This document shows, in pieces, positions 1 through 64,000 of a stretch of 64,000 nucleotides of DNA. The DNA is from Candidatus Levyibacteriota bacterium. GTDB taxonomy: Bacteria > Patescibacteriota > Microgenomatia > Levybacterales > UBA12049. The stretch is from NCBI GenBank assembly GCA_016182185.1, contig JACOXU010000001.1, positions 15,700 to 79,699 on the forward strand, read 5' to 3'. The first letter of the stretch is position 1; every line of letters begins with the position of its first letter. The translations under genes and the position numbers were made by a program. The notes under the pieces were generated by a model. That model had not been told where the DNA came from and did no database searches. It saw only the letters and a list, made by a program, of their open reading frames with translations.

Positions 1-156
1 TTTTATTATAGTATCCACAAAATTTACAAACCGTATGAGGTTTAATTATCTTATGACAGTTTTCACATACTGCTCTATTAGTAAGACCGAGTTTTATACT
101 TTTTCTTCGTTTTCCTTGTCTTTGTCGTGAATGTCTTTTTTTGGGTTCTTGTGGCA
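1..156 (-). CDS. rpmF: 50S ribosomal protein L32, C-terminally truncated by the window edge
   Basis: Reverse-complement translation MPQEPKKRHSRQRQGKRRKSIKLGLTNRAVCENCHKIIKPHTVCKFCGYYNK. It is basic and has the C-x2-C...C-x2-C zinc ribbon typical of L32. The ATG lies at 154-156. Confidence 0.7.
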
Positions 157-196
157 TTTCCCTATTTTACCTTAATCCGAGCCTAGATGCAATAAT

Positions 197-2224
197 TTAA
201 TCGGGAGATATCTGTTTGATATTTTTGCTTTCAATTTTGCCAAGAAGCGACGGATAGTTCTTAAGCTGAGGAAAAAAATTCTCAGCTTCTTTTTTCGTTT
301 TTTCGATTAAAGAAAAATCTGAAAAAGAAGCAATTCTAAGATGAGGAATTCCGTGTTGGGCCGTACCGTAAAATTCTCCCGGCCCTCTGAGTTTTAGATC
401 AAGCTCGGCAAGTTCTGCTCCAAAATTTATCCTCTCCATAACTTTTATCCTTTCAAGGGTTTCTTCCCTTGTTGATTCCGTAAATAAGAGACAATATGAT
501 TGCTTACCTCCTCTTCCTACGCGACCTCTCATCTGGTGAAGCTGGGAGAGTCCGAAGCGCTCGGCCGCTTCGATAACCATAATAGTTGCACCTGTAACAT
601 CAATTCCAACTTCAACTACAGGCGTTGAAACCAATATATCTGCTTTACTATTTTTGAATTTTTTCAGAATTTTTTCTTTTTCCCCATGTTTTAGCTTCCC
701 ATGGAGAAGTTCGACCGTAAGATCCGGAAAGATCTCATTTTTAAGAAATTCATATTCTTTCCTGGCTGCTTTTACTGTTTTTAAACTTTCAGACTCTTCA
801 ATAAAAGGGCAAATAATAAATACCTGCGATTTCTCACTTGATATTTGATTTTTAATCCAGCTGTATGCATTTTTTCGTTTTTCGGGAGGAACAAGCCATG
901 TTTTGATTTTTTTCCTTCCTTGCGGCATCTCATCCAGAATTGAAAGATCCAAATCTCCATAGAGAGTGAGCGCAACAGTTCTAGGAATTGGTGTCGCGGT
1001 CATAGTAAGGAAATGTGGATTTTTTCCCTTTTTTCTTATTATTGCCCGCTGCTCTACTCCGAAACGCTGTTGTTCATCAACAACAACGAGCCCTAGTTTT
1101 TGATAATTAATCTTGTCAGACAGAACTGCATGCGTACCTATCAGAATGTCAAAGCTTTGAATATTTTGTTTCTTACTACCAGTTGCAAATCCAATTTTGA
1201 CACCTAAGGACGAGAGAAGATTGTCAATAGTTTGAAAATGTTGGTTCGCGAGTATATCGGTTGGAATCATAAAAACTGATTGAAATCCATTAAGGTATGC
1301 CAAATACATTGCGATACCTGCAACGACTGTCTTTCCGGATCCAACATCTCCTTCCAGAAGTCTGTTCATTGGGTTCTTTGCTCCAAGATCTTTGAAAATT
1401 TCAGAAACTGCTTTTTTTTGAGCTCTGGTTAATTCAAAGGGCAGTTTACTCCAAAATTGCTCAATCTGGTTCTTATATTTTGTAATTAAAAAGGGATGAC
1501 TGGTTAAATTTTCTTTCCATTCGGTTTTCTTTTTTTTGACAGATAATTGGAGCAAAAAAAGTTCATCGAAGGAAAGTCTTTCTCTTGCCTTGCCTGCGTT
1601 TGTAAGAGAATCAGGAAAGTGTATCTGTTCAATTGCAGTCTCAAGATCTAACAGGTCATGCTCATTAAGAATTTTTTGCGGAAGATAATCTTTAAGGTCA
1701 TTTCTGTTTTCTTGAATAATTTTATAAACCTGACGCCTTAACCATTTTGACGAAACCCCATAAGTTTCTCTATAGATAGGAACGAGTCTTCCTGTGTGAA
1801 TAGTTTTATACGCATTTTCTTGATTTATAACTTCATATTCCGGAGATTCAACAACGAGTTTCCCTAAATAAGAACTTATTTTTCCAGAAAGTGATACCTT
1901 ATCATCCTTTTTAAGGATATTTAAAATGAAGGGCTGATTAAACCATATAATTTCAATCTCTCCGGTCTCGTCCCGTACTTTTGCCTTTTGGATTTTTTTC
2001 CATTTTTTGGTATATATATTTTCAATTTCAACTAAAATTCCCTGAATTGTTACCAATTCTCCAGCTTGAACGCTCTCGATCTTGGATATGATAGTGTAAT
2101 TCTCGTATCTAAACGGGAAATGGTAAAGAAAATCTTCAAATCTTTTGATTCCGAGTTTTTCGAGCCGGCTTGCGTATCTTTTAAAGATTCCACCAGCTTC
2201 TCCTACTGGCATCTTAAGGTTCAT
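197..2224 (-). CDS. recG: ATP-dependent DNA helicase RecG
   Basis: Walker A GDVGSGKT, the DEQQRFGV motif, TATPIPRT, a QLHQMRGRVGRG helicase C-terminal motif and an N-terminal wedge/OB region. The start is probably the internal Met (MNLKMPVGEAGG) rather than ORF-track position 2308. Confidence 0.85.
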   Translation of the reverse strand: MNLKMPVGEAGGIFKRYASRLEKLGIKRFEDFLYHFPFRYENYTIISKIESVQAGELVTIQGILVEIENIYTKKWKKIQKAKVRDETGEIEIIWFNQPFILNILKKDDKVSLSGKISSYLGKLVVESPEYEVINQENAYKTIHTGRLVPIYRETYGVSSKWLRRQVYKIIQENRNDLKDYLPQKILNEHDLLDLETAIEQIHFPDSLTNAGKARERLSFDELFLLQLSVKKKKTEWKENLTSHPFLITKYKNQIEQFWSKLPFELTRAQKKAVSEIFKDLGAKNPMNRLLEGDVGSGKTVVAGIAMYLAYLNGFQSVFMIPTDILANQHFQTIDNLLSSLGVKIGFATGSKKQNIQSFDILIGTHAVLSDKINYQKLGLVVVDEQQRFGVEQRAIIRKKGKNPHFLTMTATPIPRTVALTLYGDLDLSILDEMPQGRKKIKTWLVPPEKRKNAYSWIKNQISSEKSQVFIICPFIEESESLKTVKAARKEYEFLKNEIFPDLTVELLHGKLKHGEKEKILKKFKNSKADILVSTPVVEVGIDVTGATIMVIEAAERFGLSQLHQMRGRVGRGGKQSYCLLFTESTREETLERIKVMERINFGAELAELDLKLRGPGEFYGTAQHGIPHLRIASFSDFSLIEKTKKEAENFFPQLKNYPSLLGKIESKNIKQISPD

Positions 2225-2332
2225 ATCTATTAAAAGCTGAGAAACGGAAGAACAGATGATGCAACTAAGGCAAACGAAGCAATGATCACAATTATTTTCC
2301 AAATCCAACCATGTTTTCTAAAAATGTCCATA

Positions 2333-3517
2333 CTACTTAATTTTTATTTTAATAAATTTTCTTTTTCCAACTTTTATAACCATATCATTTTTTACTTTGA
2401 TCTCCGAATTTGGGTTAGTAATTTTTACTCTATCAATTTCGACTCCACCCTGCTCGAGCAATCTTTTTGCTTCAGATTTACTTTCTGCAAGTTTCGCAAG
2501 AAGTATTAGATCATCAATTTTGACATTTGTTTCCCCGCTGTATTTATAAATTGGTAAATTAACCGGAAGCTGTCTGTCTCGTACGGTTTTTTGGAAATGA
2601 TTTTGTGCATCTTTTGCTATTTTTTCTCCATCGAGCATTTTGACGATTTCAAATGCAAGCTCCTTCTTGATATCCAGAGGACTTTCTCCTTTTTCAAGTC
2701 TGTTATTTATATTTTCAATTTCTTCATTTTGGACTCTTGTGACTAGTGTAAAATATTGAATAATTGAGTCGTCATTTATTGACATAATTTTTGTATACAT
2801 GTCATTAGGCTTATCATCAATCCAGATTGCATTATTCCAGGTCTTGCTCATTTTTCGCCCGTCAGTTCCCGAAAGAAATTCAGTGGTCAAAATAAAAGAG
2901 TCTTTATTTCTCCATTTTTTCTGCAAAGTCCTTCCCGCCTGCATATTGAATGTCTGATCGGTTCCTCCTATTTGTAAATCGGTATCCATATAATAGCTGT
3001 CATATCCTTGCATAGCGGGATATAGTGCTTCATGGAGTCCCACATATTTACCCGCTGATAGTCTTTTTTTGATAAGCTCTCTTGAAGCAAAGTCTCCGAA
3101 AGAAAACTGCTGGGTAAGTCTTATAATTTCCGCAAAAGTTAGTTTTTTTAACCATTCACTATTATTTTTAACCTGTACTTTTGAAAAATCAAGAATTTTT
3201 TCTGCCTGTTTTTTGTATGTTTTAAAATTTTTCTCAATTTCCTCAGGCGTTAGAACTGGCCTTTCAGATTCTTTATCTGACGTATCTCCGATGAGAGCCG
3301 TAAAATCACCAATGAGAAGAGTAACGTTGTGTCCAAGTTCTGCGAATTTAGCAAGTTTTATAAGAGGAACTGCATGACCAAGATGAATTCTGGGAGCAGT
3401 CGGATCAATCCCTAAGTAAACATTTAATCTTTTGTCATGGAGTATCTTTCTGAGTTCATCAATCCCGGGGATTATATTGGCAACGCCACGTGTTAAAATG
3501 CGATCAATTTTATCCAC
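2333..3517 (-). CDS. tyrS: tyrosyl-tRNA synthetase with C-terminal S4 domain
   Basis: HIGH motif (PTAPRIHLGH), KMSKT motif, and a C-terminal S4-like RNA-binding domain. Confidence 0.9.
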   Translation of the reverse strand: MDKIDRILTRGVANIIPGIDELRKILHDKRLNVYLGIDPTAPRIHLGHAVPLIKLAKFAELGHNVTLLIGDFTALIGDTSDKESERPVLTPEEIEKNFKTYKKQAEKILDFSKVQVKNNSEWLKKLTFAEIIRLTQQFSFGDFASRELIKKRLSAGKYVGLHEALYPAMQGYDSYYMDTDLQIGGTDQTFNMQAGRTLQKKWRNKDSFILTTEFLSGTDGRKMSKTWNNAIWIDDKPNDMYTKIMSINDDSIIQYFTLVTRVQNEEIENINNRLEKGESPLDIKKELAFEIVKMLDGEKIAKDAQNHFQKTVRDRQLPVNLPIYKYSGETNVKIDDLILLAKLAESKSEAKRLLEQGGVEIDRVKITNPNSEIKVKNDMVIKVGKRKFIKIKIK

Positions 3518-3587
3518 GGCTTGAGTATAACATAAGTCAGTGATTAGCGGCTAGTAGCTTAAGGTTAGTTTTGGTATAATTTAAGCT

Positions 3588-5921
3588 ATGGTAGATTACA
3601 GGAACAGCAGGCTATCAAGACGTCGCCTCAGACATAGTTCCTCAAAAATAATTCTCTACAGCAAACTTGCCAAATATGCCTTCTTCGGACTAATAGGATT
3701 TTTAATACTAATGACCGGACTTTTTCTTTGGTATGGACGTGATCTTCCAACGCCCGGAAAATTAATTGAGCCGGATTTATCACAATCTACCAGAATTTAT
3801 GATCGAAACGGTATACTCCTCTACTCTGTTTATCAAACTCAAAACAGAACCTATATTAAACTGTCTGAAATTCCAAAGATACTTCAGCAGGCAACTATTG
3901 CAATTGAAGATAAAAACTTTTATAAAAATCAGGGATTCTCAATTACCGGATATGCAAGAGCAATTAGAAATATCCTGCTTTTCAGGGGTCTTTCAGGAGG
4001 TTCTACGATTACACAGCAGTTGGTAAAGAATGTCTTATTAACTTCTGAGCGCACAATTCCCCGTAAGATAAAAGAGCTAATGCTCTCAATTCAGGTTGAC
4101 AAAAAATATACAAAGGATGAAATTCTGGAGATGTACTTAAATGATGTTCCTTATGGCGGTGCAAATATCGGAGTTGAGGCAGCTGCAGAATCATATTTCG
4201 GAAAAAAAGTTAAAGATTTAAATTTGGCAGAAAGCGCATTTCTGGCAGGTCTTCCTCAGGCGCCCAGTATATATTCTCCCTTTTCCGGAAAAAAATTTTA
4301 TGTCAAGCGAACAGAGGATGTACTTAAACAAATGGTCAACGAGGGAATGATAAGCAATAAACAAAAAGAACAGGCGCTTTCCGAGATAAAGTCAAAAACT
4401 TTTTCAGAAAAAGATACCGCAATAAAAGCTCCACACTTTGTCATGTATGTCAAACAGCTCTTAGCAGAAAAATTCGGTGAAAACTCTATTACCTCAGGTG
4501 GTCTTCAAGTCACAACGACACTCGACTATGAAATTCAAAAAAAGGCAGAGGAGATAATCAAGGACGAGATTAATAAGCTTAAGGGTTTCAATGTTGGAAA
4601 TGGAGCCGCAATCGTGTCAGATCCTAAGACGGGTGAAATTTTGGCAATGGTTGGAAGCAAAGACTATTTCGATACAGACAACGATGGTAATTTTAATGCA
4701 TCGTTATCAAACCGTCAGCCCGGGTCCTCTCTTAAGCCCATCATGTACGCGACAGCATTTGAAAAGGGATACACTGCGTCTACGCTTGTAATAGATGTGA
4801 AGACAGAGCTTCCTTCAAATGATCCAAAGAATCCTATCTATACACCGGTAAATTATGATGGAAAGTATAGAGGTCCCATTCAACTCCGTTTTGCGCTTGG
4901 AAATTCAGTAAATGTGCCTGCGGTCAAAATGCTTGCAAGAGTTGGAATAAAGGACGTTATGCAGCAGGCTTACAATATGGGGATAGAAAACTGGCAGCCA
5001 ACCAAGGAAAACCTGGCTAAAGTCGGGTTCTCGCTTGTCTTAGGAGGTCGGGAGACATCACTTCTTTCAGAAATTACGGCATATGGAGTTTTTGCAACAG
5101 CAGGAATAAGGCAAGATCCTGTCGCCATTTTAAAAGTCGTAGATAGTAAAAATAGTAAATTATTTGAGCATAAGAAAACTGATGGTCAGAAAGTCTTGTC
5201 TTCTGAGGCATCTTTTCTTATCTCTCATATCTTGCTTGACAATAATTCAAGAAGCATGGAATTTGGGACCAATTCGTGGCTTGTTATACCAGGCAGGACA
5301 GTTTCTGTAAAAACTGGTACAACTGATGATAAGAGAGATAACTGGACAATTGGATATACGCCGTCATATGTGGTTGGAGTTTGGGTGGGAAATAATGATA
5401 ATAGTCCAATGAACAAAGCAATTGCCTCAGGGGTCACGGGAGCATCCCCAATTTGGAACAGGATTATGAGGGAGGTTCTAAAAGGAAAAAGCGATGAAGC
5501 ATTTAACAAGCCGGATAATGTAGTTGCTATACAAGTAGATTCGTTCGGAGGAGGATTACCTGTAGGCGGTCAACCAACTCGTTCAGAATATTTTATAAAG
5601 GGAACTGAGCCTACGGGCCCTGGTCAGATTTATCAGAAGCTAAAACTTTCTAAACACCAATCTGGTAAACTCGCCAGTGAGTGGGAGATAAGTCACGGAG
5701 AGTACGATACAAAAGATTACATCGTATTTAAAGAAGAAGATCCTGCTTCAGCAGATGGAAAGAATCGTTGGCAGGAGGGAATTGATGCCTGGCTCAGGGA
5801 AAAATATTCTGCAGCTGATTGGCAATACTATCCGCCCAGAGAAACATCAGACTACAAGGGATCAGATGAATCAAACGAACCAACCCCCACATCTACTTTG
5901 ACTATTTCCCCAACACCCTAG
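3588..5921 (+). CDS. class A penicillin-binding protein (bifunctional transglycosylase/transpeptidase, PBP1A-like)
   Basis: N-terminal TM helix, the GT51 motif IAIEDKNFYKNQG, and transpeptidase motifs SSLKP (SxxK), SVN (SxN) and KTGTT. The C-terminal tail is low-complexity and Pro/Thr-rich. Confidence 0.9.
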   Translation: MVDYRNSRLSRRRLRHSSSKIILYSKLAKYAFFGLIGFLILMTGLFLWYGRDLPTPGKLIEPDLSQSTRIYDRNGILLYSVYQTQNRTYIKLSEIPKILQQATIAIEDKNFYKNQGFSITGYARAIRNILLFRGLSGGSTITQQLVKNVLLTSERTIPRKIKELMLSIQVDKKYTKDEILEMYLNDVPYGGANIGVEAAAESYFGKKVKDLNLAESAFLAGLPQAPSIYSPFSGKKFYVKRTEDVLKQMVNEGMISNKQKEQALSEIKSKTFSEKDTAIKAPHFVMYVKQLLAEKFGENSITSGGLQVTTTLDYEIQKKAEEIIKDEINKLKGFNVGNGAAIVSDPKTGEILAMVGSKDYFDTDNDGNFNASLSNRQPGSSLKPIMYATAFEKGYTASTLVIDVKTELPSNDPKNPIYTPVNYDGKYRGPIQLRFALGNSVNVPAVKMLARVGIKDVMQQAYNMGIENWQPTKENLAKVGFSLVLGGRETSLLSEITAYGVFATAGIRQDPVAILKVVDSKNSKLFEHKKTDGQKVLSSEASFLISHILLDNNSRSMEFGTNSWLVIPGRTVSVKTGTTDDKRDNWTIGYTPSYVVGVWVGNNDNSPMNKAIASGVTGASPIWNRIMREVLKGKSDEAFNKPDNVVAIQVDSFGGGLPVGGQPTRSEYFIKGTEPTGPGQIYQKLKLSKHQSGKLASEWEISHGEYDTKDYIVFKEEDPASADGKNRWQEGIDAWLREKYSAADWQYYPPRETSDYKGSDESNEPTPTSTLTISPTP

Positions 5922-7804
5922 ACAACTTTTGCCTTGAATTTTTGTTGTACCGCCTCAATAATTTTTTCTCTTATCTTTCCTACCTCTTCATTGGTTAAAT
6001 TTCTTTCTCTGTGTTGATAGATAATATGAAAAGTTCTGTTATTTTTAAACATATCTTTTAATTCTACGCTTTCTATAATTGTACTTTGTTTTTTTATTTC
6101 ATTGATAATTTCGCCGGTTTTTGCAATTCCGGAAATTTCAATGGTGATGTCTTCAACAACAGGGGGATACTTAGGAATAGGTTTGTATACTCTTTCAAGT
6201 TTAGTCTTTTCTAAGATATCTGAAAAATTCAATTCAAATATTACACCATCGCGGGTGACGTCAATGAATCTACTTGGATCTTCATCAATATTTAATTCTT
6301 CAAAAATTCTTTCAAGGAGCCCCTTTATTTCGTAGAAGTTTTTTTCGTTTGAAATTCCTGAAAGCATATATAATTCATTGGCTTCATCAAGAGTCGGACC
6401 AAGATAAACCTTGCCCATTTCAAACAGATTTATCTTTTCAAAATTAGGTTTATTTTGAACAAAAGCTTTTAATAAGTTTATTTTAAGAGTCGGTCTTAGA
6501 TACTCAAACTCCCGACTTACAGGATTATCGACTCTTAATACCTTATCAGAGTTTATGTTAAGATTTACCAAATCCTTTTCACTTATGAGGCTATAGGAGT
6601 AAATCTCAGAAAATCCGTCTGCCTTTAATAAATTTTTTACTTTCTCATCAATCAAATAATTCTTAAAATATAGAATTGTTTTGGTAGGTATTTCTCCTTC
6701 GGGAATAGTTTTGGGGAAATTATTGTATCCATATAATCTTGCGACTTCTTCAATAAGATCTTCTTCAATCTTAAGATCGTTTCTGTAAGTAGGAATTACA
6801 ACTTTGATCAGATCTTTTCCAGTGTCTTTTGGAGAAAGATTTAATTTCTTCAAAATATTCAAAACTATTTCTTTTTTGATTGTGATTCCAAGAATCTTAT
6901 TTAGCCTCTCGTAGCTTAAGTTTACTACCCAGGGGGCAAAGTCCTCCTTTTTGATGTCAAAAATACTGCTTGAAATCTCCCCGCCTGCTATCTCAAGTAT
7001 TAAATCAAGGCATCTTTCGAGTGCTTCAGGAGTTCCCCCTGCATTTACTCCTCTTTCAAAAATACTTGATGCCTCAGAACGAAGCCCCAGTGATTGTGAA
7101 GCCCTTCTTATAAGAACTGGGACCTCCACGGGTACTCTTATGAAGATTGTTTTTGTATTTTCAAAAGTTCCACTGTTGAATCCCCCTTTTATACCGCAAA
7201 GATCAATAATATTTTCGCGATCTGAGATTATAACCGCTCCTTTGGGTAAATAATAGGAAAGACCATCAACGCTTTTGAATTTTTCTCCGCCTTTTGCTTG
7301 ATGGACCTTCATTACTTTTCCATTAATCCTTTCATAGTCAAATGCATGAATCGGATTACCGAGCTCAAACATCACATAATTTGTTATGTCAACGATATTA
7401 TTGATCGGACGTTGACCGATTTTTATTAATTTTTCGGAAAGCCATTTGGGAGAATCTTTAACTTTTATTCCATCAACTATGATTCCTGTGAATCTTGGAT
7501 TTATAGTACTTTCTGTTTGTATATTAAGAGGTAAAGATTTTTTGGGCTTTATATTCTTTATATCAATTCTGGTTTCAGGATATTTAATCTGTCTTGCTTC
7601 AATTGCCGCAATTTCCCGGGCAATTCCAATAATTGAGAGAAGATCGGGTCGGTTTGGGGTTATCTCAAATTCAAAAAATATATCATTATCAATTTTGGTT
7701 ATTTTTTCAGTTCCTAGGCCTACCTCGGTAAGTTTCTCACCAAGTTTCTCAGGTGAGAGCGTGATATCAACGTATTCTTTAAGCCATGATAAAGGTGCTA
7801 CCAT
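5918..7804 (-). CDS. pheT: phenylalanyl-tRNA synthetase beta subunit, short form lacking the N-terminal tRNA-binding domain
   Basis: B3/B4 and B5 domain-like sequence plus a C-terminal FDX-ACB-like region. It lies immediately downstream of pheS. At 628 aa it is shorter than the ~800 aa typical bacterial PheT. Confidence 0.85.
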   Translation of the reverse strand: MVAPLSWLKEYVDITLSPEKLGEKLTEVGLGTEKITKIDNDIFFEFEITPNRPDLLSIIGIAREIAAIEARQIKYPETRIDIKNIKPKKSLPLNIQTESTINPRFTGIIVDGIKVKDSPKWLSEKLIKIGQRPINNIVDITNYVMFELGNPIHAFDYERINGKVMKVHQAKGGEKFKSVDGLSYYLPKGAVIISDRENIIDLCGIKGGFNSGTFENTKTIFIRVPVEVPVLIRRASQSLGLRSEASSIFERGVNAGGTPEALERCLDLILEIAGGEISSSIFDIKKEDFAPWVVNLSYERLNKILGITIKKEIVLNILKKLNLSPKDTGKDLIKVVIPTYRNDLKIEEDLIEEVARLYGYNNFPKTIPEGEIPTKTILYFKNYLIDEKVKNLLKADGFSEIYSYSLISEKDLVNLNINSDKVLRVDNPVSREFEYLRPTLKINLLKAFVQNKPNFEKINLFEMGKVYLGPTLDEANELYMLSGISNEKNFYEIKGLLERIFEELNIDEDPSRFIDVTRDGVIFELNFSDILEKTKLERVYKPIPKYPPVVEDITIEISGIAKTGEIINEIKKQSTIIESVELKDMFKNNRTFHIIYQHRERNLTNEEVGKIREKIIEAVQQKFKAKVV

Positions 7805-7805
7805 C

Positions 7806-8846
7806 TTAATAAAATTGATTAAGGATTCTCAGATCTGGGTTTGTCAAAAGTCTTAAATCATCCATTTGGAAGCGTTGGGTAACTAATCTTGAAAGTCCGA
7901 TGGCAAAGGCAAAGCCGGATACTTTCTTAGGATCGAAGCCCACTGCCTTTAAAACATTTGGATGAATCATTCCCGATGGCATAATTTCACTCCATCCCGA
8001 TTGCTTACAGAAGCTGCAGCCTTTCCCCTTACAAACTGTACATTCTATGTATGTGTCAACTCCGGGCTCAACAAAGGGAAAGTTGGTAGTCGCAAATTTA
8101 ATTTTGATTTTTTCACCCATGAGTTTTTGAAGTACATAATCTATAGTGCCGAAAAGATCGGTCAGTCGGACGTTGGTATCCACCAAAAAACCTTCTACCT
8201 GCCAGAATTCGAATCCATGAGATGCATCGACCTGCTCATATCGATAATTCTTGCCTGGTACAATTACCCGAAGAGGCGGTTTAGTCTTCTCCATTACTCT
8301 TCCTTGCATAGCAGACATTTGAGTTCGCAAGATTATTTCTCCGGGTTTTGCGTGGCTTTTATGAATATCAAGATAGAGAGTCTGCTGAGTATCGCGGGCC
8401 GGATGATCTTTTGGAATATTAAGCATTTCAAAATTATATTTATCGGTTTCGATTTCGGGACCATCTGCTGCCTGAAAACCAAGAGTTTTAAAAATTTCAA
8501 TAACGTCCGATAGCACAAGGCTTAAAGGGTGAAGGTGCCCGATATTGGGTTTAATTCCCGGACTAGTAATATCTATTTTTTCAATTATTTTTTCTGCCTG
8601 ATTTTTTCCAATCACTGAGGCTTGGCTTGCGATCGTTTCTTCTATTGTACTTTTTACTTCATTAGCGAGCTTTCCCACTTCAGGCTTTTTATCCTTTGGT
8701 AGTTTTGAAAGCTCCTTAATTGCAAGTGTCAACCTCCCGTTTCTTCCCAAAAACTGTAATTTTATTTCATCGAGTTCTTTTTGATCCTGAGCCTCAAGTA
8801 TCAAAGAAACAGCTGAATTTTTAATTTGAATTAAATTTTCTTCCAT
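7806..8846 (-). CDS. pheS: phenylalanyl-tRNA synthetase alpha subunit
   Basis: Class II aaRS core including the FPFVEPGVDTY-type motif; 346 aa; directly precedes pheT. Confidence 0.9.
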   Translation of the reverse strand: MEENLIQIKNSAVSLILEAQDQKELDEIKLQFLGRNGRLTLAIKELSKLPKDKKPEVGKLANEVKSTIEETIASQASVIGKNQAEKIIEKIDITSPGIKPNIGHLHPLSLVLSDVIEIFKTLGFQAADGPEIETDKYNFEMLNIPKDHPARDTQQTLYLDIHKSHAKPGEIILRTQMSAMQGRVMEKTKPPLRVIVPGKNYRYEQVDASHGFEFWQVEGFLVDTNVRLTDLFGTIDYVLQKLMGEKIKIKFATTNFPFVEPGVDTYIECTVCKGKGCSFCKQSGWSEIMPSGMIHPNVLKAVGFDPKKVSGFAFAIGLSRLVTQRFQMDDLRLLTNPDLRILNQFY

Positions 8847-8864
8847 AAAATAAGGATAACATAC

Positions 8865-9059
8865 TTAATTGTCCTTTTGAAGTTTGGATATTATGTCAAC
8901 TGCCCCGGGTTTATTTGCTACTATTTTGGCAAGACTTATTAATGTTGATTTATGGCGTTCGCTTTTTGGACTTGTCTGTTTGGCATCTATTAAGGTATTC
9001 ATTGCAATAACGACTTCTGTCTCAAGCAGGTTGTTATTTGCCCTAGTTTCTTTACTCAT
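8865..9059 (-). CDS. hypothetical small protein (64 aa)
   Basis: ORF with a GAGGATG RBS-like sequence about 9 nt upstream. It sits between the rplT terminator and pheS. No recognisable motif, and it is not Phe-rich, so it is not a pheM-type leader peptide. Confidence 0.35.
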   Translation of the reverse strand: MSKETRANNNLLETEVVIAMNTLIDAKQTSPKSERHKSTLISLAKIVANKPGAVDIISKLQKDN

Positions 9060-9077
9060 AAAAATTCACATCCTCAA

Positions 9078-9123
9078 AATAAAAAAACCTCCGCTTCTCC
9101 GCCTATATTTGGCGGATTGGAGG
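9078..9123 (-). terminator. rho-independent terminator downstream of rplT
   Basis: Hairpin CCTCCGCTTCTCCGCC...GGCGGATTGGAGG, followed on the minus strand by a U-run (A-run at 9078-9087 on the plus strand). Confidence 0.5.
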
Positions 9124-9222
9124 CCGTTTTTATACAAAACCAAACCTCCGTTTAAGCGAAGGTAAAGTAAAACGCAAATGTTACTAGGATATTAGACTGC
9201 TTCATTGTTAAAGTAAATCTTA

Positions 9223-9573
9223 TCAATTGCTTGCGACTTCGTCAACAATCTTTTTGAAAGTTGCCAGGTCATTTACAGCAAGGTCGCTTAATATTTTTCG
9301 GTTCAGTTCTATCTTTGATTCCTTGAGTTTATTCATAAAACTACTGTAAGATAACCCTTCTTTTTTTACTGCCTCTCCAATTCTGGTAATCCAGAGGCTT
9401 CTGAAATCTCTTTTTCTTATTTTTCTGCCATGGTAAGCGTAAGCTCTTGCATGAAGTTCTGCCTCACGGGCGACCTTGACAAGCTTACTTTTTGTACCCC
9501 TATAACCTTTAGTGAGCCTAAGAAGTTTTTTATGTTTTCTTCGGGAAACAACCCCTCTTTTTATACGTGCCAT
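9223..9573 (-). CDS. rplT: 50S ribosomal protein L20
   Basis: MARIKRGVVSRRKHKKLLRLTKGYRG...HARAYAYHGRKIRKRDFRSLWITRI matches the L20 signature. Confidence 0.9.
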   Translation of the reverse strand: MARIKRGVVSRRKHKKLLRLTKGYRGTKSKLVKVAREAELHARAYAYHGRKIRKRDFRSLWITRIGEAVKKEGLSYSSFMNKLKESKIELNRKILSDLAVNDLATFKKIVDEVASN

Positions 9574-9575
9574 AT

Positions 9576-9770
9576 TTATTCTCCGAGCATTTTTTTGATT
9601 TTTTTGGCAAAAGCGCCTTTAAGTACTCCAGTTTCTTTCTGTCTTCTTATTCTTTTTTTTGATTTAATCATTTTATGATGACTTTTGTACTGATGAGAAA
9701 ACAGGACTTTACCTGTTTTCGTAATTTTGAATCTTTTACTTATTGATTTCTTGATTTTTTTCTTTGACAT
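9576..9770 (-). CDS. rpmI: 50S ribosomal protein L35
   Basis: 64 aa and highly basic; KRFKITKTGKV matches the L35 N-terminal motif. Confidence 0.85.
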   Translation of the reverse strand: MSKKKIKKSISKRFKITKTGKVLFSHQYKSHHKMIKSKKRIRRQKETGVLKGAFAKKIKKMLGE

Positions 9771-10314
9771 CTTTTTTCCTTTCCGGAGAAAGAATCCCGA
9801 TAAGCTGTCGACCCTCGAAATGTCTCTCTTTTTCTATTTTTGAAATAGAAGAAAGTGCTTCAGTAACTTTGTCTATTATATTTTCTCCAAATTCTGGGTG
9901 TTGAATCTGCCTCCCCTTAAATTTTACAACCAGTTTTACTTTATTGTTTTCCTGTAAGAATTCTTTAGCTTTTTTGATAATAACTTGGAGGTCATGATTA
10001 TCCATGAAGGGTCCAAGTCTTAATTCTTTAGTCCCAGAACTTTTCGCTTTTTTCTTTTCTTCCTTTTTCTTTTTTTCTTCCTGATATAAAAATTTATTAA
10101 AGTCAATTAGTTTTGCAACGGGTGGCTGAGCATTGGGCGCAATTTCTACCAGATCAAGATCAAGCTCTCTTGCTTTTTTGAGGGCTTCAAATTTAGATAA
10201 AATACCTATTTGTTTGCCATCAGATCCTAACACTCTAAGCGTATGGGCAAAGATACGTTCGTTTATCCGATAAAATCTTTTACTATCGTGTTTAGTTTTA
10301 AATCTTTTTATCAA
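9736..10314 (-). CDS. infC: translation initiation factor IF-3
   Basis: RINERIFAHTLRVLGSDGKQIGILS...LDLVEIAPNAQPPVAKLIDFNKFLY shows IF3 N- and C-domain motifs. It overlaps the thrS end and the rpmI start. Confidence 0.85.
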   Translation of the reverse strand: MIKRFKTKHDSKRFYRINERIFAHTLRVLGSDGKQIGILSKFEALKKARELDLDLVEIAPNAQPPVAKLIDFNKFLYQEEKKKKEEKKKAKSSGTKELRLGPFMDNHDLQVIIKKAKEFLQENNKVKLVVKFKGRQIQHPEFGENIIDKVTEALSSISKIEKERHFEGRQLIGILSPERKKDVKEKNQEINK

Positions 10315-11515
10315 TTTCTTCTTGTAATCTTTGTAAAAATTGCGAAATTTTTACCTGTCCCAAATCCCTACCTTCCCTTGTTCTAATTGTTATAACAGGA
10401 AATTTTAGGCCACTTTCAATTTCTTTGTCCCCTATTATACCCATATATGGGGTTTTTTGTAAAGTAGCATCGCGGATTTTGGCAGGCAAGGTCTCTGATC
10501 TGTCATCTATCTTAGTTCTTATACCCTTATCAGACATCTCTTTATAAATTTTTATTGCGTTTTGGCTATGTCTTTCAGAAACTGGCAGTATTACAAACTG
10601 AATAGGAGAAAGCCACAAGGGAAATACTCCCTGATAGTGTTCAGTCAAAATGCCTATAAAGCGTTCGATGGATCCAAGTATTGCGCGATGTACTATTACC
10701 GGGCGTTTTGGTTTACCGTCTTTATCAATGTATTCAAGCTTCATCTTTTCTGGTATTTGAAAATCCAACTGAATAGTTGCAAGCTGCCAATCCCGATTTT
10801 GTGAATCTTTAATGTGTATATCTATTTTCGGTCCATAAAAAGCACCATCTTTTTCTTTGATGCCATATTTAACTCTTGCATCTTTCAGCGCTTTTTCTAG
10901 ATCTTTTTCTGCTTGTCTCCAAAGTTTTACATCCCCCATGGCTTTATCTGGCCTGGTTGATAGATAAAATTCTGATCTAAAACCTAGAATTTTATAAAAG
11001 TCTGTAACCAGTAATAAAAGATCATGAATTTCTTTTTGAATTTGATCAGGGCGAACATAGAGATGTGCATCATCGATGACGAATTGACGTACTCGGAAAA
11101 GCCCTCCCAGCACGCCGGATAATTCATTTCTGTTCAATATACCAAAATCCATAAATCTGATAGGTAAGTCCTGATAACTTCTTGTTTTACTGCCATAAAT
11201 CAATGAAGCTCCCGGGCAATTCATGGGTTTAAGAGAATAAGTTTCCTTTTCAATATCGAAATTAAACATATTTTCATTGTAGTAATCCCAATGTCCGGAT
11301 TTTTTAAAGAGTGAACTCTTGACCATTACCGGAGTTGAAATTTCTTCATATCCTTGTGAAATAAGTGTTTGCCGGAGGAATTCCTGGAGAGTTTTATAAA
11401 TCACCCAGCCTTTTGGGTGCCAAAAAACTGCGCCAGGCGCATATTCATGAAAAGAAAATAAATCAAGCTCTTGACCTATTTGTCGATGATCTTTAAGGAT
11501 TGCGGATTTTTTCAT
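10298..11515 (-). CDS. thrS: threonyl-tRNA synthetase, catalytic core plus anticodon-binding domain only (no N-terminal TGS/editing domains)
   Basis: Starts directly at the class II core (DHRQIGQELDLF...FWHPKGW) and has a C-terminal anticodon-binding domain. At 405 aa it is well short of the ~640 aa of canonical ThrRS. Confidence 0.85.
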   Translation of the reverse strand: MKKSAILKDHRQIGQELDLFSFHEYAPGAVFWHPKGWVIYKTLQEFLRQTLISQGYEEISTPVMVKSSLFKKSGHWDYYNENMFNFDIEKETYSLKPMNCPGASLIYGSKTRSYQDLPIRFMDFGILNRNELSGVLGGLFRVRQFVIDDAHLYVRPDQIQKEIHDLLLLVTDFYKILGFRSEFYLSTRPDKAMGDVKLWRQAEKDLEKALKDARVKYGIKEKDGAFYGPKIDIHIKDSQNRDWQLATIQLDFQIPEKMKLEYIDKDGKPKRPVIVHRAILGSIERFIGILTEHYQGVFPLWLSPIQFVILPVSERHSQNAIKIYKEMSDKGIRTKIDDRSETLPAKIRDATLQKTPYMGIIGDKEIESGLKFPVITIRTREGRDLGQVKISQFLQRLQEEIDKKI

Positions 11516-11519
11516 TTGG

Positions 11520-11744
11520 CTATTTTATCAGTTGTGGATTGGATTGTAAAACGTATTTGGTAATTTCCGCCGTAAAGCTACCGATAAATGGAATCAAATT
11601 AATTTGTTTGAGAATTATAGTTATAATTGCGACGATCAAAGAAAACCCGATTGTAGCACCTATCGCCCAAGCAACTCCTCCGATAAAATTATTAATCACA
11701 ATTTGCTTCCATGGCTTTAATACCTTTTCGTATTTATCCATCAA
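11520..11744 (-). CDS. small membrane protein (74 aa)
   Basis: Two hydrophobic segments; lies immediately upstream of thrS on the same strand. Confidence 0.45.
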   Translation of the reverse strand: MMDKYEKVLKPWKQIVINNFIGGVAWAIGATIGFSLIVAIITIILKQINLIPFIGSFTAEITKYVLQSNPQLIK

Positions 11745-11828
11745 TAAAAGTATAGCAAAATTTAAATATCAATACTATTGCCTATTCGATTGTATTTCAG
11801 GATCAGTTTTGTTAGAATTGAGTGGCCC

Positions 11829-11905
11829 GGATCCATAGCTCAGTTGGTTAGAGCGTTGCATTGACATTGCAAAGGTCAGTGGTTCGAGTCCACTTGGATC
11901 CACCA
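11829..11905 (+). tRNA. tRNA-Val (anticodon GAC)
   Basis: Cloverleaf by eye: acceptor GGATCCA/TGGATCC, D-arm GCTCAGTTGGTTAGAGC, anticodon loop TTGACAT, T-arm AGTGGTTCGAGTCCACT, and an encoded CCA. Confidence 0.9.
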
Positions 11906-11916
11906 TAGAATAAATG

Positions 11917-12180
11917 CTAAGATCTTTTTAAGTCCTCTATAACTTTTCTATCGGGAACAAAAACAGTTACTGCTTTTCTAGTTTTACCGATTCCAGAATA
12001 GACTACTTGAGGCCTAGTAATTATCTCGCTTCTGCTATTATTAATTTCATCAAAAATTACCACTTTTTCAACCTCTCCAATTCCCGGAATTTCTTCATCA
12101 GCCACCATTCCATGTCGACTTAATATATCAAAATCTTCGTGATTGATATGGCTTTCGCCGTATTCTTTATTTCCTTGCAT
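11917..12180 (-). CDS. hypothetical protein (87 aa)
   Basis: ORF with an AGGAGGTGAATT-like RBS region upstream; no recognised motif. Confidence 0.4.
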   Translation of the reverse strand: MQGNKEYGESHINHEDFDILSRHGMVADEEIPGIGEVEKVVIFDEINNSRSEIITRPQVVYSGIGKTRKAVTVFVPDRKVIEDLKRS

Positions 12181-12201
12181 AATTCACCTCCTTTTCTCAA
12201 T

Positions 12202-12225
12202 AAAAAAACCTCCCGTATGGGAGGT
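12202..12225 (-). terminator. rho-independent terminator
   Basis: Hairpin ACCTCCC-GTAT-GGGAGGT with a U-run on the minus strand (A-run on plus). It would terminate the 12364-13011 gene transcript. Confidence 0.5.
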
Positions 12226-12363
12226 TAATGTTCTAGTTTGGTTATTTAAACCATTCCTCCCACATGCATTACCCTCCGATAAGGAGAGTCTTTGCAGCAA
12301 TAAGGAGGAATTTTCTATACATATTTTAATTTTATTAACCTAAAAATGATTTGTCAAGAGTAA

Positions 12364-13011
12364 TTACCCTGTTTGGGTCGCAACTACGCGTTCATTTGAT
12401 AATCCAAAAGTTGTACCGTGTTTGGCGAACATTGTCCAGTAGTTTTTTTTGTTTTTCCTGCTTTTCATAACAGAAAGCCAAGCCCCTGAATCTTCAATCT
12501 TCATACGGGCTGATTTTACAACAGAAAGCATCCACTGGAAAAAATTAAGATGATAATCACCCGGCTTTTCTATTCTTTGTTCAACCGTAATTTCTTTAAA
12601 TTCTGCAGCAATTTCCTGTGAAGCTTTTGCTATTTGTTTAAGCTCTGACAGAATCTCTTCTATTTTAGTCTTGAGAATTCGGGTATTCTCAAGCGTGACC
12701 TGAGTTTCTCTCTGAAGAATTTCTCGTCGGTAATCTATGGCAGGTTCGATTTCTTCAAAGCTTGATTTATCTTTTCTTTTCTTGAAAGCTTTGAGCTCAA
12801 TTTCTTCTCCTTCGGACAAGTCGCCAAATCTCTCATTTTGAGATTTGTCTTCTCCTCCTCCAAGAAGCTGTTTCCACAAATCAGAAACAGCGTCTTTTCC
12901 CAGATCTTTGACGGTTGAACTAAGCACTGCTTGTCCGATTCCCTTGAAGGATTCTATCGGATTTTGATCAACAAATGTTTTTTTCTGTTTATTTTGGGAC
13001 TTGGTATTCAT
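12364..13011 (-). CDS. hypothetical protein (215 aa)
   Basis: Long ORF with a charged, coiled-coil-like middle region; no recognised catalytic motif. Confidence 0.5.
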   Translation of the reverse strand: MNTKSQNKQKKTFVDQNPIESFKGIGQAVLSSTVKDLGKDAVSDLWKQLLGGGEDKSQNERFGDLSEGEEIELKAFKKRKDKSSFEEIEPAIDYRREILQRETQVTLENTRILKTKIEEILSELKQIAKASQEIAAEFKEITVEQRIEKPGDYHLNFFQWMLSVVKSARMKIEDSGAWLSVMKSRKNKKNYWTMFAKHGTTFGLSNERVVATQTG

Positions 13012-13026
13012 CTTGTGGAAACCTTA

Positions 13027-13854
13027 TCATAAATTCTTGAGGAAATCAAGAGTTTTTTGCTGTCTTATAATACTTGCCAGTAGATATCGGTTTCCCTCTA
13101 AATTTTTCCTTTCCGTGTCGTCTTTGGCCTTTCCTATAGTATCTGTGATTTCTTTATCTTCAACAGTTATTTTTTCTTCCTCTGCAATTTTTTGCAAGGC
13201 AAATTCAAGCTGAATATCAGTCTCTGCTTTTTTGGCAAGTTCAGCCTGCATGCTTTCTACAGTTTTATTGGTTGATGAGAGATACTGATCAAGCGTAAGT
13301 CCCAGTTTTTTTATTTCATCAAGTGTTTGAGCAAGAAGTCTTTCTACTTCCTGATCAATAATAATCTTAGGTATGGATATTGTAGTATTTTTGAGAAGTT
13401 CGGTAATTATTTCATCAAGGCTAACAGGCTTTTCTTCTTTACCGGGGATTACAATTTTACTTTTGGCTGTAATTTTTTTGACATTTTCTTTATATTTCCC
13501 AAGCTCAACGACCGGTGTTTCGCAGGTCTGGGCGGTAAATTTCCAATCTTTTCCTTCCTCCAGGCTTTGAACATGAATTCTAGGATTCATGATTGGTCTT
13601 ATGTTGTGTTTATTTATAGCTTCAGAGTATGCCTGGGGAAGTAATTTCTTTAATGCATCTTCTCTTAGCTTGTCCTTATTAACTTTTTCTTTTACGATTT
13701 TTTCTGGGGCTTTTCCTTTTCTGAAGCCTGAAACACTTGCTTCTTTGGTAATCTCCTCAACAAGTTCATCAAGAGTTTTTTTGACAAGAGTATTAGGTAT
13801 TGTAATTGTCAGAGTTATGGTTCCGTCGAGACTTTTTTCAATTATTGAATCCAT
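13027..13854 (-). CDS. tig: trigger factor, short form
   Basis: N-terminal ribosome-binding domain with GFRKGKAP (TF signature GFRxGxxP). At 275 aa versus the typical ~430 aa it is probably missing the PPIase domain. Confidence 0.7.
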   Translation of the reverse strand: MDSIIEKSLDGTITLTITIPNTLVKKTLDELVEEITKEASVSGFRKGKAPEKIVKEKVNKDKLREDALKKLLPQAYSEAINKHNIRPIMNPRIHVQSLEEGKDWKFTAQTCETPVVELGKYKENVKKITAKSKIVIPGKEEKPVSLDEIITELLKNTTISIPKIIIDQEVERLLAQTLDEIKKLGLTLDQYLSSTNKTVESMQAELAKKAETDIQLEFALQKIAEEEKITVEDKEITDTIGKAKDDTERKNLEGNRYLLASIIRQQKTLDFLKNL

Positions 13855-13864
13855 AATTTAAGTG

Positions 13865-13946
13865 TGCGGATGAGAGGACTCGGACCTCCAAGGGTTGCCC
13901 CACATGGCTCTAAACCATGCGCGTCTACCAATTCCGCCACATCCGC
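13865..13946 (-). tRNA. tRNA-Leu (anticodon TAG)
   Basis: Reverse complement GCGGATGTGGCGGAATTGGTAGACGCGCATGGTTTAGAGCCATG...; long variable arm; anticodon loop TTTAGAG. Confidence 0.85.
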
Positions 13947-13968
13947 AACCAACTGATTATAGCAAAAA

Positions 13969-14517
13969 TTAGATAGTGATTGGAAGGTTGTCCTTTAGAT
14001 TTGTCAACTTATATTTTTCGATAAGATTCATAAATCCGACTACTCTTGAAGCCCAAGTTGGAGACGCAGCATACATGCTACCAATTTCATAAACATTTTC
14101 TCCGCCCCACTTGTCTATATATCTTTCCCTAAGACTTCTTGAGATAGTTTCAATTGCCTCATTCCATGAGGAAAATCTGATGACATTATTTCCATAAATT
14201 CCCCATCCCCAGGCATTATATGAATTTGTGGGAATTTGATGACCGAATGTCGATTCTACTCCTGATATTGCGACCATAAGTCTGTAATCAAGATTGTATC
14301 GATCTGCGCTTTCTATAAAGTCCTCTGTAAACGGAGCAAGCGGTGAGTTATACTGTTTAAGAAATCTACGCAATATAGCAGCTCGATTATCATTTGATTT
14401 TGACGTATCTATTGCAAAAGCAGCGGAAGATGCAGAATGAATTTCGCGAGCTAACGCAGCTTTGGAAAATATGCTTAAAAATAAAAAAATAAAAACAGGA
14501 AATATAATCTTTTTCAT
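13969..14517 (-). CDS. secreted peptidoglycan hydrolase-like protein (lytic transglycosylase/glucosaminidase-like), paralog A
   Basis: N-terminal signal/TM segment; a VAISGVESTFG motif with an E-S catalytic-type pair; a conserved NAWGWGIYG block shared with paralog 14685-15260. Confidence 0.55.
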   Translation of the reverse strand: MKKIIFPVFIFLFLSIFSKAALAREIHSASSAAFAIDTSKSNDNRAAILRRFLKQYNSPLAPFTEDFIESADRYNLDYRLMVAISGVESTFGHQIPTNSYNAWGWGIYGNNVIRFSSWNEAIETISRSLRERYIDKWGGENVYEIGSMYAASPTWASRVVGFMNLIEKYKLTNLKDNLPITI

Positions 14518-14640
14518 AAGGTTTTAGCCCATAAACCAAGGGTTATTTAGCAGGTTTTTTGTAGGAATATCGCGTGATCAAAACCATTAAAAAATCCTAA
14601 CGTATGCATTTGGAAATGGCATACCTTAGGATCTGTCAGG

Positions 14641-14669
14641 AGTATATCATAGAACTATAGGTTTGTCAA
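14641..14669 (-). promoter_or_regulatory. sigma70-type promoter (TTGACA-17-TATACT) reading toward 13969-14517
   Basis: Minus strand: TTGACA (plus 14664-14669), a 17-nt spacer, then TATACT (plus 14641-14646). An 11-nt direct repeat AACTATAGGTT occurs at 14653-14663 and 14676-14686. Confidence 0.4.
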
Positions 14670-14684
14670 GTCTCAAACTATAGG

Positions 14685-15260
14685 TTATTCAAGGTGGTCC
14701 ATGAAGAGATTTACCGAATTTGCCCACGCTCCTGTGTTTGAGGGAGTGTATTTGGCCATAATTTCTTCAGGTGTATTTAATCCTTTACTTTTGTATTCGA
14801 TAAATAAAGTTTTTGCCACAGTGTCTATAGCCTCCTCGTAACTTGTGAATTTGGTCATTTTTTTACCATAAATTCCGAATCCCCAGCAGTTATATGAGCC
14901 TTTTGGAGCTTTTTTGCACAAATTTGATTCTTGCATGGCTATTGCAGGCAAAAGCCTGAAATCAAGTTCATATTTCTCAGAGACAGACACGAAATATTCA
15001 GCATAAGGTTCAAGGGAAGAATTATGACGGTTGAAAAATGTGCGTAGATTTTCAATTCTTTTATCAAGCGTTACTATTTCATCGTTTAAAGTGCTTTCCT
15101 GCGATGGTAGGGCCGCAAATGCGACAGGTTGGGAAATATTAGAGAAAGAATGACGGTTGACATCTGCTCCGTAAGCAAGATAAGAAAGGTAAACAAGGCT
15201 CAAGAGTAAAGTCAGAGGAGTAAGGAGGAGGAAGGTTAGCAACTTGACTATCTTTCCCAT
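14685..15260 (-). CDS. secreted peptidoglycan hydrolase-like protein, paralog B
   Basis: N-terminal TM/signal segment; AIAMQESNL (SLT-like QES motif); NCWGFGIYG block. Clearly paralogous to 13969-14517. Confidence 0.55.
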   Translation of the reverse strand: MGKIVKLLTFLLLTPLTLLLSLVYLSYLAYGADVNRHSFSNISQPVAFAALPSQESTLNDEIVTLDKRIENLRTFFNRHNSSLEPYAEYFVSVSEKYELDFRLLPAIAMQESNLCKKAPKGSYNCWGFGIYGKKMTKFTSYEEAIDTVAKTLFIEYKSKGLNTPEEIMAKYTPSNTGAWANSVNLFMDHLE

Positions 15261-15321
15261 GAATACTAATCATGGTTACATATTTGAGTAAAGATGTCAA
15301 GCTTTTAAGCCTGAAGTTTTG

Positions 15322-15393
15322 AGCGGGAGACGGGTATCGCACCCGCGACCTTCTCGTTGGCAACGAGACGTTCTACTGCTGAACTACTCCCGC
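15322..15393 (-). tRNA. tRNA-Gly (anticodon GCC), non-canonical D/T loops
   Basis: Reverse complement GCGGGAGTAGTTCAGCAGTAGAACGTCTCGTTGCCAACGAGAAGGTCGCGGGTGCGATACCCGTCTCCCGCT. The D-loop AGCAGTA has no GG. The T-loop TGCGATA reads UGC where TΨC is expected. Confidence 0.8.
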
Positions 15394-15410
15394 GCGTAAA
15401 TAATTTACTG

Positions 15411-15483
15411 TGCCGAGGGTCAGAGTCGAACTGACATAGCCTGTTCTTCAGACAGGTGCCGTGACCACCTTGGCTACCTCGGC
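15411..15483 (-). tRNA. tRNA-Phe (anticodon GAA)
   Basis: Reverse complement GCCGAGGTAGCCAAGGTGGTCACGGCACCTGTCTGAAGAACAGG...TTCGACT...CCTCGGCA. Confidence 0.9.
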
Positions 15484-15487
15484 TTTG

Positions 15488-15561
15488 TGGACTCCAGAGG
15501 GTTCGAACCTCTGACCTCCTCGGTGTAAACGAGGCGCTCTGACCAGCTGAGCTAGGAGTCC
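15488..15561 (-). tRNA. tRNA-Val (anticodon TAC)
   Basis: Reverse complement GGACTCCTAGCTCAGCTGGTCAGAGCGCCTCGTTTACACCGAGGAGGTCAGAGGTTCGAACCCTCTGGAGTCCA. Confidence 0.9.
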
Positions 15562-15600
15562 AAATAGCTTGCCCTGAGTGAGCAAAGCGAATCGAATGGG

Positions 15601-15687
15601 TGCCGAGGACAGGACTTGAACCTGCACGCCTTTTTTAAGGGCACAAGAACCTCAATCTTGCGTGTATACCAATTTCACCACCTCGGC
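15601..15687 (-). tRNA. tRNA-Leu (anticodon GAG)
   Basis: Reverse complement GCCGAGGTGGTGAAATTGGTATACACGCAAGATTGAGGTTCTTG plus a long variable arm, then GCAGGTTCAAGTCCTGTCCTCGGCA. Confidence 0.85.
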
Positions 15688-15724
15688 TTTTTGGATTATG
15701 ATTATATCAAAATCCTTAAGAATG

Positions 15725-15808
15725 TGCTCTGGGAGAGACTCGAACTCTCACGTTCTTGCGAACACTAGCTTCTGAAGCTAGCCTGTCTGCCAATTTCAGC
15801 ACCAGAGC
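15725..15808 (-). tRNA. tRNA-Leu (anticodon CAG)
   Basis: Reverse complement GCTCTGGTGCTGAAATTGGCAGACAGGCTAGCTTCAGAAGCTAG plus a long variable arm, then GAGAGTTCGAGTCTCTCCCAGAGCA. Confidence 0.85.
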
Positions 15809-15954
15809 GTGCTTGTCCTGAGATTGTCGAAGGGTCTACTATTCCGCCGCTTCGGCAAATCCGCAATTTTTGCCTCAGATTATACTCGAATTGTACCAGA
15901 ATATTTTAGACTTGACAATTCTAGGTAAATATAAGATTATAAGCATGCATCAAA

Positions 15955-16395
15955 ATGAAAATAGCAAGCCCCGCCTTCTTAAATAACGCCAAAATTCCCT
16001 CTGAATATACCTGCGATGACGAAAACATAAGCCCCCCACTTCAATTTATAGATGTCCCGAGAGATACTCAAAGCCTAGTGCTCATAGTTGATGATCCTGA
16101 TGCACCGGCCAAAACCTGGGTTCATTGGGTAGTTTACAACATTGACCGGGGCGTTCAAGATGTAAGAGAGAACTCAATACCTAAGGGTGGAATTTTAGGC
16201 ATGACTGATTTTGGACGACCGGGATGGGGAGGGCCATGTCCTCCGTCAGGAAGCCACAGATATTTTTTCAAACTGTATGCCCTAGACAGAATACTTGATC
16301 TTCCGGAAGGGATGACAAAACAGCAATTGCTTGAGAAAATGTCCGATCATGTACTAGAACAAGCACAGCTTATCGGAATTTACAGCAGAAAATAG
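15955..16395 (+). CDS. YbhB/YbcL-family phosphatidylethanolamine-binding protein (PEBP/RKIP-like)
   Basis: DPDAP...WVHWVVYNI...GY.GP.PP.GSHRYFFKLYALD matches the PEBP family signature. Confidence 0.8.
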   Translation: MKIASPAFLNNAKIPSEYTCDDENISPPLQFIDVPRDTQSLVLIVDDPDAPAKTWVHWVVYNIDRGVQDVRENSIPKGGILGMTDFGRPGWGGPCPPSGSHRYFFKLYALDRILDLPEGMTKQQLLEKMSDHVLEQAQLIGIYSRK

Positions 16396-16397
16396 TA

Positions 16398-17564
16398 TTA
16401 TTTTCTCCTTGCTTTGATATATCTTAAATAGTTTTGGCCAAAAATAAAGATAAAAAGAGTAAAAATTCCCGATACTATATAAGGCGCACTTAGATTAAAT
16501 GATGCGATCGCTCCTCCTACCAAGGGTCCTATGATTCTAGCAAGTGATCCGAAGGATTGGGAAACTCCAAGGACTATCCCCTGCTCTGAAACATCTGACT
16601 CAAGCGATATAAGAGATTGAACATTAACATTCACAAGACTTATGCCAAAAGATATAAATGGACCTATGAATAAAGCAAAAACTCCAACCGGTATTAATCC
16701 AATCGCAGTTACTGAGATTGCAAACACAATCAATGCAAGTCGTATAATTTGAGATTCGCTAAACTTTTTAAGAAGAAGTCTAATTAGAAAGACCTGGGTT
16801 ACAAATGATCCTATTCCGATTAAGCCAAAATAATATCCATTTTGAGCTTCATTCCAGCCGAATTTCATCTGGGAATATAGCGGGAAGACCCCTATTATAA
16901 GAGCCAGGGAAAGATTGACAAAAAAGAAAAGAAACATTAAAAAAAACATATTTTTTGGCCGTATTACCTCACGTGTCACTTTCCAGTTTATTAACTGAAT
17001 TTTTATATGCTTCTTAAGGGTTTTATTTGATTCAGGCAGAATAATATAAATCAAGACCGTATTTACAATAGATAATACGGCTGTAATTAAAAACGGAAAT
17101 CCGGCTGAAATACCTGAAGCAACACCTCCAACCAAGGGACCGAAGATAAAACCCAGGCCAAAAACCGCACCAAGCAGAGCCATTCTTTTGGTTCTTTCAT
17201 GGGAAGCCGATGTATCTGCGATATAGGCCTGAGCGACTGAAAGATTTGCACTTCCAATTCCTGCGATAATTCGTGCGAAAATAATAATTGGAAGACTCTG
17301 TGAGGAAAATAGCATAAGATATGAGATTGAGTTTATAAAGGAGCTTAGGATAAGAATCGGCTTTCTACCATATTTATCAGAAAGCCTTCCTAAGACTGGA
17401 GAAAAGATGAATTGAAAAAGCGAAAAAATTGCAATAACTGCTCCGACGAGAAATGCTCCTCCTCCTGTTTTTTCTATTAGAAGCGGGAGAATAGGAATCA
17501 GGATTCCAAATCCCAGAAGGTCGATGAAGGCAACGAGAAGAATCGTAAATAATTTTTTATCCAT
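16398..17564 (-). CDS. MFS transporter (DHA1-like)
   Basis: About 12 TM helices; MFS motif A GRLSDKYGRKPILI. The start is probably the internal Met (MDKKLFTILL). Confidence 0.8.
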   Translation of the reverse strand: MDKKLFTILLVAFIDLLGFGILIPILPLLIEKTGGGAFLVGAVIAIFSLFQFIFSPVLGRLSDKYGRKPILILSSFINSISYLMLFSSQSLPIIIFARIIAGIGSANLSVAQAYIADTSASHERTKRMALLGAVFGLGFIFGPLVGGVASGISAGFPFLITAVLSIVNTVLIYIILPESNKTLKKHIKIQLINWKVTREVIRPKNMFFLMFLFFFVNLSLALIIGVFPLYSQMKFGWNEAQNGYYFGLIGIGSFVTQVFLIRLLLKKFSESQIIRLALIVFAISVTAIGLIPVGVFALFIGPFISFGISLVNVNVQSLISLESDVSEQGIVLGVSQSFGSLARIIGPLVGGAIASFNLSAPYIVSGIFTLFIFIFGQNYLRYIKARRK

Positions 17565-17868
17565 AGATTCTTTGATTCCTCCCCCAGTCTCGCATTTTGG
17601 CAATAATTTCACCGAGTGATTTTCCGCGCTTGGTGATTGAATACTCAACTTTAAGTGGGATAATCGGGTAAATTTTTTTAGAGACTATTCCCTCTTTCTC
17701 TAGTTGATGAAGTCTCATTGAAAGAGTCCTGGGTGATATGTTCAAAATCCTTTGAAGTTCTCCGAATCTTCGTTTTCCATCGAAAAGCTCACGCAGAATA
17801 TTTGCCGTCCATTTAGCGCCGATTACTTTAAGAGTCGTACTGATACAGGTTTGATCATTCAATTTCAT
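17557..17868 (-). CDS. HxlR-family winged-helix transcriptional regulator
   Basis: CISTTLKVIGAKWTANILRELFDGKRRFGELQRIL...LEKEGIV matches HxlR/DUF24. Lies upstream of, and co-directional with, the MFS gene. Confidence 0.8.
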   Translation of the reverse strand: MKLNDQTCISTTLKVIGAKWTANILRELFDGKRRFGELQRILNISPRTLSMRLHQLEKEGIVSKKIYPIIPLKVEYSITKRGKSLGEIIAKMRDWGRNQRIYG

Positions 17869-17927
17869 ACTATACTTTTTGTAACTACTTTACAAACTAT
17901 AGTTATTACTGATATGATATTAACATC

Positions 17928-18539
17928 ATGAAGGATTTTAGTCAACTGGAAAATAAAAAAGTTATAGAAAAAACTATTAAAGCGCTGAGGAAAAATGGAA
18001 TCGAAGCAGAAGTTGTAGAGAATAGTGAGATGGCCAAAAAAAGAATTTATGAACTTATTCCCGAAGGCTCAGAAGTCATGATAATGTCCTCAGTTACTCT
18101 TATTAAGACAGGAATTGCCAAAGAATTAAATGAATCAGGAAGATATGATTCTGTCAAGAAAAAACTCGCCTCAATGAATAGAAAAACTCAAGGCATTGAA
18201 ATGCAAAGAATAGGCGGCGCTCCACAATATGCATTGGGCAGTGTCCATGCAGTAACGCAAGACGGCAGACTTTTGATAGCATCAAACACAGGTAGTCAGT
18301 TAGGAGCATATACTTACGGCTCAGAGCATGTTATTTGGGTTGTAGGAGCACAAAAGATTGTAGAAGATTTAGATGAAGGCATGAAAAGAGTTTATGAATA
18401 TGTTCTTCCCCTTGAAAGTGAAAGGATGAAAAGGCTTTACAATATGCCAAGTAATGTTAGTAAGCTTTTGATATTCAATAAAGAAATAGTTCCCAATAGG
18501 GTCCGTCTTATATTTATCAACGAGAAAATCGGCTACTAA
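17928..18539 (+). CDS. LUD-domain (YkgG/LutC-like, DUF162) protein
   Basis: About 200 aa with a conserved SVHAVTQDGRLLIASNTGSQ...IWVVGAQKIV core. Paralog of 27090-27710. Confidence 0.65.
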   Translation: MKDFSQLENKKVIEKTIKALRKNGIEAEVVENSEMAKKRIYELIPEGSEVMIMSSVTLIKTGIAKELNESGRYDSVKKKLASMNRKTQGIEMQRIGGAPQYALGSVHAVTQDGRLLIASNTGSQLGAYTYGSEHVIWVVGAQKIVEDLDEGMKRVYEYVLPLESERMKRLYNMPSNVSKLLIFNKEIVPNRVRLIFINEKIGY

Positions 18540-18540
18540 A

Positions 18541-19005
18541 TTATGTAGATAATTTCTCAAGCGCCTTTAATGCATAAAATTTTATATTAGGAATAAGTTC
18601 CCTATTTTTTATGAGTTCATTTTTTGTAAACCATTTACATTCCTTACTTTTTTCACTTTCAATTGTTTCGGAAATAACGTTTGTGTCTGACTTAGCAAAA
18701 TAAATTAAAGTAACATGTTCGTGGGTATTGGAAATTCTATTTCTATTTAGAAAATACGGAGGAATTAGTTCTTTTGTATGATCTTTTTCTCTAAATATCC
18801 GTAAGGAATCATCTAATTCAATATCTAATCCAACTTCCTCCTTTACCTCGCGTATTGCTGCTTCATTTGGATCTTCATTAAATTCAATATGCCCCCCAAC
18901 GCTTAACCATTTTTTGTATTTATCATGCTTACGCAGTAATACTTTGTTTTTGAAAACAACAAAAACTTCAACTGTAAAATCAATTTTATCGTGGATATGC
19001 GGCAT
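18541..19005 (-). CDS. NUDIX hydrolase
   Basis: Nudix box GGHIEFNEDPNEAAIREVKEEVGL (Gx5Ex7REUxEExGU). Confidence 0.8.
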   Translation of the reverse strand: MPHIHDKIDFTVEVFVVFKNKVLLRKHDKYKKWLSVGGHIEFNEDPNEAAIREVKEEVGLDIELDDSLRIFREKDHTKELIPPYFLNRNRISNTHEHVTLIYFAKSDTNVISETIESEKSKECKWFTKNELIKNRELIPNIKFYALKALEKLST

Positions 19006-19115
19006 GCTTGGAATATATCAAAAAGTTCTGAAAAAGTACATCTTGCTGTATCTTAAGGTGCTATCACACGCCACATTTGAACTCAAAGCTGAATTTTGAT
19101 ATCATGTTTTTGCAT

Positions 19116-19186
19116 TGCCGGGTCGTCTAATGGTAGGACAACGGACTTTGGATCCGTTTATTTTGGTTCGAATCCAAGCCCGGCAG
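19116..19186 (+). tRNA. tRNA-Gln (anticodon TTG)
   Basis: TGCCGGGTCGTCTAATGGTAGGACAACGGACTTTGGATCCGTTTATTTTGGTTCGAATCCAAGCCCGGCAG. U1:A72 and discriminator G73 are as in bacterial tRNA-Gln. Confidence 0.85.
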
Positions 19187-19389
19187 CACGACTCGACACT
19201 CAGTGACCAACCCCTCTATATTAGCTTGTTATTGCGTGTCAAACCTCTAATCCAAAAGTTAAAGATTCGTACCACACTCTTGTTATTCAATAATACTATT
19301 TTGACTCACAAAAATTGTATAAATTTACTTGCTCTTTCTATCAGGGAACAACGTACTGCAAGGGATTTAGGAAGTCCGGCAGCAAAAAG

Positions 19390-20052
19390 CTATAAGGATA
19401 AAATATTTAGGCGTTTATCGTTAAAATTCATCAAATCAGATATGGAGTCAACTGTCATGTCCAATTTTGAGTGCTCTTTGTGATCTATGGTTGCGTAGTG
19501 GCCCTGACATACCTCAATTGCAAAAATAGCTGGAAATTGCTCCTTTATTTTTAAAAGCGTATCGGACTTATCTTCAATAATAACTATTTTATATCCCTCG
19601 TACTTCTTTGTTAGTTCTCCAACATGTTCCAATTTATGTTCGTACAGTGTAATGCCATCAACAAATGAAGCTAAACCACTCTGTTCAATCTTCCTTCTTT
19701 GGTATATGCTATCACCTTCTGTAAATATAACAACCTTTCCTAGCGTCTTGAGGTATTTAAGAACTTCAATTGCCTTCGGGTATAAGGCGTGGCTAAATTC
19801 GATATTTTCAAAAATTCTGCTAAGTGTAAGATCGCAAGTATTTTTATGTTTCTCAGCACAATACTCATGAATAATATTAGGAAAATCGACGAGCTTTTTG
19901 TATTCACGAAATTCCTCATGATGCTGCCAGAAATGATTTGCTTCTTTATTCCCAAGCACTCTAATCAACGATTTCTTTATCTCGTCTTTTATGTGATCAT
20001 TATTAAGAAGAGTATTATCAACATCAATAAAAATTACAACTCGCTTTTCCAT
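19390..20052 (-). CDS. HAD-superfamily hydrolase
   Basis: Motif I FIDVDNTL (DxDxT). The start is probably the internal Met (MEKRVVIF). Confidence 0.7.
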   Translation of the reverse strand: MEKRVVIFIDVDNTLLNNDHIKDEIKKSLIRVLGNKEANHFWQHHEEFREYKKLVDFPNIIHEYCAEKHKNTCDLTLSRIFENIEFSHALYPKAIEVLKYLKTLGKVVIFTEGDSIYQRRKIEQSGLASFVDGITLYEHKLEHVGELTKKYEGYKIVIIEDKSDTLLKIKEQFPAIFAIEVCQGHYATIDHKEHSKLDMTVDSISDLMNFNDKRLNILSL

Positions 20053-20107
20053 AAGCTCTTTTCCATTAGTATAACAATTGCTATACTGAATGTGTACCAT
20101 TTTTTCA

Positions 20108-21007
20108 ATGAATAATACTCCAACAGTAACAGTTAATCAGATGCGAGAAGTTGACAGACTCATGGTTGATGAAATTGGAGTTTCAATACTCATGATGATG
20201 GAAAACGCGTCAAGAAATATTGCGATACTTTCTCGCAAATTGCTTGGAGGAAACGTAAAAAAGAAACATATCGTAGTTCTCTGTGGTAAAGGCAATAACG
20301 GCGGTGATGGGTTAAGTGCTGCTCGGCATTTGATAAATTTTGGGGGAACGGTAACTTGCATACTTTCCGAGCACAAAGAAAATCTAAGAAGTAATGCTCG
20401 TGTGCAATTTAACGTTTTAGAAAACATAGATGCCGCGATCATAGAATTCTCGGATGAACAAAAAGGACTCATTCAAGAAAAGATAAAAAATTCAGATTTG
20501 ATAATTGATGCGCTCCTTGGGTACAACCTGAAAGGCAATCCGGAGGAGCCTATCGCTACGCTTATTCGCTTAGCAAATAAGTCACGAAAGCCAATTCTTG
20601 CTGTTGATATACCTTCTGGTCTTTCAGGAGATGCGGGAGAAGCTTCCGAGCCAACCATAAAAGCTACCGCAACGCTTACTCTTGCACTTCCAAAAGTCGG
20701 CTTGCAGAAAGATATGGCAAAAGAATATGTGGGAGAATTGTATTTAGCTGATCTGTCTGTACCGGCTGTTGTTTATAGAAAACTTGGTATTGATGTCCCA
20801 ATCTTATTTGAATTTGTTGGTCAAACAATACAGGTGATCGGTGAAGTAATGATTGGTATCACAGCCATTATGGTTCATAGACGAGTATGGAAAGAGCATA
20901 AAATTAACCCCCTTGTTTACAAAGAGATGCAGCGAGAGCAAATTATAGGCATTTTGGGAATTGTTTTATTAGTTGCAGGATATTTTATACAAATATTATG
21001 GAATTAA
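20108..21007 (+). CDS. NAD(P)H-hydrate epimerase (YjeF N-terminal domain) with an unusual C-terminal two-TM extension
   Basis: VLCGKGNNGGDGLSAARHL YjeF_N signature. The last ~60 aa are two hydrophobic helices (VIGEVMIGITAIMV; IIGILGIVLLVAGYFIQILW). There is no YjeF_C dehydratase domain. Confidence 0.7.
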   Translation: MNNTPTVTVNQMREVDRLMVDEIGVSILMMMENASRNIAILSRKLLGGNVKKKHIVVLCGKGNNGGDGLSAARHLINFGGTVTCILSEHKENLRSNARVQFNVLENIDAAIIEFSDEQKGLIQEKIKNSDLIIDALLGYNLKGNPEEPIATLIRLANKSRKPILAVDIPSGLSGDAGEASEPTIKATATLTLALPKVGLQKDMAKEYVGELYLADLSVPAVVYRKLGIDVPILFEFVGQTIQVIGEVMIGITAIMVHRRVWKEHKINPLVYKEMQREQIIGILGIVLLVAGYFIQILWN

Positions 21008-21369
21008 TTTTTGTCTATAATGCAGATTCAGGGTTTTTTAATAGCATTAAAGATCTAATTCATAAATCTGTATCACCAAAAACATATGGATGTAATCTTT
21101 GCGGACTCACCTTTAGTGGGGCTTCAATGAAACAAGAATGGAGAGAATTCCTAGATAGTCTTCCGATAAGGGCTACGTTTTTGCATAAAGATGAATTTAC
21201 AAAGCAATACCCAAAATACGCGATGATAACTTATCCAGTTGTATTCAAAAAAGAGAACGGAATACTCAAAGGATTTATTTATACTGATGAGATAAATCAA
21301 CAAAAGACACTTGAAACGCTTCAAAAACTCGTACGAGACAAGATGCAAGCCCACGAGTCTAGGGCTTGA
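20998..21369 (+). CDS. hypothetical protein (123 aa)
   Basis: Contains a GCNLCGLT C-x2-C element; no recognised family. Confidence 0.4.
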   Translation: MELIFVYNADSGFFNSIKDLIHKSVSPKTYGCNLCGLTFSGASMKQEWREFLDSLPIRATFLHKDEFTKQYPKYAMITYPVVFKKENGILKGFIYTDEINQQKTLETLQKLVRDKMQAHESRA

Positions 21370-21892
21370 TAAAACTTTTTTCTCCAGCTCTTATTGCAGC
21401 AGGTAAGATGTTTTCTCCTGGAGTGATAGGACAATCCCATTGGTCATTATAAGAACTGTAGGGATTGTAGGCATAATTAAAATCAATTACTAATTTATCT
21501 CCTTTTTTAGGAATTTGTAACATCCGGCCATTTTTATAAGTTTCTTTACCGGTAGTTTGATCTCTAAACAGTAAGTAATACTGAAACTGTTCCCGCTCTG
21601 GATCTTCAAAAACTATAGCATCTACATTTTGGCCTTCAACATTAAACATAACTTTACCGGCTCTTAAATAGACTTGCTCATCTCCACCCGTAGTTTTAAT
21701 AACAACTTTTTTACCAACATCCGAAATATTCTTATCCAATTCCAGCTCAAAACTTAAACCTGGATTCGGCGGAAAATATTTTAATCCGGTAAAAGTTTCC
21801 TTCTGATCTTCAGTTAAAGGAGACTCAATATTTTCTCTCCAAGCTCTATCCTTCTGTTTTCTAAATTCTAATAGTTTTTCTTTACTGTACAT
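21359..21892 (-). CDS. DUF1684-like protein
   Basis: GLKYFPPNP...DFNYAYNPYS... pattern resembling DUF1684. It is the last gene of the co-directional redox block. Confidence 0.5.
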   Translation of the reverse strand: MYSKEKLLEFRKQKDRAWRENIESPLTEDQKETFTGLKYFPPNPGLSFELELDKNISDVGKKVVIKTTGGDEQVYLRAGKVMFNVEGQNVDAIVFEDPEREQFQYYLLFRDQTTGKETYKNGRMLQIPKKGDKLVIDFNYAYNPYSSYNDQWDCPITPGENILPAAIRAGEKSFIKP

Positions 21893-21895
21893 AAT

Positions 21896-24283
21896 CTATT
21901 TTTTACTCCTTACATTGTGTCCACCGAACTCATGACGTAAAGCCGAGACAACCTGACCGGTATATGAGGGTTTTCCTTGAGATTTTTTTCTAAACTCGAC
22001 TGCCCCCTCAATAATTTCTACTGGTACGTCCATTTCTCTTGCTGTTTCAACAGTCCATTTCCCTTCGCCGCTTTGAGATACTTTTCCAGAACAACATTCT
22101 TGGGTATTTAGATCATCGCCAAACTTGGCATACGCATCTTTAAGCCATCCGACAAGACGAGAAGTAATAACCGAACCGTGATTGTAAAGATCGGCAACGG
22201 AATACAAATCAAGTGAAAAAGGAGACTTTTTAAGAATCTCAAATCCTTCACCAATTGACTGCATCATACCGTACTCGATCCCGTTATGTACCATTTTTAC
22301 GAAATGTCCAGCGCTGGCATTGCCCATATAGCCGTATCCATCTTTAATCGATAAATCTCGGAATAAAGGCTCATGTCTTTCATAAAGTTCTTTTTTACCT
22401 CCAACCATAATACAAGCACCATTGAGCGCACCATCCGGACCACCTGAAACTCCAACGTCCAAGAAATTAATTCCACTTTTGTCTAGGTCTTTTGAGCGAC
22501 GGATAGAGTCTTTATAAGGTGAATTACCACCGTCTATAATAGTGTCTCCTTTTTCAAGAAGAGGTACAAGCTCGTTTAAAACTTCGTCAACTGCCTGGTA
22601 AGATGCCATTAGCCAAATTGTGCGGGGGTTTTTAAGTTTTTCAACCAGTTCTTCCAGAGAATGGGTGCCAAGAATCCCTTCAGACTCATAAACCTTGGTT
22701 ACCTCGTAAGTCCTGTTATAACCGTACACCTTCCATCCTTTTGAAACTAATTGTTTCGCCAGATTTGCCCCCATTTTCCCAAGACCTATAATCCCTATTT
22801 CGTTTATTTTTACCTTTCCTTTTTTGATCATATTTCCCCTCGCGCTTTTATCTAATTCAGGGGCTGGAGTTGTGTCCGGTTTGTATTTCAAAAGCGGAGC
22901 AAGATTTTCCTTCCATGCCTCAATGACAGGGTCTGCAAATTTCCACTGAGCTTCAACTTCATTTTGAGAAATAAAAAGCGATTGATCAGCATGTATAGCG
23001 TGATAAAGAACCTTTGCGTATTCTTCAACATATTGTACTTTGGTTTGCTTTTTGTATAAAAAGAATGAAAAAGTTCTTTCCTCAAGCACTCGTTCAAACC
23101 CCGGTTTTTTAGTCCAGAAATGAATTACTATTTCATCCCTTGGTTCAAGGCGAAAAACTATACGATTTGGTGTATGCTTGCGGATTTCACACAAGTGGCA
23201 CACTTTTGGATGTTTTAATGTTAAGACAATTTCTTTTCGCACCTCTCCCATACGCTTACCTGCTGAAAGTGTTATCGATACACCTTTCCATTTTGGATGA
23301 AGAAGTTCAGTTTTAAGCGCAAAATATGTTTCCGTATTGGAGTTAGGTGTAACGTCTTGAATCTCTTTGTAGCCTTTATATTGCGCTCGGAATGTGTTCT
23401 TTGTTAAAATTTCCCTTCTCCACGGCAAAAGAGCCTCAAGGATTTTTGCTCTGGTTTTTCTGATGCCTGTTTCTTCTTCGTTTGATGGATATTCCATAGT
23501 GAGCGCAGCAAGCATTGAGAGAAGATGATTTTGTCCCACATCCCGCAAAGCTCCAACCTGATCATAAAAGCTTCCTCTATCTTCAACGCCTATTTTTTCA
23601 TGAAGCTGCAGATCAATGCTGTCGATGGTTGAATTATCCCAAATGTTCTCAAAGAGATTATTGGAAAATCGAAAATTTTCTATTCCCTGAACTATTTCTT
23701 TAAAAAGGTAGTGATCAATGCGGTAAATTTGCTCTTCCTTAAAATATGAAGAGAGAAGTGTCTGAAGCTTTCTTGCCGTTGCAAGATTGGTACCAAACGG
23801 TTTTTCAATAAGAATTCTGCTCCAGCCGAGTTTTCCTCCACAAGGGATGTTTAATTTCACTGCTGCAAGGTTTTTGAAAATCAAATCATAATTTATTGGC
23901 GGAACTGCCAGATAAAAAAGCTTATTAGCACAAATTCCCCATAAATTTTCTGTTTCGCTAATTTTGTTGACTAGAGCCTGATATGCTTTTTCATCTTCAA
24001 AAGTGCCATTCTGATAAGAAAAGGTCACAAAAAATTTCGAGAATTTCTCGCTTGTTACGTTTTCCCCGCTGCGTTTTTTAACCGAATCGAAAACATAGTC
24101 TTTAAATTCTTGAGCAGAAAAATCTCTTCTTGAAAAGCCTATAACGGAAATGTTATCGGGCAAAAGGTTCTGCTCGAAGAGGTGCCAGAGAGAAGGAATA
24201 ATTTTTTTTGCCGCCAGGTCTCCCGTTACGCCAAATATTACAAGAATTGTCGGTATTTCTTTTGATATTTCCTTTGATTCCAT
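21896..24283 (-). CDS. fused glucose-6-phosphate 1-dehydrogenase / 6-phosphogluconate dehydrogenase (decarboxylating)
   Basis: N-terminal half: G6PD motifs GVTGDLAAKKIIPSL (dinucleotide-binding) and RIDHYLFKE (G6PD signature RIDHYLGKE). C-terminal ~300 aa: 6PGDH motifs IGIIGLGKMGANLA, GGNSPYKDSIRR, GVSGGPDGALNG, GHFVKMVHNGIEYG, GEGKWT. Single uninterrupted ORF of 808 aa; the start is probably the Met at MESKEIS. Confidence 0.85.
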   Translation of the reverse strand: MESKEISKEIPTILVIFGVTGDLAAKKIIPSLWHLFEQNLLPDNISVIGFSRRDFSAQEFKDYVFDSVKKRSGENVTSEKFSKFFVTFSYQNGTFEDEKAYQALVNKISETENLWGICANKLFYLAVPPINYDLIFKNLAAVKLNIPCGGKLGWSRILIEKPFGTNLATARKLQTLLSSYFKEEQIYRIDHYLFKEIVQGIENFRFSNNLFENIWDNSTIDSIDLQLHEKIGVEDRGSFYDQVGALRDVGQNHLLSMLAALTMEYPSNEEETGIRKTRAKILEALLPWRREILTKNTFRAQYKGYKEIQDVTPNSNTETYFALKTELLHPKWKGVSITLSAGKRMGEVRKEIVLTLKHPKVCHLCEIRKHTPNRIVFRLEPRDEIVIHFWTKKPGFERVLEERTFSFFLYKKQTKVQYVEEYAKVLYHAIHADQSLFISQNEVEAQWKFADPVIEAWKENLAPLLKYKPDTTPAPELDKSARGNMIKKGKVKINEIGIIGLGKMGANLAKQLVSKGWKVYGYNRTYEVTKVYESEGILGTHSLEELVEKLKNPRTIWLMASYQAVDEVLNELVPLLEKGDTIIDGGNSPYKDSIRRSKDLDKSGINFLDVGVSGGPDGALNGACIMVGGKKELYERHEPLFRDLSIKDGYGYMGNASAGHFVKMVHNGIEYGMMQSIGEGFEILKKSPFSLDLYSVADLYNHGSVITSRLVGWLKDAYAKFGDDLNTQECCSGKVSQSGEGKWTVETAREMDVPVEIIEGAVEFRKKSQGKPSYTGQVVSALRHEFGGHNVRSKK

Positions 24284-24288
24284 AATTA

Positions 24289-25638
24289 TTATTCGATTGC
24301 AAAAAATGCCCTTTGTAACCATTCTGGTAAAGCTGGGTGAATATAAACAGAATTTGTAATTGCTTTTACAGTTCCATTTGCCTTCATGGCAACAATTACT
24401 TCATGAATTAGGGTAGATGCTTCATGACCTACGATATGAGCTCCAAGAATTTTTTCTCCATTCTTATCAGTTAGAACTTTTGCGAGTCCATTTTCTTGTA
24501 ATGCTCCACCCATACCGGTATCTTTGAGCTCTGCTCTCCCTACTTTATAAGCTGTACCTTCTTTTTTAAGCTCTTGCTCTGTTTTACCAACTCCACCAAC
24601 CTGAGGAGATGAAAAAACCGCATGACCTATTGCAAAGGGATTAAATGGTACTTTTTTATCAGTAAAAGCGTTTCTAATTGAAAATCCAACTTGGTCATTG
24701 GCGGTATGTCGAAACGGCAAGATACCAAGTATATCCCCAAACGCCCAGATACCATCAACATTTGTCTCAAGGTACTCATTAACCTTAATATACCCATTGT
24801 CATTCACCTCAACTCCTGTTGTCTTAACATCTAAGATGTCGGTATTGGGAACTCTGCCAGTAACAACCAGCAATTGATCACTCTCAAGTTTTCTTTCACT
24901 GTCTTTTAAGGTAATAATGAAATTGCCGTTTTGGTAGGAAACCGACTCTGCCTGTGTATTAAAGAGAATTTCATATTTTTTAGAAAACTTCTTGGTGAAC
25001 CATTGGGCTATTTCTTCATCTTCATCACTCAACATGAGATTTCCCCTGACCAAAATTGTAATTTTAGTTCCTAAAGCTCCATAAAAATGTGCAAGCTCTG
25101 CTGCTATATAACCGCCGCCTATAATTATTAAATGTTTTGGTTGTTTCTCAAGCCTTAATGCTTTTGTACTATCTAGAAATGGTGTATTTTTCAAACCCGG
25201 AATTGGGGGTATGGAAGGCCTGGTGCCTCCGACAATAAATACTTTATCAGCCTCAATCTGACCATCTCCTACCTGCATTTGTTTTGGACCAATAAACTTA
25301 CCGCGCATTTTATAGAGGATAGGGTTTCCGTTTTCTCTGACAGACTTTTCAATACCGGCCGAATCAGTATCTACCACCTCAGAGACTCGTTTTACGATCG
25401 ATGCAAAATCTATGCTTTCTATCTTGCTTTTAATCCCAAATTTTCCGCTATTTTTAATAGCTTCAGCAACATCCGATGAGTGGATCAACATCTTTGAGGG
25501 TATGCAACCTCGATTTAGACACGTTCCACCCAGCGGGCCTTCTTCGACTATTGCAACAGACATTTCTTTTTCTGCAGCAAATGATGCTACTTCGAGTCCG
25601 GCTCCTGATCCCACAACTAAAACATCAAACTTTTTCAT
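24289..25638 (-). CDS. class I flavoprotein pyridine nucleotide-disulfide oxidoreductase (glutathione reductase / Lpd-like)
   Basis: FAD-binding GSGAGL; redox-active GGTCLNRGCIPSK; a second Rossmann GGGYIAAEL with a VRG element; a C-terminal dimerisation domain with HPALPE. Confidence 0.85.
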   Translation of the reverse strand: MKKFDVLVVGSGAGLEVASFAAEKEMSVAIVEEGPLGGTCLNRGCIPSKMLIHSSDVAEAIKNSGKFGIKSKIESIDFASIVKRVSEVVDTDSAGIEKSVRENGNPILYKMRGKFIGPKQMQVGDGQIEADKVFIVGGTRPSIPPIPGLKNTPFLDSTKALRLEKQPKHLIIIGGGYIAAELAHFYGALGTKITILVRGNLMLSDEDEEIAQWFTKKFSKKYEILFNTQAESVSYQNGNFIITLKDSERKLESDQLLVVTGRVPNTDILDVKTTGVEVNDNGYIKVNEYLETNVDGIWAFGDILGILPFRHTANDQVGFSIRNAFTDKKVPFNPFAIGHAVFSSPQVGGVGKTEQELKKEGTAYKVGRAELKDTGMGGALQENGLAKVLTDKNGEKILGAHIVGHEASTLIHEVIVAMKANGTVKAITNSVYIHPALPEWLQRAFFAIE

Positions 25639-25675
25639 ATTACCTCTTCTAGTTTATCAACAAATTGCTACTTTT

Positions 25676-25876
25676 TTAACTGCTCGTACTGTGTTGTTGT
25701 CCATGTGTTGCTAAATCTTGTGGAGATTTTGCTTTCATGCCGCATTTAGAGCATATTATCGAATGTTCTTCTTGCTCATCTTTATTACTGTGCATTTGTT
25801 TTGCGTGGGAATCCATTTCATCTTGAGAATCAAACTGACCTCCGCACATAGGACATTTTAATTTATTGCTATCCAT
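25676..25876 (-). CDS. small protein with two C2H2-type zinc-finger-like motifs (66 aa)
   Basis: CPMCGGQFDSQDEMDSHAKQMH and CSKCGMKAKSPQDLATHGQQH both fit C-x2-C-x12-H-x3/4-H. A strong GGAGGTGA RBS lies 8 nt upstream. Confidence 0.6.
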   Translation of the reverse strand: MDSNKLKCPMCGGQFDSQDEMDSHAKQMHSNKDEQEEHSIICSKCGMKAKSPQDLATHGQQHSTSS

Positions 25877-25917
25877 TTTACTTCACCTCCTTTTATGTTC
25901 GTAAATTGTTAGAATGC

Positions 25918-26166
25918 TTATAAACCTAGCACTTTATCTAAAGCTTCTTTATTAAATCCTAAAATCGCAACTTCCTTTCCATCGTCTTTTACAATATGTG
26001 TGCAGGGTACTCCCATAGATTTGCAAATATGCATTGCCTCTGCTGCCTTATCTGGATTATAGTCAAGAACTATATCCTCAAAAGAAATATTCTTCTCTTT
26101 TAAGTAGCTCTTCAGCATATGACAATAGGGACAAGCTGTTGTCGAGTAAACTTTTATTTTAGCCAT
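25918..26166 (-). CDS. glutaredoxin (CPYC active site)
   Basis: KVYSTTACPYCHMLKSYL is a classic Grx CPYC motif and fold; about 82 aa starting from the MAKIKVY ATG. The ORF-track start at 26175 is a GTG. Confidence 0.8.
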   Translation of the reverse strand: MAKIKVYSTTACPYCHMLKSYLKEKNISFEDIVLDYNPDKAAEAMHICKSMGVPCTHIVKDDGKEVAILGFNKEALDKVLGL

Positions 26167-26461
26167 TTCTATCACCTGCCTTCATTTTATCCTTATGCAT
26201 TATTATTAGATTTTTGTTTGCGTCAAGCGCCTTTTTCAGCTCTTCATTTGAAGGCTCAACAAGAACCTCGCCATTAGGAAACAAAATAGTCGGAATCGAC
26301 TGCATTCCGCGATTTATCTCTTCAACTTCTGCTGCTGCACTTGGATCTTTATCTATATTTATGTATTCGTACATAACACCTCTTTGGTCAAGAAAGAATC
26401 TAGATCTATGGCAATCGGCGCACCAGTCAGCTCCATAAAATTTTATATGCTTCGAACTCAT
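26159..26461 (-). CDS. glutaredoxin-like / thioredoxin-fold protein (CADC active site)
   Basis: IKFYGADWCADCHRSRFFL is a Cx2C motif in the thioredoxin-fold position, with a later ...SIPTILFPNG cis-Pro-type region. Confidence 0.7.
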   Translation of the reverse strand: MSSKHIKFYGADWCADCHRSRFFLDQRGVMYEYINIDKDPSAAAEVEEINRGMQSIPTILFPNGEVLVEPSNEELKKALDANKNLIIMHKDKMKAGDRNG

Positions 26462-26493
26462 ATCAGTTTATATATGTAATAAGATAACATCGA

Positions 26494-26646
26494 TTAATTG
26501 TGATTGTGATCTTGTTCACGGTTTTCATTTTTTTCTTTTTTATGACTTGGGTCAGTACAGTTTTTATCTGTACATTTCTCAATCACACCGATCGCCTTTC
26601 CCATTCTGCACATCGTACAATTATCGTGTTTTCCATGTCCCATCAT
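26494..26646 (-). CDS. unannotated 50-aa Cys/His-rich small protein
   Basis: Not in the ORF track because it is under 60 aa. A GGAGGTG RBS 7 nt upstream, then ATG ATG; translation MMGHGKHDNCTMCRMGKAIGVIEKCTDKNCTDPSHKKEKNENREQDHNHN (4 Cys, 5 His). It fills the gap between the CADC-Grx gene and the 117-aa membrane protein gene on the same strand. Confidence 0.45.
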   Translation of the reverse strand: MMGHGKHDNCTMCRMGKAIGVIEKCTDKNCTDPSHKKEKNENREQDHNHN

Positions 26647-26721
26647 ATAATTTCACCTCCTTATTTGTGGTTTAATCATACAAATAATTTTATCTTTGTT
26701 CTGTCGCCCGGACGACATGTT

Positions 26722-27075
26722 TTATTTATTCTCTTTAATTATCTTACCGAGTCTAACAGGCATCATAATTAATGCAATCAAAATTCCAAAAAGTAGAACA
26801 AATATTCCGGTTAATATGTTACCAACTCCGACAAGTTTAAGTCTTAAAAGTTCCGATGGGTAATTTTGTATTTGTACTAACTGGGAGTTGAGTTCTGATC
26901 CTGTTTCTGCCGCGTCCCTGATTTCTTTACTTTGAATAAAGTATTCGGACTGAAGCACATGAAATTTTGCCTCCTCAACAGTTACTCTCTGATGCATTTG
27001 TATCCCAATTCCTGCAAATATAATACCTGCAATCATAAACACTGCCATCATTCCCATCATCATCGTCTTCATCAT
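26722..27075 (-). CDS. small membrane protein with a Met-rich N-terminus (117 aa)
   Basis: N-terminus MMKTMMMGMMAVFMIAGIIF; two TM helices (N- and C-terminal); GGAGGTGA RBS. Confidence 0.5.
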   Translation of the reverse strand: MMKTMMMGMMAVFMIAGIIFAGIGIQMHQRVTVEEAKFHVLQSEYFIQSKEIRDAAETGSELNSQLVQIQNYPSELLRLKLVGVGNILTGIFVLLFGILIALIMMPVRLGKIIKENK

Positions 27076-27089
27076 TTTTATCTCACCTC

Positions 27090-27710
27090 CTAAAATCCTA
27101 AGTTCTCTTTAATCAAAACTATCGTTATTCTTCCGGGTATCATTTCTTTGTTGATTATAAGGATTTTATTAACCCCACTTCGCATACCATAAGCTTTTTG
27201 TGCCCTCGCATCTTCGAGAGGATAGGAATATTCGTAAATTCTTCTTAAACCTTCTTGAAGGTTTTTAACAATTTTTTGCGTTCCTACTATAAAAATAACT
27301 TTTTCTGCGGAATAAACTTCTGTTGAAAGCTGGCTGCCTGTTGCCGATGCAATCAAAAGCTGTCCTTCCTCTGTTATAGCATGAACAGATCCCACTACAA
27401 ACTCAGGAGCGGCTCCAATCTTTGCCATCTCACGGCTTTGCGTGCTTCTATCCATTTTCATGAGTTTTTGCCTCACGGAATCATATTTCCCAGATTCGTT
27501 TATTTCCTTTGCAAGGCTTATAATTTCCCCAGTCCGGGACGTGGCGGTGAAAACTTCTGCTCCTGTTGGTAGCATTCCTAGAACTTCCTCTTTTGCCTCT
27601 TTGCCATTTTTAACAACGAGTGTTTTTATTCCGTTTGCTTCAAGTGCTTTTACGGCTTTTGCGATTCTCTGGTTATCGGCTAATTTATTAAAATTTTGAT
27701 TTGATTTCAT
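27090..27710 (-). CDS. LUD-domain (YkgG/LutC-like) protein, paralog
   Basis: SVHAITEEGQLLIASATGSQ...IFIVGTQKIV. Clearly homologous to 17928-18539. Confidence 0.65.
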   Translation of the reverse strand: MKSNQNFNKLADNQRIAKAVKALEANGIKTLVVKNGKEAKEEVLGMLPTGAEVFTATSRTGEIISLAKEINESGKYDSVRQKLMKMDRSTQSREMAKIGAAPEFVVGSVHAITEEGQLLIASATGSQLSTEVYSAEKVIFIVGTQKIVKNLQEGLRRIYEYSYPLEDARAQKAYGMRSGVNKILIINKEMIPGRITIVLIKENLGF

Positions 27711-27800
27711 AAGATTATTCTTTCCTTAATCAAAGTATAGTCGAGTTTTTAATTTGATTCTGTCGTTTGTAAGACAAAATAGTCTTTTTTTCAAATACAG

Positions 27801-29462
27801 TTAATTTGAGTAAAGTTCGGTATCCGGGTGGAACGCGGCCCAGGCAAACCAGAATAACCTGATGGGAATTATTTCTTCTTGGGTTTCAAGATTGATAGTT
27901 TTAATTTGTCCTGAATCAAGTTTTTCGAGTCGTAGGTTTATATCACCAATTTGATCCTCAATTATTTTTCGGTTGTCAAACACGCTTTCAGGATATGCTT
28001 TTGATAATCCATCCAGCTCAATCCCATAAACGACAGTCTTGATCTGAAGACTTTTATTTAATCCCTTTACTCCAAACAGTAGTTGGTCATCCTGCTCATA
28101 AGTGCCATAAGGATATTGGTCGTAATCCCTGCTGTGGTCTGTTTCCCGTGATAGAACTTGAGTATTAGGATGTTTTCGTTTCCATTCGCCCCATGTGGTT
28201 GTTACAATTGGTACCTGTTTTAGCTTTTCATTTCGACGGGCCGCTTCACCAACAATAGCCTCCCCTGTTATTTGTTGCCAGAGATTCCCTTCGTATCTGT
28301 CATACATAACAAGATCCGAATTATGCAGTTTTCCGGATACACCAAATTCCGTGATAACTCCGTCAACTTTTCTTTCAAATGCAAGAGCGGAACCGCAAAG
28401 CGGACAAAAAGTAATCGCAACTGGATCACCTGCAGCAATATCATTTACAATCTCATGCCAATTTAGGATTCGTTGAGGATAGGCTCGTTGTACCCCCATA
28501 TAATCAATTGCAAATACAACGTCATCATCCCGTAACCAACTAGCCTGCGTTGCTGATTCAAATTTAGGTTTATCAATCGATGGAATACAATCTTTTCCAC
28601 CAAAACAGCCTTGGAGCAAATCGCTTTTATCCACCTTAGCACCTGTGAAATCATTGGCGAGGGATACATCACGAACTACTGTTTCACCAGGTTTAGCTTT
28701 TTGCGTCTTTTTTCCACTTAAAGCCCTAAGTTGCTTGTCAATATTCACGCTTTTTTCAAACGTAGTTGCAAGCTGTGTCCATGAAGCAGGTAAATTTGCA
28801 AGCGTCCATGCCTGCAGTATTCTATCTGCTCCGGTCCATAAAAATAAAGCTGTGCCCAATATAATAATCCCAAAGATTTGTCTAATTTTTTGGTTGTTTG
28901 CTTTAACAAAACCAAGTCTTGCGGAAGCCGCGCGTCCGCCTTTTGCGATAAAATAGAGAGGAACGGCTGTTCCTAAAGCATAAGAAAATACTATTAAAAC
29001 AGATCCGAATGAGAGTGAATTTACTGCTGCGAGTGTTGCAACAGCCGCAACAACTGGACCAATACAGGGAGTCCACACAACTCCAAGACTTACACCTGTA
29101 ACAAGTCCCCCTCCGAATCCGCTACCTTGGTTTTGCACTGGACGGACTTGCCAGAAACGCTCAATTAGTATCAACGCCTTTTCCCAAATAATAGGAAAGA
29201 CCATGCTTAAACCAAAAATGACTAACAGTATTACAGCAATATTTCGAATTGTATCTGCAGGAATTCCAAAAACTTTTACAACTGTTGCAAGAAGAAGTGC
29301 GGCAATCGTAAAACTCACAACAAGCCCTATTATAACACCTCTTATTCGCCATATTTTTCCTTCAATTCCGCTTGCTAAAATAATGGGCAGAATGGGAAGA
29401 ACACATGGTGAAAAAACAGTTAAAACTCCTGACACAAATGCAATAGGTAAAAGCAAAAACAT
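27801..29462 (-). CDS. CcdA/DsbD-type thiol-disulfide transporter fused to a C-terminal DUF3179-like domain
   Basis: N-terminal ~240 aa: polytopic membrane domain with VFSPCVLPILP (CcdA/DsbD beta signature) and a second Cys (VWTPCIGP). C-terminal ~300 aa: ITFCPLCGS...FGVSGKL..DLVMYDR..GNLWQQ pattern typical of DUF3179. Confidence 0.75.
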   Translation of the reverse strand: MFLLLPIAFVSGVLTVFSPCVLPILPIILASGIEGKIWRIRGVIIGLVVSFTIAALLLATVVKVFGIPADTIRNIAVILLVIFGLSMVFPIIWEKALILIERFWQVRPVQNQGSGFGGGLVTGVSLGVVWTPCIGPVVAAVATLAAVNSLSFGSVLIVFSYALGTAVPLYFIAKGGRAASARLGFVKANNQKIRQIFGIIILGTALFLWTGADRILQAWTLANLPASWTQLATTFEKSVNIDKQLRALSGKKTQKAKPGETVVRDVSLANDFTGAKVDKSDLLQGCFGGKDCIPSIDKPKFESATQASWLRDDDVVFAIDYMGVQRAYPQRILNWHEIVNDIAAGDPVAITFCPLCGSALAFERKVDGVITEFGVSGKLHNSDLVMYDRYEGNLWQQITGEAIVGEAARRNEKLKQVPIVTTTWGEWKRKHPNTQVLSRETDHSRDYDQYPYGTYEQDDQLLFGVKGLNKSLQIKTVVYGIELDGLSKAYPESVFDNRKIIEDQIGDINLRLEKLDSGQIKTINLETQEEIIPIRLFWFAWAAFHPDTELYSN

Positions 29463-29463
29463 A

Positions 29464-29925
29464 TTAGTTTATTTGTGCAACTAAAGTATCAAAATCTCCG
29501 CCAATCCATCGTTTTATTTCGTTTCCCTGACTGTCAAGATAAACCATTGTATGCTGTTGTGCTATACCATACTTTTTCTTATTGAAGCTGTCGTGGTCGT
29601 AGTCAATCTTAAGTACTGTTAGGTTTTCGGGAAGCGATGCGCTTTTCTCTCTTAATTCTTTGTCTAAAGCAGAACATGTATTACACCATGCAGTTGCTGC
29701 AAAAAACAATACGGTATTTCCGTTTCCATATGCTTGCGTTAAGGTTCCTTCGGAATAATCAAAATAATGTGGGGAAATGGGTTGAAAATCAGCAAGTACT
29801 CTTTGCTGTGGGACTGTTTTATTTACAAAAAAATTATTAAAAAGAACTCCCGCAAAAATTACCCCCAGTACTATTATGGCAGTTGTAATTCCATTTAATT
29901 TCGTATTTTTTATTTTTAAAGTCAT
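29464..29925 (-). CDS. membrane-anchored thioredoxin-like protein (TlpA/ResA-like), WCNTC
   Basis: N-terminal TM anchor; Trx fold with active site WCNTC. Confidence 0.8.
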   Translation of the reverse strand: MTLKIKNTKLNGITTAIIVLGVIFAGVLFNNFFVNKTVPQQRVLADFQPISPHYFDYSEGTLTQAYGNGNTVLFFAATAWCNTCSALDKELREKSASLPENLTVLKIDYDHDSFNKKKYGIAQQHTMVYLDSQGNEIKRWIGGDFDTLVAQIN

Positions 29926-30365
29926 ATTAGTTGTTGTTTTATTGTTTCAATGCCGCCACCTATCCAATTATGTACTTCGTTCCCTTCGCTATCGACTTGT
30001 ACAAGTGTATGCTGTTGAACAATATTATATTTTTGTTTTAGCTCTTTTTCGGTATCGTAGTTTACCTGTAAAATAGTCACATCGTCAGGCAATTCACCAC
30101 TTCTTTCTTTAAGTTCCTCATCAAGGACTTTGCATGTTGGACACCATGAAGCCCAAAAATAGAGAACGGGGCGACCATTTGTCTTTCCAGCGGCAAGGTT
30201 CTCTTCTGAGTATTTAAGATAATGTGGGGCGATTTCTCCAGAATTGTCTTGAGTAGCTGTTATACTTCTTGTAGTATCTTTGGTCTTAGATTGCGTAAGA
30301 AAAACACCTCCTAAAATCACAATAAGAAGTATTATCACAATAGCAATTATTTTCCCGATCTTCAT
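29922..30365 (-). CDS. membrane-anchored thioredoxin-like protein (TlpA/ResA-like), WCPTC
   Basis: N-terminal TM anchor; active site WCPTC. Paralog of 29464-29925. Confidence 0.8.
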   Translation of the reverse strand: MKIGKIIAIVIILLIVILGGVFLTQSKTKDTTRSITATQDNSGEIAPHYLKYSEENLAAGKTNGRPVLYFWASWCPTCKVLDEELKERSGELPDDVTILQVNYDTEKELKQKYNIVQQHTLVQVDSEGNEVHNWIGGGIETIKQQLI

Positions 30366-30445
30366 ACTTTAAGCATACAGTAAACACTCTTCGGTATACC
30401 ACTCATAAAATTCTCAAAATTCTAGAATACTTCTGAAAGGGTTTG

Positions 30446-30847
30446 TTAATTAAGATTCGTAAGCAATGCTTCTACCCCTTTACCTCCGCTATTCCATCTC
30501 GTAATTTCCTTTCCCTGACTATCAACTTGAATAAATGTATCCTGCATGGTGATAGCATACTTTTTCTTCATGGCAGAATCATTATCATAGTCGACTTTAA
30601 GAATAGTTACATCTCCCGGAACTTCATCAAAATTTGCCTTAAAATTCCTGTCTGCTGCCTGACATGAAGGACACCAGGCAAGCGCCGCAAAGAAAAGAAC
30701 AGCACAACCATTGTTTGCCGTTGCTTTGGAAAGAGAATTTGATGAATAGTCAACATAGCGAGTTGCTATCGCAGAATCATTGGAGCCCATTGCAGAATCG
30801 TCTTCCATCATTTCCCCAGCTTCCATAAATGATCCGTCAGTCCACAT
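30446..30847 (-). CDS. thioredoxin-like protein (TlpA-like paralog), WCPSC, no N-terminal anchor
   Basis: Trx domain homologous to the two upstream paralogs (…VLFFAALAWCPSC…) but with an acidic 25-aa N-terminus instead of a TM helix. There is no in-frame upstream start before a stop at 30908. Confidence 0.6.
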   Translation of the reverse strand: MWTDGSFMEAGEMMEDDSAMGSNDSAIATRYVDYSSNSLSKATANNGCAVLFFAALAWCPSCQAADRNFKANFDEVPGDVTILKVDYDNDSAMKKKYAITMQDTFIQVDSQGKEITRWNSGGKGVEALLTNLN

Positions 30848-30888
30848 AGATTGTCCTTCTTTTAGGGTAAATGATGACCCATCTGTTT

Positions 30889-31164
30889 TTAATACTTCTC
30901 TGTTATCTTAACTACAGTGCCGTCATTTAGCGTGGCATCCTTCGTCATTGGTCTTAACTCATGATTTTTTTCAATCATCATCTTTCCGTCCTTTAAGATG
31001 TATCCAGTACCCATCATACTGTCCTCATTCTTCTCTTCCGTTACTCCTTGTACTGATGTTGTGTCTTGGGATAAAGGATCGTTTTTAGACTGCCCATTCA
31101 GAAGGAAAAAACCTCCGCTTAAAACTATCGCCGCTATTATTCCTAAGATGAGATACGTTTTCAT
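30889..31164 (-). CDS. small secreted/membrane-anchored protein (91 aa)
   Basis: Signal/TM helix MKTYLILGIIAAIVLSGGFF; GGAGGTGA RBS; Met-rich segment MMGTGYILKDGKMMIEK. It is the first gene downstream of the Crp/Fnr regulator. Confidence 0.5.
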   Translation of the reverse strand: MKTYLILGIIAAIVLSGGFFLLNGQSKNDPLSQDTTSVQGVTEEKNEDSMMGTGYILKDGKMMIEKNHELRPMTKDATLNDGTVVKITEKY

Positions 31165-31394
31165 TTATTCACCTCCATTCCCAAATTTAAGGAAATGTCG
31201 CTTTTAGTAATTTTCGCAACTTCTGTAGTTATATCTAATAACTGCATCAAGGTAATAACTTCTTTTCTATGTTTTTCGGTTTGAAAAATAGTTTTGTTCT
31301 TATCCTTTTTCTCATCATCGCAACAAGTACGTATACCTTTCATGTGACAAGAATATAACTCAATAAACAATAAATCTGTCGCGTAGAAGACAAT

Positions 31395-32057
31395 TTAAGA
31401 GGACAGTTGCTCTAGGTGTGAGGAATTAAACTGGAGCATTTTTTTTGAACGCTTAATATGCCCCTTTTTCTCTAGTTGGTTAATAAGGGTTGTTACAGTT
31501 TGTCGTGAGATGCCAAGCATCTGGGCAAGTTCTTCATGTGTAAATTTATCTGATATCTCCATATAATCTTCAGATTTTGGCTTACCTAGGCTCAAAAGTA
31601 ACTTAACTAATCTTTGAAATGCATTATCGGCGGCCACTGAGGACATTCGCTTCTCAACTGAAAGAAGTCTATTAAAAAGCTGCTTCATTAATTTTTCAGA
31701 TAGGTCCGGATACTGAGAGATTAGTGTAAAAAAATTGTTTTTTTCAAGAGAGCACACATATGAATCAACCGTTGCCTCCACAAATATCTCAGATGAACCC
31801 TCAGAGCCTAAATCTCCAAATAAACTTCCCGGACGCAGCCTTTCTATTATCGTCTTTTTACCTGATGGGGTGAGCTGAAACAATTCCACTTGGCCAGTTT
31901 TTACAAGAAATACTTTATCTCTGTCTCCAGGTTCAAAAATTACCTCTCTTTTACTATATTCCTTCATAGCAAACAGAGACTCTATTTTATGAAGTTTATC
32001 TTTCGCTAAGTCTTTAAACAAATCGAGCTGTTGAATGTACCAAAGCTTCTTGTTCAT
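31395..32057 (-). CDS. Crp/Fnr-family transcriptional regulator
   Basis: N-terminal cNMP-binding-like beta-roll; C-terminal HTH (HEELAQMLGISRQTVTTLINQLEKKGHI). Confidence 0.85.
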   Translation of the reverse strand: MNKKLWYIQQLDLFKDLAKDKLHKIESLFAMKEYSKREVIFEPGDRDKVFLVKTGQVELFQLTPSGKKTIIERLRPGSLFGDLGSEGSSEIFVEATVDSYVCSLEKNNFFTLISQYPDLSEKLMKQLFNRLLSVEKRMSSVAADNAFQRLVKLLLSLGKPKSEDYMEISDKFTHEELAQMLGISRQTVTTLINQLEKKGHIKRSKKMLQFNSSHLEQLSS

Positions 32058-32098
32058 ATACCCATTCTATCAAATAAACATGCATATTTGGAATCACT

Positions 32099-32126
32099 AA
32101 AAAGCCCCTCCGTAAAAGAAGGGGCT
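32099..32126 (-). terminator. rho-independent terminator after the GT2 gene
   Basis: Hairpin AGCCCCT-CCGTAAAAGA-AGGGGCT flanked by an A-run (5') and a T-run (3'), so it can act on either strand. It sits between the GT2 gene end and the Crp/Fnr promoter. Confidence 0.5.
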
Positions 32127-32199
32127 TTAGAAAATATCATTAAGATTCTTTAACGCTCTTCCTCAATCCCTTAGTAAGAATAGGAGGAAATGTCAATCA

Positions 32200-33015
32200 T
32201 TAATCCAAAATTTTTCTAATATATTTCGTGATGTATTTGAGGAAATACTTCTTCAAGACTGTTCTGATCTTTTGATTTTTAATCTGGTTAATCATTGCAA
32301 TTAAGCCATCAAAAGTGTCTACCTGAATAAGATTTTCAAGCTGCTTAAGGTCCTTCATTGAATTTATTTCGATTCTGCCCGATTCCTGGAGAACCCCGAC
32401 TGTGGAGAGAAGATATTGCTTAAGCGCCATAGATCTTGGCCATTTGTTCGTTTTAGCAGGTTTAACCAGTCCCTTAAGCGGAACAATTTTTATTTCTTTT
32501 TTGCTAAATAAAGTGTTAAGTATTATTTCGCTTCCTCCTGCTCCTTTTGTCCTTGATAACTTAGAAATATGAGGAGCCACAGAAGAACGCGGATAAACTC
32601 TTTCTCCAGCTAAATATACTTCGTGTCTCTCGTATTTTCCGTTTCCATGCTTGGTCGGAACAGCGAAAACTACTTTAGTTTTCCCTTTGAGAATTGGCTT
32701 AAATATTTTATTTATATGATCAGTGGTGAGATTAATTAAGTCACTATCGCAGAAGAATAAATATTGACCGGTTGCTTTCTTTATTCCTGCCGCAACTGCC
32801 CTGCCCTTTCCTTGGTTCTGTTTAAAATTTATTAATTTAATTTTATTGCCAAATTTTTTAAGAACCTCAAGGCTATTGTCTGAAGAGCCATCATTTATCG
32901 AAACAATTTCATTAATTAAATTAGAGCTAAGCAGTGTATCGATCACTTTTCCAACTCTTTTTCCCTCATTAAATACCGGAACGATTGCGCTTACTTTCAA
33001 ATTTTGCAGTTTCAT
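32200..33015 (-). CDS. family 2 glycosyltransferase (polyprenyl-phosphate sugar synthase-like)
   Basis: VSAIVPVFNEGKRV...INDGSSDNS...FFCDSDL GT2 motifs (DxD). Confidence 0.8.
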   Translation of the reverse strand: MKLQNLKVSAIVPVFNEGKRVGKVIDTLLSSNLINEIVSINDGSSDNSLEVLKKFGNKIKLINFKQNQGKGRAVAAGIKKATGQYLFFCDSDLINLTTDHINKIFKPILKGKTKVVFAVPTKHGNGKYERHEVYLAGERVYPRSSVAPHISKLSRTKGAGGSEIILNTLFSKKEIKIVPLKGLVKPAKTNKWPRSMALKQYLLSTVGVLQESGRIEINSMKDLKQLENLIQVDTFDGLIAMINQIKNQKIRTVLKKYFLKYITKYIRKILD

Positions 33016-33104
33016 AGGTAATCATTATTCTATTTTAAAACACATATCAATGCAAATAGGGCAATTGATTAAAAGATGTGGTATATTAAAGAAATATTTT
33101 AGCT

Positions 33105-34202
33105 ATGAAAATTATTAAAGTTGTTTTAAGTTTGGCGTTTTTATTTTTTTTACTGCCTCAAATTACACTTGCTCAAGCTCCGCCAAAAGACGAAAGATTT
33201 GAAGCTGTCGTTGTGAAAGTTCAAGAAGAAAAACAAATCGAAATAAATGGAAAAAAACAATTATACCAAAAATTGGAGCTTAGAATTACAAGTGAAGATT
33301 CTAAAGGTAAAATTGTCATTATTGAAAATGGTAAGATCCCTCAGGTGAAGGTTCAGGAGTTTAAAGCAGGTGATAAATTGGTAATTACGAAAAGTAAAGA
33401 TGAGGAAGGCAAAGACGTTTATTTGATAGCGGATTTTATAAGGCGGGATTCATTGTATATATTATTCGCTATTTTTGTCGGTCTTGTTATTTTCATCGGT
33501 CGAAAAAGAGGAATCTTGTCCATACTCGGAATGATAATATCATTTTTTATTATTTTTACCTTTATTCTTCCTCAGATTATGCAAGGAAGAGATCCGATAT
33601 TAATAACGGTTACTGCTTCATTTATTATCATACCTTTAACATTTTACTTATCGCACGGTTTGAATATGAAAACAACGTCTGCAGTTCTAGGAACGCTTAT
33701 TGCACTTATTATTACGGGAATCCTGGCAAATGTGTTCGTAGACGCGACAAGGCTCACGGGATTTGCCTCAGAGGAAGCGGGATTTTTGGAAATGATGAGG
33801 CAAGGAGCTTTCAATATGAAGGCGCTTCTGTTATCAGGTATTATAATCGGCGTATTGGGAATACTCGATGATATTACGGTTTCTCAAGCAGCGATTGTTT
33901 ATCAGCTCAAAGAAACATCACCCAAACTTCCTATTCAAGAGCTTTACTCAAGGGCAATGGATGTGGGAAAAGATCACATCGCCTCTATGGTCAACACGCT
34001 GGTACTTGTTTATACTGGGGCGGCCATGCCTCTTTTGTTGTTATTTATTAACAACAAAAGCCCGTTTGGCCAGGTGATAAATTTCGAAATCATAGCCGAA
34101 GAAATTGTGAGGACGCTTGTGGCAAGCACAGGCCTTATCTTGGCAGTTCCGATAACGACATTTATTACCGCACTTATTGTCTATAACAAAATAAAACTGT
34201 AA
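33105..34202 (+). CDS. YibE/F-family membrane protein
   Basis: Signal peptide plus an extracytoplasmic domain, then a polytopic region with a GILDDITVSQAAIV motif. Confidence 0.7.
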   Translation: MKIIKVVLSLAFLFFLLPQITLAQAPPKDERFEAVVVKVQEEKQIEINGKKQLYQKLELRITSEDSKGKIVIIENGKIPQVKVQEFKAGDKLVITKSKDEEGKDVYLIADFIRRDSLYILFAIFVGLVIFIGRKRGILSILGMIISFFIIFTFILPQIMQGRDPILITVTASFIIIPLTFYLSHGLNMKTTSAVLGTLIALIITGILANVFVDATRLTGFASEEAGFLEMMRQGAFNMKALLLSGIIIGVLGILDDITVSQAAIVYQLKETSPKLPIQELYSRAMDVGKDHIASMVNTLVLVYTGAAMPLLLLFINNKSPFGQVINFEIIAEEIVRTLVASTGLILAVPITTFITALIVYNKIKL

Positions 34203-34216
34203 TTCCCCGGAGCCAG

Positions 34217-34245
34217 TTGTTGTAATCGCTGTTTTCTGGTATAAT
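34217..34245 (+). promoter_or_regulatory. sigma70 promoter with extended -10 (TTGTTG-17-TGgTATAAT)
   Basis: TATAAT at 34240-34245 preceded by TG; TTGTTG at 34217-34222. It gives a ~180-nt 5' UTR before the RRM protein gene. Confidence 0.45.
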
Positions 34246-34431
34246 ACTTTTAGTCACAGCAGATTAAAGTAACGAATCTGCTTAACTTTGAATAGTTACT
34301 GATTAGACAAGGTAAAGATAGTCAATCTTTATAAAGTAGTATAAATTCGTATCTTTTCCTCTACTCACAACTCTTCTTTTTATTTAAGCAGTTTCATTAT
34401 TTTAATTTACTTTTATTCGAAAGGAGGAAAT

Positions 34432-34728
34432 ATGTCAAACAAATTATTCATAGGAAGTCTTTCATACAGTGCTACAGATTCACAACTTGAGGAACATTTT
34501 TCAAAGAGCGGAAAAGTCCTGTCTGCCAAGGTAATTACAGATAGATATTCAGGTCAGGGTAAAGGTTTTGGATTCGTCGAGATGTCTACTGAAGAGGAAG
34601 CAAAAAAAGCAATGAAAGAGCTAAACGGTACGACTCTTGATGGAAGAAACATTGTAGTAAAAGAAGCAAAGCCTCAAGAAGAAAGAGGAAGTCGCAGGAA
34701 TGATAGCTCGGGAAGCATTCAGTGGTAA
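34432..34728 (+). CDS. RNA-binding protein with RRM domain
   Basis: RNP-2 LFIGSL and RNP-1 KGFGFVEM; AAAGGAGG RBS. Confidence 0.85.
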   Translation: MSNKLFIGSLSYSATDSQLEEHFSKSGKVLSAKVITDRYSGQGKGFGFVEMSTEEEAKKAMKELNGTTLDGRNIVVKEAKPQEERGSRRNDSSGSIQW

Positions 34729-35050
34729 TTCTATATCTGTGAAAATAATTATAAACTCTAAAAAAAGTTATCTTGATGAGCACTGCAGTCGTTGCGGAAG
34801 TGAAAAACGTGTTGCAAGGAAATGGAAAGAGGAAATCGCAACGCTGACAGGAACAACGGTTCTAAAACATACTCAAATAGTTTGCATGAACGAGGAATGT
34901 CAGATGGAAGCAGATGAGCTTCTTCTTAAAGAGGCGCAAAAAAGACAAGATGCAAAAATGAAAAAGCAGGCAAATGATGAATTAAGAAAAGTTAATATTC
35001 TTCTTGCAGCAAGCAAAATTAGAAAAAATGCCCCAGAAATAAATTCCTGA
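34700..35050 (+). CDS. hypothetical zinc-ribbon-like protein
   Basis: CSRCGSE...CMNEEC (two Cx2C). Overlaps the RRM gene 3' end; the start is uncertain. Confidence 0.35.
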   Translation: MIAREAFSGNSISVKIIINSKKSYLDEHCSRCGSEKRVARKWKEEIATLTGTTVLKHTQIVCMNEECQMEADELLLKEAQKRQDAKMKKQANDELRKVNILLAASKIRKNAPEINS

Positions 35051-35089
35051 TGTTAAATAATTTATGCTGCCATTTTTTGGGCAAAGGGC

Positions 35090-36115
35090 TTGACTCAAAC
35101 TCCATACTTTTCAAGAAGTCTTCTGGAAGTTTTAAAATTTGGTAAAATTAAATTTGTGAGGAAATTTGCGATTTCGACTTTAATAATCGGATGCCTGACT
35201 CTAATTTTAGTTGCTTTTATATTAATTTTTTCACAAAAAACTCGGCAAATTCTTAGGTCCCCCCTACCCGATTTTCTTACATCTTTTAGAAATTCACAGG
35301 TTTCAACCTTGACCATATGGAAGCCAAATCTTGAGAATCAGGTTAGAAATAGCATTAAGAAACCCGTAGCTAGCGCAAAATCGGCTCTTGTCTATGATCT
35401 TACAACCGATACTGTTACTTTTGCCAAAGATCCCAAAGAAAAAGTTCCGATGGCATCATTGACTAAAATTATGACCGCGATAGTAGCGCTGGAGAACAAA
35501 AGAAAGGATGGTAAATATATTGTCAGAAAAGAAGATTTAGTCGGTGAAGACTCGATGGGACTGACAGAAGGCGAGATATTAACTCTCGAGGAATTGCTAT
35601 ATGGGTTAATACTTCATTCCGCCAATGATGCCGCAGAAACTATTGCAAATAATTACATTGGGGGAAGGGAGAGATTTATTGAAGCGATGAATGATAAGGC
35701 GAAATCTTTAGGGCTTATGAGTACAAATTTTACAAACCCAAGCGGACTTGAGGGAGATGGAGCCCAATATACCTCTGCTTACGATCTTCTGGTGATGACA
35801 CGTTACGCAGTTCTTAATTTCCCTACATTTACAAAAATAACATCGACATACGCTTATACTCTGCCCTCCTCAAAAAACCATAAAGAATTTTATCTTGAAA
35901 ATGAAACAAATCTTATCACAAGTTACCCCGGAGTCAAAGGTATTAAGACTGGATACACCCCAGAGGCCGGATTTTGTCTTGTTACCTATCTTGAGTACGA
36001 AGGATACCAGATTATAGGAATACTATTAAATAGCGATAATCGAAGAGAAGAAATGAAGCAGCTCTTGGATTATTCTCTTAAATCTCTGGGAGTAGAGCCC
36101 CCTAAGCATAGTTGA
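35090..36115 (+). CDS. D-alanyl-D-alanine carboxypeptidase (peptidase S11, PBP5/6-like)
   Basis: N-terminal TM; SLTKIMT (SxxK), HSAND (SxN), GIKTGYT (KTG). Confidence 0.8.
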   Translation: MTQTPYFSRSLLEVLKFGKIKFVRKFAISTLIIGCLTLILVAFILIFSQKTRQILRSPLPDFLTSFRNSQVSTLTIWKPNLENQVRNSIKKPVASAKSALVYDLTTDTVTFAKDPKEKVPMASLTKIMTAIVALENKRKDGKYIVRKEDLVGEDSMGLTEGEILTLEELLYGLILHSANDAAETIANNYIGGRERFIEAMNDKAKSLGLMSTNFTNPSGLEGDGAQYTSAYDLLVMTRYAVLNFPTFTKITSTYAYTLPSSKNHKEFYLENETNLITSYPGVKGIKTGYTPEAGFCLVTYLEYEGYQIIGILLNSDNRREEMKQLLDYSLKSLGVEPPKHS

Positions 36116-36150
36116 ATCAGGCTTGAGTTTCAAGTAAAATATTAACACTT

Positions 36151-36233
36151 GCCGCGGTGGTGGAATGGCAGACACGAGGGCCTTAAGAGCCTTTGTCCGA
36201 AAGGACGTGAGAGTTCGACTCTCTCTCGCGGCA
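36151..36233 (+). tRNA. tRNA-Leu (anticodon TAA)
   Basis: GCCGCGGTGGTGGAATGGCAGACACGAGGGCCTTAAGAGCCCT plus a long variable arm, then GAGAGTTCGACTCTCTCTCGCGGCA. Confidence 0.9.
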
Positions 36234-36235
36234 CT

Positions 36236-36312
36236 CGGGGAGTAGCTCAGTTGGCTAGAGCGCGCGGTTTGGGACCGTGAGGTCGGAGGTTCGAGTCCTC
36301 TCTCCCCGACCA
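36236..36312 (+). tRNA. tRNA-Pro (anticodon TGG)
   Basis: CGGGGAGTAGCTCAGTTGGCTAGAGCGCGCGGTTTGGGACCGTGAGGTCGGAGGTTCGAGTCCTCTCTCCCCGACCA; CCA is encoded. Confidence 0.9.
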
Positions 36313-36346
36313 TTTAAAATTTTTTTTATCTGCTATAATCTGCTAA

Positions 36347-37081
36347 ATGAAGGAAACTTTAAAAGAAACTCCTCAAGAGAAAAAACATTCTTTTTTAGTA
36401 AGAAATGCATTGGTGGCATTGGGAATTGCCTTTGTGACTGACCGGGTTCTTCGAGAGGGCTTAAATCCTGAAGGGCGAAAATTGGTAAGGCAAATTATCG
36501 TAAAAGCATGGACAGGTTCTAAAGTTTCAGTCGCCCGGGAAGTGGCAAAGCTTAATCAGGAATCAAAACTCTCCATACATATTGATGGACAAAAGCATAT
36601 ACCAGCTTCTGGCCCTACAATACTTATCACAAATCATACTCACGGAGGTCCCCTTAATAATCTCGGTCAATACTTTGAGATGGTAAAAGAAGGATATGAT
36701 GCAAGACGTCAGGTAGTAGACGACTATGAGAGAGAACCTTTTATTATTGTTCAAAGAGGGTTAGGTAAAGTAAAACCAGTAAGAATTTTGTCCGGTCTTT
36801 TTTATGATATTGTAGGAGGAGCTTTTAACTGCGAGATCGTAGAAATTCCCAAATATAATGAAAAGGGAGATATCATAAATAGTCAAAATTTGAGACCGGC
36901 TGCTATTCGTAGGGTAGTTGATGGTGGAGCATCTTTATGGCTTCCCCAAGGTAGGGAAAGAGATCCCGAAGATTTTGAATTTCCTGAAAAAGCAACAGGA
37001 TTCTTAAGGAAAATAAATTATGAAGATCGTTTCGTGCAATTAGTTCCGGTCAGGTCGATACCGGATAAGGTGGGGATTTAA
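36347..37081 (+). CDS. hypothetical protein (244 aa)
   Basis: Long ORF with no convincing catalytic motif. Confidence 0.5.
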   Translation: MKETLKETPQEKKHSFLVRNALVALGIAFVTDRVLREGLNPEGRKLVRQIIVKAWTGSKVSVAREVAKLNQESKLSIHIDGQKHIPASGPTILITNHTHGGPLNNLGQYFEMVKEGYDARRQVVDDYEREPFIIVQRGLGKVKPVRILSGLFYDIVGGAFNCEIVEIPKYNEKGDIINSQNLRPAAIRRVVDGGASLWLPQGRERDPEDFEFPEKATGFLRKINYEDRFVQLVPVRSIPDKVGI

Positions 37082-37225
37082 AAATTGTTTTTGGCCCGCC
37101 GGTTGATGTAGGCCATGTAGTAAAAGCAGGTGGAATTAATTACTTTGCCCAAAAGCACATCGCTGTTTTGAAATAATTGGGATCATATTGTTTCTTTTAC
37201 ATAATTTGTTTATAATTTAACAGTT

Positions 37226-37299
37226 GCGGGTGTAGTTCAATGGCAGAACACAACTTTTCCAAAGTTGATACGAGGGTTCGATTCCCTTCACCCGCTCCA
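37226..37299 (+). tRNA. tRNA-Trp (anticodon CCA)
   Basis: GCGGGTGTAGTTCAATGGCAGAACACAACTTTTCCAAAGTTGATACGAGGGTTCGATTCCCTTCACCCGCTCCA. A TATAAT box lies 10 nt upstream (37211-37216), with TTGTTT at the -35 position. Confidence 0.9.
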
Positions 37300-37692
37300 A
37301 ACGATTTTTATCGAACTCGTGGATTTTAGCCTCAAAAAATTGCTAAAATTTACAAAAATATAATCCTATAACGTTATCCCCTAACGGGAATCGAACTAGC
37401 CACAAACTTATTATTTCTTCTCTTGATCAGGTTATTCAAAATCTCCCATCCACTTTGACCCATAAAATTCTTGCATGATTGCACAAGCCAATAAATACAC
37501 AACTTCTTGTATATCTTTTAGCTCATCTTCCGTAGCATTAGGATAGTATTTCTTGATTATTTCCAATGGTAACACAATAAATGCTCACCTCCTTTAGCAG
37601 AAGTTGAAAATTTAGCATATAAAGGATACTTACGCTGGGAAGAGTGATTATAAAAATCTTTTAAATAGGCAAGAGCTAGGGGTAATTATTTT

Positions 37693-39066
37693 TCAGACAC
37701 AGCAACTTAATTTAGAAATGTCCTTAGTAAAGGACAAGGCGGCAATTTTAATAGCCTCCGAAAGCGTCGGGAACATAGGTAAGGAATTTACCACGTCATC
37801 AATGGTATTTTTATTTTTAACTAACGACATCGCTTGAGCAATTAAATCACCTGCATTAGGAGCTAAAATATGCACCCCAAGAATTACTTTTGTCTCAGGG
37901 TGGATAACCATTTTTATTAAACCTTCCGTTCTGCCAATAATAAGAGCCTTTGGAACGTCTGCAAAAGAAACAGTCCGGCAAAGACACCTTCCTAACTGTT
38001 TCATTTCTTGTTCTTCAGTAAGTCCTACACCTGCGAGCTGTGGGTCAGTAAAGATAGTCCAAGGGACAGTATTGTAATCAATACTATTTTGAGTACCTTT
38101 AAGTGCATTTTCAGCAGCAAGCGTTCCCTCTCTGCCTGCTGTTGGTTCTTCTCTAATGGGTAGATTTGTCACATCGCCCACCGAAAAAATGTGTGGTTGA
38201 GATGATTGAAATTGAGGACTTACTTTTATCGCCTGTTTATCATCAATTTCTATATTAGCTTTATCAAGACCTAAGCCTTGTGTCTCATCGGCTGATACTT
38301 GTTCTTCTTTATTAGCGGTTATATAAGTCAGGACTTTCTTACCTCCTTCTTTACGTGCAGATTTAACTTGTACATTTGTTTTAATAGTTATGCCCTCTTT
38401 GGTAAGTATTTCGGCCAAACGATCAGTAAGTTCTCTTTCTGCCGGAGGGAAAATAGAGACATTCTTTTGTAAAACAGTTATTTTTGTTCCAAAACGAGAA
38501 TACATTTGTGCAAACTCCAATCCCAAAGGCCCCGCACCAACTACAATAAGTTCTTTGGGAAGATTTTTAATCTGTAAAGCCTCAATATGAGTCAAGTATC
38601 CAACTTCTTGTATATTCTCAATCGGTGGTACAGTTGCGGTCGATCCGGCTGCAATAATAAATTTCTTTGCTTGATATTTTTGTCCATTAACTTCAATCTC
38701 GTTAGGGGAAACAAAACTAGCTTTACCTTCTATGTGGGTAACATTTTCTAAACCATTTAAGACTTTCTCATACTTTTCAGCTCTAAGCTTTGCTACTAAA
38801 TCGAGTTCATGCTGAACAACTTGACTAAAATTAAAGTTTTTAACTTCTATATCAATCCCTGGAATATTGTGACTTTTAGCAAGATGCATTACTTCTCCTG
38901 CCCAAAGAAGCGTTTTAGAAGGAACACAACCAACGTTTACACAGGTTCCGCCTAGAGGAAGTCCCTGATTAACCATCAAAGTTTTTGCTCCAAGCTCATT
39001 GGCTTTAATAGCGGAAGCAAAAGCCCCTGCGCCTCCTCCGATAATGATTAAATCGTACTCATTCAT
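37693..39066 (-). CDS. mercuric reductase-like flavoprotein (MerA core without the N-terminal HMA domain)
   Basis: FAD motif IIGGGAGA; redox-active LGGTCVNVGCVPSK, identical to the MerA active-site signature; the C-terminus ends in ...KLSCCV, a Cys pair as in MerA ...QLSCCAG. Confidence 0.75.
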   Translation of the reverse strand: MNEYDLIIIGGGAGAFASAIKANELGAKTLMVNQGLPLGGTCVNVGCVPSKTLLWAGEVMHLAKSHNIPGIDIEVKNFNFSQVVQHELDLVAKLRAEKYEKVLNGLENVTHIEGKASFVSPNEIEVNGQKYQAKKFIIAAGSTATVPPIENIQEVGYLTHIEALQIKNLPKELIVVGAGPLGLEFAQMYSRFGTKITVLQKNVSIFPPAERELTDRLAEILTKEGITIKTNVQVKSARKEGGKKVLTYITANKEEQVSADETQGLGLDKANIEIDDKQAIKVSPQFQSSQPHIFSVGDVTNLPIREEPTAGREGTLAAENALKGTQNSIDYNTVPWTIFTDPQLAGVGLTEEQEMKQLGRCLCRTVSFADVPKALIIGRTEGLIKMVIHPETKVILGVHILAPNAGDLIAQAMSLVKNKNTIDDVVNSLPMFPTLSEAIKIAALSFTKDISKLSCCV

Positions 39067-39129
39067 ATTGTCTTAATTTATGCTCGACAAGGACAACATG
39101 GCCCCATAATTTCTCACCCCCTTTAGCAT

Positions 39130-40602
39130 TTATACCCCACATCCTGCTCCACCTTTTGTTTGGGGGATAAGATTTGGTATCTTGGCAATTTCTGTCTGTA
39201 CATTCTTGCCCCAGCCGCTACCTGTTGAGTAATCAGTACCCAACGCCACTTTTGGATCAACTTTGTCCCACTCTATGTTTTTAACAACCTTAAAATACAG
39301 GGCTGTTTGAATATAATTTTGTGGGAACCAAGAGGAATTGAAGGCGAGAGCCTCTTTGTAAAGTTCATCCTCGGAGAGTCCCTGTGATGCGCCAAGTTGC
39401 AGAAGTCCTAATAACGCTGATCCATGATTGCAGTCCTGAAAGAAAGTAGAGTTATTGCAACAGGGACGATAGGTGTTTTTGGCAATTTGAGTGACTAAAG
39501 CTTCTTGCTCTGGTGTCAATTCAACTATTCTGAATTTATTGAAATACGCTCCGCCATTTTCTTCCTTTCCTATATTCCAACCCCCAGTTGAAGCAAAGTT
39601 AAAAAGAGATTTTCCATTAACAGGACTATCTTTATTTGTTGACATATAGTTTGATAGTCCTAATGCCCAAAGAAGGTTAACGTAAGTGTTAGCGTTTTCT
39701 CTGGTGAGAAGAATAGGCCTATATGAAGATTGACTTAATATATCTTTCAGCTCGGGAGGCAATCCTCCGCGTTCTTTATAAATTTCTTCAAATTTACCCT
39801 GGTCAATAACGCCATTTTGTACCAATTCTACGACGCTATCCCCTAAGAAAATTTTGCTTTGAAAACCTTGTGCTGGCAAAACTTTAGCTACAACCTCGTC
39901 ATAAACTTTGTTTCCTGTTGAAGAAATGTTAGAGGTATTTAGTTTATTGTCGTTTGAGTTAAGAAGTGCTGTCTTATTAAAGAAGCTGAAAATTATTGGA
40001 TCAGTCTTAAGCATATTCCAGCCAATAAGTATCAAAACAGCAACCAATGCTAAAGAGGCTATAAGATAAGGTTTATCTTTTGCTCGATATGAAGTAGGGC
40101 GGGGAATCGGGCAAGTTTCATCGCCGCAACTTAAAGATTTTAACTCTCTTGTTGTTAACCAGACAGGAAGCGCCATTAAGGCAAAAGAAAGTGATTTTAG
40201 TTCTAAACCTTGCAGGGGGAAAGCTGCCAGCCCTCCGGCAATGCCAATAGCGGATAAAAGAACAGAACCGCAGACTGGACAAGCAGAGGCCGCCACCCCT
40301 ACTAATGCTCCTAAACTGCTTCCGCCTTGAACTTTGAGTCTGGGCGGTCCAAATTTCCTCCAGCGATAAACAAATAATGAGGCGTTAACGCCAAAAAGGA
40401 CAATAGTACCAAAAGTAAGAAGGATATATGACCATAAGTACACAGGCTGACTTTTGGTGTTGTTGATAAGATTATAAATACTTGAATTAAGGCTTAAGCT
40501 CCAATAGAAGATAAGCAGTAGAAGTAGAGAAGCCACCAGCCCGATTGAACCGTAAAATAAAAAGGTCAATAATTTTTTCTTAAATCTGTTAATTCTTCTC
40601 AT
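39130..40602 (-). CDS. Cys-containing polytopic membrane protein with a large extracytoplasmic C-terminal domain (candidate metal-ion transporter)
   Basis: About 5 TM helices in the first 190 aa. One carries ACPVCG; a loop carries SCGDETCP. The ~300-aa hydrophilic C-terminal domain has a PCCNNSTFFQDCNHG motif and ends GGAGCGV. It lies in an operon with the ArsR and MerA-like genes. Confidence 0.55.
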   Translation of the reverse strand: MRRINRFKKKLLTFLFYGSIGLVASLLLLLIFYWSLSLNSSIYNLINNTKSQPVYLWSYILLTFGTIVLFGVNASLFVYRWRKFGPPRLKVQGGSSLGALVGVAASACPVCGSVLLSAIGIAGGLAAFPLQGLELKSLSFALMALPVWLTTRELKSLSCGDETCPIPRPTSYRAKDKPYLIASLALVAVLILIGWNMLKTDPIIFSFFNKTALLNSNDNKLNTSNISSTGNKVYDEVVAKVLPAQGFQSKIFLGDSVVELVQNGVIDQGKFEEIYKERGGLPPELKDILSQSSYRPILLTRENANTYVNLLWALGLSNYMSTNKDSPVNGKSLFNFASTGGWNIGKEENGGAYFNKFRIVELTPEQEALVTQIAKNTYRPCCNNSTFFQDCNHGSALLGLLQLGASQGLSEDELYKEALAFNSSWFPQNYIQTALYFKVVKNIEWDKVDPKVALGTDYSTGSGWGKNVQTEIAKIPNLIPQTKGGAGCGV

Positions 40603-40604
40603 AT

Positions 40605-41216
40605 TTATCTAGCGTGATGATGTTCGCTATCTCCGCCGCATCCATCAGATAAATTCCACACTTGGGTAACCTGTTGTCCAGTAAATTGGTAATTTTTAAT
40701 TAAGATTTTACCCAACCCTCCATAAACATTCCATCTCCAGCATTTACAGCAACAAGGACCTTTTTCATCAGAATTTTGCATGGCATAATCATAAGCTTCC
40801 TGTTCTTCTGTGGACAACTGAATACTGTCATAATCTGCCATTAACTTTTTGGCCAGCTTTGCCTCAATGTCATAAGGATCAGGCGGAATTTCAGCGATAT
40901 TTTGATATTTCTTCAATCCTTCAACCTGCTCGCTGTAGCGGTGCATACTCATGGGGCTACAACAAGAACCTTGCAAACGAGAATTATCTGGCATTGAAGT
41001 GATAGAATCACGAAATGCTCCCGAGCAGGAGGAATTACCATGTTTTGAGAGGTAATCAAATTTTGCAGCCAACGCATCGTTAACCAATCCCTTTGTTTCC
41101 TGTTGAGATGACTGCTTAAGAGAAAAATTAAATAGCGGCTTAGATGAGAAAAAATAAAAATAACCTGCAATAAAGGCTGAAATAATTAGTGCTAATACAA
41201 GTATCTTTTTATTCAT
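40605..41216 (-). CDS. secreted Cys/His-rich protein (203 aa)
   Basis: Signal/TM helix; Cys clusters NSSCSGAF, QGSCCSPMSMHRY, GPCCCKCWRW; C-terminus DGCGGDSEHHHAR. Confidence 0.5.
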   Translation of the reverse strand: MNKKILVLALIISAFIAGYFYFFSSKPLFNFSLKQSSQQETKGLVNDALAAKFDYLSKHGNSSCSGAFRDSITSMPDNSRLQGSCCSPMSMHRYSEQVEGLKKYQNIAEIPPDPYDIEAKLAKKLMADYDSIQLSTEEQEAYDYAMQNSDEKGPCCCKCWRWNVYGGLGKILIKNYQFTGQQVTQVWNLSDGCGGDSEHHHAR

Positions 41217-41532
41217 TGTTTTCTAATAATTGACTTTTAATGATCGAAGCAAATTTATTTTTACCTAAAGAATATAAAACTTGCTTTGCTTGCCTTCTAT
41301 TCTCAACCACTTGTATTTCTTTCAACTTCTTTAGGCTGTGGGATACTGTAGAAATTGGTAATCCAATAATTTCCGCCATCTCAGAAACTGTTAGTTCTGG
41401 ATGATGACAAAGAAGGTAGCAAATCCTCATTCTGGTGAGATCACCTGTTGTCCCAAACCTTTCAGCACATGCCTCAATTTTCTTGTTGTCTTGAAGTTCA
41501 TCCCGAAGCACTTTTTTCTTCCTCATTTGCAT
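41209..41532 (-). CDS. ArsR/SmtB-family metalloregulator
   Basis: Winged HTH ...LTRMRICYLLCHHPELTVSEMAEIIGLPISTVSHSLKKLKEI...; CxxC-type (CYLLC) metal site in the alpha3 region. The start is probably the ATG (MQMRKKK); the ORF-track extension to 41577 uses TTG and would overlap the operator. Confidence 0.75.
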   Translation of the reverse strand: MQMRKKKVLRDELQDNKKIEACAERFGTTGDLTRMRICYLLCHHPELTVSEMAEIIGLPISTVSHSLKKLKEIQVVENRRQAKQVLYSLGKNKFASIIKSQLLENNE

Positions 41533-41542
41533 ATCTATACAA

Positions 41543-41579
41543 ATGATAGGAATTTGTTTTACTTTTGTCAATGACAAAA
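41543..41579 (-). promoter_or_regulatory. promoter with perfect 8-1-8 palindromic operator (TTTTGTCA-A-TGACAAAA) overlapping -35 TTGACA; -10 TATCAT
   Basis: Minus strand: TTGACA (plus 41566-41571), a 17-nt spacer, then TATCAT (plus 41543-41548), about 10 nt before the ArsR ATG. The palindrome spans 41563-41579. Confidence 0.5.
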
Positions 41580-41846
41580 TTGTAATAACATAACAGAAAT
41601 TAATAAAAAGCTTGTGCTATAATCTGTTTACCGAATGAACCTTGTGGTGAAAGTACCTTACTGTTAGGGAGCGAATGTTGATATCATAATTGATAATTCA
41701 TCTCGGCCACTCGGATCGATTTTCTAATATGCATACTTATACATTTTTTAGACCTAAAGTATAGGCTAAATCTGGTAAAAGGCCGTCAGATAGAAATAAT
41801 CTGAAGAATTCTGGCAGTCTGGCTAAGATCACGTCAGGAGCTCAAT

Positions 41847-42245
41847 TTATTCCCCAAGCCATTTTAAGGCCTCGTTTTTATCGTTGAACCAATGAATTGT
41901 ATCGTTTCTTCCCGCTGCTCCAATGATGAAATTTGCAGCAACTTGTAGGAATACATTTTGGCCGACAATAGCAGATTTTATAATCTGTTTGTGTTTCGCA
42001 AGCTCTATCCAAATCCTCCTTGCCCCACTTGATATATGACCACGGGAGAAGTATAAGATCTCAACTATAACTTCATATTTTTTACTCGGATCGGCATTGA
42101 ATATATTAAAAAGTCTTTCTTTTACTATTTCCATTCTTCTTGTGTTTTCATCGGGATCCGCTATATCAGTGATAATGTGAATGTGGATTACTTCATTTTC
42201 GAGCCGGATTTTAAAAGTATGTTTTAATTCATCATCTGTTCTCAT
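41847..42245 (-). CDS. hypothetical protein (possible STAS-like fold)
   Basis: 132 aa; no strong motif. Confidence 0.4.
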   Translation of the reverse strand: MRTDDELKHTFKIRLENEVIHIHIITDIADPDENTRRMEIVKERLFNIFNADPSKKYEVIVEILYFSRGHISSGARRIWIELAKHKQIIKSAIVGQNVFLQVAANFIIGAAGRNDTIHWFNDKNEALKWLGE

Positions 42246-42346
42246 GGTTGATTATCTCAGTATATATGAATAAAAGGATATGATGTCAAGCAATGAGCCG
42301 CTTTTATAAACGGGATTTATGACGTATAATTTATTTACTAAATCTT

Positions 42347-43267
42347 GTGGAAATAATTTTTATTTTACTTACGATTCTTGGCTTATCGCTCTTTGAGGTT
42401 ATAACTAGCATTGATAATGCTGTTATAAACGCGGAAGTCTTGTCTTCGATGTCTCAGAAGGCCAGAAGATGGTTTTTGCTCTGGGGATTTTTATTTGCAG
42501 TTTTTGTAATAAGAGGAATACTGCCCTTACTTTTAGTTTATGCAGCTAATCCTCAGCTTGGACTAATCGGAGCTTTTACAGCAACGCTTAATGGAGGAAA
42601 TGGGATTGCCGAAACCATAAAAGAGTCATCAAGGCCACTTCTGGTGGGCGGCGGAGTTTTCTTGATTTTTCTTTTCTTCAACTGGCTTTTTATTGAACCT
42701 AAAAACTACGGTCTTAGAGCAGAAAAGTTTTTCCACGCACAAGGCGCATGGTTTTTTTCGATAATATCAATAATACTTTCTATAATTGTCTGGTTCGCCC
42801 TTAAAGAAAACGGTCTTATGGCGTTTGGCGCGGTGGTAGGCTCAACTGCTTTTTTTATAGTCCATGGATTTCGTCAGTTTGCAGAAACTCAGGAGAAAAG
42901 GCTGGTCTCTCAAGGAATGTCTGATGTATCAAAAATTGCCTATCTTGAAGTACTGGATTCTACTTTTTCTGTTGATGGTGTTGTGGGGGCATTTGCCTTT
43001 ACTTTTTCTGTTCCCTTAATCCTTTTAGGGAACGGATTAGGAGCGCTTGTCTTGCGAAAACTGACAGTCAGCAATATTGACAGAATAAAAAAATATGCCT
43101 ACTTAAAAAATGGTGCTATGTATTCGATATTATTTTTGGGTGCAATAATGATTCTTGATAGTTTTGGATTTCATATTCCACCATGGCTCTCGCCTATCAT
43201 CACCTTCGGTACTGTGGGATATTTCTTCTATAAGTCAAGGCTTGAGTTAAAAAATAATCCCTCATAA
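42347..43267 (+). CDS. TerC/DUF475-family integral membrane protein
   Basis: EVITSIDNAVINAEVL (ExxxSxDN motif); multiple TM helices. Confidence 0.6.
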   Translation: MEIIFILLTILGLSLFEVITSIDNAVINAEVLSSMSQKARRWFLLWGFLFAVFVIRGILPLLLVYAANPQLGLIGAFTATLNGGNGIAETIKESSRPLLVGGGVFLIFLFFNWLFIEPKNYGLRAEKFFHAQGAWFFSIISIILSIIVWFALKENGLMAFGAVVGSTAFFIVHGFRQFAETQEKRLVSQGMSDVSKIAYLEVLDSTFSVDGVVGAFAFTFSVPLILLGNGLGALVLRKLTVSNIDRIKKYAYLKNGAMYSILFLGAIMILDSFGFHIPPWLSPIITFGTVGYFFYKSRLELKNNPS

Positions 43268-43315
43268 TTTTGCTTCAATTTTGATCGAGTTTTTGATACA
43301 ATATCTCTGATATTT

Positions 43316-43388
43316 GCGCCAGTAGCTCAACGGACAGAGCAACTCCCTTCTAAGGAGTAGGTTGTAGGTTCGATTCCTATCTGGCGCG
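43316..43388 (+). tRNA. tRNA-Arg (anticodon TCT)
   Basis: GCGCCAGTAGCTCAACGGACAGAGCAACTCCCTTCTAAGGAGTAGGTTGTAGGTTCGATTCCTATCTGGCGCG. Confidence 0.9.
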
Positions 43389-43473
43389 CAACGTACGAAA
43401 TCGAAGATTTCTACGTTGCTGGAACGTTTAAATTTATAATTTAATACGTTCCGCCTTCTTAAATTATTCATTA

Positions 43474-43725
43474 ATGCACTACGTTTATGTGCTAAAAAGC
43501 TTAAAAGACAATAGTTTATATATTGGATATACTACTGATCTTAAGAGAAGAGTTTTTGAACATAATAATGGTTTATCACTCTCAACTAAATATAAAAGAC
43601 CGTATAAATTAATTTTTTACGAGGGGTTTCTGGTCAGAATAGATGCGAAACATAGAGAAATTTATTTGAAAAGTGGATGGGGGTTAAGAACCTTGAAAAA
43701 ACTGCTTAAGAGGACGTTGGTATAA
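43474..43725 (+). CDS. GIY-YIG nuclease-superfamily mini-protein (YhbQ/UPF0213-like)
   Basis: YVYVLKSLKDNSLYIGYTTDLKRRVFEHNNG matches the GIY-YIG motifs. 83 aa. Confidence 0.75.
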   Translation: MHYVYVLKSLKDNSLYIGYTTDLKRRVFEHNNGLSLSTKYKRPYKLIFYEGFLVRIDAKHREIYLKSGWGLRTLKKLLKRTLV

Positions 43726-43732
43726 TAGAATT

Positions 43733-44398
43733 ATGTTTCCACTTTCAGATTCTATAAAAGCCCGAAGGCTCCCTTTTATAAATCTAATACTGATTGCAGT
43801 AAATGTATATGTATTTTTTCAACAGATTACTTCAGTATCTCAAGATATATTGATTTCTAAGTATGCATTCATCCCGTCTCTTATAAATTTTTCAGATTTT
43901 TCAACTCTTACGCCTTTTGTAACAGCAATATTTTTACATGGCGGAATATTGCACATTGTTTCCAATATGTGGTTTCTTTGGGTATTTGGAGATAATGTTG
44001 AGGGATATACGGGATGGTTTTTTTATCCTCTCATCTTTCTTTTCTCAGGAATTGTGGGTAATTTACTTCAATATTTATTTATGACTGGTTCTTCTATCCC
44101 GATGCTTGGCGCATCAGGAGCAGTAGCAGGGGTTTTGGGAGCATATTTTGTACTTTTTCCTAAGGCTCAGATAAGAACACTTATTCCAATCTTCGGTTTC
44201 CCTTCAGTTATAAATATTTCTTCCGCTTTTATGCTTGGTTATTGGTTCCTGCTTCAGATTATTTCAGGCGCTACATCAATAGGTATGTCTCAGGATGTGG
44301 GAGGAGTCGCCTTTTGGGCCCATGTGGGGGGATTTGTGACGGGACTAGTATTTGGTAAACTTTTACAAAAAAAGGTGGAATTTGAGCTTGAATCTTGA
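43733..44398 (+). CDS. rhomboid-family intramembrane serine protease
   Basis: GASGAVAGVLGAYF (GxSG catalytic Ser) and AHVGGFVTGL (catalytic His); about 6 TM helices. Confidence 0.8.
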   Translation: MFPLSDSIKARRLPFINLILIAVNVYVFFQQITSVSQDILISKYAFIPSLINFSDFSTLTPFVTAIFLHGGILHIVSNMWFLWVFGDNVEGYTGWFFYPLIFLFSGIVGNLLQYLFMTGSSIPMLGASGAVAGVLGAYFVLFPKAQIRTLIPIFGFPSVINISSAFMLGYWFLLQIISGATSIGMSQDVGGVAFWAHVGGFVTGLVFGKLLQKKVEFELES

Positions 44399-44479
44399 TA
44401 TACTATTATCTGGTGAAACGTAAAATCATTCAATGATTAACGTTTCTATCGCGTTAATTTTCCTTGCAAAATTTTACGC

Positions 44480-44552
44480 GGTGGATGTAGCTCAACAGTA
44501 GAGCGCCAGGTTGTGGACCTGGAGGTCGCGGGGGCAGCACCCGTCTTCCACC
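44480..44552 (+). tRNA. tRNA-His-like (anticodon GTG) with degenerate D/T loops
   Basis: G(-1) GTGGATG TA GCTC-AACAGTA-GAGC G CCAGG-TTGTGGA-CCTGG AGGTC GCGGG-GGCAGCA-CCCGT CTTCCAC C. Canonical His anticodon arm, G-1 and C73 are present. The D-loop lacks GG, the T-loop lacks TΨC, and acceptor pair 6:67 is U-U. Confidence 0.45.
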
Positions 44553-44633
44553 CCCGAGTCAAACTCGGTTCCCCCGAGATTGGCGAGGAGTCGCGTTTGA
44601 CGCGACTACCTTAAATTGTATTAATATAAAAAT

Positions 44634-44921
44634 ATGAATGAAACGTTAGACGTTTCAGTTCGATACTACGTTTATATTCTCTACTCTCTTAAAGATAATA
44701 AGTTTTATATTGGCTTCACGAACAACCTCAAAAAACGATTGAGTGAGCATGGTGGTGGAAATGTTGAAGCAACAAAAAATCGGTTGCCGGTAAAACTTAT
44801 TCATTACGAGTATTTTATTAATCGAGCAGATGCTGAAGCTCGAGAAAGATTTTTAAAAAGTGGTTATGGTAGAAAGCAATTTAAGGAAATTCTAAAAAAT
44901 ACCCTCAAGCCTCTGATATAA
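44634..44921 (+). CDS. GIY-YIG nuclease-superfamily mini-protein (YhbQ-like), paralog
   Basis: YYVYILYSLKDNKFYIGFTNNLKKRLSEHGGG; about 50% identical to 43474-43725. Confidence 0.75.
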   Translation: MNETLDVSVRYYVYILYSLKDNKFYIGFTNNLKKRLSEHGGGNVEATKNRLPVKLIHYEYFINRADAEARERFLKSGYGRKQFKEILKNTLKPLI

Positions 44922-44928
44922 TTGTCAT

Positions 44929-45645
44929 ATGTCGGAAGCTGAGCAATCATTGTATATAATTCGTAAAACGGATCGTAAAGAACTACTCTATGCAGAACAT
45001 GAGAAATTCAGAAAAGTTGACGCTATTGAAGTAAAACGCTCTTTTGTTATTGCTCAATATATTCGTAAACACAATGTAGGTAACAAAAGATATCTTTCAG
45101 AATTAACTCATGAGCAATTTCAAGAACGTTTAAAGCGAGCAAAATCATTTGTTTCTCATCTTTCCGAGCCAAAACTAGATGAAGTTATTGCTGAAGAATA
45201 CAAAAAAAGGCTTAAGGCATACAATGCTGTAGATTGGTATACAGGAAAAGTTCATGCAAATGAAGTTGGTGTATGGAAGGGTGCAGGTGGGCTTCCTGTA
45301 CCTTGGACACAGGGTTCATTAGTTGATACTGCGGTTCAGGTTCTGGTGGCCATGCAAGAAGATAGTGATAGTGTACTTGTTGCACGAGCAAAAAGAGCAA
45401 TTCCTCGCATCAGACGCAATATGGATATAATTGAAAAAGACCCTTACCTTTACCCAATTATTTTACCTGGTGGTACGCAGGGAAGAGGTTTGAAAGGACG
45501 TCCCTATAAAGGTTTTTTGCTTATGAAAGGTGATATTGATGATGGTTGTATGAGAGCTATAGCTTTTGTTAGTAGTGGGAGAAACAGTTTTCCTGCTTAT
45601 ATTGGAATACAAAGGCGAACAGGGAGTGAAGATTTGGTAAAATAA
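44929..45645 (+). CDS. hypothetical protein (238 aa)
   Basis: Long ORF; no recognised motif. Confidence 0.45.
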   Translation: MSEAEQSLYIIRKTDRKELLYAEHEKFRKVDAIEVKRSFVIAQYIRKHNVGNKRYLSELTHEQFQERLKRAKSFVSHLSEPKLDEVIAEEYKKRLKAYNAVDWYTGKVHANEVGVWKGAGGLPVPWTQGSLVDTAVQVLVAMQEDSDSVLVARAKRAIPRIRRNMDIIEKDPYLYPIILPGGTQGRGLKGRPYKGFLLMKGDIDDGCMRAIAFVSSGRNSFPAYIGIQRRTGSEDLVK

Positions 45646-45666
45646 ATGTAAGAATAATCAAGGAGT

Positions 45667-46206
45667 ATGAATATGTCGGCAATCCGTTTTGAAGCAAAAC
45701 TATTTAAAATCGGCTCTTGGACTATTCTCAGACTTCCTAAGAACGCAAGCACCATGCTTCCATCACGCGCCTTAACAATGATTAAGGGAACCATCAATGG
45801 TTTTGTCTTTCGAGTCGCGCTCGAACCGGATGGTCGTGGAAGTCATTGGTTTAGAGTTGATGAAGAAATGTTAAAAGAAGCTCATGTGCAAGCTGATGAC
45901 AGCGTATCTTTTGAAGTTGAGCCGACCAAAGAATGGGTAGAGCCTGATGTGCCTGAGGATTTTAAAAAAGCTCTTACAGGCAGCCCAAAAGCACATACCC
46001 TATGGATGGATATCACACCAAACGCGCGCTGGGATTGGATCCGCTGGATACGAGCTGTCAAGACTCCCCAAACACGCCAAAAGCATATTGAAGTTGCCCT
46101 CTCAAAGCTTAACAAAGGTATAAGAAGACCCTGTTGTTTTAACCGCAATCTATGCTCTGAGCCATATGTATCAAAAAACTGGGTGCTCCTTACGCCAATG
46201 CAATAG
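45667..46206 (+). CDS. DUF1905 / YdeI-OmpD-associated family protein
   Basis: N-terminal FEAKL...ILRLP...LPSR...GTINGF.F...L.PDG.G.HW (DUF1905); C-terminal DFKKAL...P.A...W...P..RWDWIRWI..VKTP.TRQKHI (YdeI-like). Confidence 0.65.
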   Translation: MNMSAIRFEAKLFKIGSWTILRLPKNASTMLPSRALTMIKGTINGFVFRVALEPDGRGSHWFRVDEEMLKEAHVQADDSVSFEVEPTKEWVEPDVPEDFKKALTGSPKAHTLWMDITPNARWDWIRWIRAVKTPQTRQKHIEVALSKLNKGIRRPCCFNRNLCSEPYVSKNWVLLTPMQ

Positions 46207-46245
46207 TTCCCTTCTCTTGCTTTTTTAGCTTCATTTTGCTATAAT

Positions 46246-46899
46246 TTGAGCGTGAAAATACCCTCTTTTATAAATTTTAAATTGATAACAGTGCTCAAGC
46301 GCCTTTTCTGGCGTTCGGAAAAGTTTGTTTATGTTGCTATAGGAGATAGTACTGTTGAAGGAATTGGTTCGAGCCATTCCTCAAAATCTTTCCCTGCCTT
46401 AGTTTTTCAAAAGATAAAACAGGATAAGAAAGAAGCATCTTTTTATAACCTGGGAAAAGGAGGCGCAAGGGTAAGAGATGTGATAGAGCTTCAGCTTCCT
46501 AGAGTTATCTTGCTTAAGCCAGATCTGGTCACTATATCTGTGGGAGCGAATGATTTGCGTCGCAGAACCAATATCAAACAATTTGAGAAAGATTATCATC
46601 ATCTTATAAAAACACTTAAAGAAAAAACTAATGCACAAATTATAATCAGCAATATTCCCGATGTCTCACTCCTGCCATCTTTATCAATTTTTGTGAGATA
46701 TTTCGCCAGATTTATGAATAGAAGACTTAATCGAATTATCAACAGGCATGCTAAGCAGTTTCGGTGTATTCTCGTTGACCTTCATGAAGGAAGTAAGATT
46801 TACAGCAAAAAATATAAAGATCTGATTTCAGGAGACGGGCTTCATCCATCAGATAAGGGTTATTCTCTTTGGGCAGAGGCAATTATTGCACATCTTTAA
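46246..46899 (+). CDS. SGNH/GDSL hydrolase
   Basis: Block I VAIGDSTVEG, block III GANDL, block V DGLHPSDKGY. Confidence 0.75.
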   Translation: MSVKIPSFINFKLITVLKRLFWRSEKFVYVAIGDSTVEGIGSSHSSKSFPALVFQKIKQDKKEASFYNLGKGGARVRDVIELQLPRVILLKPDLVTISVGANDLRRRTNIKQFEKDYHHLIKTLKEKTNAQIIISNIPDVSLLPSLSIFVRYFARFMNRRLNRIINRHAKQFRCILVDLHEGSKIYSKKYKDLISGDGLHPSDKGYSLWAEAIIAHL

Positions 46900-47773
46900 T
46901 GAGGATTGAGATTAATTTTTGAGCAAGTTTTATTGTTTTTTGCGCTCCCTTTTTTCTGGGATTTACTTCTACAAGATCGAAAGATAGATTTTTTTGCTCT
47001 CTTAAGATGATCAAAACAGGCAAAATATCTTTTTCCAGTAGTCCATTTATAGCGGGAATTCCGGTTGCGGGAGCAGCTTTTTTTTTAAATACATCTATAT
47101 CAATACTTATATGAATATGGTTCATTCTTTGAGAAAAATCGGCAATTAGTTTTCTAATTCTCTCAGAATCTTGCAGATCCTTTCTATCCATATTTCGAAT
47201 TTTAATTTTTCTAAAAAATTTTTTTTCTTCTTCGTCTAAGTCCAAATTTCCAATAAAAATTGAATTTTGGGGTTTTATTTTACTGCGAACAATTCTGTTA
47301 ATCTCGGGTATATCAAAATTTCCGTACAAAGGCCTCATATACATTCCATGAAAGTTTTTTGTGGGACTTTTCTTATAAAGATTCATATCGGCATGGCTGT
47401 CAAATCGAATATATCCAAAGCGGTTAATATCGCTTATCCTTTCCAGGACTGCCAGAATTGAAGGAAGAGTTACGCTGTCATCACCGCCTATAACGACTTG
47501 GGTTTCATTGTCTTTTATCTTTTGATTAGTAAATTTTTGAAAATTAGTGTAAGAAGAGACAATTTCTGAGAACAAATTATCTGGATGTATGTCTTCCGGC
47601 TTGGGAAAAGAAAAATTGTCAATTTTGTGGGATTTGAAATGATTCAGAAAACCATTGTCCAGAATGGAATCCGGCGCGTCTTCCACTCCAAAGTTTACTT
47701 TCTTTTGTCTGTAGGGTGGGTTGGGAGTGCCTAGTCTTGACCCGGCTTTAAAAAAATGAGGAATTTTAACCAT
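46883..47773 (-). CDS. arginase/agmatinase/formiminoglutamase-family ureohydrolase
   Basis: GGDDSVT..., DSHADMN (DxHxD) and SIDIDV (SxDxD) Mn-binding motifs. Confidence 0.7.
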   Translation of the reverse strand: MVKIPHFFKAGSRLGTPNPPYRQKKVNFGVEDAPDSILDNGFLNHFKSHKIDNFSFPKPEDIHPDNLFSEIVSSYTNFQKFTNQKIKDNETQVVIGGDDSVTLPSILAVLERISDINRFGYIRFDSHADMNLYKKSPTKNFHGMYMRPLYGNFDIPEINRIVRSKIKPQNSIFIGNLDLDEEEKKFFRKIKIRNMDRKDLQDSERIRKLIADFSQRMNHIHISIDIDVFKKKAAPATGIPAINGLLEKDILPVLIILREQKNLSFDLVEVNPRKKGAQKTIKLAQKLISILIKDVQ

Positions 47774-47776
47774 TGA

Positions 47777-49633
47777 TTAATCTTCTTCAGTGACAATTTC
47801 TACGGCATCTTTTACCAGGGAAACTAATTCTACTTCGTACTCGCCTTGAGGAGCTTTAATAGTAATTTTGTCACCTGGTTTATGTCCGTTTTTCTGAAGA
47901 GCCGACACGATTGGTGAATTCGAAGATAGTTTTCCTTTTCTGGCATCAACTTGGTCAGCCGGAACAATCGTAAATGTAACGGTGCCGAGTTTTGGATGAA
48001 TGATGGTAAATTGAGTTCCGGCTTCTAGAGATTCTTCTTTTGGTTTAGAGGTTCGTGGTTGATGTTCTTCATTATTCATAAGCAAACTCTCTCTAATTTG
48101 CCTTCTTCTTTCTTGCATTCTTATTCTAAGATTTTTTTCATACCGTTCCCACGCCTCATCAGTTTTTCTTGCAGGATGTGGTCTTCCTGCGTGTGACAAT
48201 CTTGAGTCCTCAACAAGAGCGGTAATTGTAGCTTGTTGATCTATATCAAAATATGCAGTTCGTCCATTTTTTAACGGAGTAATATTTTTTTTCTTACAAA
48301 GTTTTCTTAGGGTTGCATCGGATATTTCTAGTTGTTCTAAAAAATCTCTGAATGTAATTGCTCCGTCAGGAAGATTTTCTACAGTTATCTGCAAGGTAGT
48401 TTTTCCGGAAACTTTCTTTTTACTCTTTATTAAATTTAATTTATTTGCGATTTTTTCTATATCTTCTTTGGCATAGTATTTTGCCATCCTCCCCCTTAAC
48501 GGAGTTATTCCTCCGAGTAGCTTTAGGCGTATTAGGGTTTGATAATTGATTCCTAAGTAATTGGCCAATTCGTTTGTTGATAGTGCGCCCTCCGGCATAG
48601 GAGCTTTTATTTTGATACTTTTCTTTGGGTGGTCTTTTCCAAAATAAGTTTTTAAAATTCCCTGATGCCATGGTGTTAAGATGACATCGTCAATCTGCTC
48701 TCCAAATTTCCAGCCCATTGATCTGGTTACATCGAGGACCTTATCAACCGGTAAATCATTCTGAAGGGCAAATTCTATAAGTTTTACGTCCGTCTCTTCG
48801 ACTTTTTCTTCATCCTTCCCTTTTTGACCATTACTGCTTGATGTATCTTTTTGTTCTTGTCCGCTTCGGGTTCTTTCGCTCTGGGAAAAACGTATAAGTC
48901 TCTCGAGCGCATCCTGCTGTTCCGTAAACTTACCGACTTGGTCTAAAAGATCCGCACTTATATATCTTTGCCCGCCCGGATATTCTATTAATGGTAATTG
49001 TTGTCTTTCTATCGCATCAACTACTGTTCCAACAGAAGTATTTAATCTTCTTGATGCTTCCGAAAGGCTAATAAGATTTTGTTTAAGAGAAGCAGAATCC
49101 TGCTGTATGTTTTTTTGCGTAATGATATGGTCTCTAAGCCGCAATATATCATCCATATTAATAAATGCCGCAGCAGCATTACTTTTCTTATCGAACATAT
49201 ATTCAATACCTAATTTCGCAAGGATTTTTCTTAATTCTGGATACGATACTTGAAGCGTATTTGAAAGCTGAAAGAAAGAGACATGTCTTCTTCCATCCCC
49301 TTCAGTCCTTGTTCCTATAGCTGTTTGTATTTCTGGTTTTTCAGGGGTAGTTACTTTCTCCTGTTGATTTTTTCTTTGCCAAATTAAAACAGGAAGTCTT
49401 CCTAAAAGCCTTTGCTTTAAGTCGGAAAGAGAAGAAGTAAAATCTATATTCAATGATCCATTTTCGTTTCTTGAATTATCGTCATTTAAAGGCTCAGGCT
49501 CTTTCTCATCGATTGAATCAATAAGTTCAATCGTGTTTATGAGTTGTTCAAATAAAGGCGTAAATTTTTGACGCGAAAGTTTTAGCGAAGTTTCTGAAGA
49601 TAAGACAGGTGATTGTTCAATCTCAGCACTCAC
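47777..49633 (-). CDS. multi-HTH protein with a C-terminal GreA/GreB-C (FKBP-like) domain
   Basis: Four about-50-aa repeats resembling excisionase/MerR-type HTH_17, with pattern L[ST].xE.A..LGI...L.RL...G.I...R.G...YF...D. The C-terminal ~90 aa has SSNSPIVSALQKNGHKPGDKITIKAPQGEYEVELVSL, matching the GreA C-domain signature. Confidence 0.6.
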   Translation of the reverse strand: MSAEIEQSPVLSSETSLKLSRQKFTPLFEQLINTIELIDSIDEKEPEPLNDDNSRNENGSLNIDFTSSLSDLKQRLLGRLPVLIWQRKNQQEKVTTPEKPEIQTAIGTRTEGDGRRHVSFFQLSNTLQVSYPELRKILAKLGIEYMFDKKSNAAAAFINMDDILRLRDHIITQKNIQQDSASLKQNLISLSEASRRLNTSVGTVVDAIERQQLPLIEYPGGQRYISADLLDQVGKFTEQQDALERLIRFSQSERTRSGQEQKDTSSSNGQKGKDEEKVEETDVKLIEFALQNDLPVDKVLDVTRSMGWKFGEQIDDVILTPWHQGILKTYFGKDHPKKSIKIKAPMPEGALSTNELANYLGINYQTLIRLKLLGGITPLRGRMAKYYAKEDIEKIANKLNLIKSKKKVSGKTTLQITVENLPDGAITFRDFLEQLEISDATLRKLCKKKNITPLKNGRTAYFDIDQQATITALVEDSRLSHAGRPHPARKTDEAWERYEKNLRIRMQERRRQIRESLLMNNEEHQPRTSKPKEESLEAGTQFTIIHPKLGTVTFTIVPADQVDARKGKLSSNSPIVSALQKNGHKPGDKITIKAPQGEYEVELVSLVKDAVEIVTEED

Positions 49634-49652
49634 AATTAAATTTTAGATAATT

Positions 49653-50390
49653 TTATTCTGGTTGTAAAGTATCTGATTCTACTCTGTGAGAGAGAAGCTT
49701 ATCAAGCTGAACAAGCCCTCTTATTTGCATAGCTGTATCGTGGTCAATTTGAGTATCTTTTTTCCAATAGAATTCAATTTCCGCGCTCAATTCATTAAGT
49801 TTAGGCGCCCTTGTTATATTTTGAATTACATTGAGTTTTGAGTATTGTTCTTTTCTTGGTCCCTTTTGTACAGGCGTTGAAAAAAGTGCCTGAAGTAATT
49901 CAATAGTTTCTTCTCTTGAGAAAAATCTTTTTTCCTTTTTAAATCCACTCTTTTTCTTAGCTTTTTTTACCCCTTGTTTACTGCCTGAGATATCTTCAAG
50001 CTCTTGAAGAGTAAAGCTAGCATGTCCAAACGGTAAAAGTTTGGTATCAATTCTTAATTTTAATAATTCCGCAAATGTTTTTGGACGATCACTTACCGGC
50101 TTAGTGCCCTCTCCTCTTGGTGTAGTTGGAGATGGATCAGAGATTGGTTGATGATTTATTTCGTCTCTTGAAAAAATTACTCCGCCGTGTGCTTCAATCA
50201 TAGTTCTGGCAAGTCTTGAGGTATCTTCGGTAAATTGTAAGGCAGCGGTAATTTCCGGAATTTGATCTGAAGGATTAGCATCAATGGTTTCTGAAATTTC
50301 CCCGATTAAATTTTTACTTTGTTCAAGAAGAAGTTTAATGTTTTGGGCAGTTGATATTCCAAGAGAACTTACTCTTTGTTCTGCACCCAT
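49653..50390 (-). CDS. hypothetical protein (245 aa)
   Basis: ORF directly downstream of the HTH-GreA-C gene; no recognised motif. Confidence 0.45.
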   Translation of the reverse strand: MGAEQRVSSLGISTAQNIKLLLEQSKNLIGEISETIDANPSDQIPEITAALQFTEDTSRLARTMIEAHGGVIFSRDEINHQPISDPSPTTPRGEGTKPVSDRPKTFAELLKLRIDTKLLPFGHASFTLQELEDISGSKQGVKKAKKKSGFKKEKRFFSREETIELLQALFSTPVQKGPRKEQYSKLNVIQNITRAPKLNELSAEIEFYWKKDTQIDHDTAMQIRGLVQLDKLLSHRVESDTLQPE

Positions 50391-50428
50391 AAATATTTAT
50401 GGATTATAGCGAGAGATAAAAGCTTTTG

Positions 50429-51257
50429 TCAATTAGCACTTTCTAAAAATTCCAGAGTGCCTTTTTCAAATTTTGATTTTGTAAAAAATATTGGAAATGG
50501 ATATTTGGTTTTTTTAAGATGACTTTTTTCTCCCACGAAAACAAATTCTACTTTAAATCCCAATTCATGAAGTTTTTCCCCCATGGGCAAATCAGATTTA
50601 CTATCCCCAAACGTTATAAATTTTTGAGGTTTTATTTCAGTTTCCTCAAGCCAATCAATAATTCGTCTCACGGCAAATCCCTTTCCCACATGCTTATTTT
50701 CTATGTCTGCTGCAATTACAGTTGGATCGATTTTAAAATGTTTTCCAAGATCACTTTTGTTTATAATGTTTGACAGGTCATTTATTAATGCACTTTGATT
50801 TTTTTTGTAATCAATAAGCGAATATCCGTCAGTCATCTCTACAGAAACCATAGTCTGTTTGGTATAGTCAAAAAACATACTTTTTGAATATTTTTTCTCA
50901 ACGAGATTTTTTTATTTGATTTATAAGAAATTTGGGAATTGAAATTGAGTCATCTATGTATTCTTGAATTTTTCCGTTCTCATCAAAAGTGAGCCAAGTT
51001 CCGCCCTTTTCTCCAATCACCAAAAAAATTTTCAAAATTTTTATATTCTTGATGTTTTTTAAAAGACGATTGATTACCCGATCCATAGTCCACTCTAAGG
51101 ATCTACCGGTATTTAAAATAACAGGCTCCCCTTTCTCTAGTTTTTTAATAAAGTGATTTAATATCTCAAAATCTGTAATTATTTTACTTTGAGGATTTGT
51201 GATTACACCATCAACATCAAAAATCCAGGCAGTTTGGGTCGTCTTATCTTTTGTCAT
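50429..51257 (-). pseudogene. HAD-IIB (Cof-like) hydrolase split into two ORFs (50898-51257 and 50429-50878) by a frame change
   Basis: The upstream ORF has motif I FDVDGVIT and GTWLTFDENG. The downstream ORF has KHVGKG (motif III Lys) and GDSKSD (motif IV). The ORFs are 19 nt apart and in different frames, with T-homopolymers at the junction. Combined length is about 268 aa, typical of Cof-type HADs. Confidence 0.5.
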
Positions 51258-51360
51258 AGCATTATTCTACTTTCTCAACTTAGTAAACACAAGGGATTTC
51301 GGGATAATATAACTTATAGTTATTTTACATTTAAATTAAATTCTGGTATTATCTCCCCCT

Positions 51361-52299
51361 ATGATAAAGAGGATTCAGCTTCTTGTTGTTTTATTAATAT
51401 TTTTGTTTATTTTTGATTTTGCCAAGAATATCAGAGAAGGAGGAATAATTCACAAGACTCTATCTTATAGTGCTGAGCAAAATTCTTCTTCGGATTGTAA
51501 TTCTTTGTCTAACTGCACGCCGATTTTTTCCTCAGCTTTAATCTTACCCACTCCTACGCTTGGAATTCCAGAGAATAAAATAACGGAAAATGTTCCAGTG
51601 GATGAGAAAATTAATGCTCCCGTTCAGAATGATTACTGTCTCACTGTCCCTGTTCTTACTTATCATCGTATACAGCCTCAGTCAATCGCAGTTGAAAAAA
51701 ATCAAACAGCAGGAAGCGTGGATAATGAAATTTTTGATCAGCAAATGGCGTACCTTTCCTCAAGCGGATACAGTACGATTACGGCGGAAGAATTGATAAA
51801 TGCTCTTAGAAATCATACGGGACTTCCCGCCAAAAGTGTTGTAATTACTTTGGATGATGGCTATGAAAATGCATATACATATGCATACCTGATTGCGCAA
51901 AAATATCAAATAAAACTTAATCTTATGATTGCCACCGGTCTTGTAGGTAATCAGGACTTTTTAATATGGGATCAGATAAAGGAAATGAGAAATAGCGGGT
52001 TGGTTTATTTTACCAATCATACATGGTCACATTATGCCGTAGGAAATGGCTCTTATGAGAAAATTCAATATGAGATACAAACCGCAAAGGGTCAGCTTGA
52101 GCAATATACAGGACAAACAATAAATATTTTTACTTATCCTTATGGGTCTTTTAGTCCTAATGCAATACAGATTCTCCAGCAGGACGGTTTTATCGGTGGC
52201 TTTTCTACAATTCCCGGTAAAGTTCAATGTGAATCATATATAATGACTCTTCATAGAACGAGTATTGGCAATTCTCCCCTATCATCTTACGGTTTATAA
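51361..52299 (+). CDS. polysaccharide deacetylase (CE4/NodB-domain)
   Basis: N-terminal TM; VPVLTYHRI, ITLDDGYEN (TFDDG-type) and HTWSH motifs. Confidence 0.8.
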   Translation: MIKRIQLLVVLLIFLFIFDFAKNIREGGIIHKTLSYSAEQNSSSDCNSLSNCTPIFSSALILPTPTLGIPENKITENVPVDEKINAPVQNDYCLTVPVLTYHRIQPQSIAVEKNQTAGSVDNEIFDQQMAYLSSSGYSTITAEELINALRNHTGLPAKSVVITLDDGYENAYTYAYLIAQKYQIKLNLMIATGLVGNQDFLIWDQIKEMRNSGLVYFTNHTWSHYAVGNGSYEKIQYEIQTAKGQLEQYTGQTINIFTYPYGSFSPNAIQILQQDGFIGGFSTIPGKVQCESYIMTLHRTSIGNSPLSSYGL

Positions 52300-52310
52300 A
52301 GTTTAAAATT

Positions 52311-53069
52311 TTATCCCGTGAAACCAAAAGCAGGTTTTAAAACTGTTTTTCTGTCTGGATCTTTTCGCTTATCTCCAAAATCTCTTTCGATATAAACCAA
52401 AGTGTTTCCTTTTGGTGTGACTCGGTAAACTCTTTCCTCAGTTATTCCCGCTAAGCTCATGTAGGATTTGTAGGTTTCATATTGCCCTACGCTTTCAAAA
52501 GATTGTCTATATGTAGATTCTTCTATGAAGCCGTAACTTAACAAGTCATCAATTTTTGGCGATGTATCCATTTGTAAAACATGTTCAATTGCATAGGGAT
52601 TGAGTAAATATGTTGACGTATGATCTTCGAGCTTATTGTCGATTATCTCATCTAAGGGAAAAGCTATAAGTTTACCGGTAAAAATCTGTCTCCCCCTTTT
52701 CTTGACTTTCTGTCCAAACTCTTGAGGTCTGTTAAAATCATATGCCACCCATCTTCCAGCTACGGCGTGTTCATGTAGGAGTGATCTTTCTTCTTCGTTC
52801 GGATGAAATAGGTCATGGTTAAAAATTGATCCTTCTAAGAGGCCAGCCTGTGCTTCTCTGTCGTACAAAAATCTCCTTGTTTCTGGATTTTTAAGACGCT
52901 CTCTGCCATCCTTCGTTGATATTAAGACTGTATATACGGAAATACGCCAAGCAATGTTTGCAGGATAACGCCACAATCTATGACGCTTAAAGAAATCATT
53001 TATGTCTTTAGTTAATTTATTGTTTTTTGCTTCCTGTGCAGGGTCTCTTTCTGGCTCTTGTTCTTTCAT
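52311..53069 (-). CDS. hypothetical protein (252 aa)
   Basis: Long ORF; no recognised motif. Confidence 0.45.
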   Translation of the reverse strand: MKEQEPERDPAQEAKNNKLTKDINDFFKRHRLWRYPANIAWRISVYTVLISTKDGRERLKNPETRRFLYDREAQAGLLEGSIFNHDLFHPNEEERSLLHEHAVAGRWVAYDFNRPQEFGQKVKKRGRQIFTGKLIAFPLDEIIDNKLEDHTSTYLLNPYAIEHVLQMDTSPKIDDLLSYGFIEESTYRQSFESVGQYETYKSYMSLAGITEERVYRVTPKGNTLVYIERDFGDKRKDPDRKTVLKPAFGFTG

Positions 53070-53164
53070 GTATGAAATTATAGCATGAATTTAAATTATT
53101 TTGATATCATAAGAGCTTGTTTGTCGTATTGATTTATTTCGCATAATGTTCTACTTTATTTCTA

Positions 53165-54427
53165 GTGGACAATTCTAAAGATAAAATTATTCTTCATATT
53201 GATTTTGACTCCTTCTTCGCCAGCGTTGAGCAGCAGTATGATCCCAAATTACGTAACAGGCCGATAGGAGTTACAGCCAAAAACGGCAGGACTTGTATTA
53301 TTGCTTCATCACGTGAGGCAAAGCGGCTGGGGATCAAAACAGCAAGTCGTACTTATGATGCTTTGAAAATTTGCCCCACGATTCTTTTTACTCCGGCTGA
53401 TTTTGTAAAGTATTGGGAGACAAGTAAGAAATTTTTGAATATCTGCAAAGATTATTCTCCCTTTGTTGAGATCTTCTCGATCGATGAAGTCTTTATAGAT
53501 GTGACTAAAACGATGCATTTGTTTGACGGAACTTATGGAATTATTCAAAGAATTAAAGAACGCATCGAAAAGGAAATCGGAGAATATATCACTGCTTCTT
53601 TTGGAGTTTCCCATAATAAGCTTTTGGCAAAACTTGCATCAGGCATGAATAAACCAGACGGAATCTTTGAGATTAATGCCGGTAATCTTTCAGAAGTTTA
53701 TAAAAAAGCAAAACTTACGGATGTTTGCAGAATCGGAGAAAGAATTTCTAATAGATTAAATAAACTTGGAATATATAATCTTCTTGATTTAAGAACAGTG
53801 AGCGGGAATATTTTAAGAGAAGAATTCGGTAATATCTATTCTCAAATTCTCAAGAATATTGGAATAGCAAGAGACGATTCAGAGGTGATTCCCTACACAC
53901 AAGCGCCTGCTGTAAAATCAGTGGGCAGAAATTACTGTCTTGCGCAGAATGAATATGATAAGAAAAAAATTTTACAAAATGTTTATGAGCTTTTGGAAGA
54001 GGTATGTATAAAATTAAGAAGGTTAAATAAAAAAGCAAGAATATTAGGGTTTTCTCTTCGGGGAAATATAAATATTCATGGCAGAAAAACTTATAATTTT
54101 TATTTTGACAACATAAAAGAAATTCGGCCTCTTTTTAAAGAGCTTTTGAAAAAAGATATTAAAATTTTTAATCTTTCAGCTTCTTATATAAGACAGATCG
54201 GCGTTTGGGTCTCAGGGCTTGAAGAGAAAGGTAAGGTGCCATTATCTTTGTTCGATGAAACACCAAAAAGAAAGTTTTTAGATAAAACTATTGATAAAAT
54301 TAATGATAAATTCGGAGACCACACTATCAGAAACGGGTTCCTGCTCTATTCAGAAAAACTTACAACTGTCCCCAACGGCTATATGGCAGATAAATACGAA
54401 AGAACAAAATTAGCTAGTACTGGTTAA
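53165..54427 (+). CDS. dinB: DNA polymerase IV (Y-family)
   Basis: ILHIDFDSFFASVEQ matches the DinB/UmuC catalytic motif; the palm/fingers/little-finger arrangement fits the 420-aa length. Confidence 0.85.
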   Translation: MDNSKDKIILHIDFDSFFASVEQQYDPKLRNRPIGVTAKNGRTCIIASSREAKRLGIKTASRTYDALKICPTILFTPADFVKYWETSKKFLNICKDYSPFVEIFSIDEVFIDVTKTMHLFDGTYGIIQRIKERIEKEIGEYITASFGVSHNKLLAKLASGMNKPDGIFEINAGNLSEVYKKAKLTDVCRIGERISNRLNKLGIYNLLDLRTVSGNILREEFGNIYSQILKNIGIARDDSEVIPYTQAPAVKSVGRNYCLAQNEYDKKKILQNVYELLEEVCIKLRRLNKKARILGFSLRGNINIHGRKTYNFYFDNIKEIRPLFKELLKKDIKIFNLSASYIRQIGVWVSGLEEKGKVPLSLFDETPKRKFLDKTIDKINDKFGDHTIRNGFLLYSEKLTTVPNGYMADKYERTKLASTG

Positions 54428-54431
54428 AATT

Positions 54432-55241
54432 TTAGCCTATATTACAGACAAAGTTGAGTTCTTCTTCAAGCTTCTTCTTTTGCTCATTTGAAATTTCTAG
54501 CTGTTCGATCAGGTTTTTGTTTTGGCAAATTGTTTTGCACAGTACTACTCCCTGATCAAGAAACTTTTGTTTTTGGGAAGAATTTATAGATTCAAGAGAT
54601 GTTATTGGATGAAGTTTTGATTTTTCGATCAAGTCCCTTAAGCTCTCTCCCTCAGGATAGCTCCAGCTTACTACCTTCATATCATTGCATTGGGCATAAT
54701 TTAAGGCATCGGATGTAATTTTGGTATTGGTTACAAGCCAGGCGTTTGAAAAGCCGTGTTTTTCCTTCACGTCATCAAATCTTGATTTGGTATATAAAGA
54801 AACGTGGATATTTGACATTATTCCGGGCTTATTATGGAATTTACATTCGATCATCGTCTTGGTAGAGTCTTTGGTTGCGATAATATCGATCTCATGCGAA
54901 ACACATCTGCCGCTTAGAACTTGACGCACTTGTGTATTAAAACCTTCGGTTTTTAAGATTTCTGCGATAAAATCCTCAAAGGGAAATCCAGTGGGCCCCA
55001 AATCCATAATTGATTGCTTAAGGCTATATCTTGAGCGGCTAAAGGGACGTGCGATACTTAAGAATTCTGTAATATGTCTATAAATTTCAGAAGTAGGAAT
55101 ATTATCGTAGATTTTATCTTTAACATGAGTTAAAACTTTATCACGAATATCATCTGGAATTCCTGCTCTTTTTATAGATACTATAACTTTTTTTTCATCA
55201 AACGGAACTTTTTCTCCGCTTGCTTTTATAACATTTATCAT
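54432..55241 (-). CDS. ATP-cone domain fused to an Mrr-like (PD-(D/E)xK) restriction endonuclease domain
   Basis: N-terminus MINVIKASGEKVPFDEKKVIVSIKRAGI... is ATP-cone-like (as in NrdR/NrdA). The C-terminal half has ...EGFNTQV...GRCVSHEIDIIA...MIECKFHNK, matching the Mrr_cat E-x-D...E-C-K pattern. Confidence 0.65.
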   Translation of the reverse strand: MINVIKASGEKVPFDEKKVIVSIKRAGIPDDIRDKVLTHVKDKIYDNIPTSEIYRHITEFLSIARPFSRSRYSLKQSIMDLGPTGFPFEDFIAEILKTEGFNTQVRQVLSGRCVSHEIDIIATKDSTKTMIECKFHNKPGIMSNIHVSLYTKSRFDDVKEKHGFSNAWLVTNTKITSDALNYAQCNDMKVVSWSYPEGESLRDLIEKSKLHPITSLESINSSQKQKFLDQGVVLCKTICQNKNLIEQLEISNEQKKKLEEELNFVCNIG

Positions 55242-55282
55242 GCCAATTTAATCGTACATTTTCAGGATAAAATATACAAGAA

Positions 55283-57634
55283 TTATTCTAATTTTTTAAA
55301 AGCCACAAATTCGTCCTTTTCATATATTAAACGGAAATTTTTATCGTTTTTCAAATCATTCGCCAGTTGAATCTGAAACTTAAGTGAAGGCAGAGCGTAA
55401 CTGTCATTTAGAAGAAAAAATATATAATTCGCCTGCTCAATACCGTTTGGGATAACGAATATTTTTTCTCTGTGTGATAAATGTGCTCCGAGATTATTAG
55501 TCGCTGCGATACTTGAGTCCTCAGGTATGGAGGAGAAAAAACTGATGATTTCATCCTTATTTTTATAAGGCTTGGTAAACATATCCAAGTTTGAATTTTT
55601 TGCTCCGGGAAGCGGTCCGTATAAATAAGCAGCAGAAATAGAAGTGAATAACAAAATTAAAATAACATATGAGTTTTTTAGACTTGGAAGCATTTTTTTT
55701 AAAATAGTTACCCCATAGATTGAGGAAATAAATATAAATGGGATAATGGCTGAGGCATATTGATAGTAAATATCTGACAACTGCTTATTGCTGCTTAACG
55801 TATTGATAAGTAAATCCGGTAAGGCGAAAATAAGCGCTGCTGGCGATAGAATTGCCAGAAAACCCGTCGGCCAAAAAAGCATTTTAAAATATTCGATTTT
55901 TTTGGGTTCTAAAATAATACTTGCCGTTTTAAGAGGCGAAAATATTAAATTTTTAATTATACTGATAGGGCTTTCGCCGAACTCTGAATAATAAGCCAGG
56001 GCAAAGTGATCCCCTCCTCTTGCCTGAGGAATGGCCTGCCAAATTAGATAGTAAAAGAGAAAGCTTGAAATGATAAAGATAACTGTTCCTAGCAATTTCC
56101 TTTTTTTGATCAAAAAAACATATGCGCCGAAAATTGCGGCAATAACCCAAATTTGCTCTTTTGTCGATGCGGCCAGGGCAAGAAATAAAACGAATAATAA
56201 ATATTTTTTTACCTTTAGAAAATAAAAACTTCCCAAAAGAAGCGTGGTTGTAAGTGCTACAGCATGAAAATCATATAAATTAGCATACTGGACAAAGGGA
56301 CTCAATAAATACACAAAGGAAAATACAAGAGAAATATTCTTATTTTTTAAAACTTTAAGAGATAAAAGATAGATAAAATAAGCTCCAAATCCCAGAACAG
56401 CTGACTGAATAAAAAGTAGCATTTTGGGATCTTCCCAGATAAAGTAAAAAGGCGCAAAAAGAATAAGGATAAAATCCGCATGAACTGAGAGTCTTGAAAT
56501 AATATTTGTTCCGTTGGGGTCTGTAAGCTGAAAGATGTTTCCGTTTTTGGTATTCCAGACAGTTTGATCCATGTTGCCTAAATCAAATCGCCCGGTATAA
56601 AAATTATCGTGCCTTAGAAAACTGGCAATAGTAAAATAGGCAATGTATACAGCAATCAAAATTATCAAAAAAGTTTTGTGAGGATTATTTGCTAAAATTT
56701 TTTCTATTTTCAGGAATAGTTTATTTTTCAAATTTTTCCATATTAACGCAGTAATTAAAAAAATCATTTCTGATAAGATTAATATGATTCTTGAATAGAC
56801 CGCTGCAAATCCCGCCGCTTGAAGACTCATTATTTTTGATAAGCCCAAAATTAAAATTCCCTCCCTTACTCCAAGACCCATAGGTGTTATAAAGGATATG
56901 TAACCTGCAAAAAGCGAGAGAACAAAAAAGCCTGTTAACGGGAAAATTATGAGTGTATCTAAGTATGTAATTGAAGAAATTGCAAAAAAAGTACCAAACC
57001 CAAAGAGTATAAGAGACATAATAGAAATAAAGAGTACCTTTAAATTAATAGCGGGTTGATAATCAGGTAGTAAATTTTTAAATACCGACAAAAAAGGCGA
57101 GACAGGCTTATTAATGACTATTTTGTTAAAAATAAAGAATGAAGATATTAAGATTATCGAAATACTTGCTAGCAAGACCAAATTCAAATTATTTTCAAAA
57201 ATAAACGTAAAGGAGAGTAAAGAAACAATAAGACATCCAATTACAAAGAATTCTGCTTCAATCAAAAGAAGTTTCGTGACCGTCTTTTTATCAACTCCTT
57301 TTTCTGAAAAAGCAATTCCTTTACCTAGAAATGACCAAATATTTCCTGGAACAAAACGCTTAAGCTCTGCCATTCCCCACAGAAATACTACTTCTTTAAG
57401 CGGAATATTATGCCCTTTTTCTTCAAGGAGCATCTTCCAGATGAATGAGCGAAGATAATAGAAAACATTAAAGCAAATAATTCCGAGAAATAGTAAAAGG
57501 AGATTTGGGTTTTTGAGATTAACTAAGAGCGTTTGATATTGGGGAAGAAATATTTTTACTATAAAAAATATTGCGACGAGTGAAATTGGCCAACCAATAA
57601 AAAATTTTAAGAGAGAGAAAAATGTATTGCGCAT
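55283..57634 (-). CDS. large polytopic membrane protein (flippase-like UPF0104-type N-terminal region plus a DUF2079-like region)
   Basis: 783 aa with more than 20 predicted TM helices; central RFDLGNMDQTVWNTKNGNIF motif. Confidence 0.6.
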   Translation of the reverse strand: MRNTFFSLLKFFIGWPISLVAIFFIVKIFLPQYQTLLVNLKNPNLLLLFLGIICFNVFYYLRSFIWKMLLEEKGHNIPLKEVVFLWGMAELKRFVPGNIWSFLGKGIAFSEKGVDKKTVTKLLLIEAEFFVIGCLIVSLLSFTFIFENNLNLVLLASISIILISSFFIFNKIVINKPVSPFLSVFKNLLPDYQPAINLKVLFISIMSLILFGFGTFFAISSITYLDTLIIFPLTGFFVLSLFAGYISFITPMGLGVREGILILGLSKIMSLQAAGFAAVYSRIILILSEMIFLITALIWKNLKNKLFLKIEKILANNPHKTFLIILIAVYIAYFTIASFLRHDNFYTGRFDLGNMDQTVWNTKNGNIFQLTDPNGTNIISRLSVHADFILILFAPFYFIWEDPKMLLFIQSAVLGFGAYFIYLLSLKVLKNKNISLVFSFVYLLSPFVQYANLYDFHAVALTTTLLLGSFYFLKVKKYLLFVLFLALAASTKEQIWVIAAIFGAYVFLIKKRKLLGTVIFIISSFLFYYLIWQAIPQARGGDHFALAYYSEFGESPISIIKNLIFSPLKTASIILEPKKIEYFKMLFWPTGFLAILSPAALIFALPDLLINTLSSNKQLSDIYYQYASAIIPFIFISSIYGVTILKKMLPSLKNSYVILILLFTSISAAYLYGPLPGAKNSNLDMFTKPYKNKDEIISFFSSIPEDSSIAATNNLGAHLSHREKIFVIPNGIEQANYIFFLLNDSYALPSLKFQIQLANDLKNDKNFRLIYEKDEFVAFKKLE

Positions 57635-57643
57635 TTTTACTTG

Positions 57644-57716
57644 CGAGCCGCCGGGGAGTCGAACCCCGAACCGATTCCTTAAGAGGGAATTGCTCTGCCG
57701 GTTGAGCTAGCGGCCC
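57644..57716 (-). tRNA. tRNA-Lys (anticodon CTT)
   Basis: Reverse complement GGGCCGCTAGCTCAACCGGCAGAGCAATTCCCTCTTAAGGAATCGGTTCGGGGTTCGACTCCCCGGCGGCTCG. Confidence 0.9.
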
Positions 57717-57770
57717 ATCTTTATTAAATTTTCAATATTTAGTATACTACATTAGGCCAATTATGCAACT

Positions 57771-57843
57771 GCGCCTGTAGCTCAATGGATAGAGCACGCG
57801 GCTTCGGACCGTGGGGTTGGGGGTTCGACTCCCTTCAGGCGCG
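57771..57843 (+). tRNA. tRNA-Arg (anticodon TCG)
   Basis: GCGCCTGTAGCTCAATGGATAGAGCACGCGGCTTCGGACCGTGGGGTTGGGGGTTCGACTCCCTTCAGGCGCG. Confidence 0.9.
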
Positions 57844-57850
57844 CTCACTT

Positions 57851-58060
57851 ATGACTATAAAAGAAGCTCTTCAAAACGATCTTGTAACTAGATACTATGA
57901 TTTAGAGACAGATACGTTTGCGCGAGACAGATTCAGGCTGGTTCTAAATAAAAAAAATAATATACTTATGCCAACTCCGGAGAACTACACTATCGAAGAA
58001 ACAGAAGCCCTAGTTACTCTAAAAGAAAAAGTCAATGCAAAACCCGATTTTTATAAATAG
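57851..58060 (+). CDS. hypothetical small protein (69 aa)
   Basis: The ORF-track entry 57785-58060 overlaps tRNA-Arg. The first Met after the tRNA (MTIKEALQNDL) gives a 69-aa product. Confidence 0.35.
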   Translation: MTIKEALQNDLVTRYYDLETDTFARDRFRLVLNKKNNILMPTPENYTIEETEALVTLKEKVNAKPDFYK

Positions 58061-58614
58061 TGAAAAGAGTTTTTATAATTCATGGATGGGATGGTTATCC
58101 AGAAGAAGGATGGTTTCCATGGTTAAAATCTCAACTTGAAAAAGAATATGATGTCATTATCCCCTCAATGCCTGACACTGAAAATCCTAAAATCGTTCCT
58201 TGGGTGAGAAAGTTGGAAAAGACAGTTGGAGAAATAAGAAAAGATGATATTCTCATAGGCCACAGTATTGGTTGCCAGGCAATTTTAAGATTTTTGGAAA
58301 AAACTGATAACCACCTGAAAGTTGATAAAGTTATTCTGGTTGCGCCATGGCTAAGACTTACTAACTTGGAGGATGAGGAGTCATGGAAAATAGCAAAGCC
58401 TTGGTTAGAAGCACCAATTAATTTATCTAAAGTTAAAATTAAAGCAAAATCATTTACTACTGTTTTCTCAGATAATGACCCGTTTGTACCTTTAAATAAT
58501 AAGAATGATTTTAAAACTAAGCTTGGTGCAAAGATTGTTATTGAGCGCAATAAGGGTCATTTCAACGGCGACGACGGGGTAACTGAGCTACCAGTTATTA
58601 TGAAGCTTGTCTAA
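58060..58614 (+). CDS. YdeN/RBBP9-family serine hydrolase (alpha/beta fold)
   Basis: IIHGWDGYPEEGWFPWL...ILIGHSIGC (GHSxGC nucleophile elbow); about 185 aa, typical of PF06821. Confidence 0.7.
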   Translation: MKRVFIIHGWDGYPEEGWFPWLKSQLEKEYDVIIPSMPDTENPKIVPWVRKLEKTVGEIRKDDILIGHSIGCQAILRFLEKTDNHLKVDKVILVAPWLRLTNLEDEESWKIAKPWLEAPINLSKVKIKAKSFTTVFSDNDPFVPLNNKNDFKTKLGAKIVIERNKGHFNGDDGVTELPVIMKLV

Positions 58615-58662
58615 ATACTTCGTTTCTCTTTAGAAAAATTTGTGATAGAATAAGCAGCATTA

Positions 58663-60153
58663 ATGAAAAAGGAAACCTTAATAAATATTACTGGGGGTGT
58701 GCTTCTAGTTGGTGCAACCGCAATTGGAGCAAGGCAAATTTTAAGGGAACGAGCTCCAAACGATAGTGAGAGTCCAGGAGTAAAACAAACGACTGATCTT
58801 AATCTTGAATCTTCTAACCTCAAAGAAATATTGACCGGTAAATCCCAGGACGAAATTGAAACGCTTAAATCAAATTATTTTGCGATTGCGCAAAACTTCC
58901 AGAATTTATATGGTCAACGAATTTCGGTTGAAGGAGACAGAATTGGATCAATTCTTGATTCTGATGTCGAATCAGAACTTAATAAAGAAGCTAAGAATAA
59001 CGTAGTTCTTGGAGCGCTTATTTCAGAACGCTTTTTTCCAGATAAAGTAAGAGTCAGTGATGATTATAATACTGTTACGTTTGAAGAAAATACGGTTTTG
59101 GATCTTAATAATCCATTAAATTTGAGTATAACAGCAGCATTTATAGAAAATATATTTTTATTTGAGCAGAGCTTGTCAGGACTGAATAACGGAGAGATTG
59201 TTGTATTTTATGCCTTACCAACACCAGAGGAGATAGATCGGGAAAACAGAGATCTTAAGTGGCTAGCGAATGCTGATGTAAACATTGTAATTGAATTAGG
59301 GTCTTTTGCTATATTGCCTAAAGATCATCTAGTTAAAATGTCAAGAATTTTGCAGGAATTAGAGGTAAATAAAATTCCGTTTCCAAAAGAAATAAAATTT
59401 AAAAATCCAAGCCCAGAAGACCCAGGAGGAAGTTACTATAATTCAAAGACTGATAGGCCATTTTCGATTGTAATTTATAATTCTACAGACAGCGATACTG
59501 AGGCACATGAAATAGGACATTTTGTTTCGGATGCCCATAATATGGACCAGGCTAGTGATAATTTAACAGCACATAGTCAAGATGCGTTTACCCAGATGAT
59601 AGACGGAATAAAGGAAAAGTTTAATACGACTGATTCTGTTACCGAGACGGTTGATCTTGTTGAAGAATACGCAAATAAATTTAGAATGTACTTTCAAGAT
59701 GGGGATACATTCAGATACCTAATTCTTAATGCTCAGTCAGATATAGAAAAGGAAGTTCTGCTTCAGGAATACAGATTTTTTAAAGAATTATTTAACAACA
59801 GAGAATTTAGGGCTGATGGTGTTTTGGTAAAAAAATTAGAAGACGTTGAAATTAAAGCAGGAAATATAATTGAAATAACAGATACTGATACAGAAAGACC
59901 AGGAATATTTTTAAGACCTTCCCCTACCCTTGGCATCGATGCATCTTATCCCGTTGCTTGGGATGAAGATGAAGTTAAAATTTTAGAAGGACCTCAGTAC
60001 TTTACCGATACAGATGGTAGGACAGTTGAAATGTGGAGGGTGAGGCTTGGAAATTACTTTTACGATAAATTCTATGAATCAAAAAATGAAAACGGAGGTC
60101 TAATTGATGGCTGGATGTCTAGTGAATGGTTCGGTAGGTTAGTATCCAATTAG
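58663..60153 (+). CDS. secreted putative zinc metallopeptidase (HEIGH motif)
   Basis: N-terminal TM/signal; HExxH zinc site HEIGHFVSDAH; no other family-level match. Confidence 0.5.
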   Translation: MKKETLINITGGVLLVGATAIGARQILRERAPNDSESPGVKQTTDLNLESSNLKEILTGKSQDEIETLKSNYFAIAQNFQNLYGQRISVEGDRIGSILDSDVESELNKEAKNNVVLGALISERFFPDKVRVSDDYNTVTFEENTVLDLNNPLNLSITAAFIENIFLFEQSLSGLNNGEIVVFYALPTPEEIDRENRDLKWLANADVNIVIELGSFAILPKDHLVKMSRILQELEVNKIPFPKEIKFKNPSPEDPGGSYYNSKTDRPFSIVIYNSTDSDTEAHEIGHFVSDAHNMDQASDNLTAHSQDAFTQMIDGIKEKFNTTDSVTETVDLVEEYANKFRMYFQDGDTFRYLILNAQSDIEKEVLLQEYRFFKELFNNREFRADGVLVKKLEDVEIKAGNIIEITDTDTERPGIFLRPSPTLGIDASYPVAWDEDEVKILEGPQYFTDTDGRTVEMWRVRLGNYFYDKFYESKNENGGLIDGWMSSEWFGRLVSN

Positions 60154-60164
60154 TTATCCACCTA

Positions 60165-60824
60165 CTATAAGAATTTGCTTAAATTGAAGGATTTGCGGTG
60201 GATTTTGGAAAGGCCGTATTTTTTCAAAGCTTCTCTGTGCTTTTTTGTCCCATAACCTTTATTTTTTGAAAAACCATATCCCGGATACTTTTTATTTAAT
60301 TTTCTCATTAATTTGTCTCGGTAAACTTTTGCTATTATTGAGGCAGCAGCAATTGAAATTGATTTTTGGTCACCTTTGATTATCGCTTTTTGATTTACGA
60401 GTCCAATCCCGCGAATATAGCGGACATGGAAACCGTCTGCTAAAACAAAAATAGGAGGTTTACCTTTGTTAATTTCCATAATTTGCCATAATATTAATTT
60501 TATAGCTTTTCTTATTGCCATTTGAGTTGCTTTTCCGATTCCAAATTTATTTATTACGGAAAGGTTTATCACAGATGTCGTGTGCAATAGCGACTGTTTG
60601 GTTATTTCTTTTGAGATGACTTCTCGTTTTTTTGAATTTAAAAGTTTTGAATCATTGATTTCTGAAAGCACCCCTGTTTTAAAATACGCACCTTTTTTAA
60701 ATATTACGGCACCTGCGACTACAGGGCCTGCAAAAGCGCCTCTGCCTACTTCATCAACCCCAATTACAAAACTACAATTTTTCTTCCAAAGTTTTTGTTC
60801 TTCTTTAAAAGTCGGCTTTTTCAC
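60165..60824 (-). CDS. rnhB: ribonuclease HII
   Basis: VIGVDEVGRGAFAGPVVAGAVIF matches the RNase HII catalytic motif. Confidence 0.9.
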   Translation of the reverse strand: MKKPTFKEEQKLWKKNCSFVIGVDEVGRGAFAGPVVAGAVIFKKGAYFKTGVLSEINDSKLLNSKKREVISKEITKQSLLHTTSVINLSVINKFGIGKATQMAIRKAIKLILWQIMEINKGKPPIFVLADGFHVRYIRGIGLVNQKAIIKGDQKSISIAAASIIAKVYRDKLMRKLNKKYPGYGFSKNKGYGTKKHREALKKYGLSKIHRKSFNLSKFL

Positions 60825-60888
60825 ATTTTTAAATTATATAGTTAGGTTTGACACAGCCTTATAGATTTGCTAGCATCAGTAGATATTA

Positions 60889-61293
60889 ATGAAATCTATC
60901 CTTAGAAACATTATTTTCTATGCCTCTGCCTTATTTGTTTTAACTCAAATTCTGGAGGGAGTCAAGATATCGGGTGGATTTTTTACTTTTATCTTAGGCG
61001 GTGCAGTTTTGTCCCTTATTTTTTTGATTATCAAGCCGGTTCTGAATCTAATTGCACTTCCTTTAAATATTGCGACTTTGGGCCTTTTTTCATTTTTCAG
61101 TAACGTAATTATGCTTTATATACTAACTGTTCTTGTTCCAGAAATAAAAATTAACGCTTTTGAATTTCAAGGCTATTCTTTCGCAGGCTTCATAATTCCT
61201 AATGTAGCACTTAATTCATTTATGGCATATGTAGCGACAGCGTTTTCTCTTTCTATAATTGTTTCATTTTTAACATGGTTAGTAAAAAAGTAG
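60889..61293 (+). CDS. small polytopic membrane protein (DUF360/holin-4-like, YvlD-type)
   Basis: 134 aa with about 4 TM helices; overlaps the yvcK start. Confidence 0.5.
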   Translation: MKSILRNIIFYASALFVLTQILEGVKISGGFFTFILGGAVLSLIFLIIKPVLNLIALPLNIATLGLFSFFSNVIMLYILTVLVPEIKINAFEFQGYSFAGFIIPNVALNSFMAYVATAFSLSIIVSFLTWLVKK

Positions 61294-62228
61294 TTTGTCT
61301 AGGCGGCGGAATTGGAACCGCCAATCTTTTGGCAGGGATTAAGAATAAATTCACTGATGTTACTGCTATAGTCTCTATGGCAGATGATGGTGGCTCTGCC
61401 GGAAGGCTAAGACGCTATTATAAGACCTTTCCGCCGGGAGACGTAATAAACTGCATGATTGCCCTATCTCAAAAAAATGAGCTAATGAAAGATCTTCTCA
61501 GATTCAGGTTTTCGGGTAACCGCTACGGACCAGACAATATTCTTCCGGGACAAAAACTAGGAAACCTAATTTTGGTCGCTTTAACGACTATTAAGGGAGA
61601 CTTCAGTAAGGGGTTGTTTGAAATGCAAAAAATTTTTAATACAAAAGGCAGAATTTTTCCATCAACTGCAGTGCCTATCTCTATTTGGGCGAAAACTTCA
61701 ACTGGCCATATCGTAACGCGGGAGGAAAATATTGATAGAGGAATATTTAAAGGGCAAATAAAGAAACTATTTATAAAACCTAAAAATCCGCCGGTTTTAG
61801 GTGCAGTTTTGGAGGAGCTAAAAAAGGCAGATGTTATAATTGCCGGTCCGGGTGATTTGTACACAACAATTCTTCCTGTAATTATGGTTCCTCAAATTCG
61901 TAATGAAATCGAAAAATCTAAAGCTCAAAAAATATTTGTAGTAAATGTTGCCAATAAGAGATACGAAACGCCTAAATATTTTTTAAGTGATTTTGCAAAT
62001 GCAATCGAAAAACATTGTCATAATATAATGTTTGATATGTTTATTTTGAATAATAATTTTTCTTTTGAAATTCCCCAAAAACATCAAAAAGATTATAAAT
62101 ATGTCCCTATAGACGAACAATTAGGGAACAATCCATATAAAGTTACCTACGGGGATTTAGTGAACAGAGATTTTCCTTTGTATCATGATTCCTTAAAACT
62201 TGCAAACACCATTGTTTCCAATATATAA
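61275..62228 (+). CDS. yvcK: YvcK/UPF0052 (CofD-like) gluconeogenesis-factor family protein
   Basis: VVCLGGGIGTANLL...IVSMADDGGSAGRLRR matches the UPF0052 signature. Confidence 0.8.
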   Translation: MVSKKVVCLGGGIGTANLLAGIKNKFTDVTAIVSMADDGGSAGRLRRYYKTFPPGDVINCMIALSQKNELMKDLLRFRFSGNRYGPDNILPGQKLGNLILVALTTIKGDFSKGLFEMQKIFNTKGRIFPSTAVPISIWAKTSTGHIVTREENIDRGIFKGQIKKLFIKPKNPPVLGAVLEELKKADVIIAGPGDLYTTILPVIMVPQIRNEIEKSKAQKIFVVNVANKRYETPKYFLSDFANAIEKHCHNIMFDMFILNNNFSFEIPQKHQKDYKYVPIDEQLGNNPYKVTYGDLVNRDFPLYHDSLKLANTIVSNI

Positions 62229-62244
62229 TAAATGAACTTAAACT

Positions 62245-62457
62245 ATGATGATTGCGACAGTTATACAAATAATTATTGCTGTACTTCTGATAGGTTCAAT
62301 ACTGCTTCAAATGCAGGGCAGCGGACTCTCAAAGACATTTGGAGGAGGCGGAGAGTTTTATAGAAGCAAACAAAGCATGGAGAAATTTTTAGTTTGGATA
62401 ACAGTTTTTCTTGCCATACTTTTCGGATTGTCTTCTCTTATTTTTGCTCCTCGTTAA
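62245..62457 (+). CDS. secG: preprotein translocase subunit SecG
   Basis: 70 aa with two TM helices; LLQMQGSGLSKTFGGGGEF matches SecG. Confidence 0.7.
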   Translation: MMIATVIQIIIAVLLIGSILLQMQGSGLSKTFGGGGEFYRSKQSMEKFLVWITVFLAILFGLSSLIFAPR

Positions 62458-62470
62458 TTTCAAATAATTT

Positions 62471-63823
62471 ATGATTACAATAAGACGCCGGCTTATTGTC
62501 TGGCTTATTAGAGCATATATTAAAAAATGGGGAAGATCAATTTTCATTTTTTTCATATTAGGTTTGGTAGGATTTTTTCTTTTTCGCTTTGTAATGAGAA
62601 TGCTTCCATCAACTCTTCCGATAATGGATAAAGAAACAGTAGGAATGGTGGGATCATTTACGATAAACAGTCTGCCATCTGATGTTCTTGATCAAATTTC
62701 ACAGGGGTTGACTAAAGTTTCCCAAGATGGAACGATAAAACCCGGACTTTCGACTTCGTGGAAAATTGATAAAATGGGGAAAATTTACACATTCAATCTT
62801 AGAAAGGATGTTTTTTTCAGTGATGGAACAAAGTTTACTTCAAAAACCATAAATTATGGATTTTCTGATGTAAAAGTAATTCGCCCGGATGATTTTACAA
62901 TTATCTTTCAGCTTAAAGATAGTTATGCCCCATTTTTGGTAACAGTATCAAGACCAATCTTTAAAAAAGGTTTTGTTGGGATTGGAAATTATCAAGTTAA
63001 AGATGTTGAGCTAAATGGTAGCTTTGTAACCTCCATAGATCTTTATTCAACAAATAATGAACGGAAAATCTTACGTTTCCAATTTTTTCCCACTGAAGAT
63101 GCTTTGAAAACTGCTTTTGTTTTGGGAGAGGTATCAAGAATTTATACCGTGCATGATATTAATTTTCGCGATATTTCTTTTTCAAAGTTCAAAACTACTC
63201 AGATCAACAAGCTTCTTTATGATCAAAAGCTAGCAACTCTATTTATAAATGTAAATGACAAAGTACTTTCTGAAAAAAAAATAAGAAATGCTCTTTTTTA
63301 TACAATTCCAGATAAATTTGATGAGGGTCTCAGAAACTCATCGCCTTTCTCTCCCTTAGCGTGGGCTAATACAGCCGGAGATTTGCATCAGCAGGATTTG
63401 GCACACGCAAAAGAGCTAATTTCCTCATCTTCCTTCTCTTCCTCTTCGGCCAAAACAAAATTTACCATAAAAACTCTACCTCAATATGAGAAAACTGCCA
63501 AAATATTACTTGAAAATTTTAAAAGAATTGGAATTGCGGGAGAAACAGAGGTTGTAGAATCTATCCCTCTTAATTTTCAAATGTTTCTGGGTGATTTCTG
63601 GTTGTCAAAAGATCCCGATCAGTATATGCTTTGGCATTCTAATCAGAAAGACAATATTACAGGTTACAAAAACCTACGGATAGATAAATTACTCGAGGAT
63701 GGAAGAAAAACAGTCGATTTTAACGAACGAAGGAAGATATACTCGGATTTTATAAAGTATATGCATGACGATCCGCCTGCGTTCTTTTTGTATGTCCCCT
63801 TTGCGTACGAGATAAAGAGATAA
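62471..63823 (+). CDS. membrane-anchored solute-binding protein (SBP family 5, OppA/DppA-like)
   Basis: N-terminal TM; GLTKVSQDGTIKPGLSTSWKIDKMGKIYTFNLRKDVFFSDGTKFTS resembles the SBP_bac_5 N-terminal signature. At 450 aa it is shorter than typical family members. Confidence 0.5.
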   Translation: MITIRRRLIVWLIRAYIKKWGRSIFIFFILGLVGFFLFRFVMRMLPSTLPIMDKETVGMVGSFTINSLPSDVLDQISQGLTKVSQDGTIKPGLSTSWKIDKMGKIYTFNLRKDVFFSDGTKFTSKTINYGFSDVKVIRPDDFTIIFQLKDSYAPFLVTVSRPIFKKGFVGIGNYQVKDVELNGSFVTSIDLYSTNNERKILRFQFFPTEDALKTAFVLGEVSRIYTVHDINFRDISFSKFKTTQINKLLYDQKLATLFINVNDKVLSEKKIRNALFYTIPDKFDEGLRNSSPFSPLAWANTAGDLHQQDLAHAKELISSSSFSSSSAKTKFTIKTLPQYEKTAKILLENFKRIGIAGETEVVESIPLNFQMFLGDFWLSKDPDQYMLWHSNQKDNITGYKNLRIDKLLEDGRKTVDFNERRKIYSDFIKYMHDDPPAFFLYVPFAYEIKR

Positions 63824-63824
63824 C

Positions 63825-64000
63825 TACAAAGTTAAATTTTTTAAGCGAAGTTTTCTATGGTATGATAATGCAAATCGATGAGCCTCATCTCTTATTCTCA
63901 TGAGCAGATGAAGAGCAGGTGAATTCTTACTGATTTTTACTAAGTTAAGATTACTTGTTACTATTTCTTCTTCCCTCTTGGCAAGACCAATAAGCGGAAT
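63825..64000 (-). CDS. UvrC/Cho-like excinuclease, C-terminal fragment (N-terminus beyond the window)
   Basis: The reverse-strand translation ends ...IPLIGLAKREEEIV...SPALHLLMRIRDEAHRFALSYHRKLRLKNLTL*, matching the UvrC endonuclease-domain motif (LAKR...IRDEAHRFAI..HR). It stops shortly afterwards with no HhH tail. Confidence 0.5.

Follow-up and report, generated by a model that had tools for sequence, protein, structure and literature searches.

A mercury-resistance operon headed by an ArsR-type regulator

The window, by which we mean the whole stretch of 64 kb analysed here, belongs to a Microgenomates (CPR) genome and carries four genes on the same strand in the order arsR, orf203, orf490 and merA, preceded by a promoter that two separate dyads overlap (Table 1). 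A MerA equivalog match, a C-terminal cysteine pair and a co-oriented regulator mark the group, as far as sequence goes, as a mercury-resistance (mer) operon: the merA product scores 470.7 against TIGR02053 (cutoff 454.45), contains the Pyr_redox_2 and Pyr_redox_dim domains and ends in ...SKLSCCV. The same linkage is widespread, with merA lying downstream of the regulator on the same strand in most of the related loci that hold enough downstream sequence. MerA has already been recorded in lineages of the Daviesbacteria, Levybacteria, Gottesmanbacteria and Collierbacteria type, in a survey whose text makes no mention of ArsR (PMC8261052), and we found no description of ArsR-type mer regulators or operators in CPR bacteria in the searchable literature.

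The two genes between the regulator and merA match no family in Pfam or NCBIfam, permissive thresholds included. The product of orf203 has CC and CCC motifs and a C-terminal HHH, and that of orf490 joins a hydrophobic N-terminal part with CPVCG to a C-terminal CCNN...C..H...GCGV. Both are kept at 63–92% identity and in the same position in CPR mer operons (orf203 in close-clade loci), and neither MerT nor MerP was seen in the CPR mer operons that have them. We regard the two proteins as candidates for new mercury-binding or transport proteins.

Table 1 Features of the operon and of its promoter region, in coordinates of the window
Feature	Position	Strand	Remarks
merA, mercuric reductase core without the N-terminal NmerA domain	37693..39066	minus	C-terminal Cys-Cys
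orf490, Cys-rich, predicted membrane protein, family-less	39130..40602	minus	CPVCG and C-terminal Cys motifs
orf203, Cys-rich, family-less, N-terminal hydrophobic segment	40605..41216	minus	start overlaps the regulator stop by 8 nt
ArsR/SmtB-family regulator, 107 aa	41209..41532	minus	Cys22, Cys38, Cys42; recognition helix S61-x-x-S64-H65
Candidate operator, imperfect 12-2-12 repeat ATCATTTGTATA-GA-TATGCAAATGAG	41522..41547	minus	10/12 pairs; conserved in related loci
Candidate operator core ATTTGTATAGATATGCAAAT	41544..41525	minus	matches TTTG.A-N6-T.CAA
Predicted transcription start A/G/A	41534..41536	minus	7–9 nt after the −10, leader of 2–4 nt; from the usual −10-to-start distance
−10 hexamer TATCAT	41543..41548	minus	its final three bases open the inverted repeat
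−35 hexamer TTGACA	41566..41571	minus	consensus scan; close and distant loci alike keep TTGAC(A), at 16–18 nt from the −10
Perfect 8-1-8 palindrome TTTTGTCAATGACAAAA	41563..41579	plus: TTTTGTCA-A-TGACAAAA	overlaps the −35

Family profiles and near-full-length similarity identify the regulator as an ArsR/SmtB protein. It matches Pfam HTH_5 (PF01022; 2.6e-9, 37.3 bits against a cutoff of 22) and NCBIfam NF033788 (65.4 against a cutoff of 55), and its residues 9–103 resemble CadC, SmtB, CzrA, PagR, BigR and NmtR in the PDB with E values from 2e-10 to 6e-5, the first three standing at about 1e-10. Its homologues are found in Candidatus Daviesbacteria, Levybacteria, Gottesmanbacteria, Collierbacteria and other Patescibacteria. 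The regulator has neither the canonical α3 metal box ELCV(C/G)D, the ELCVCD of CadC aligning with ELTVSEM, nor the α5 His/Asp/Glu ligands. Because sensing sites vary in the ArsR/SmtB family, the missing box does not exclude membership, and the type of site is not among the characterised ones.

What the family keeps instead is a set of cysteines. All 81 unique family proteins have Cys22 and Cys38, and the third cysteine is Cys42 in 62 of the 81, with Cys26 in its place in 16 of the 18 proteins that have Arg42. An AlphaFold model (AF2, pLDDT 90.5), used here only to assign the cysteines to helices, puts Cys22 in helix 16–25 and both Cys38 and Cys42 in helix 32–43. For the winged-helix fold the model gives no usable support: residues 75–90, which align with the β-hairpin wing in CadC and SmtB, come out as a single long helix, and the best Foldseek match in the PDB, CadC 3f72_E, is weak (E 0.039, TM 0.40). 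The helical wing is probably an artefact, the prediction being shallow and made on the monomer only. The cysteine pattern suggests a three-thiolate Hg(II) site formed from helices 1 and 2 (Cys22, Cys38, and Cys42 or Cys26), and the linkage to merA, together with the existence of known ArsR-type mer repressors, makes Hg(II) the most likely effector.

Promoter and start codon of the regulator gene

On the minus strand upstream of the regulator, TTGACA, a 17-nt spacer and TATCAT match the σ70 consensus at 11 of 12 positions and form the top site of a consensus scan over 40500–42500. The regulator promoter is above chance because matches of at least 11/12 are enriched in the window (6 observed, 2.35 ± 1.3 expected); for the palindrome that extends its −35 box, no such excess over chance could be demonstrated. 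All six matches fall on the minus strand (10463, 12357, 14669, 16921, 41571 and 50432), the expected 2.35 being for both strands together. Among the 92 related loci compared, the −35 and −10 boxes keep the same spacing in close and distant orthologous loci, and a TAnnAT −10 is kept throughout the family, fused to an ATTTG half-site. With near-consensus hexamers at 17 ± 1 nt that are retained in orthologous loci, the segment 41543–41571 has the marks of a strong σ70-type promoter of the regulator-headed mer operon. The first-pass annotation of this DNA had proposed just such a promoter for the ArsR-type gene, made of a consensus −35, a 17-nt spacer and a 5/6 −10 ending about 10 nt before the ATG; all of these elements are present in the sequence, and their conservation bears out the assignment.

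The same annotation had preferred the ATG at 41532 to the TTG with which the longest ORF begins, at 41577, and here too the homologues agree: most of the 86 are 107 aa long and begin MQM, MQV or MQI. The TTG sits within the upstream arm of the palindrome and upstream of the −35, and would therefore not be transcribed from the regulator promoter. Every close-clade locus has the first ATG, and some have ATC or GTG in place of the second (L003, L071, L078); the rare longer gene calls (P0035) merely translate conserved promoter DNA. Homologue lengths and N termini, taken with the position of the TTG upstream of the −35, place the start at ATG 41532 and give a protein of 107 aa rather than 122.

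A gap of 10 nt (41542..41533) separates the −10 from this ATG, which begins 11 nt after the last −10 base, and the sequence before it contains no Shine–Dalgarno-like G-rich tract. The near-leaderless transcript that had been suggested for the regulator is thus what we would predict as well, with a presumed leader of 2–4 nt. In 15 related loci the ATG stands exactly 7 nt after the −10, from which we argue that leaderless expression is normal in this regulator family.

Further upstream, the 315-nt intergenic region beyond the promoter (41580–41846) recurs nearly base for base in one related locus (L002), except for a 33-nt indel. It includes an extended −10-like sequence, TGCTATAAT, at 41615–41623 on the plus strand, and could give rise to a divergent small transcript. 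An Rfam scan of 41450–42400 with E up to 1 matched no family, which leaves no known riboswitch or sRNA to account for the region. Upstream homology between close-clade loci (L001–L012, L071–L079) typically stops about 10 nt upstream of the −35, and regulators that are 80–92% identical occur in bins of different candidate phyla (Daviesbacteria, Levybacteria, Gottesmanbacteria, Collierbacteria). The comparison suggests that the mer cassette moves horizontally together with its promoter.

Two dyads at the promoter

Two inverted repeats accompany the promoter. One is the perfect 8-1-8 palindrome that overlaps the consensus −35, as the first-pass annotation had correctly noticed, and that was read there as the operator of the ArsR-type protein. 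The other is an imperfect 12-2-12 repeat, 20 bases downstream of the palindrome, which begins in the −10, runs across the predicted start site (41536 ± 1) and stops beyond codon 3 of the regulator gene (codons 1–3, ATG CAA ATG).

Rarity does not tell them apart from background. In a window of 36.6% GC, perfect 8-1-8 palindromes occur four times against 2.3 ± 1.3 expected, and perfect palindromes with 8-nt arms and loops of 0–4 nt occur 18 times against 10.2 ± 3.7; the palindrome, taken by itself, is not unusual here. Repeats of the 12-2-12 type with at least 10 of 12 pairs number 8 against 5.8 ± 2.2 expected, which is not statistically unusual. Since single-sequence statistics fail to discriminate either dyad, the case for an operator rests on comparison.

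We aligned the upstream regions of 92 related loci, 70 from genomes and 22 from metagenomes, and obtained an anchored alignment of 73 unique upstream sequences. The anchor pattern forces 11 of the 20 core columns, and the independent evidence lies in the unforced columns, the spacing controls, the hit rate and the extra copies. Between −150 and +45 of the regulator start, the core TTTG.A-N6-T.CAA is found in 84 of the 92 loci, and several of the 8 loci without a match have one-base variants. With the spacer changed to 4, 5, 7 or 8, the core is found over the same interval in 0 of 92. The sole block conserved across the family in the 73 unique sequences is TAnnAT fused to ATTTGnATA-N4-TnCAAAT, and the repeat at the regulator promoter is the only exact match to this family consensus in the 64 kb. 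A search of the window for further copies, as a sign of a regulon, turned up an operator-like match with 2 mismatches at 6181–6200 on the plus strand, GTTTGTATACTCTTTCAAGT; it falls within a 628-aa ORF (5918–7804, minus), and we set it aside as probably due to chance.

The dyad keeps a constant register to the −10 in the 73 unique loci, whereas the distance from the −10 to the ATG varies: 15 unique loci have their first in-frame ATG 7 nt after the −10, 23 have it at 11 nt (the type of the window), 3 at 17 nt and 25 at 21–22 nt, and in these last 25 the whole dyad is untranslated. A register that is fixed to the −10 while the ATG moves means that coding constraint is no explanation for the dyad. 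In the clade of the window, one half-site position is asymmetric (T on the left, G on the right), and this G belongs to the ATG; the right half-site makes room for the start codon at the expense of dyad symmetry.

Additional copies point in the same direction. Complete promoter-plus-dyad modules stand directly upstream of merA in two loci (L013, at about 1690–1750, and L068, at about 6225–6290), and another locus (L047) has a second module at about 3620–3690, 334 nt upstream of the regulator. These extra modules consist of TTGACA, 17 nt and TAnnAT fused to the repeat, and none has a palindromic −35. On the protein side, all 81 unique family proteins have the recognition-helix residues S61-x-x-S64-H65 unchanged, which fits the invariant TTTG/CAAA core of the aligned sites. 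Thr62 goes with T at operator position 5 and G on the other arm, whereas Val62, Asn62 or Ala62 goes with A/T (41539 and 41530 in the window). As a sign of protein–DNA covariation this is weak evidence, since it probably reflects a single clade-level change and is confounded with clade.

Operators of the ArsR/SmtB family are imperfect 12-2-12 repeats located in the operator-promoter or over the start site (PMC8790569, PMC5658604). The repeat at 41522–41547 has this geometry, lies in the operator-promoter and is conserved at orthologous regulators as well as at targets, and its half-sites TTTGTAT and TTTGCAT are one position off the TGAA/TTCA core of characterised operators. We predict that this repeat, and not the palindrome, is probably the operator. 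For ArsR/SmtB proteins, a dyad at which the repressor covers the −10 and +1 of the operon it heads is the textbook, ordinary arrangement.

The palindrome over the −35 box

The exact palindrome is present in 0 of the 92 related loci, and its two arms behave differently. The downstream arm, TTGACAAA, being the −35, does not vary in the 21 unique upstream sequences whose regulators are 62–92% identical to that of the window. As upstream arm, close relatives have TTTTGTTA, TTTTGCCA, TTTTGTAA, TTTTACTA, AATTCATA or ACTTAGGA, and also GAAGATCA, ATTTCCAA and AGGACCTC, among others, so that this arm is unconserved even at 80–92% protein identity, with substitutions that have no compensating change in the other arm. 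On average 3.9 of 8 arm pairs are complementary in the 21 close sequences, and the information content at the three inner positions of the upstream arm is about 0.2 bit in that clade; in distant promoters with a recognisable −35 (n = 29), the symmetry of the arms is 2.2 of 8, which is about chance. The inner GTCA is kept in a single member of the close clade, L071, whose flank is homologous to that of the window, and L002, with the same 340-nt flank, has GCCA and a broken dyad. The palindrome differs from ArsR/SmtB operators in geometry and is not retained in orthologous promoters.

These observations count against the reading in which the palindrome is the autorepressor operator and a bound ArsR dimer occludes the −35, the one claim of the first-pass annotation that did not survive the comparison. 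A perfect dyad seated on a consensus −35 invites that reading, and some ArsR/SmtB sites do overlap a −35, as with TtSmtB on TTC0354 (PMC5658604) and AzuR on nmtA (PMC8790569). But the related loci lack the palindrome, its upstream arm drifts uncompensated at high protein identity although the recognition helix is invariant, an 8-1-8 geometry is unlike the 12-2-12 type, and a different dyad is the one conserved family-wide. We hold it to be extremely improbable.

The palindrome might instead play a subordinate part, with the 12-2-12 repeat as primary site and the −35 palindrome, seen as TTTG-N7-CAAA, as a weak, lineage-specific auxiliary site for cooperative repression. ArsR/SmtB operator-promoters hold one or two repeats (PMC8790569), and the palindrome has the tetranucleotides TTTG and CAAA in common with the operator half-sites; these are, however, 7 nt apart in the palindrome against 10 nt in the conserved site, and the core occurs at no other spacing in any locus. 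L072 (TTGTCAATTGACAA) and L049 (TGTCAAATTTGACA) also mirror their own −35, around different centres. Overall, a mirrored −35, with GTCA no more than 14 nt upstream of TGAC, is slightly more frequent than expected (4 of 51 promoters; 1.7 expected), but with P = 0.09 and three different symmetry centres among the four cases we rejected it as evidence for a site. The broken dyad of L002 in an otherwise homologous flank weighs against an auxiliary site as well, and we consider one unlikely.

A role outside ArsR regulation, in which the palindrome or its T-rich upstream arm serves as an UP-element-like A/T tract or as the site of an unrelated factor, would fit the TTTT tract just upstream of the −35 that is partly kept in about half of the close clade. 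Further copies of TTGTCANTGACAA with up to 2 mismatches are, however, at chance level in the window (5 matches, 4.1 expected), and the promoters of the distant clade carry no information upstream of the −35; such a role strikes us as very unlikely. Two other functions were considered and rejected. As a terminator of the upstream gene, the palindrome would have an AT-rich stem with a 1-nt loop, and a terminator scan of 40500–42500 found none; as a divergent promoter starting from the ATGACA on its plus strand, it has no acceptable −10 at 16–18 nt.

We take the palindrome to be a chance extension of the −35 box that is peculiar to this lineage, and not a conserved operator. On this account the −35 hexamer and its A-rich 3′ flank would have been mirrored by chance in the T-rich upstream flank of the lineage of the window.

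Proposed mechanism and significance

The sequence features, how far they are conserved, the family of the protein and its linkage to merA are shown by the data; operator binding, effector, cysteine ligands and start site we infer from them. In the resulting model, in which we have good confidence, the promoter drives the four-gene mer operon, the palindrome is not the site of the regulator, and a regulator dimer would sit on the 12-2-12 repeat at 41522–41547 until relieved by Hg(II). The bound repressor would bar RNA polymerase from the −10 and +1 region. Once Hg(II) occupied the presumed thiolate cluster, made up of Cys22 from helix 1 with Cys38 and Cys42 from helix 2, the affinity for DNA would fall, and release would yield the near-leaderless operon mRNA. 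The repressor would thereby be autoregulated, its gene being probably autorepressed.

For annotation, the analysis fixes the regulator start at ATG 41532, which shortens the protein from 122 to 107 aa, and shifts the probable operator to 41522–41547. It also brings out a compact module (TTGACA, 17 nt, and TAnnAT fused to ATTTGnATA-N4-TnCAAAT) that is common to the mer operons of many CPR/Patescibacteria lineages. Such a module can be transplanted into E. coli, which makes it one of the few routes to test gene regulation in these bacteria, as CPR organisms cannot be cultured. The findings point to a simple three-cysteine ArsR-type mercury sensor, and the more interesting leads are the unusual cysteine triad, the start codons embedded in operators and the two family-less Cys-rich proteins of the operon.

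A broader proposal built on these leads is more speculative, and we put it forward as a possibility that we rate somewhat below even. The regulators may form an uncharacterised, CPR-wide branch of Hg(II)-sensing ArsR/SmtB proteins, with a helix-1/helix-2 tri-thiolate site (Cys22, Cys38, Cys42/26) unlike all characterised ArsR sites, with an operator that incorporates, in at least three alternative registers, the start codon of a leaderless mer transcript, and with orf203 and orf490 replacing uptake of the MerT/MerP type.

Comparison with known systems

ArsR-type mer repressors are known in Sulfolobus and Streptomyces, where they repress in the absence of Hg (PMC3466566). Like the regulator described here, those of Streptomyces lividans and Sulfolobus solfataricus belong to the ArsR and not the MerR family and occur with merA. 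The present system belongs to a different phylum (CPR), and its layout is co-transcribed, not divergent. The repressor of S. lividans also differs in having more than six cysteines, and the sole studied ArsR-type Hg sensor, from Streptomyces, was never characterised chemically (PMC11672702).

The closest solved relatives are the CadC proteins of S. aureus pI258 and of L. monocytogenes (Lmo1102), with E values of 2e-10 to 8e-10 over nearly the full length, and CadC likewise is a repressor that heads its own metal-resistance operon. CadC carries the ELCVCD box where the present regulator has ELTVSEM, and the presumed cysteine ligands of the latter lie in helices 1 and 2. A parallel for the near-leaderless transcript is found in Thermus thermophilus, where the ArsR/SmtB gene for TtSmtB has its own transcript starting 3 nt before the start codon (PMC5658604). 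Unlike the regulator promoter here, the own promoter of TtSmtB lacks consensus boxes, and its best site overlaps the −35 of another gene.

In the placement of the predicted operator, the nearest counterparts are the cyanobacterial operator-promoters of SmtB, ZiaR and AztR, which have an imperfect 12-2-12 dyad that covers the −10 and the start of translation or lies between the two; the zia repeat lies between the −10 and the start codon (PMC8790569). The resemblance extends to the protein, since the regulator matches SmtB at 1e-9 by sequence, and to the DNA, in that the Anabaena aztA repeat TACAATTGAATA-GT-TGTTCAATTGTT and the distant-clade repeat ATTATTTGAATA-AT-CGTTCAAATACT have the identical core TTGAATA-NN-NGTTCAA (PMC8790569, Table 2). 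The window itself departs from these systems in its half-sites, TTTGTAT and TTTGCAT as against TGAACA/TGAATA, in a start codon that lies inside the right half-site, and in a presumed effector that is Hg(II) and not Zn or Cd.

Follow-up and report, generated by a model that had tools for sequence, protein, structure and literature searches.

The locus considered here raises the question of why two genes for very small GIY-YIG proteins should each lie directly behind a tRNA gene within a stretch of 64,000 nucleotides from Candidatus Levyibacteriota bacterium, which was analysed as a whole and is referred to below as the window. The original prediction took the two genes to be paralogs, about 50% identical, whose duplication and tRNA adjacency hinted at a mobile or homing-type element or, alternatively, at a role in tRNA processing or repair. 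The tRNAs and genes concerned are as follows.

43316..43389, + strand: tRNA-Arg(TCT), partner of cassette 1 (ARAGORN; Rfam tRNA 71.5 bits)
43474..43725, + strand: gene 1, for a putative GIY-YIG mini-nuclease of 83 aa, subfamily 1 (Pfam PF01541, E 5e-14)
44480..44552, + strand: tRNA-His(GTG) including G-1, partner of cassette 2 (Rfam tRNA 50 bits at 44481-44552; missed by ARAGORN)
44634..44921, + strand: gene 2, for a putative GIY-YIG mini-nuclease of 95 aa, subfamily 2 (Pfam PF01541, E 3.5e-15)

Both ORFs lie where the original prediction had placed them, and each does begin less than 100 nt downstream of a tRNA, the distance from tRNA end to ATG being 84 nt for gene 1 (tRNA-Arg) and 81 nt for gene 2 (tRNA-His), with all four features on the + strand. 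A rhomboid gene begins 7 nt past the stop of gene 1, and 7 nt also separate the stop of gene 2 from the next ORF. The tRNA-His carries the anticodon GTG and a G-1 (44480) that faces the discriminator C. Its T-loop, GGCAGCA, is abnormal, and the same unusual T-arm stands before the GIY gene in L005, a related locus.

A cassette family behind tRNA and tmRNA genes

The window contains 15 tRNAs, two of which carry a cassette, and at this density the two adjacencies are by themselves only mildly improbable. Among related loci in other Patescibacteria, however, a tRNA or tmRNA lies upstream on the same strand in 64 of 73 (88%), as against 14 of 308 control ORFs (4.5%; Fisher p 1.5e-48), with a median of 91 nt from the end of the RNA gene to the ORF. 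The adjacency is general and clearly meaningful: coincidence in a tRNA-dense, gene-dense genome, where some adjacency is likely to arise, is refuted by the comparison with control ORFs, has the conserved leader described below against it as well, and is left with a negligible probability. The cassette family is Patescibacteria-wide and is found almost always directly behind a tRNA or tmRNA gene, the partners being tmRNA and the tRNAs for His, Gly, Lys, Ala, Glu, Arg, Ile, Ser, and Leu; the identity of the cassette-bearing tRNA differs between lineages. Subfamily 1 is tRNA-linked as well, its relatives lying downstream of tRNA-Arg or tRNA-Ser. Copy number varies from 1 to 3 per few kb in the relatives' loci, and 9 of 13 extra copies within loci have a same-strand tRNA no more than 170 nt upstream. 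The survey of relatives that had been suggested thus returned tRNA and tmRNA loci, copy-number variation, and absences, rather than conserved non-tRNA loci with a constant copy number. On the right, the flank consists of ordinary host genes that differ between lineages, and the stop codon is usually abutted by the next host gene or tRNA; in L024, L032, L034, and L083, it abuts the 5' end of the next tRNA. The association with tmRNA was absent from the original prediction, and a search of the literature on GIY-YIG proteins together with tRNA, tmRNA, CPR, YhbQ, or UPF0213 found no description of the arrangement.

The two window proteins score 52.8 bits (gene 1) and 56.5 bits (gene 2) against PF01541, whose gathering score is 22.6; no NCBIfam family model matched these ORFs at its cut-off, and tblastn found no third GIY-YIG copy in the 64 kb window. 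The claimed paralogy is borne out by an identity of 53% over 81 residues, but the genes are not recent duplicates, because this identity is low, their synonymous sites are saturated, and they belong to separate conserved subfamilies. Gene 1 has 443 relatives at identities of up to 82% and gene 2 has relatives at up to 86%, each window gene representing its own old subfamily with conserved relatives that are 65-86% identical. Between orthologues, four-fold degenerate sites are near saturation (identity 0.14-0.55) and the proteins are still 64-79% identical, a pattern from which the proteins are judged to be under purifying selection.

Tyr14, Tyr25, Arg35, His39, Glu59, and Glu71 are invariant in 18 sequences and Gly27 is nearly so; their catalytic and metal-binding roles are presumably those of the corresponding residues of I-TevI and UvrC, by analogy with which we assign them. 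An AF2 model of the gene 2 protein (pLDDT 89) contains strands at residues 11-18, 24-29, and 53-61 and helices at 32-40 and 64-75, so that the beta-beta-alpha-beta-alpha core expected of the GIY-YIG superfamily is present in the predicted structure, whereas residues 1-6 are disordered. Foldseek matched it with UPF0213 (the best fold match), Slx1, the UvrC N-domain, and I-TevI, and sequence profiles match the UPF0213 structures 1YWL and 1ZG2 at E values of about 1e-8. The description "YhbQ-like" is loose, since E. coli YhbQ aligns over 33 columns only (probability 88%) and has no tRNA neighbor. From sequence and model, both proteins are assigned to the GIY-YIG superfamily as putative nucleases with a UPF0213/Slx1-type fold. 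A separate DNA-binding domain was not found in the ORF, which consists of the GIY-YIG catalytic domain with an N-terminal extension that is a translated, disordered hairpin. An anti-phage defense system was considered and rejected, the PADLOC models giving only marginal matches (E above 0.005), and a phage origin was likewise rejected, as no relatives were found in viral contigs and the PHROG match is weak.

The palindromic leader

The segment that joins the RNA gene to the ORF is the most informative feature of the locus and was missing from the original prediction. Its elements in the window are listed here.

43388..43419, + strand: hairpin HA of cassette 1, an inverted repeat (GCAACGTA...TACGTTGC) with a GAAATC-GAA-GATTTC hairpin nested in its loop
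43421..43452, + strand: hairpin HB of cassette 1, an inverted repeat (GGAACGT...ACGTTCC) with a palindromic AT-rich interior
44415..44446, + strand: orphan hairpin resembling those of subfamily-1 leaders (GAAACGT...ACGTTTC), upstream of tRNA-His and not followed by a GIY gene
44550..44663, + strand: whole subfamily-2 leader, matched by a covariance model from other species
44554..44568, + strand: hairpin H1 (CCGAG-TCAAA-CTCGG), beginning at the CCA position of tRNA-His (discriminator C at 44552, then CC)
44569..44588, + strand: middle segment, variable: an inverted and degenerate copy of H1 for which the MFE fold predicts an alternative pairing with the loop and 3' arm of H1
44589..44607, + strand: hairpin H2 (AGTCGC-GTTTGAC-GCGACT), its loop being the reverse complement of the H1 loop
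44608..44633, + strand: AT-rich spacer with a TATAAT-like stretch, ATTAATATAA, a candidate promoter of the cassette itself
44639..44657, + strand: hairpin H3 (TGAAAC-GTTAGAC-GTTTCA), in codons 2-8 of gene 2 and translated ETLDVS

In the 64 kb window, cmsearch with the leader model from other species has a sole match (68.4 bits, E 1.5e-14), and the model matches 74 loci on the + strand. The leaders are 70-130 nt long and contain three to five hairpins, which are short and perfectly palindromic and have centers of the form GT-Y-N-R-AC (GTCAAAC in H1, GTTTGAC in H2, and GTC(A/T)GAC in H3). The left edge of the cassette is the exact 3' end of the tRNA or tmRNA (the discriminator, followed by CC), and H1 always starts with the CC of the CCA position. 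Base pairing is strongly maintained. H1 is 99.3% paired in the 74 leaders, with the loop CAA in 54 of them; helix 2, formed by the middle segment, is 91% paired in the family alignment and has compensatory changes; and helix 4 (H2) is 98.4% paired, with both-side changes at four of its six pairs. Overall, pairing extends to 95.9% of cells, compared with 79.7% in shuffles, and changes on both sides occur in 278 cells, compared with 86; none of 500 shuffles reached either value. H1, H2, and H3 together comprise 1364 pairs, of which 1355 are Watson-Crick, 6 are G.T, and 3 are A.C, whereas the weaker helices 2 and 3 have an excess of G.T (48, against 20 A.C) that is compatible with a role at the RNA level.

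Such hairpins are confined to leaders: 220 fall between -200 and +40 relative to the start, compared with 11 in the remaining ~390 kb, and in the window those of the GT-Y-N-R-AC type occur at cassette 2 only (8 with both strands counted; shuffle mean 0.5). The proposals that they are dispersed repeats, general terminators, or uptake signals were rejected on this ground. A metagenome scan with the H1 15-mer gave mostly random matches in GC-rich genomes; among the few leader-like ones, five had a GIY-YIG match beside the hairpin (four of these downstream on the same strand) and one was a gene-less leader. Rfam has no match for the leader, only tRNA and tmRNA being found (E no greater than 1 on 43200-45000; gathering scan of 20 loci). 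The hairpin center TCNGA resembles the recognition site of Hpy188I, a GIY-YIG restriction enzyme, and CCGCGG that of Eco29kI, a likeness that is a lead rather than evidence.

The last hairpin is often translated as an N-terminal "ETSDVS". Within its motif, Thr is encoded by ACG in 46 of 47 cases (10% elsewhere) and Asp by GAC in all 47 (29% elsewhere), and the residues at its ends are E..S in 37 and K..L/F in 10, mixed pairs being absent. Because of this codon bias, the covariation of the end residues, and the disorder of the N terminus in the model, H3 is read as a nucleic-acid element and not as a peptide. A fixed transcription-factor operator of the LexA type is unlikely, as the arms vary freely yet stay complementary. 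Loop-loop kissing of H1 and H2 was discarded since non-consensus loops (L006, L030, and L036) lack compensatory changes, as was the loop sequence TTGAC of H2 as a -35 box, since it stands anywhere from 11 to 17 nt away from TATAT and was not called by the sigma-70 scan. An ATATAT(T) block between H2 and H3 is conserved in a sequence alignment, and this AT-rich block before the last hairpin might be the cassette's own promoter; a strict sigma-70 scan called no promoter at the spacer.

Cassette 1 has a leader of another sequence type. Its segment 43389-43500 has an RNA fold z of -5.0; the architecture of HA recurs in the subfamily-1 relatives L081, L083, L084, and L086, and HB is kept in L081-L086 with covarying outer stems (GAAACGT/ACGTTTC and AGAGACGT/ACGTCTC). 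The subfamily-1 leaders have xAACGT...ACGTTx hairpins with nested AT-rich palindromes, and the pattern AACGT-N(0-30)-ACGTT occurs four times in the window (0.8 expected), always as one of the leader hairpins or the orphan hairpin. The orphan, whose membership is uncertain, is possibly the relic of a cassette. Insertions nested in hairpin loops are found in L063, in L073, and at 43388-43419 in the window.

Movement, retention, and competing explanations

The protein tree follows the class of the tRNA (the nearest neighbor is of the same class for 37 of 63, with 13.9 expected), but switches between classes occur; of the four tRNA-Ala copies, three have a tmRNA copy as nearest neighbor. In one genome, a tRNA-Ala copy (L055) and a tmRNA copy (L065) are 81% identical in nucleotides over a stretch that begins ~25 nt within the RNA gene and ends ~45 nt short of the stop. 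Judging from these sequences, the cassette has moved between RNAs with common 3' acceptor ends, from tmRNA to tRNA-Ala and among the Gly isoacceptors. Syntenic tRNA-Arg(TCT) genes in L003, L004, and L022 have no cassette, and the tRNA-Arg(GCG)/tRNA-Ser(CGA) pair carries one in L083 and none in L015; such empty and occupied pairs were found between genera only and not inside one species. ORFs are truncated in L046, L048, L053, and L080, and L103 has a leader with no gene. In five independent assemblies, a contig break coincides with the leader, and for 18 of 80 loci a contig end is no more than 400 nt away. In L014, L056, and L063, the tRNA 3' end is repeated directly before H1. The mobile or homing-type origin originally proposed is therefore upheld in part, by partner switches, an intragenomic duplicate, and decayed copies; the target-site duplications expected to flank each copy are not present at either window copy, where no direct repeat of 9 nt or more, att-like or attR-like, spans the cassette borders. 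The gene order around the tRNA-His and tmRNA copies is widely conserved; this and the saturated synonymous sites are more suggestive of a gene long maintained by selection than of a parasite in active spread.

The explanation that we tentatively favor is a free-standing nuclease cassette of homing type, or a domesticated derivative, whose target is specifically the 3' flank of stable-RNA genes and whose cis sites are the hairpins. Conserved, highly expressed stable-RNA genes would be its landing and safe-harbor sites. The small, probably structure-specific nuclease would act on the palindromic hairpins, as extruded or single-stranded DNA, and/or on the end of the tRNA gene, and repair of the break would copy the cassette with the left crossover in the 3' acceptor/T-arm sequence, which would allow transfer between RNAs with that end in common (from tmRNA to tRNA-Ala, and among three tRNA-Gly, among tRNA-Arg, and among tRNA-Ser). 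H1 and H2 might act as insulators between tRNA and cassette, the cassette's own transcription might be driven by the AT-rich block, and H3, at or just before the start codon, could dampen expression of a dangerous enzyme or serve as an operator. Because of long vertical retention under purifying selection, it is suggested that many copies, including those at tRNA-His and tmRNA, have by now been domesticated or persist through continued homing in recombining populations. It should be recognized that this saturation of synonymous sites, the conserved synteny, and the lack of flanking repeats, viral copies, and a DNA-binding domain count against a homing-type cassette; known homing endonucleases need such a domain for their long recognition sites. 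A minimal mobile element, in which a nuclease of ~90 aa with neither recombinase nor DNA-binding domain recognizes DNA structure and copies the 0.4 kb cassette through acceptor-end microhomology, is considered improbable. The structures recognized would be its own GT-Y-N-R-AC hairpins and the hairpin-prone ends of tRNA and tmRNA genes, and the nested hairpins and a duplication of the loop TTTGA in L063 might be scars of cutting.

Association with tRNA processing or repair is less favored than a mobile reading. In its fuller form, the gene would be a housekeeping partner co-transcribed with the upstream RNA, the hairpins being signals of RNA processing or stability and the protein acting in 3'-end maturation, repair, or quality control of tRNA or tmRNA; a cut at H1, which overlaps the CCA position, would free the tRNA 3' end and the leader would refold. 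This is consistent with strong purifying selection, with vertical retention at tRNA-His and tmRNA, with the constant CC at the opening of H1, with the alternative pairing between the middle segment and H1 (loop and 3' arm), with the preponderance of G.T over A.C in helices 2 and 3, and with the "tRNA punctuation" layout in which ORFs stop against the next tRNA. However, the characterized GIY-YIG enzymes are, to our knowledge, all DNases; only 2 of the 15 window tRNAs carry a cassette and the bearer varies by lineage; pseudogenes and a gene-less leader exist; the near absence of G.U from H1-H3 (6 in 1364) is unusual for a functional RNA helix; and the conserved TATAT block suggests a separate promoter, so that this explanation is thought unlikely. 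An ordinary, non-mobile DNA-repair nuclease gene of the YhbQ type, tightly autoregulated through palindromic operators and, in genomes as compact as these, lodged behind tRNA genes so as to use their transcription and termination signals, appears just as doubtful. The relationship to UPF0213/YhbQ, the purifying selection, and the several common-center palindromes upstream of and overlapping the start, which are typical of autoregulated genes, agree with it, but the rearrangement that it invokes for changes of partner cannot account for a constant discriminator-plus-CC junction at 64 of 73 loci with at least 10 partners, or for the duplication of RNA-gene end, leader, and ORF as a single unit. 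In addition, a double-stranded operator for a dimer needs no outer arms that vary yet stay complementary, and E. coli yhbQ has no tRNA link. The 3' ends of tRNA and tmRNA genes are classic integration sites of tyrosine-integrase elements, and the second tRNA 3' end before H1 in three loci would fit the remnant of an integrase-mediated island or prophage, with the GIY-YIG gene as an attL-proximal leftover. This origin is nevertheless very unlikely: no integrase or island gene is present among the six ORFs scanned around the window copies (42347-46206) or among called genes with Pfam matches in the relatives' loci examined, the intragenomic duplicated unit ends inside the ORF, attR-like repeats and viral-contig relatives were not found, and the right flank is made up of lineage-variable host genes.

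The unit looks like a minimal gene cassette targeting stable-RNA genes. If the model is true, Patescibacteria carry a widespread and undescribed class of cassettes that parasitize or serve these genes with no more equipment than a nuclease reduced to its catalytic core and several DNA hairpins; they would provide a new minimal model of how genes can spread site-specifically when no recombinase is involved. The model would account for the repeated breaking of assemblies at tRNA and tmRNA genes of Patescibacteria, would make the GT-Y-N-R-AC hairpins the first testable substrate for the functionally obscure UPF0213/YhbQ-type nucleases, and would add a structured leader motif that is missing from Rfam; "ETSDVS" would be a clean example of protein sequence conserved through nucleic-acid constraint.

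Relation to known GIY-YIG and palindrome-based systems

Seg proteins of T4-type phages are phage-borne, exceed 200 aa, and have a C-terminal DNA-binding domain, and start-proximal hairpins can limit the expression of their genes. These GIY-YIG homing endonucleases of T4-like phages are likewise free-standing, lie by tRNA genes rather than in an intron, and vary in presence or absence between relatives; SegB lies in the T4 tRNA gene cluster (PMC13096335). Unlike Seg, the cassette protein is a catalytic core of ~85 aa that is chromosomal in Patescibacteria with no viral matches, and the cassette is always at an RNA gene 3' end, with a conserved palindromic leader and long-term purifying selection. 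The UPF0213/YhbQ/YazA proteins (1YWL and 1ZG2) have size and single-domain architecture in common with the cassette proteins, but the E. coli "DNA damage response nuclease" gene yhbQ lies between yhbP and yhbS and not by a tRNA, and we know of no hairpin leader for this group. The GIY-YIG core of eukaryotic Slx1 superposes with a TM of 0.57-0.64 (normalized to the query), a likeness of fold only. Slx1 cuts branched and stem-loop DNA, and by analogy such cutting would fit palindromic hairpin substrates; it differs in its RING/PHD domain, its dependence on Slx4, and the lack of a link to tRNA genes. Integrase-borne islands and prophages have the same target genes and junction region (T-arm to CCA), but the cassette is ~0.4 kb with one gene and has neither an integrase nor attL/attR repeats. 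REP/RAYT, IS200/IS605, and integron attC systems also rely on short, imperfectly conserved palindromes with covarying arms, in which the form of the DNA matters, and the insertions nested in hairpin loops are a further likeness, whereas the cassettes have no HUH (Y1) or tyrosine recombinase and their hairpins are leader-confined. GIY-YIG ORFs are also reported in non-intron insertions of CPR rRNA genes (PMC11270868), a precedent for the favored explanation. Although these insertions sit inside the rRNA genes, unlike the cassettes, the two have in common the phylum, the stable-RNA link, the non-intron nature, and the protein superfamily.

Two GIY-YIG genes and their RNA partners

The two small genes have Pfam GIY-YIG matches far over threshold, encode proteins that are 53% identical, and are the only GIY-YIG copies found in the 64-kb window (G+C 36.6%). 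The original prediction, that each paralog lies on the same strand as a tRNA gene and less than 100 nt downstream of it, is borne out by Pfam, ARAGORN, and Rfam, with spacers to the start codon of 84 nt for the first gene (GIY-1, subfamily 1) and 81 nt for the second (GIY-2, subfamily 2). The term cassette is used here for the hairpin leader with the GIY-YIG ORF, its left edge lying at the tRNA or tmRNA 3' end.

Features of the two window cassettes
43316-43389, + strand: tRNA-Arg(TCT), found by ARAGORN and Rfam
43388-43452, + strand: subfamily-1 leader, window copy, two hairpins
43474-43725, + strand: GIY-1 ORF, 83 aa
44481-44552 (44480 with G-1), + strand: tRNA-His(GTG), Rfam tRNA at 50 bits, not called by ARAGORN
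44554-44568, + strand: H1, leader hairpin nearest the RNA gene
44589-44607, + strand: H2, leader hairpin
44639-44657, + strand: H3, leader hairpin
44634-44921, + strand: GIY-2 ORF, 95 aa

The tRNA-His has the anticodon GTG and a G-1 facing a discriminator C, as tRNA-His should, but its T-loop is GGCAGCA, not the universal TTC-containing loop, and its acceptor stem has a T.T mismatch. Since the odd T-arm recurs upstream of a GIY gene at another locus (L005), this tRNA looks, from its sequence, conserved rather than a pseudogene. The whole window is very dense in tRNA genes (15 in 64 kb, most without encoded CCA), and hairpin leaders trail only two of them, both cassette-linked. Between the rhomboid stop codon and tRNA-His (44415-44478) are two hairpins, one of which (44415-44446, GAAACGT...ACGTTTC) is built like a subfamily-1 leader hairpin, lacks a GIY gene behind it, and may be left over from a former cassette. 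A 238-aa ORF without a Pfam match (44929-45645) begins 7 nt past the GIY-2 stop codon; at L026 the GIY gene is followed, 3 nt on, by a DUF1905/OmdA gene homologous to the next one in the window, and the 238-aa ORF therefore represents an insertion or deletion exactly at the right edge of the cassette.

When one genome per species was scanned with an alignment of relatives, 80 loci were obtained, all in Patescibacteria-type genomes. Among the 73 whose upstream sequence extends 200 nt or more, analyzed with ARAGORN and Rfam, 64 have a same-strand tRNA or tmRNA gene immediately upstream (median gap 91 nt, interquartile range 76-107), compared with 14 of 308 control ORFs from the same loci (Fisher p 1.5e-48), so that chance adjacency can be dismissed for practical purposes. 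The partners are tmRNA (24 loci), tRNA-Gly of three isoacceptors (14), tRNA-His (13), tRNA-Lys (6), tRNA-Ala (4), tRNA-Glu (2), and tRNA-Arg and tRNA-Ile (1 each), with a further case of tRNA-Leu from metagenomic contigs. GIY-1 belongs to a second conserved subfamily with 443 relatives of at most 82% identity, whose partners include tRNA-Arg(TCG), tRNA-Arg(GCG), tRNA-Ser(TGA), and tRNA-Ser(GCT). The 80 loci contain 13 extra GIY-YIG copies, for 9 of which a tRNA on the same strand lies no more than 170 nt upstream, and the order tRNA-Arg-GIY-tRNA-Lys-GIY in L011 (2415-3297) resembles that of the window.

Other arrangements were observed at individual loci. L032 has three GIY-YIG copies in 1.1 kb (2259-3288) amid tRNA-Phe and tRNA-Gly, and in L024, L032, L034, and L083 the ORF stop codon touches or runs into the 5' end of the tRNA that follows. 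A tRNA-like sequence in L032 (about 2555-2610) is cut off in the T-loop and runs straight into a GIY-YIG start codon, and another in L072 (about 1500-1573), which stops past the D-arm and has an insert, does likewise. In some cases the cassette may break up a tRNA gene or sit in an intervening sequence.

Structure of the hairpin leaders

The subfamily-2 leader runs from H1 through a variable middle hairpin to H2, an AT-rich TATAT block, and H3. In the spacers, H1 directly follows the discriminator, its opening bases being the CC of the CCA position, and has typical forms CCGCG-TCAAA-CGCGG, CCGAG-TCAAA-CTCGG, and CCACG-TCAAA-CGTGG. The loop of H2 (for example, GTCGCG-TTTGA-CGCGAC) is the reverse complement of the H1 loop, H3 has the form GAAAC-GTCAGAC-GTTTC, and the loops are position-specific (H1 CAA, H2 TTG, H3 CAG or CTG). 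Apart from H1, H2, and H3 of the GIY-2 leader, no hairpins of this type were found in the 64 kb, the matches over both strands numbering 8, one tRNA T-arm included, against a block-shuffle mean of 0.5; across the loci, 220 fall in the interval from -200 to +40 relative to the start codon, compared with 11 in the ~390 kb outside it. When trained on 13 leaders, a covariance model detects the motif at 74 loci, on the + strand ahead of the gene; one of these is the window, where 44550-44663 (68 bits) is its sole match. In the leader alignment pairing holds in 95.9% of cells versus 79.7% in shuffles, both sides have changed in 278 cells versus 86, and pairing falls to 30-45% when partners are shifted by one to three columns. 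The pairs of H1, H2, and H3 are nearly perfect (1355 Watson-Crick, 6 G.T, and 3 A.C), and the leader matches no Rfam family.

In 47 of 77 ORFs, H3 falls within the coding sequence and is translated as E-T-x-D-V-S. The Thr codon is ACG in 46 of 47 (10% elsewhere in the same ORFs), the Asp codon is GAC in 47 of 47 (29% elsewhere), and the Val codon is GTT in all 47. The end residues are E with S (GAAAC/GTTTC) in 37 cases and K with L or F (AAAAC/GTTTT) in 10, with no mixed pairs, and residues 1-6 are disordered in the AF2 model. Therefore the apparent peptide conservation is a nucleic acid constraint. Copies with a short N terminus have H3 placed 3-10 nt upstream of the ATG.

The subfamily-1 leader is different from that of subfamily 2 but related to it, with two longer hairpins that have outer stems xAACGT/ACGTTx and AT-rich palindromes nested inside; its stems also covary. 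The 4 reported window matches to AACGT-N(0-30)-ACGTT, with 0.8 expected, all fall in 43388-44672, the span of both cassettes.

Some loci have additional elements. A lone H1-H2 pair (CCGCGTCAAACGCGG-CT-GTCACGTTTGACGTGAC) lies ~100 nt past the GIY stop codon in L028 (3391-3476), with no tRNA ahead of it by ARAGORN. In L063 (2930-2975) and L073 (2905-2950) a whole hairpin is nested in the H2 loop, and L063 has the loop pentamer TTTGA twice, once on each side, which resembles a target-site duplication of the loop. Inserts of 110-220 nt follow the intact tRNA end in L014 (1593-1712), L063 (2816-2905), and L056 (2699-2900), with a second copy of the tRNA 3' end and then H1 beyond them; those of L014 and L063 have AGGGTTTCCCGC at or near the start, and the inserts look like another small element at the same junction.

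Relocation, absence, and decay

The window protein has 64-79% amino acid identity with its orthologues, and four-fold degenerate sites, at 0.14-0.55, are near saturation, a pattern that indicates old divergence under purifying selection as opposed to transfer in recent times. In part, the protein tree tracks the RNA partner: the window gene falls in a clade of tRNA-His copies, the three tRNA-Gly isoacceptors are intermingled in a clade of their own, and tmRNA copies form several clades. The nearest neighbor agrees in tRNA class 37 times out of 63 (13.9 expected, maximum 28 in 5000 shuffles). Partner switches also occur. Three of the four tRNA-Ala copies are nearest to tmRNA copies, and tmRNA and tRNA-Ala have matching 3' ends (TCCACC). 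One genome contains both a tRNA-Ala copy (L055) and a tmRNA copy (L065) with 81% DNA identity, the shared stretch reaching ~25 nt into the RNA gene on one side and finishing ~45 nt ahead of the stop codon on the other, and subfamily 1 has several tRNA-Arg and tRNA-Ser as partners. It therefore appears that relocation takes place between RNA genes of similar 3' end, and the moved unit appears to consist of the RNA-gene end, the leader, and most of the ORF.

Some syntenic sites lack the cassette. In L003, L004, and L022, tRNA-Arg(TCT) lies upstream of tRNA-His with no cassette, and the tRNA-Arg(GCG)/tRNA-Ser(CGA) interval has 140 unrelated nt in L015 and a leader and gene in L083. ORFs are truncated in L046, L048, L053, and L080, and L103 (4278-4400) has a complete leader (H1, middle hairpin, H2, TATATT, and H3) followed by a 3-codon ORF, ATG CAA CGT TAG; more AACGT-type hairpins were observed after it. 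A contig end lies within 400 nt at 18 of the 80 loci. The five listed Logan contigs with the exact GIY-2 protein (L208-L212) all have their first base 32-109 nt ahead of the ATG, within either the leader or the end of tRNA-His, which implies a repeat or population variant there. The target-site duplications sought after the original hint of a mobile element did not appear, as no direct repeats of 9 nt or more were found flanking either window copy.

Nature of the cassette and its protein

Among the residues that do not vary are the tyrosines of GIY and YIG, Arg35, His39, and Glu59. The family profile matches the UPF0213 structures 1YWL and 1ZG2, and the AF2 model (pLDDT 89) matches, in order, UPF0213, the Slx1 nuclease domain, UvrC, and I-TevI. 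Escherichia coli YhbQ aligns with the family over the N-terminal 33 columns only, and its gene has no neighboring tRNA. No NCBIfam model matches at its cut-off, PADLOC gives marginal matches only (E above 0.005), and PHROG gives one weak match.

Four features have to be explained jointly: a junction that coincides exactly with the 3' ends of a wide range of stable-RNA genes; hairpins with the behavior of DNA palindromes, in that both strands are perfect, the centers are conserved, and the arms are free yet complementary; a Slx1/UPF0213-like catalytic core with no recognition domain; and long-term selection alongside occasional relocation and decay. Most of these are covered by a free-standing homing-type cassette for stable-RNA gene flanks that is now partly domesticated, a reading that we prefer tentatively, at somewhat less than even odds, and whose mechanism we infer. 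The hairpins would be its cis-acting sites, serving as substrate, operator, or insulator, and the left border would be set by recombination in the RNA-gene 3' end. The pattern of purifying selection weighs against a simple selfish element.

A housekeeping role in tRNA or tmRNA 3'-end handling, acting at the RNA level, is unlikely. An ordinary autoregulated repair nuclease that has merely settled behind tRNAs is equally unlikely. A remnant of an integrase island is highly improbable; no integrase was found near the cassettes in the window neighborhood and the loci examined, and no relatives were found in viral contigs.

Full-text literature searches turned up no account of either the tRNA/tmRNA adjacency of GIY-YIG genes or the hairpin leader. 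Non-intron insertions in CPR rRNA genes are reported to contain GIY-YIG ORFs (PMC11270868), which hints at a wider habit of the superfamily in this phylum. In sequence and fold, the cassette proteins are nearest to the uncharacterized UPF0213 proteins and Slx1. In behavior, the closest analogue of the homing-type cassette is SegB of phage T4, a homing endonuclease of the GIY-YIG type encoded by a free-standing gene among clustered tRNA genes, but the DNA-binding domain that defines the SegB type is missing from the cassette proteins.

Follow-up and report, generated by a model that had tools for sequence, protein, structure and literature searches.

A putative tRNA-His gene with unusual D- and T-loops lies on the plus strand of the 64-kb stretch of DNA analysed here (the window), which is ordinary chromosome (RecG, TyrRS, PheT, PBP1A) and holds 15 tRNAs with 15 different anticodons. 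The original prediction placed this gene between two GIY-YIG paralogs, and this location is confirmed, with a rhomboid gene sitting between the first paralog and the tRNA-His. The main features of the locus are as follows.

43316..43389, plus strand: canonical tRNA-Arg(TCT), the conserved upstream partner of tRNA-His
43474..43725, plus strand: gene for a GIY-YIG paralog of 83 aa (PF01541, E = 5e-14), starting 84 nt past tRNA-Arg(TCT)
43733..44398, plus strand: gene for a rhomboid-family membrane protease (PF01694), the upstream neighbour of tRNA-His
44480..44552, plus strand: tRNA-His(GUG) gene, from G-1 through discriminator C73, as indicated by RF00005, the minimum free energy (MFE) cloverleaf and conservation
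44553..44633, plus strand: structured spacer of 81 nt from tRNA-His to the next GIY-YIG gene (MFE -29.5 kcal/mol; z = -5.07 against shuffles)
44634..44921, plus strand: gene for a GIY-YIG protein of 95 aa (PF01541, E = 3.5e-15), starting 81 nt past tRNA-His

The G-1, His anticodon arm, C73, D-loop, T-loop and U-U at 6:67 that had been noted earlier are all present in the sequence, and the parts of the gene can be assigned as listed below; the variable loop is AGGTC (5 nt).

44480..44480, plus strand: G-1, whose partner is C73 (44552)
44481-44487, plus strand: acceptor 5' strand GTGGATG
44494-44500, plus strand: D-loop AACAGTA, enclosed by the D-stem GCTC/GAGC and numbered from the Rfam alignment as A14 A15 C16 A18 (44497) G19 (44498) U20 A21
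44506-44522, plus strand: anticodon arm CCAGG-TTGTGGA-CCTGG
44513-44515, plus strand: anticodon GTG, inside the 7-nt loop TTGTGGA (44511-44517)
44528-44544, plus strand: T-arm GCGGG-GGCAGCA-CCCGT
44533..44539, plus strand: T-loop GGCAGCA, that is G54 G55 C56 A57 G58 C59 A60
44545-44551, plus strand: acceptor 3' strand CTTCCAC
44486 and 44546, plus strand: U6 facing U67, an acceptor-stem U-U mismatch

The original prediction had proposed covariance-model scoring, and with the Rfam tRNA model (RF00005) the gene scores 50.0 bits over 44481-44552; the gathering score is 29, and E is 1e-7 for the window as a whole. The corresponding genes of relatives score 45-57 bits. The MFE fold of the sequence is the cloverleaf. 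ARAGORN, run on the window, made no call for a tRNA-His at 44480-44552. G-1 is the main bacterial HisRS identity element. The gene also has U8, A14, A21 and G53-C61, while A15 stands opposite C48, which as read from the sequence is no standard Levitt pair. C74 (44553) is conserved too, and the CCA end is not gene-encoded.

The elbow is where this tRNA-His is odd. G18, T54, Psi55 and A58 count as near-universal in elongator tRNAs of the cytoplasm, and G19-C56 makes up the flat face that the ribosome, RNase P, RNase Z and the CCA-adding enzyme use. The canonical elbow has been described, with Psi55 termed 'universally conserved' (PMC4810234). Where the canonical elongator set is G18 G19 and T54 Psi55 C56 R57 A58, positions 18, 54, 55 and 58 are here A, G, G and G: G18/U55 is replaced by A18/G55, and T54/A58 by G/G, or by A/U in some relatives. 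The earlier reading of a D-loop without GG and a T-loop without T-Psi and A58 is thus borne out, with the refinement that G19, C56 and purine 57 are still present; since G19 and C56 are both kept, the outer G19-C56 elbow pair is intact. T-loop variants in relatives are GGCGGCA, GGCAGAA, GGCGGAA, AGCATCA and AGCGTCA, with 54/58 only G/G or A/U. Positions 54-58 read GGCAG or AGCAU in tRNA-His and UGCGA in the tRNA-Gly(GCC) described below, and at the sequence level these conform to the T-loop motif xGNRx, with G at position 2, a 1-5 closing pair and an adenine for intercalation. We know of no citable precedent for a G54-G58 closing pair. The bases at 54, 55 and 58 would leave this tRNA-His unable to carry T54, Psi55 or m1A58. 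Judged from these positions, the elbow is remodelled, not lost, into a different and internally consistent set of putative tertiary contacts. Because there are known cases elsewhere of an intercalating A paired to a G in position 2 of a T-loop, the L-shape is most likely preserved.

Genes of this kind were found in 56 sources, as 38 distinct sequences, in Levybacteria and other Microgenomates-like genomes and metagenomes. The genome scan looked for the D-arm and anticodon and let the T-arm vary, and 18 of the 20 species-level genomes it returned share the T-arm, with the loop GGCAGCA, GGCGGCA or AGCATCA; the metagenome scan looked for the T-arm, let the D-arm vary and added about 40 more, so conservation is partly by construction, the D-arm being fixed in the first scan and the T-stem in the second. 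Among the 38 sequences, G-1:C73 is invariant (38/38), as are A18 and G19, and T33 G34 T35 G36 G37 are invariant in the alignment (A1), the anticodon being GTG in all. Paired cells make up 96.5% of the stem alignment of these sequences, and nine pairs show compensatory change on both sides: all five of the anticodon stem, three of the acceptor stem (4:69, 5:68 and 6:67) and 11:24 of the D-stem. Covariation scores 0.302, compared with 0.02-0.09 in slid controls and with 0/500 shuffles. Pair 6:67 is unpaired in 24/38 distinct sequences and standard in 14/38 (for example U-A in L020), and U5-U68 is additionally present in some relatives. Unconstrained decay of the pseudogene type is not what these sequences display, given that only 6:67 (and 5:68 in some) is unpaired, as a fixed lineage trait. 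On this comparative evidence the tRNA-His is, we infer, under selection as a folded RNA, and the set of odd elbow positions is evidently conserved across a group of tiny groundwater bacteria.

Contamination by copies of one sequence is ruled out, as flanks and anticodon stems differ among relatives. Three metagenome matches of higher G+C ending in GGCTCCACCA (L031, L060, L113) resembled tmRNA 3' ends, but this was rejected, there being no ARAGORN or Rfam call at those places. A search for the odd T-arm in viral contigs gave two chance matches only, both in high-G+C coding DNA.

The deviant positions are also coupled across isoacceptors. Among 209 distinct tRNAs, G55-C56 occurs with an AG-for-GG D-loop in 57 cases, and U55 with GG in 139 cases, with one exception; two more Phe tRNAs, with the D-loop AGGTAGTA, have AG at positions 18-19 as well. 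The 54/58 combinations in this set are T/A, G/G and A/T only. For tRNAs outside both search patterns, the counts are 7 with AG and G55 (six isoacceptor types) and 139 with GG and U55 (Fisher p = 3e-11). A18 and G55 occur together in at least ten isoacceptor types, including that of one further tRNA of the window.

15321..15393, minus strand: tRNA-Gly(GCC), with an elbow of the same kind (D-loop AGCAGTA, T-arm GCGGG-TGCGATA-CCCGT)

This odd-elbow type of tRNA-Gly(GCC) occurs at about 20 metagenome loci. Its T-stem is identical to that of the tRNA-His and its D-arm similar, and for this reason descent of the tRNA-His from tRNA-Gly(GCC) through an anticodon change was considered; it was rejected, the canonical tRNA-His of related bacteria being nearer (76-77% identity, against 69% to tRNA-Gly(GCC)). 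By the pattern across these tRNAs, the deviant elbow positions of the tRNA-His are coupled and apparently not decayed. Taken jointly, these data could reflect an undescribed and fully functional alternative elbow, A18-G55 (plus G54-G58 or A54-U58 in tRNA-His), with repeated origins among the essential elongator tRNAs of Patescibacteria, Microgenomates included, and scattered cases outside that group (His, Gly, Ala, Phe, Cys, Asn, Asp, Met, Pro, Thr). These tRNAs would have taken over the A-G contact otherwise seen in T-loops of rRNA and RNase P, and would escape modification to T54, Psi55 and m1A58, which might be linked to a reduced set of modification enzymes in these small genomes. We regard this broader reading as evenly balanced between right and wrong. 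A literature search for an A18/G55 elbow or odd T-loops in Patescibacteria returned nothing relevant; it covered few subscription journals and is thus weak evidence of novelty.

The genomic setting of the tRNA-His is that of a normal tRNA. tRNA-Arg(TCT) is found upstream on the same strand in 31 of the 56 sources, at a distance of 2-111 nt in 14; the rhomboid gene adjoins the odd tRNA-His in 13 loci (48-73% identity), and tRNA-Leu(TAA) directly follows it in L003. In about 12 relatives a DUF1905/OmdA gene lies directly 3' of the tRNA-His, whereas here the GIY-YIG gene at 44634..44921 and an ORF at 44929-45645 separate the two, indicating that something was inserted after the tRNA-His. The GIY-YIG gene is apparently an insertion of this lineage. 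A gene in the same place in L136 is 86% identical to it, and the two GIY-YIG proteins of the window are 52-55% identical to each other.

The spacer between the tRNA-His and this GIY-YIG gene contains the two hairpins, which are stable in prediction, and the twice-occurring CCCCCGAG of the original prediction, all of which can be confirmed from the sequence, together with an alternative hairpin.

44551-44558 and 44571-44578, plus strand: direct repeat CCCCCGAG, 8 nt
44554-44568, plus strand: hairpin CCGAG-TCAAA-CTCGG
44558-44584, plus strand: alternative hairpin CTCGG-TTCCC-CCGAG, extended by GTCAA/TTGGC
44589-44607, plus strand: hairpin (A)GTCGCG-TTTGA-CGCGAC(T), with a surrounding hairpin at 44585-44612

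The copies of the repeat start 20 nt apart and the first overlaps C72-C75 of the tRNA-His. With two possible CCGAG partners for CTCGG, the repeat is predicted to offer two mutually exclusive hairpins, and in the predicted spacer fold CTCGG pairs with the second CCGAG copy, not the first. The hairpins have no U-tract, and an A+T-rich stretch closes the spacer after the hairpin at 44585-44612. Scans for sigma-70 promoters and intrinsic terminators found sites no more numerous than in shuffled sequence, and a match of the spacer to the Rfam family 'drum' is put down to chance (20 bits, against a gathering score of 43). Similar hairpins stand 3' of the odd tRNA-His in three close relatives only (L136, L006, L011), with too few differences among them for covariation; they are absent after the gene in all other relatives, and a conserved trailer element of tRNA-His was rejected on these grounds. 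A dispersed repeat family of TCAAA/TTTGA-loop hairpins was likewise dismissed: the 64 kb contain only these two G+C-rich examples and show enrichment of no loop sequence. In the window each GIY-YIG gene begins 81-84 nt past a tRNA and is preceded by two hairpins; between the two spacers the hairpins show no sequence relationship. The hairpins and the 8-nt repeat are outside the tRNA-His and outside any conserved tRNA-linked element; with low confidence, we suggest that the hairpins could be a transcript-end, processing or insulating structure.

From this genome 64 kb were read, and from each relative no more than 14 kb. No second tRNA-His was found in the 64-kb window, and an intact odd gene never accompanies a canonical tRNA-His in the sources read, over 483 kb in all. 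One relative (L012) is instructive: its odd gene is cut off after position 41 and is followed by an HNH_3 endonuclease ORF and then by a complete canonical tRNA-His (67.9 bits). This arrangement suggests that odd and canonical tRNA-His are interchangeable, and since the odd gene was lost where a canonical one was supplied, the odd elbow itself seems dispensable. A phage source for the HNH gene and the canonical tRNA-His in L012 was rejected: the HNH protein has 41 relatives in phage contigs, none of them adjoining a tRNA-His.

Three other explanations have to be weighed against a functional tRNA-His. It is improbable that the gene encodes an extra, specialised tRNA-His that works outside translation in the style of staphylococcal tRNA-Gly, as a His donor or in another non-decoding role, with a canonical tRNA-His elsewhere. 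Such a role would fit the removal of the T54, Psi55 and A58 modification sites by the odd elbow, L012 shows that a canonical tRNA-His is possible in the clade, and the non-proteinogenic tRNA-Gly is also without G18, G19, U55 and C56 (PMC4574755). However, G19-C56 is kept here, where the staphylococcal species have U18U19 or C18U19; the canonical gene of L012 lies exactly where the odd one is broken, which speaks for replacement rather than coexistence; and, in the DNA read, no source has both kinds intact. The same elbow recurs in at least ten isoacceptor types and in tandem with ordinary tRNAs, and none of the 15 anticodons in the window is duplicated. Genomes of this group are about 1 Mb in size and have about one gene per anticodon, a further point against a specialised second gene. 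Ordinary proteinogenic tRNA-Gly(GCC) of other bacteria has the same T-stem, GCGGG/CCCGU, so there is no hint of reduced EF-Tu binding.

Far less probable still is a decaying pseudo-tRNA, a former tRNA-His mutating in its loops and acceptor stem. Deviations at four near-universal positions (18, 54, 55, 58), the acceptor U-U mismatch and the missing ARAGORN call all look like decay, but the 38 distinct sequences (56 sources) have the same deviations fixed, and these covary in unrelated isoacceptors, stem changes are compensatory only, and identity elements are invariant; the one truly broken copy, in L012, looks different and is truncated. The terms 'degenerate' and pseudo-tRNA used in the original prediction find no support, as conservation and covariation (A18 with G55, 54 with 58) are seen at the very positions that deviate. 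Its suggestion of an integration or regulatory element is unsupported too. A tRNA-like attachment site or regulatory element, in which the 3' end, the 8-nt repeat and the hairpins mark the border of a GIY-YIG-bearing insert or regulate the GIY-YIG gene, might explain why that gene and the ORF at 44929-45645 intervene before the DUF1905/OmdA gene, why both GIY-YIG genes of the window follow a tRNA at 81-84 nt behind two hairpins each, and why GIY-YIG genes adjoin tRNAs in many relatives. Even so, it would explain the spacer only, the tRNA-His being conserved independently of it. No integrase is adjacent; the 18-nt 3' end of the tRNA-His, searched against the window with up to 3 mismatches, gave a single match and no duplicate; a search for long repeats gave none that was meaningful; the repeat copies, with starts only 20 nt apart, enclose nothing; the two spacers have hairpins of unrelated sequence; and similar hairpins occur in three relatives only. 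We consider this explanation very unlikely, if somewhat less so than decay.

The remaining suggestion of the original prediction, a divergent functional tRNA-His, is strongly supported by the 56 sources, the compensatory stem changes and the invariant His identity elements. In our judgement the bacterium, a Levybacteria-like member of the Microgenomates/Patescibacteria, very probably has its genuine tRNA-His gene (GUG) at 44480-44552, and this is probably its sole one. Transcription would proceed on the plus strand, and the tRNA-His could either share a transcript with the tRNA-Arg(TCT), GIY-YIG and rhomboid genes upstream of it or have its own promoter. RNase P cleavage would leave the encoded G-1 on the tRNA, and the 3' trailer would be trimmed and CCA added, only C74 being conserved in the gene. 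HisRS could then charge the tRNA through G-1:C73 and the anticodon, and the charged tRNA-His would decode CAU and CAC.

If this is correct, an essential tRNA has had G18, T54, Psi55 and A58 all replaced clade-wide and yet bears, in its sequence, every apparent sign of function. The coupling rule (A18 with G55; 54 with 58) provides a natural test set for the real requirements of the elbow, for how an altered inner elbow with an unchanged G19-C56 face is tolerated by RNase P, RNase Z, the CCA-adding enzyme, EF-Tu and the ribosome, and for the question of which tRNAs need TruB, TrmA and TrmI. There is also a consequence for annotation. Over the 57 sources holding a complete tRNA-His, ARAGORN made 12 tRNA-His calls (two of them canonical); as it misses most of the odd genes, ARAGORN-based pipelines would report no tRNA-His for these genomes. 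A missed tRNA-His distorts the tRNA counts that serve as quality criteria for metagenome-assembled genomes.

Compared with a canonical bacterial tRNA-His, the odd tRNA-His has the same cloverleaf, 7-bp acceptor stem with G-1:C73, GUG in a U33...R37 loop and 5-nt variable loop, and it shares G19-C56, G53-C61, U8, A14 and A21; it differs in A18, G54, G55, G58, U6-U67 and A15 opposite C48. Staphylococcus aureus and S. epidermidis, whose non-proteinogenic tRNA-Gly species supply glycine to the peptidoglycan bridge, offer the closest parallel for a natural absence of G18 and U55 (PMC4574755). Those tRNAs have U18U19 or C18U19 and no C56, so that G19-C56 is lost, whereas the odd tRNA-His keeps both G19 and C56. 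They also coexist with proteinogenic isoacceptors and bind EF-Tu weakly, while nothing indicates a second tRNA-His here, and the odd elbow described here is spread over many isoacceptor types.

For the putative A18-G55 contact, a structural analogue is offered by the AGNNA/UGNNA T-loops of the 23S rRNA L1 stalk, RNase P and T-box stem I, in which the G at position 2 pairs with an adenine that is intercalated between residues 4 and 5 (PMC3664808). The tRNA-His resembles this double T-loop module in its five-residue T-loop with G at position 2, and its A18 would take the intercalating position; A18-G55 may by analogy be equivalent to the rRNA/RNase P contact. The modules differ in being intramolecular in large RNAs and closed by U-A or A-A, whereas the contact proposed here sits in a tRNA elbow, draws its A from the D-loop and has a G-G or A-U closing pair. 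Finally, some alpha-proteobacteria have a tRNA-His without G-1 and with A73 (mentioned in PMC5370408), which is likewise a lineage-specific departure from a near-universal tRNA feature. In that case the synthetase identity elements have changed, whereas in the odd tRNA-His it is the tertiary core that has changed and the identity elements are untouched.

The window holds 15 tRNA genes with 15 different anticodons, and one of them, at 44480-44552 on the forward strand, is very probably a true tRNA-His gene, typical of its clade, whose non-canonical elbow (the corner between D-loop and T-loop) is compensated. The elements seen in the original prediction, namely G-1, a His anticodon arm, C73, a U-U mismatch at 6:67 and the hairpins and direct repeat downstream, are all present.

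Parts of the tRNA-His gene (arms, variable loop and C73 as read from the sequence)
44480, forward strand: G-1, directly 5' of the acceptor strand GTGGATG
Forward strand: D-arm, GCTC-AACAGTA-GAGC
44513-44515, forward strand: anticodon GTG, in the anticodon arm CCAGG-TTGTGGA-CCTGG
Forward strand: variable loop, AGGTC
Forward strand: T-arm, GCGGG-GGCAGCA-CCCGT
Forward strand: 3' acceptor strand, CTTCCAC, with U6 facing U67
44552, forward strand: C73

The covariance-model check proposed with the prediction recognizes the gene: the Rfam tRNA model (RF00005) gives 44481-44552 50.0 bits where its gathering cutoff is 29 (E = 1e-7 over the window), the second lowest score among the 15 window tRNAs. ARAGORN calls the other 14 and not this one. 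The minimum-free-energy fold of the sequence is a cloverleaf. It is correct that the D-loop lacks GG and that the T-loop lacks TPsiC and A58, but in the Rfam alignment the AG of the D-loop falls on 18-19, so that G19 is retained and G18 alone is replaced, and the T-loop keeps C56 and purine 57.

Relatives were collected in two scans. In the genome scan, which covered each species with one genome, the D-arm and His anticodon loop served as query and the T-arm was free; its 20 loci come from Levybacteria/Levyibacteriota and other Patescibacteria. Eighteen carry this odd tRNA-His, with T-loop GGCAGCA, GGCGGCA or AGCATCA; a Paceibacterota genome (L014) combines an AG D-loop with a canonical T-loop, and in a Levybacteria contig (L012) the gene is truncated. 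The metagenome scan, with the T-arm GGTCGCGGG-NGC-NNNA-CCCGTC as query and the D-arm free, returned at least 120 loci. About half of the matches listed are chance occurrences in high-G+C coding DNA; the low-G+C matches listed are tRNA-His (about 40), tRNA-Gly(GCC/CCC) of the A18/G55 type (about 20, two with anticodon CCC) and small numbers of Asp, Pro, Thr and Met tRNAs; all carry AG, not GG, in the D-loop. Nine genome-scan records are titled 'uncultured Gammaproteobacteria'. Contigs so titled (L002, L005, L006, L007, L009, L010, L011 and L015) have 37-43% G+C and a Levybacteria-type tRNA-His, and their rhomboid, DUF1905 or SGNH neighbours, where present, are 56-73% identical to those of the window at the protein level. 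These contigs and those of Levybacteria form one group, and the titles, including those of CAYWEP-type records generally, look wrong. ARAGORN called 12 tRNA-His genes, two of them canonical, across the 57 sources with a complete one, and it fails on the GGCAGCA/GGCGGCA T-loop type in the window and in 45 related loci; annotation based on it would list tRNA-His as absent from genomes with the odd gene.

The cloverleaf was scored, G-1:C73 included, on 38 distinct odd tRNA-His sequences from 56 sources. Standard pairs fill 96.5% of cells, and nine pairs have changed on both sides (all five of the anticodon stem, D-stem 11:24, and 4:69, 5:68 and 6:67). Covariation scores 0.302, compared with 0.02-0.09 when partners are slid by one to three columns, and none of 500 shuffles reaches it. 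G-1:C73, U33 and G34-G37 are invariant, as is the T-stem, which was imposed by the query for metagenome matches and not for genome matches. Since 24 sequences leave 6:67 unpaired and 14 have a standard pair there (e.g. U-A in L020), the U-U mismatch is a fixed trait of a subgroup. Eight of the 38 combine GTGGTTG with CTTCCAC, giving adjacent U-U mismatches at 5:68 and 6:67 (alignment A1, columns 6-7 with 68-69).

With all window tRNAs side by side, 12 have GG with TTC. The tRNA-Gly(GCC) at 15321-15393 (reverse strand) has the same kind of elbow as the tRNA-His, with D-loop AGCAGTA and T-arm GCGGG-TGCGATA-CCCGT, and an identical T-stem, while the tRNA-Leu(TAG) at 13864-13946 (reverse strand) has a normal GG D-loop and the T-loop TCCGAGT, with C55 for U55. 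C55 also occurs in six more tRNAs of related loci (Arg, Leu, Gly, Gln, Val and Phe).

A wider set comprised 200 tRNAs called by ARAGORN on the window and 79 low-G+C loci (483 kb) and 45 odd tRNA-His genes that it missed, added by pattern search, in total 209 distinct sequences. Among these, G55-C56 T-loops go with an AG D-loop lacking GG in 57 cases, and two further G55-C56 tRNAs, both Phe, have the D-loop AGGTAGTA, likewise with AG at 18-19. Of the U55-C56 T-loops, 139 accompany GG and one (L014) accompanies AG. Both G56 T-loops (TTGGA) belong to tRNA-Leu(TAA) genes (L056 3511-3595 and L075 8343-8429) with C in place of G19, as if the 19-56 pair had been swapped. At 54/58 only three combinations occur: T/A (169), G/G (34) and A/T (6). 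Outside both search patterns there are seven tRNAs of six isoacceptor types (His, Gly, Ala, Phe, Cys and Asn) with AG and G55, 139 with GG and U55 and none with AG and U55 (Fisher p = 3e-11, a value inflated by relatedness); one apparent GG and G55 case there is the Phe D-loop, mis-parsed. That AG and G55 occur together in many different isoacceptor families still points to a physical coupling. Judged from sequence, then, the elbow is remodelled, not lost, and with coupled positions and compensatory stem changes across the 38 sequences the earlier label 'degenerate' does not hold.

Dense tRNA arrays were also seen in three metagenome loci of 55-64% G+C (17-22 genes in 2-9 kb in L054 and L069, nine in L039). 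They include Pro or Asp tRNAs with a G55 T-loop and an AG D-loop, so the alternative elbow is not confined to Patescibacteria.

The possibility left open at first, that the locus is a divergent functional tRNA-His, is the one favoured by its invariant His identity elements and conserved fold and by its closest likeness, which is to canonical tRNA-His (76-77% identity). An origin from tRNA-Gly was rejected on the same comparison, identity to tRNA-Gly(GCC) being 69%. Also in favour of a working tRNA-His are the 15 different anticodons of the window tRNAs and the tRNA neighbours of the gene in its relatives, described below. No source among the window and the fetched loci (483 kb) has both an intact odd tRNA-His and a canonical one. 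In L012 (~5700-6340, reverse strand) the odd gene ends after position 41, and its 3' half is absent from the contig; an ORF of about 170 aa follows, which has an HNH_3 domain (E = 5.9e-10) and pairs of cysteines, and its end overlaps a complete canonical tRNA-His (GG D-loop, T-loop TTCAAGT, 67.9 bits). Together these observations look like a natural replacement of one tRNA-His by the other, and in L012 the resident gene appears to have been displaced in association with an endonuclease. Phage contigs contain 41 relatives of the HNH protein, and none adjoins a tRNA-His.

The surroundings are ordinary chromosome of ~36% G+C, encoding RecG, TyrRS, PheT, PBP1A and a zwf-gnd fusion.

Features around the tRNA-His gene
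43316-43389, forward strand: tRNA-Arg(TCT), first in the local gene order
43474-43725, forward strand: GIY-YIG gene, between tRNA-Arg(TCT) and the rhomboid gene
43733-44398, forward strand: rhomboid gene, directly upstream of tRNA-His
44551-44558 and 44571-44578, forward strand: direct repeat CCCCCGAG, read from the sequence
44554-44568, forward strand: stem-loop CCGAG-TCAAA-CTCGG, downstream of tRNA-His
44589-44607, forward strand: stem-loop (A)GTCGCG-TTTGA-CGCGAC(T), downstream of tRNA-His
44634-44921, forward strand: second GIY-YIG gene, downstream of tRNA-His
44929-45645, forward strand: ORF of 238 aa, without Pfam match or relative in any fetched locus
45667-46206, forward strand: DUF1905/OmdA gene, last in the local gene order

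In 31 of 56 tRNA-His sources a canonical tRNA-Arg(TCT) precedes the gene on its own strand, at a gap of 2-111 nt in 14, which points to a tandem tRNA pair as the ancestral state. Because the DUF1905/OmdA gene directly follows tRNA-His in about 12 relatives, the downstream GIY-YIG gene and the 238-aa ORF look inserted in the window lineage, the ORF probably as part of a lineage-specific insertion. In L003 a tRNA-Leu(TAA) directly follows tRNA-His. Small GIY-YIG genes (83-95 aa) repeatedly adjoin tRNA genes (window, L010, L028, L038, L041, L045, L056, L071, L086, L132 and L136), and in L041, L071 and L086 one occupies the gap between tRNA-Arg(TCT) and tRNA-His, a pair adjacent in 14 other sources. 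This recurrence suggests mobile or tRNA-targeted insertion. Both window GIY-YIG genes begin 81-84 nt 3' of a same-strand tRNA (gaps 43389-43474 and 44552-44634), each behind two hairpins; those before the upstream gene, which begins at 84 nt, are unrelated to the ones after tRNA-His.

The 81-nt spacer after tRNA-His is far more stable than shuffled sequence (z = -5.07). In its predicted fold CTCGG pairs with the second CCGAG copy, not the first, so the direct repeat offers two mutually exclusive hairpins. Comparable hairpins follow tRNA-His only in L006, L011 and L136, the last a very close relative (GIY-YIG protein 86% identical), and the other ~50 trailers are unrelated. The hairpin loop motif forms no repeat family in the window, no U-tract accompanies the spacer hairpins, the GIY-YIG region looks inserted, and the hairpins before the upstream GIY-YIG gene are unrelated; these results argue against a conserved tRNA-linked element. 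The suggestion of an integration site finds no support either, there being no duplicate of the tRNA-His 3' end within the window and no adjacent integrase. The hairpins are tentatively read as a structured spacer between tRNA-His and the inserted gene, possibly with a transcript-end, processing or insulating role. A 21-nt stretch of it, GATTGGCGAGGAGTCGCGTTT (44578-44598), is 81% identical to 44294-44314 near the 3' end of the rhomboid gene, which may be chance. L016, L038 and L086 share a different trailer, CAYTCGAYTCRC...TGYTCGCTYRTGGC, over the first ~45 nt after tRNA-His.

Ordinary as a gene, the odd tRNA-His is probably a new variant as a tRNA structure. Neither an A18/G55 elbow nor odd T-loops in Patescibacteria are described in the literature searched, whose coverage is partial, so the novelty of this elbow is probable, not certain. 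The odd tRNA-His belongs to the tRNA family and has the His identity features, but it lacks the canonical elbow signature, in which 56 pairs with 19, 18, intercalated at the 57/58 step, bonds Psi55, and U54-A58 closes the T-loop (PMC4810234). The strict co-occurrence of 54 and 58 supports G54-G58 and A54-U58 as putative closing pairs. Staphylococcal non-proteinogenic tRNA-Gly also lose G19 and C56, whereas the odd tRNA-His keeps both (PMC4574755). The L1 stalk, RNase P and T-box stem I contain double T-loop modules with loops AGNNA and UGNNA, where the residue lodged between positions 4 and 5 is an adenine that pairs with the G of position 2 (PMC3664808). A18 with G55 would follow the same logic, with UGCGA, the T-loop of tRNA-Gly, an exact instance of UGNNA; by this analogy we infer that the L-shape keeps its form and with it the outer face made by G19-C56.
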